Assembly: GCA_000004985.1 (NCBI GenBank)
Contig: GG739544.1
Reading direction: 5' to 3' (one strand)
DNA: 1,124 bases
DNA from: Naegleria gruberi
Lineage: Eukaryota
Below, piece after piece: positions 1 through 1,124 of the stretch (positions are counted from its first letter, which is position 1; every line of letters begins with the position of its first letter). The translations under genes were made by a program, and so were the position numbers. Below the pieces are notes generated by a model that did no database searches, had not been told where the DNA came from, and was given only the letters and a program-made list of their open reading frames with translations.

Positions 1-590
1 TCCAAACCCAAACCCAAACCCAAACCCAAACCCAAACCCAAACCCAAACCCAAACCCAAACCCAAACCCAAACCCAAACCCAAACCCAAACCCAAACCCA
101 AACCCAAACCCAAACCCAAACCCAAACCCAAACCCAAACCCAAACCCAAACCCAAACCCAAACCCAAACCCAAACCCAAACCCAAACCCAAACCCAAACC
201 CAAACCCAAACCCAAACCCAAACCCAACCCAAACCCAAACCCAAACCCAAACCCAAACCCAAACCCAAACCCAAACCCAAACCCAACCCAAACCCAAACC
301 CAAACCCAAACCCAAACCCAAACCCAAACCCAAACCCAAACCCAAACCCAAACCCAAACCCAAACCCAAACCCAAACCCAAACCCAAACCCAAACCCAAA
401 CCCAAACCCAAACCCAAACCCAAACCCAAACCCAAACCCAAACCCAAACCCAAACCCAAACCCAAACCCAAACCCAAACCCAAACCCAAACCCAAACCCA
501 AACCCAAACCCAAACCCAAACCCAACCAAAACCCAAAACCCAAACCCAACCCAAACCCAAACCCAAACCCAAACCCCCAACCCCCAACCA
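1..590. repeat. Telomeric tandem repeat (CCCAAA)n, about 98 units, written as the C-strand. The G-strand TTTGGG lies on the minus strand and runs 5'->3' toward position 1, so this is a left chromosome terminus.
   Basis: Directly seen. Apart from a single T at position 1, bases 1-590 contain only C and A, in a strict 6-bp period of CCCAAA. Two interior 5-bp units (CCCAA) sit at 223-227 and 282-286. The innermost 521-590 is degenerate: cccaa / ccaaaa / cccaaaa / cccaaa / cccaa / cccaaa x4 / cccccaa / cccccaa / cca. A sharp transition to mixed-composition sequence follows at 591 (ttacttgcaaattgtgcc...). A C3A3/T3G3 unit is of the ciliate T2-4G3-4 type; TTTGGG is one of the two units reported for Paramecium telomeres. 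It is not TTAGGG, TTTAGGG or TTGGGG. Confidence 0.9.
521..590. repeat. Degenerate telomere-proximal (innermost) repeat zone with variant units CCCAA, CCAAAA, CCCAAAA and CCCCCAA
   Basis: Directly seen: cccaaccaaaacccaaaacccaaacccaacccaaacccaaacccaaacccaaacccccaacccccaacca. Variant units concentrated at the internal edge of a telomere array are typical. The oldest repeats accumulate mutations or reflect the earliest, more error-prone rounds of synthesis. Confidence 0.75.
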
Positions 591-719
591 TTACTTGCAA
601 ATTGTGCCGATTTTAGTCAATTGCAACATTTGAATTTGAGAAGTAATGGAATTAATTTTGAAGGAATTAATGCTCTTTCAAAGAGTGAATTTATCAAGAA
701 TTTGAAAAGTTTTGAGATT
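591..719 (+). CDS. Segment A (codons in register with position 591) of a 5'-truncated RNI-like LRR protein. Translation: [43 protein letters not shown], followed by TAA TAA. There is no start codon; the frame stays open upstream through the whole telomere array.
   Basis: Translating codons starting at 591 (tta ctt gca aat tgt gcc gat ttt agt caa ttg caa cat ttg aat ttg aga agt aat gga att aat ttt gaa gga att aat gct ctt tca aag agt gaa ttt atc aag aat ttg aaa agt ttt gag att) gives a clean 27-aa LRR unit, [27 protein letters not shown]. The start of the next unit, LKSFEI, follows. There is no in-frame ATG between the telomere junction and the double stop at 720-725. Under the standard code this ORF has no internal stops. 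Confidence 0.6.
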
Positions 720-720
720 T

Positions 721-1124
721 AATAATTTGGGAAAGGAAAGTTTTGAAGTTTTAACAGAAAGTGAAAATTTCAAAAATTTAACAGAACTCAATTTGTACAA
801 TTCCACAAATGCATCTAGTAATCGTCCTAGACGTGCGTTCATGATGGAGTATAGAACAAATGACGAATCTTATCAGAAATTGGTAAAAAGTCCCTATTTA
901 AAAAATTTGAAAAGTTTGAATTTGAGATATTGTGATATTGGAAATGCATTCGCAATAGAGCTTTCGAATAATATTGAAATGAGGAATTTAACAACACTCA
1001 ATCTGCAGCATAACTATATCGGAGATGAAGGCCTTAGACATTTATCCACGAGCACACATTTGTCAAATTTAACAAATTTAAACTTGCAATTTAATTGTAT
1101 CTCTGTGGAAGGATCTTTACACAT
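721..1124 (+). CDS. Segment B (+1 register relative to segment A) of the same RNI-like LRR protein. It is partial and continues beyond the 3' end of the window. Translation: NNLGKESFEVLTESENFKN LTELNLYNSTNASSNRPRRAFMMEYRTNDESYQKLVKSPYLKN LKSLNLRYCDIGNAFAIELSNNIEMRN LTTLNLQHNYIGDEGLRHLSTSTHLSN LTNLNLQFNCISVEGSLH...
   Basis: This frame is open from 706 to the end of the window (last full codon 1120-1122), about 139 codons with no stop. Clear RNI-type LRR periodicity appears as L[KT]xLNLxxNxIGxxGxxxLxxxxxxxN at 907-987, 988-1068 and 1069 onward. One expanded unit (781-906, 42 aa) carries a 15-residue insertion, NASSNRPRRAFMMEY, that is more GC-rich than its surroundings. The motif IGDEG...L matches the ribonuclease-inhibitor / NLR-type LRR class. 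All Gln codons are CAA or CAG. A long LRR-consistent ORF in AT-rich DNA is very unlikely by chance. Confidence 0.75.

What the first reader, a model, noticed from the sequence alone, without database searches (positions are those of the whole stretch)
560..640. Telomere repeats abut LRR coding sequence with no start codon, promoter or subtelomeric spacer: signature of chromosome breakage healed by de novo telomere addition inside a gene
The LRR reading frame that begins at 591 has no ATG before the frameshift at ~720. Its frame stays open into the CCCAAA array, which cannot supply a start. The first recognisable LRR unit starts within 15 codons of the junction, so the N-terminal part of the protein and all 5' regulatory sequence are missing. 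Natural chromosome ends normally have subtelomeric spacer or repeat sequence between the telomere and the first gene. A telomere sitting directly on mid-gene coding sequence is what de novo telomere addition at a breakage site produces. Examples are ciliate macronuclear chromosome fragmentation (notably imprecise in Paramecium) and terminal-deletion healing in other eukaryotes. The degenerate innermost units (CCCCCAA x2, then CCA) at 574-590 are consistent with the first, error-prone rounds of telomerase synthesis primed on a non-telomeric end.
Basis: partly seen in the sequence, partly recalled or inferred. Interest (0 to 1): 0.7.

Follow-up and report, generated by a model that had tools for sequence, protein, structure and literature searches.

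The report
Telomere capping a truncated Naegleria gene
The window is DNA of the amoeba Naegleria gruberi in which about 590 bases of its telomere repeat sit directly on the middle of a known F-box/LRR gene, the pattern left when a broken chromosome is capped with a new telomere; this is well known in other organisms and could not be confirmed here with sequencing reads.

Summary
Positions 2-590 are a C/A-only array (89 CCCAAA units plus variants). Unique AT-rich DNA starts at 591 and encodes LRRs.

The organism is not a ciliate. The coding part matches Naegleria gruberi NAEGRDRAFT_47484, a 1018-aa F-box + LRR protein. Window 712-1122 equals residues 155-291 (137/137 identical). Window 591-710 equals residues 113-152 with one change (G121S). 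TTTGGG is the published candidate telomere repeat of N. gruberi.

The copy lacks the first 112 codons, including the F-box, plus the start codon and promoter. The break falls inside the first LRR. At most 1 nt is shared with the intact gene beyond the junction. The "frameshift at ~720" is a net 5-nt deletion at 710-713.

The array has the orientation of a true chromosome end, and 7 of its 9 variant units lie in the 12 units next to the junction. That pattern fits a real telomere base better than a cloning chimera.

Best reading: a healed terminal truncation that left a pseudogene, as seen at Plasmodium falciparum chromosome ends. No genomic DNA or reads were available. An artefact, an interstitial array, or telomere capture by recombination cannot be excluded. 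It is a new example of a known kind, of modest interest.

The parts
2..573 (+). Telomeric C-strand array, (CCCAAA)n = (TTTGGG)n on the minus strand. It runs to the window edge. Sporadic variants are CCCAA at 223, 282, 521 and 545, CCAAAA at 526 and CCCAAAA at 532.
   Evidence: TRF period 6, 96.3 copies, 97% matches. Unit parse. TTTGGG is the published candidate N. gruberi telomere repeat (PMC3622300).
574..590 (+). Innermost aberrant units, CCCCCAA CCCCCAA CCA. On the minus strand, reading outward from the gene: ...GCAAGTAA T GG TTGGGGG TTGGGGG TTTGGG...
   Evidence: They belong to a degenerate proximal zone (521-590) that holds 7 of the 9 variant units within the last 12 of 99 units, hypergeometric p=1.9e-6.
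590..591 (.). Telomere/gene junction (breakpoint), between codons K112 and L113 of the intact protein, inside the first LRR (FNYIGNKGVK|LLANC).
   Evidence: tblastn alignment starts at L113 = window 591. At most 1 nt (A590) can match any DNA encoding GVK. No AG acceptor precedes 591.
591..710 (+). Remnant coding sequence in frame 591, equal to NAEGRDRAFT_47484 residues 113-152. One substitution, G121S (AGT at 615-617).
   Evidence: tblastn of P0001 against the window; alignment A1.
710..713 (+). Site of a net 5-nt deletion (TTTT run) that removes Leu-Asn of KSLNLRF and shifts the frame by +1. An intact twin of the motif (AAAAGTTTGAATTTGAGA) is at 909-926.
   Evidence: A single contiguous 5-nt deletion from DNA encoding NLKSLNLRFNN reproduces window 699-726 (12 possible reference DNAs, including the one that uses the twin's codons). 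The ortholog P0008 also has SLNLRF, so the window state is derived.
712..1122 (+). Remnant coding sequence in frame 592, equal to NAEGRDRAFT_47484 residues 155-291 (137/137 identical). It runs off the window end.
   Evidence: tblastn; phmmer E=4.1e-99; Pfam LRR_6, LRR_4 and LRR_1.

Best explanation
The window is a chromosome end of Naegleria gruberi, or of a strain almost identical to NEG-M. A double-strand break occurred inside the first leucine-rich repeat of one copy of the F-box/LRR gene NAEGRDRAFT_47484. That copy could be an allele or a recent duplicate. Everything distal to the break was lost: the first 112 codons with the F-box, the start codon and the promoter. The centromere-proximal broken end (minus strand ...GCAAGTAA(T)-3') was capped by synthesis of TTTGGG repeats, most likely by telomerase with essentially no template match. 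The first units were aberrant (GG, TTGGGGG, TTGGGGG), followed by about 95 regular units. The remaining 3' part of the gene is a promoterless pseudogene, and it also carries a 5-nt frameshifting deletion and one missense difference.

Shown: the identity of the gene, the truncation point, the lack of spacer, the array polarity, the degenerate base and the deletion. Inferred: that the array is truly terminal, that telomerase made it de novo, that the event happened in vivo, and whether the copy is an allele or a duplicate.
For: - Intact counterpart exists: P0001 = XP_002679900.1 (1018 aa), on a 602 kb contig.
- Window 712-1122 equals residues 155-291 at 137/137. Window 591-710 equals residues 113-152 with 1 difference.
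- The missing N-terminus is conserved in the ortholog P0008 and carries the F-box (PF00646, residues 16-52, 21.8 bits against a 20.5 cut-off).
- The break lies inside a repeat unit, not at a domain or exon boundary. No splice acceptor is present. The ortholog is intronless.
- At most 1 nt of possible identity to the reference lies beyond the junction.
- TTTGGG was independently proposed as the N. gruberi telomere, from terminal position and orientation in the assembly.
- The polarity (C-strand 5'->3' running into unique DNA) is that of a genuine end. It excludes ligation of a telomere tip to a foreign fragment (inference).
- Variant units cluster at the junction side, p=1.9e-6. That is expected at a real telomere base and not at a random cut through a homogeneous array.
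- A frameshift in the remnant fits relaxed constraint after truncation.
- Naegleria is described as a heterozygous diploid with aneuploidy, loss of heterozygosity and strain-variable karyotypes, so loss of a chromosome tip on one homologue is tolerable (PMC9928731).
- The same architecture is accepted as telomere healing in P. falciparum 3D7 (PMC5550746).
Against: - No reads, mate pairs or second assembly could be examined, so the junction rests on one 1124-nt record. Its short length suggests a small unplaced scaffold (inference).
- The array reaches the window edge, so its terminal position is not shown.
- The reference gene's DNA and its position and orientation on the 602 kb contig could not be retrieved. 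The prediction that its 5' end faces a chromosome end is therefore untested.
- TTTGGG as the Naegleria telomere is an in-silico candidate only.
- Telomerase in Naegleria was not verified here (one search was uninformative).
- The first added units are not canonical, so a simple template-aligned addition is not demonstrated.
- G121S and the 5-nt deletion could be errors in a low-coverage sequence.
Confidence: 0.58

Rival explanations
1. Cloning, read or assembly chimera. A fragment broken at the base of a real telomere was ligated in vitro, or joined in silico, to a sheared fragment of NAEGRDRAFT_47484. No such junction exists in the cell.
For: The record is only 1124 nt and is not merged with the 602 kb contig that carries the intact gene. 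No independent copy of the junction was found in any searchable collection. The two small differences from the reference could be read errors.
Against: The polarity is that of a true proximal flank, which happens by chance half the time and excludes tip ligation. The junction coincides with the degenerate base of the array (7 of 9 variants in the last 12 units, p=1.9e-6). A random shear through a telomere of about 600 nt would usually leave pure CCCAAA at the joint. The copy differs from the reference by a frameshifting deletion, which is unexpected if it were simply a piece of the functional locus.
Confidence: 0.2
2. A real chromosome end, but the junction was made by recombination rather than telomerase. 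Possible routes are telomere capture, break-induced replication from another end, non-allelic exchange, or retroposition of a 5'-truncated cDNA onto a chromosome end followed by recapping. In this reading the window is a subtelomeric partial duplicate, and the resident gene was never broken.
For: An intact copy exists. The copy is diverged by one missense change and an indel. The aberrant CCCCCAA CCCCCAA CCA block could be the inherited base of another telomere rather than a fresh telomerase product. 5' truncation is also typical of retroposed copies, and the ortholog is intronless, so a processed copy would look the same.
Against: There is no homology tract between the gene and telomeric repeats to drive recombination, with at most 1 nt of overlap. 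No other protein at >=90% identity is in the P0001 cluster. The window ends before any poly(A) tail or inner telomere block could be seen, so there is nothing positive for retroposition.
Confidence: 0.12
3. An interstitial telomeric repeat block. A long TTTGGG array was inserted into one allele of the gene, for example during double-strand-break repair, and the 5' part of the gene lies beyond the window's left edge.
For: The array runs to the window edge, so a left flank cannot be excluded. Fulneckova et al. note that many genomes also contain internal telomeric blocks longer than 100 bp.
Against: The array is at least 589 nt long, nearly pure, and degenerate only on the gene side. The reference allele has no insertion. 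From general knowledge, repair-associated insertions are usually a few repeats long.
Confidence: 0.06
4. Programmed macronuclear chromosome fragmentation in a ciliate (Paramecium-like).
For: Paramecium telomeres contain TTTGGG units, and its telomere addition sites are imprecise (general knowledge).
Against: The coding sequence is 137/137 identical to a Naegleria gruberi protein. The array is about 90% pure CCCAAA with no CCCCAA units. There are no in-frame TAA/TAG codons, and all 5 Gln codons are CAA/CAG in 177 codons.
Confidence: 0.01

Closest known systems
Telomere healing of subtelomeric breaks in Plasmodium falciparum (Calhoun et al. 2017, PMC5550746; earlier work by Pologe & Ravetch and by Scherf & Mattei recalled from memory)
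   Same: [quoted passage not shown] It is seen in a reference genome and in long-cultured clonal lines.
   Different: [quoted passage not shown] Here the first units are aberrant (GG, TTGGGGG x2), the overlap is at most 1 nt, and the template RNA is unknown. P. falciparum blood stages are haploid, while Naegleria is at least diploid. The Plasmodium cases are confirmed by long reads and this one is not.
De novo telomere addition on transgene arrays in Acanthamoeba castellanii (PMC11995660)
   Same: A free-living amoeba adds telomere repeats to non-telomeric DNA ends, with no common sequence motif at the junctions.
   Different: That substrate is introduced plasmid DNA kept as linear episomes, not a native chromosome. 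Acanthamoeba belongs to Amoebozoa, which is unrelated to Heterolobosea.
Yeast de novo telomere addition at double-strand breaks (SiRTA sites; PMC8012806, PMC10055226)
   Same: [quoted passage not shown]
   Different: Yeast strongly prefers TG-rich seed sequences. The retained end here (..GCAAGTAA) is not G/T-rich.
Ciliate macronuclear chromosome fragmentation (Paramecium, Tetrahymena)
   Same: Telomeres are added to non-telomeric ends without a seed. Paramecium uses TTTGGG among its repeat units (general knowledge).
   Different: That process is programmed, developmental and genome-wide, in organisms with two kinds of nuclei and a reassigned genetic code. This window is from Naegleria, which has none of these features.

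Membership tests
Healed chromosome break / neotelomere (de novo telomere addition product) | An array of the species' telomere repeat in end-type polarity (C-rich strand 5'->3' running into unique DNA) | tested here: met
   (CCCAAA)n at 2-590 followed by unique DNA. TTTGGG is the candidate N. gruberi telomere.
Healed chromosome break / neotelomere (de novo telomere addition product) | Repeats joined directly to sequence that is internal to an intact gene or locus elsewhere, with the distal part missing | tested here: met
   The window starts at codon 113 of the 1018-aa NAEGRDRAFT_47484, with at most 1 nt of possible identity beyond the junction. This was shown at protein level only, because the reference DNA was not retrievable.
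Healed chromosome break / neotelomere (de novo telomere addition product) | Absence of the species' normal subtelomeric elements | not testable with these tools
Coding sequence does start immediately at 591.
Healed chromosome break / neotelomere (de novo telomere addition product) | The array is physically terminal on the DNA molecule | not testable with these tools
   The array runs to window position 1-2. No reads or longer contigs were available.
Healed chromosome break / neotelomere (de novo telomere addition product) | The broken 3' end pairs with the telomerase RNA template and the first added bases are in register | tested here: inconclusive
   The end is ..GCAAGTAA(T), followed by GG TTGGGGG TTGGGGG TTTGGG. 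There is at most 1 nt of overlap, the first units are non-canonical, and the Naegleria telomerase RNA is unknown.
Ciliate macronuclear fragmentation end | Sequence derives from a ciliate (reassigned TAA/TAG codons; C4A2 or mixed C4A2/C3A3 telomere) | tested here: not met
   137/137 identity to a Naegleria gruberi protein. 0 TAA/TAG in 177 codons and 5/5 Gln codons are CAA/CAG. No CCCCAA units.
F-box/LRR protein gene (RI-type LRR, Pfam LRR_6) | Tandem LRR_6-type repeats | tested here: met
   LRR_6 E=1.9e-15, 56.1 bits against a 23.4 cut-off, 4 stretches.
F-box/LRR protein gene (RI-type LRR, Pfam LRR_6) | N-terminal F-box and an intact open reading frame with a start codon | tested here: not met
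   The F-box is at residues 16-52 of P0001, upstream of the breakpoint at residue 113. There is no in-frame ATG in 591-719, and there is a frameshift at 710-713. The window copy is a pseudogene fragment, not a functional member.
Interstitial telomeric sequence | Non-telomeric DNA on both sides of the array | not testable with these tools
   Only the right flank is in the window.

The most novel reading that the evidence does not exclude
Naegleria gruberi chromosomes break and are re-capped with TTTGGG repeats inside genes often enough to leave several such neotelomeres in a clonal laboratory strain. In that case telomere healing would be a regular driver of the strain-to-strain karyotype variation, aneuploidy and loss of heterozygosity reported for the genus. 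This window would then be the first molecular footprint of it, and the first in-sequence evidence that TTTGGG is a functional, de novo synthesised telomere in Heterolobosea.
Probability: 0.07. Interest if true: 0.6.

Novelty: new member of a known kind. Interest (0 to 1): 0.3.

Why it matters
If the junction is real, it is direct sequence evidence that TTTGGG arrays in Naegleria can cap non-telomeric DNA. That would move TTTGGG from an in-silico candidate towards a working telomere.

It would also document a terminal deletion in a widely used laboratory strain of a genus known for variable karyotypes.

In practical terms, this record should be annotated as a telomere-adjacent pseudogene fragment of NAEGRDRAFT_47484, not as a gene. 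It also gives a ready PCR assay (telomere primer x gene primer) for chromosome-end dynamics in Naegleria.

It does not reveal a new mechanism. The same architecture is well known in Plasmodium, yeast, ciliates and human terminal deletions.

Tried and rejected
- Ciliate reading. Translation with code 6 does not remove the frame problem, because TGA at 744 still stops frame 591. There are no in-frame TAA/TAG codons and the protein is from Naegleria. Rejected.
- Intron or 1-nt slip as the cause of the frame change. The window is 5 nt shorter than the intact coding sequence, so an intron, which would add sequence, cannot explain it. A single 5-nt deletion suffices.
- Upstream exon plus intron at the junction. 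There is no AG before 591, the alignment to P0001 is continuous from 591, and the ortholog is one uninterrupted ORF. Rejected.
- Word-indexed protein search, run twice. It missed even the identical protein P0001, so it gave no route to paralogues or contigs. Only the exhaustive HMMER search found the match.
- Fetching the reference locus. The look-up of encoding contigs has no record for P0001.
- Two metagenome scans, one with a junction 40-mer and one with a wobble-degenerate pattern of the non-LRR insert. Both returned 0 hits.
- Viral contigs. No relative of the protein was found. The seven contigs with (CCCAAA)8 or longer carry short (36-108 nt) internal runs flanked by unique DNA on both sides, so they are not telomeres. 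Irrelevant.
- Rfam and tRNA scans found nothing credible. SCARNA7 scored 14.2 bits against a gathering score of 65.
- Literature on Naegleria chromosome ends, subtelomeres or telomerase. Only the 2013 in-silico TTTGGG call was found. The 2010 genome paper and the 2011 review are not held.

Full report
**What is in the window**

The 1124-nt window has two parts.

Positions 2-590 contain only C and A. TRF reports a period-6 array at 2-576 (96.3 copies, 97% matches, score 1106) and a period-7 row at 562-589. Parsed as C-run/A-run units, there are 99 units:
- 89 CCCAAA
- 4 CCCAA (at 223, 282, 521, 545)
- one CCAAAA (526) and one CCCAAAA (532)
- two CCCCCAA (574, 581)
- a final CCA (588)
- a truncated first unit

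The first G or T after position 1 is at 591. From 591 the DNA is unique and 29.8% G+C.

**Coding content**

Frame 591 reads [43 protein letters not shown] and then hits TAA at 720. Frame 592 is open from 706 to the end of the window and reads ...[14 protein letters not shown]...CISVEGSLH. Pfam calls LRR_6 at E=1.9e-15 (56.1 bits, cut-off 23.4), plus LRR_4 and LRR_1. No ATG lies in frame 591 between 591 and 720. The ATGs at 646 and 670 are in frame 592 and terminate at TGA 703.

**Whose DNA it is**

The word-indexed protein search found nothing. The exhaustive HMMER search of 1.84 billion representatives gave one outstanding hit, P0001 (E=4.1e-99), which aligns over the whole query. P0001 is Naegleria gruberi XP_002679900.1 / NAEGRDRAFT_47484. 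It is a 1018-aa "F-box domain-containing protein", found on a 602,266-bp contig, and it is alone in its 90% cluster.

tblastn of P0001 against the window gave these results:
- Window 712-1122 equals residues 155-291, 137/137 identical.
- Window 591-710 equals residues 113-152, with one difference (G121S, AGT at 615-617).

Fulneckova et al. 2013 independently proposed TTTGGG as the candidate telomere repeat of N. gruberi. They based this on the position and orientation of such arrays in the genome assembly, and they stress that experimental confirmation is lacking (PMC3622300). Gene and repeat thus point to the same organism.

A ciliate origin is excluded. It is also disfavoured by 0 in-frame TAA/TAG codons, by 5/5 Gln codons being CAA/CAG, and by the absence of CCCCAA units.

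**What is missing**

The window copy begins at codon 113. The missing 112 residues include the F-box (PF00646, residues 16-52, 21.8 bits against a 20.5 cut-off). This N-terminal region is conserved in an environmental ortholog, P0008 (56% identical over the aligned N-terminal ~300 residues, alignment A1). P0008 is encoded as one uninterrupted ORF on ENA contig L008 (190-2109).

The breakpoint (..FNYIGNKGVK|LLANC..) lies inside the first LRR, not at a domain boundary. No AG acceptor precedes 591 (aacca|tta), and 591-719 aligns without interruption to the reference protein. An upstream exon joined by an intron is therefore ruled out. Enumerating all DNAs that encode GVK shows that at most 1 nt (A590) could be shared with the intact gene beyond the junction.

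**The "frameshift"**

P0001 and the ortholog both read KSLNLRF. The window reads AAA AGT T|TTG AGA TTT, so it lacks Leu-Asn and has one extra T, a net loss of 5 nt. One contiguous 5-nt deletion at 711-713 from DNA encoding NLKSLNLRFNN reproduces window 699-726. Twelve candidate reference DNAs allow this, including AAAAGTTTGAATTTGAGA, which is present intact at window 909-926. This is a derived, inactivating lesion. It is not an intron and not a programmed shift.

**Is the junction biological?**

Two features of the sequence argue that it is.

First, polarity. The C-rich strand runs 5'->3' into unique DNA, so the gene occupies the centromere-proximal flank of a telomere. Ligation of a natural telomere tip to a foreign fragment would give the opposite arrangement.

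Second, the array is not uniform. Seven of the nine variant units lie in the last 12 of 99 units next to the junction (hypergeometric p=1.9e-6; permutation p=1.3e-4). Real telomeres are degenerate at their base. A random shear through a telomere of about 600 nt would normally leave pure repeats at the joint.

In addition, the frameshift fits a remnant that is no longer under selection. None of this replaces read-level evidence, which I could not obtain:
- The reference locus is not on record.
- Two metagenome scans found nothing.
- The second word-indexed search failed to return even P0001.

**Mechanism**

The most likely history is a double-strand break, or terminal erosion, in one copy of NAEGRDRAFT_47484, followed by loss of the distal fragment. 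TTTGGG repeats were then added to the retained 3' end (minus strand ...CACAATTTGCAAGTAA(T)-3', followed by GG TTGGGGG TTGGGGG TTTGGG...).

Naegleria is reported to be a heterozygous diploid with aneuploidy, loss of heterozygosity and strain-variable karyotypes (PMC9928731). A terminal deletion on one homologue would therefore be tolerated. The two small differences from the reference could be allelic.

The aberrant first units could have three origins, and this cannot be decided here:
- later mutation in the non-turned-over base of the telomere
- a base inherited from another telomere by recombination

**Comparison with known systems**

The architecture matches telomere healing in P. falciparum. 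Five of 28 ends in the 3D7 reference lack subtelomeric elements and have telomere repeats fused directly to or beside coding sequence. Four of these lie inside truncated var genes, making pseudogenes, and further events arise in culture (PMC5550746). There the junctions are all in one template register (first bases GGGTT), which is not seen here.

Acanthamoeba adds telomeres to transgene ends with no common junction motif (PMC11995660). Yeast de novo addition prefers TG-rich seeds, and the retained end here lacks one. Ciliate programmed fragmentation works similarly at the chemical level, but the membership test fails on organism, code and repeat type.

**Verdict**

- The organism is Naegleria, not a ciliate.
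- The frameshift is a 5-nt deletion.
- 112 residues, including the F-box, are missing.

Whether the junction exists in cells, is terminal, and was made by telomerase remains inferred. I put about 0.58 on a genuine healed break, about 0.2 on a library or assembly chimera, about 0.12 on recombination, duplication or retroposition at a real end, and about 0.06 on an interstitial block. It is a new instance of a well-known phenomenon in a lineage where it has not, to my knowledge, been described. Interest is modest.

Noticed in passing
window 699-726 and 900-932: The 5-nt deletion lies in a short direct repeat (TTTGAATTTGA). An intact twin of the same 18-nt motif (AAAAGTTTGAATTTGAGA, encoding KSLNLR) occurs 200 nt downstream in a later LRR unit. 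The site looks prone to slippage. Gene conversion between repeat units could also be considered.
   Followed up: partly
window 1: The first base is T where the repeat phase predicts C (tCCAAACCC...). It could be a low-quality end base, a vector or trim remnant, or a variant unit.
   Followed up: no
window 223 and 282: Two isolated CCCAA units (one A short) lie 59 nt apart in an otherwise perfect distal array. They could be homopolymer read errors or true variants, and this cannot be decided without reads.
   Followed up: no
window 784-870 (P0001 residues ~179-208): One LRR unit carries a ~26-residue non-LRR insert (NSTNASSNRPRRAFMMEYRTNDESYQ). An insert of the same length and position, with a partly conserved sequence, is present in the ortholog P0008 (alignment A1). 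It appears to be a family-specific irregular repeat of unknown role.
   Followed up: partly
P0001 residues ~650-1018 (not in window): The C-terminal ~370 residues of the intact Naegleria protein have no Pfam match at E<=0.01, and P0008 (639 aa) ends before this region. This extra C-terminal domain is uncharacterised.
   Followed up: no
L008 (ENA ERZ27315067 k141_1865794) 190-2109: An environmental metagenome contig encodes a clear ortholog of the Naegleria F-box/LRR protein as a single intronless ORF. It presumably comes from another Naegleria-like heterolobosean.
   Followed up: partly
L004 4109-4161 and L006 8990-9042 (IMG/VR contigs): Two viral contigs from different metagenomes, one of them a giant-virus MAG, share identical flanks around an internal (CCCAAA)8-9 run. 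Other giant-virus MAG contigs (L002, L003, L007) carry similar short internal runs. These are not telomeres and are probably coding or simple repeats.
   Followed up: partly
tool behaviour (vs 14): The word-indexed protein search returned no hit or only weak hits for queries that contain 137-220 residues identical to a protein in its own collection (P0001). Repeat-rich LRR queries seem to defeat the word index. Only the exhaustive HMMER search found the match.
   Followed up: yes

What the first reader, a model, noticed from the sequence alone, without database searches (positions are those of the whole stretch)
699..745. +1 register jump in the LRR array exactly at a tandem TAA TAA after ATT: sequencing error, pseudogenisation, or a shifty-stop +1 frameshift site
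Up to 719 the LRR reads ...[12 protein letters not shown] in the register that starts at 591, then meets TAA TAA (720-725). The LRR consensus resumes immediately in the +1 register at 721: aat aat ttg gga aag gaa, giving NNLGKESFEVLTESENFKN. It lines up with the later units (LG matches IG, L19, and terminal N). Skipping the single base T720, so that ATT TAA is read as ATT then AAT, restores a continuous protein. The protein comparison also suggests this unit is 2 residues short (25 versus 27), so a 5-nt deletion is equally compatible with the arithmetic. I see three explanations. (a) An indel error in the T/A homopolymer context gagatttaataattt. (b) A genuine frameshift in a gene already decapitated by the telomere, which would be relaxed selection on a dead gene. 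(c) A programmed +1 ribosomal frameshift at a stop codon, as is obligatory and widespread in Euplotes (codon-then-TAR sites, classically AAA-TAA). Option (c) is the least likely. The Euplotes-type C4A4 telomere is not present, and the preceding codon here is ATT rather than AAA. The tandem stop plus an immediate in-register continuation is nevertheless the configuration such sites have.
Basis: partly seen in the sequence, partly recalled or inferred. Interest (0 to 1): 0.55.

Follow-up and report, generated by a model that had tools for sequence, protein, structure and literature searches.

The report
Five-base deletion in a truncated gene
The apparent "+1 jump at a double stop" is a 5-base deletion in a telomere-capped, headless fragment of a Naegleria gruberi F-box/leucine-rich-repeat gene, and is an ordinary broken gene copy or sequencing flaw, not programmed ribosomal frameshifting.

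Summary
The frame change is real in the sequence, but it sits elsewhere and has a different cause from the one proposed. The window is Naegleria gruberi DNA. The TTTGGG telomere array (1-590) directly abuts codon 113 of the F-box/LRR gene NAEGRDRAFT_47484. tblastn of that 1018-aa protein shows window 591-710 = residues 113-152 (39/40 identical) and window 712-1122 = residues 155-291 (137/137 identical) in the +1 register. Residues L153 and N154 (6 nt) are represented by one base, T711. The lesion is therefore a 5-nt deletion at about 711, nine bases upstream of T720. "FEI" is out-of-frame reading of Leu-Arg-Phe codons. TAA TAA is T+AAT+AA of Phe157-Asn158-Asn159 read out of frame. Both full-length relatives (N. 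gruberi protein and a metagenomic orthologue) read SLNLRFN continuously, so no frameshift site is conserved. The fragment has no start codon and lacks its first 112 codons, so there is nothing to translate. Programmed +1 frameshifting is effectively excluded. I cannot tell without reads or the reference DNA whether the deletion exists in the genome (decay or allelic variation of a dead, telomere-healed copy, about 0.55) or arose in sequencing, cloning or assembly (about 0.40). Either way it is ordinary. Interest is low.

The parts
1..590 (+). Telomere array, C-rich strand at the left end of the record. It holds 89 perfect CCCAAA units plus a few units that are one base off. The array is irregular from 521 onwards (CCCAA, CCAAAA, CCCAAAA, CCCAA, CCCCCAA x2, CCA).
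   Evidence: TTTGGG is the candidate telomere repeat reported for N. gruberi (PMC3622300). The orientation is the one expected for a chromosome terminus.
591..710 (+). Codons 113-152 of a copy of N. gruberi NAEGRDRAFT_47484 (F-box/LRR protein), in register 0. There is no ATG in this register. Codons 1-112, including the F-box, are absent.
   Evidence: tblastn: 39/40 identical. The only difference is Ser (AGT, 615-617) where P0001 has Gly121. The F-box lies at P0001 residues 16-52.
711..711 (+). Site of the 5-nt deletion. A single T stands where the intact gene has the 6 nt that encode Leu153-Asn154. The exact placement is ambiguous within the T run 710-713.
   Evidence: SLNLRF against S--LRF. 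Orthologue DNA reads AGT TTA AAT TTG AGA TTC AAT (L001). The in-window paralogous unit at 910-928 reads AAAAGTTTGAATTTGAGAT, against AAAAGTTTTGAGAT at 705-718.
712..1124 (+). Codons 155-291 of the same gene, in register +1. The ORF runs off the right end of the window.
   Evidence: tblastn: 137/137 residues identical to P0001 155-291.
720..725 (+). TAA TAA in register 0. It is made of the third base of Phe157 (TTT), Asn158 (AAT) and the first two bases of Asn159 (AAT) read out of frame. It is a consequence of the upstream deletion, not a signal.

Best explanation
The window is a chromosome-end or scaffold-end fragment of Naegleria gruberi. A TTTGGG telomere array is joined directly to codon 113 of the F-box/LRR gene NAEGRDRAFT_47484.

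Relative to the intact gene, the fragment carries a 5-nt deletion at about base 711. The deletion removes Leu153-Asn154 from 'KS LN LRFNNLG' and leaves one T. Everything downstream is thereby moved into the +1 register. Nine bases later the old register runs into TAA TAA, which is only TTT AAT AAT read out of frame.

The copy has lost its promoter, start codon and F-box to the telomere, so it cannot be translated. The deletion is best read as a genuine neutral lesion, or an allelic difference, in a dead telomere-healed gene copy.

Shown: the organism, the parent gene, the truncation point, and the position and size of the indel. Inferred: that the deletion is present in the genomic DNA rather than introduced during sequencing, and that the telomere junction is natural.

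The confidence of 0.55 applies to 'genuine lesion in the DNA'. The broader claim, that this is a simple 5-nt indel at 711 and not a recoding signal, I hold at about 0.97.
For: - The full HMMER scan found one near-identical protein, P0001 (E = 4e-116). It is XP_002679900.1 / NAEGRDRAFT_47484 of N. gruberi, on a 602,266-bp scaffold.
- BLASTP gives 173/179 identities with a 2-residue gap at the junction.
- tblastn gives two HSPs: 591-710 = residues 113-152, and 712-1122 = residues 155-291 at 100% identity.
- The metagenomic orthologue P0003/L001 has SLNLRFN, encoded by AGT TTA AAT TTG AGA TTC AAT.
- No other relative above 52% identity exists in the 90%-clustered protein collection, so this is a copy of that one gene and not an annotated paralogue.
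- The telomere repeat matches the one reported for N. gruberi.
- The telomere array degenerates over its last 70 nt, as natural proximal telomere repeats do.
- The 411 nt downstream of the deletion contain no amino-acid change. This argues against generally poor sequence. A clean 5-nt loss is also not a typical base-calling error (inference).
Against: - I had no reads and no reference nucleotide sequence, so the deletion could be an artefact.
- All irregularities cluster in 521-711: odd telomere units, the G121S substitution at 615 and the deletion at 711. After 711 the coding sequence is perfect. That pattern would also fit a stretch of low-quality sequence following a long simple repeat.
- The record is only 1124 bases long, which suggests very low read support.
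- A chimeric clone joining telomere DNA to an internal gene fragment is not excluded.
Confidence: 0.55

Rival explanations
1. The deletion is the same 5-nt deletion at about 711, but it is an artefact: a base-calling, consensus, cloning or assembly error in a tiny, poorly supported telomere-containing contig. The telomere-gene junction may itself be a chimeric clone. The genome would then hold only the intact gene.
For: - The record is only 1124 bases long.
- Error-like events are concentrated in 521-711, directly after about 500 nt of hexamer repeat: 6 irregular telomere units, 1 substitution and the deletion. None is detectable in 712-1124.
- The deleted stretch lies in a low-complexity near-repeat, TTTGAATTTGAG.
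- Only one annotated gene of this kind exists in the species.
Against: - A clean 5-nt loss is unusual for base-calling error.
- The flanking 411 nt are flawless at the protein level.
- Degenerate repeats next to the junction look like a natural proximal telomere rather than a random ligation point inside a perfect array (inference).
Confidence: 0.4
2. The site is a programmed +1 ribosomal frameshift at a shifty stop (ATT-TAA). The ribosome skips T720 to make a continuous LRR protein, as in Euplotes.
For: Only the local configuration supports it: a sense codon followed by TAA TAA, with an open +1 frame downstream.
Against: - The organism is Naegleria gruberi, Heterolobosea, not Euplotes.
- Homology leaves the 0 frame at 710 and enters the +1 frame at 712, not at 720.
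- The product of a slip at T720 would read KSFEINN instead of the conserved KSLNLRFNN.
- Both full-length relatives are continuous ORFs with no frameshift.
- The fragment has no start codon and lacks 112 N-terminal codons.
- A stop this close to a shift is expected by chance (41% within 3 codons).
Confidence: 0.01
3. There is no real frame problem. Either TAA TAA encodes Gln-Gln under a ciliate nuclear code (a Paramecium-like C3A3 telomere), or a tiny intron spans the junction.
For: - CCCAAA is one of the two Paramecium telomere hexamers.
- Gln-Gln would suit the x7-x8 positions of the LRR unit.
Against: - Under code 6 the 0 frame still ends at TGA 744-746 after QQFGKGKF, which is non-LRR sequence.
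- The telomere is pure C3A3 with no C4A2 units, unlike Paramecium.
- The parent gene is from Naegleria.
- No in-frame TAA or TAG occurs in the 177 homologous codons.
- The window is colinear with P0001 except for the 5-nt gap, so no intron lies here.
- GT...AG candidates around 709-748 have lengths of 27, 32 or 40 nt. The first two are not of the 3n+1 length needed. The 40-nt one would remove conserved LRR sequence (read directly from the sequence).
Confidence: 0.01

Closest known systems
Truncated gene fragment or pseudogene with a frameshifting indel at a chromosome end (a gene broken and capped by telomere repeats)
   Same: It is nearly identical to an intact parent gene (NAEGRDRAFT_47484). 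It has lost the 5' 112 codons to a telomere array. It carries a 5-nt frame-disrupting deletion followed by premature stops.
   Different: The presence of the lesion and of the telomere junction in genomic DNA has not been verified with reads. The fragment could be an allelic or subclonal variant, or an artefact, rather than a fixed pseudogene.
Euplotes-type shifty-stop +1 programmed ribosomal frameshifting (AAA-TAA/TAG sites)
   Same: On the surface, a sense codon is followed by TAA and an open +1 frame continues the protein family's repeat pattern.
   Different: The lineage is wrong (Heterolobosea, TTTGGG telomere). The preceding codon is ATT. Homology switches frame 9 nt upstream of the stop, with 2 residues missing. 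Orthologues have no shift. There is no initiation codon.
RI-type (LRR_6) leucine-rich-repeat F-box proteins of Naegleria
   Same: The coding part matches Pfam LRR_6, LRR_4 and LRR_1 and is a copy of an F-box/LRR protein.
   Different: Only residues 113-291 are present, and the F-box itself is missing.

Membership tests
Shifty-stop +1 programmed ribosomal frameshift (Euplotes type) | The host lineage is one in which internal stops routinely trigger +1 or +2 frameshifting (Euplotes; C4A4 telomeres). | tested here: not met
   The parent gene is from Naegleria gruberi, Heterolobosea. The telomere is TTTGGG, as reported for N. gruberi.
Shifty-stop +1 programmed ribosomal frameshift (Euplotes type) | Protein homology runs in frame 0 up to the codon before the stop and continues in frame +1 immediately after it, with no residues missing. 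| tested here: not met
   tblastn shows that frame-0 homology ends at 710 and +1 homology starts at 712. Two residues (L153, N154) are missing. The stop lies at 720.
Shifty-stop +1 programmed ribosomal frameshift (Euplotes type) | The frameshift site recurs in orthologues or in many genes of the genome. | tested here: not met
   P0001 and P0003/L001 are continuous ORFs across the site. A genome-wide survey was not possible with these tools.
Shifty-stop +1 programmed ribosomal frameshift (Euplotes type) | The site lies inside a translatable mRNA, with a start codon upstream in frame 0. | tested here: not met
   There is no ATG in 591-719. Codons 1-112 are replaced by telomere repeats.
Gene fragment or pseudogene with a disabling indel | There is close similarity to an intact parent gene. 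| tested here: met
   176 of 177 aligned residues are identical to NAEGRDRAFT_47484.
Gene fragment or pseudogene with a disabling indel | Disabling lesions are present (truncation, frameshift, premature stop). | tested here: met
   The 5' truncation is at codon 113. The 5-nt deletion is at 711. Stops lie at 720-725 and 744-746.
Gene fragment or pseudogene with a disabling indel | The lesion is present in genomic DNA and is not a sequencing or assembly artefact. | not testable with these tools
   No reads or reference nucleotide sequence are available. P0001 DNA and the window's ORFs are not on record. The metagenome scans were empty.
Ciliate nuclear genetic code (TAA/TAG = Gln) | Reading TAA/TAG as Gln restores a continuous homologous ORF. 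| tested here: not met
   The code-6 translation ends at TGA 744-746 after 8 non-homologous residues.
Natural telomere / de novo telomere addition site | A terminal tandem array of the species' telomere repeat, in C-strand-5' orientation at the left end, abuts unique sequence. | tested here: met
   About 96 copies of CCCAAA at 1-590 abut codon 113 of the gene with no subtelomeric repeat.
Natural telomere / de novo telomere addition site | The junction is supported by independent molecules and is not a chimeric clone. | not testable with these tools
   No read data are available.

The most novel reading that the evidence does not exclude
The window may record a natural chromosome-breakage and healing event in Naegleria gruberi, with de novo TTTGGG telomere addition inside an F-box/LRR gene. 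The two sequence changes (G121S at 615 and a 5-nt deletion flanked by TT microhomology at 711) both lie within 120 nt of the healing site and might be scars of error-prone repair linked to telomere addition. This would be a first molecular look at telomere healing in a heterolobosean.
Probability: 0.15. Interest if true: 0.35.

Novelty: already known. Interest (0 to 1): 0.08.

Why it matters
It matters mainly as a negative result. A configuration that looks like a Euplotes-style shifty stop is fully explained by a 5-nt deletion nine bases upstream, in a non-translatable telomere-capped gene fragment of Naegleria gruberi. There is therefore no evidence for programmed frameshifting outside its known lineages. 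The window has minor value as an example of the N. gruberi TTTGGG telomere joined directly to unique coding sequence. If read data verify that junction, it would document telomere healing in this organism.

Tried and rejected
1. Ciliate origin and code 6. The CCCAAA telomere first suggested Paramecium. I rejected this because frame 0 still ends at TGA, the array has no C4A2 units, and the parent gene is from Naegleria.
2. A tiny intron across the junction. I rejected this because the GT...AG candidates have the wrong length class or remove conserved LRR sequence, and the window is colinear with P0001.
3. The word-indexed protein search with the joined 177-aa translation found nothing. The exhaustive HMMER scan was needed to find the parent gene.
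4. I tried to obtain the reference DNA or the window's own contig with the look-up of encoding contigs, using P0001 and two window ORFs. Nothing is on record.
5. I made two metagenome scans, one with a DNA pattern bridging the junction with a 0-12 nt gap and one with protein-derived patterns. Both gave no relatives.
6. The Rfam scan of both strands gave only a chance-level SCARNA7 hit (14 bits against a 65-bit threshold).
7. Literature searches for a long-read N. gruberi assembly with telomere information found none. The only relevant result was the 2013 report of TTTGGG as the candidate repeat. The 2010 genome paper is not held.

Full report
**What is in the window.** Bases 1-590 are a tandem array of CCCAAA. 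Tandem Repeats Finder reports 96 copies at 97% match. A unit census gives 89 perfect units, four CCCAA, one CCAAAA, one CCCAAAA and two CCCCCAA. The irregular units are concentrated from 521 to the junction. From 591 the sequence is 30% G+C and encodes RI-type leucine-rich repeats (Pfam LRR_6 E = 3e-15, LRR_4, LRR_1).

**The observation.** The register of 591 reads ...[12 protein letters not shown] up to 719 and then TAA TAA at 720-725. The +1 register reads NNLGKESFEVLTESENFKN... from 721 and stays open to the end of the window.

**Which organism.**
- The word-indexed protein search found nothing.
- The exhaustive HMMER scan found one outstanding hit, P0001, at E = 4e-116.
- P0001 is XP_002679900.1 / NAEGRDRAFT_47484 / D2V8C5_NAEGR, a 1018-aa F-box domain protein of Naegleria gruberi encoded on a 602,266-bp scaffold. 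Its F-box lies at residues 16-52 and it has many LRR_6 repeats.
- N. gruberi is a heterolobosean, not a ciliate.
- TTTGGG is the candidate telomere repeat reported for N. gruberi from its genome data (PMC3622300).
- Paramecium, the other organism with C3A3 units, has random C4A2/C3A3 mixtures (10.1101/2025.11.06.686955). The window has no C4A2 unit.
- From general knowledge, Naegleria uses the standard genetic code. Consistent with this, the 177 homologous codons contain no in-frame TAA or TAG.

**Where the frame really changes.**
- BLASTP of the joined translation against P0001 gives 173/179 identities, with a 2-residue gap at the junction.
- tblastn of P0001 against the window gives two HSPs.
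  - Window 712-1122 in the +1 register equals residues 155-291, with 137/137 identical.
  - Window 591-710 in register 0 equals residues 113-152, with 39/40 identical. The only change is Ser for Gly121.
  - The HSP extension over 711-719 (FEI against LNL) is mismatched.
- Residues Leu153-Asn154 (6 nt) therefore correspond to a single base, T711. The lesion is a 5-nt deletion.
- The same conclusion follows at DNA level from two comparisons.
  - The metagenomic orthologue P0003 (52% identical, ENA contig L001) reads AGT TTA AAT TTG AGA TTC AAT AGA CTT GGT at this spot.
  - A paralogous repeat unit inside the window (910-928) reads AAAAGTTTGAATTTGAGAT, against AAAAGTTT-----TGAGAT at 705-718.
- A three-way alignment shows S--LRFNNLG against SLNLRFN(N/R)LG in both full-length proteins.
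- 'FEI' is TTG AGA TTT (Leu155-Arg156-Phe157) read out of frame.
- TAA TAA is the last base of Phe157 plus AAT AA of Asn158-Asn159.

**Is the stop position special?** No.
- The old register carries 16 stops in 136 codons downstream.
- 41% of hypothetical shifts into it would hit a stop within three codons.
- A second tandem stop occurs later in the same register.
- AAT is the most frequent codon in this sequence (25 of 177), so T-AAT-AAT giving TAA TAA is unremarkable.

**Can this fragment be translated at all?** The window starts at codon 113 of the parent gene. The telomere replaces the promoter, the ATG and the F-box. Register 0 has no ATG between 591 and 719. A frameshift signal would have nothing to act on.

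**Programmed +1 frameshifting is therefore excluded for practical purposes.**
- The lineage is wrong.
- Homology does not switch frame at the stop.
- Two residues are missing.
- The site is not conserved in the intact gene or in the orthologue.
- There is no initiation codon.

The ciliate-code reading fails because register 0 ends at TGA 744-746 after eight non-homologous residues. An intron reading fails because the window is colinear with P0001 apart from the 5-nt gap.

**What remains open is the origin of the deletion.**

In favour of a genuine lesion in a dead, telomere-healed copy:
- A clean 5-nt loss is not a typical base-calling error.
- The following 411 nt are flawless at the protein level.
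- The array degenerates towards the junction, as natural proximal telomere repeats do.
- No paralogue above 52% identity exists, so this is a variant copy of that one locus.

In favour of an artefact:
- The record is only 1124 bases long.
- All irregularities cluster in 521-711, immediately after about 500 nt of simple repeat: odd telomere units, the substitution at 615 and the deletion at 711. After 711 they stop.
- The deleted bases lie in a near-repeat, TTTGAATTTGAG.

I could not obtain reads or the reference nucleotide sequence. P0001 and the window's ORFs are not in the contig index, and both metagenome scans were empty. I put a genuine lesion at about 0.55, an artefact at about 0.40, and everything else at a few per cent.

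**Comparison with known things.** The feature behaves like an ordinary frameshifted gene fragment at a chromosome end. It resembles a Euplotes shifty-stop site only superficially and fails every defining feature that I could test.

**Novelty.** None for the finding itself. The only mildly interesting reading is that the telomere-gene junction records a natural chromosome-healing event in Naegleria, with nearby repair scars. Read data would be needed to support that.

**Verdict.** This is an ordinary finding, and interest is about 0.08.

Noticed in passing
window 1-590: The telomere array is almost pure CCCAAA (89 perfect units) with no CCCCAA units. The deviant units are length variants (CCCAA at 223, 282, 521 and 545; CCAAAA at 526; CCCAAAA at 532; CCCCCAA at 574 and 581). 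Six of the eight lie in the last 70 nt. This could be natural degeneracy of the proximal telomere, or read quality decaying after a long simple repeat.
   Followed up: partly
window 588-593: The telomere repeats abut codon 113 (TTA, Leu) of the gene directly, with no subtelomeric sequence. The CCA at 588-590 does not match the Lys112 codon of the parent protein. This fits either de novo telomere addition at a break inside the gene or a chimeric clone.
   Followed up: partly
window 615-617: AGT (Ser) stands where NAEGRDRAFT_47484 has Gly121. This is the only amino-acid substitution in 177 aligned codons. It lies within 120 nt of the telomere junction, as the deletion does.
   Followed up: no
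window 796-888: One LRR unit is atypically long. It carries an insert of about 20 residues (STNASSNRPRRAFMMEYRTNDESY) of higher G+C. The insert is present and partly conserved in the metagenomic orthologue (TATSHTFHKFAIMGEFSTKDEGY), so it is a genuine feature of this protein family. GTACAATTCCACAAATGCATCTAG at 795-818 looks like a GT-AG mini-intron, but it is coding in P0001.
   Followed up: partly
L001 190-2109 (P0003) against P0001: The metagenomic orthologue is 639 aa long and ends near KKK, where P0001 continues for about 380 more residues (about 640-1018) that have no Pfam match. The N. gruberi gene model may fuse two genes, or the orthologue may lack a C-terminal domain.
   Followed up: no
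window 908-967: A weak Rfam SCARNA7 match (14 bits against a gathering score of 65, E = 0.5) lies inside coding sequence. It is a chance hit.
   Followed up: yes
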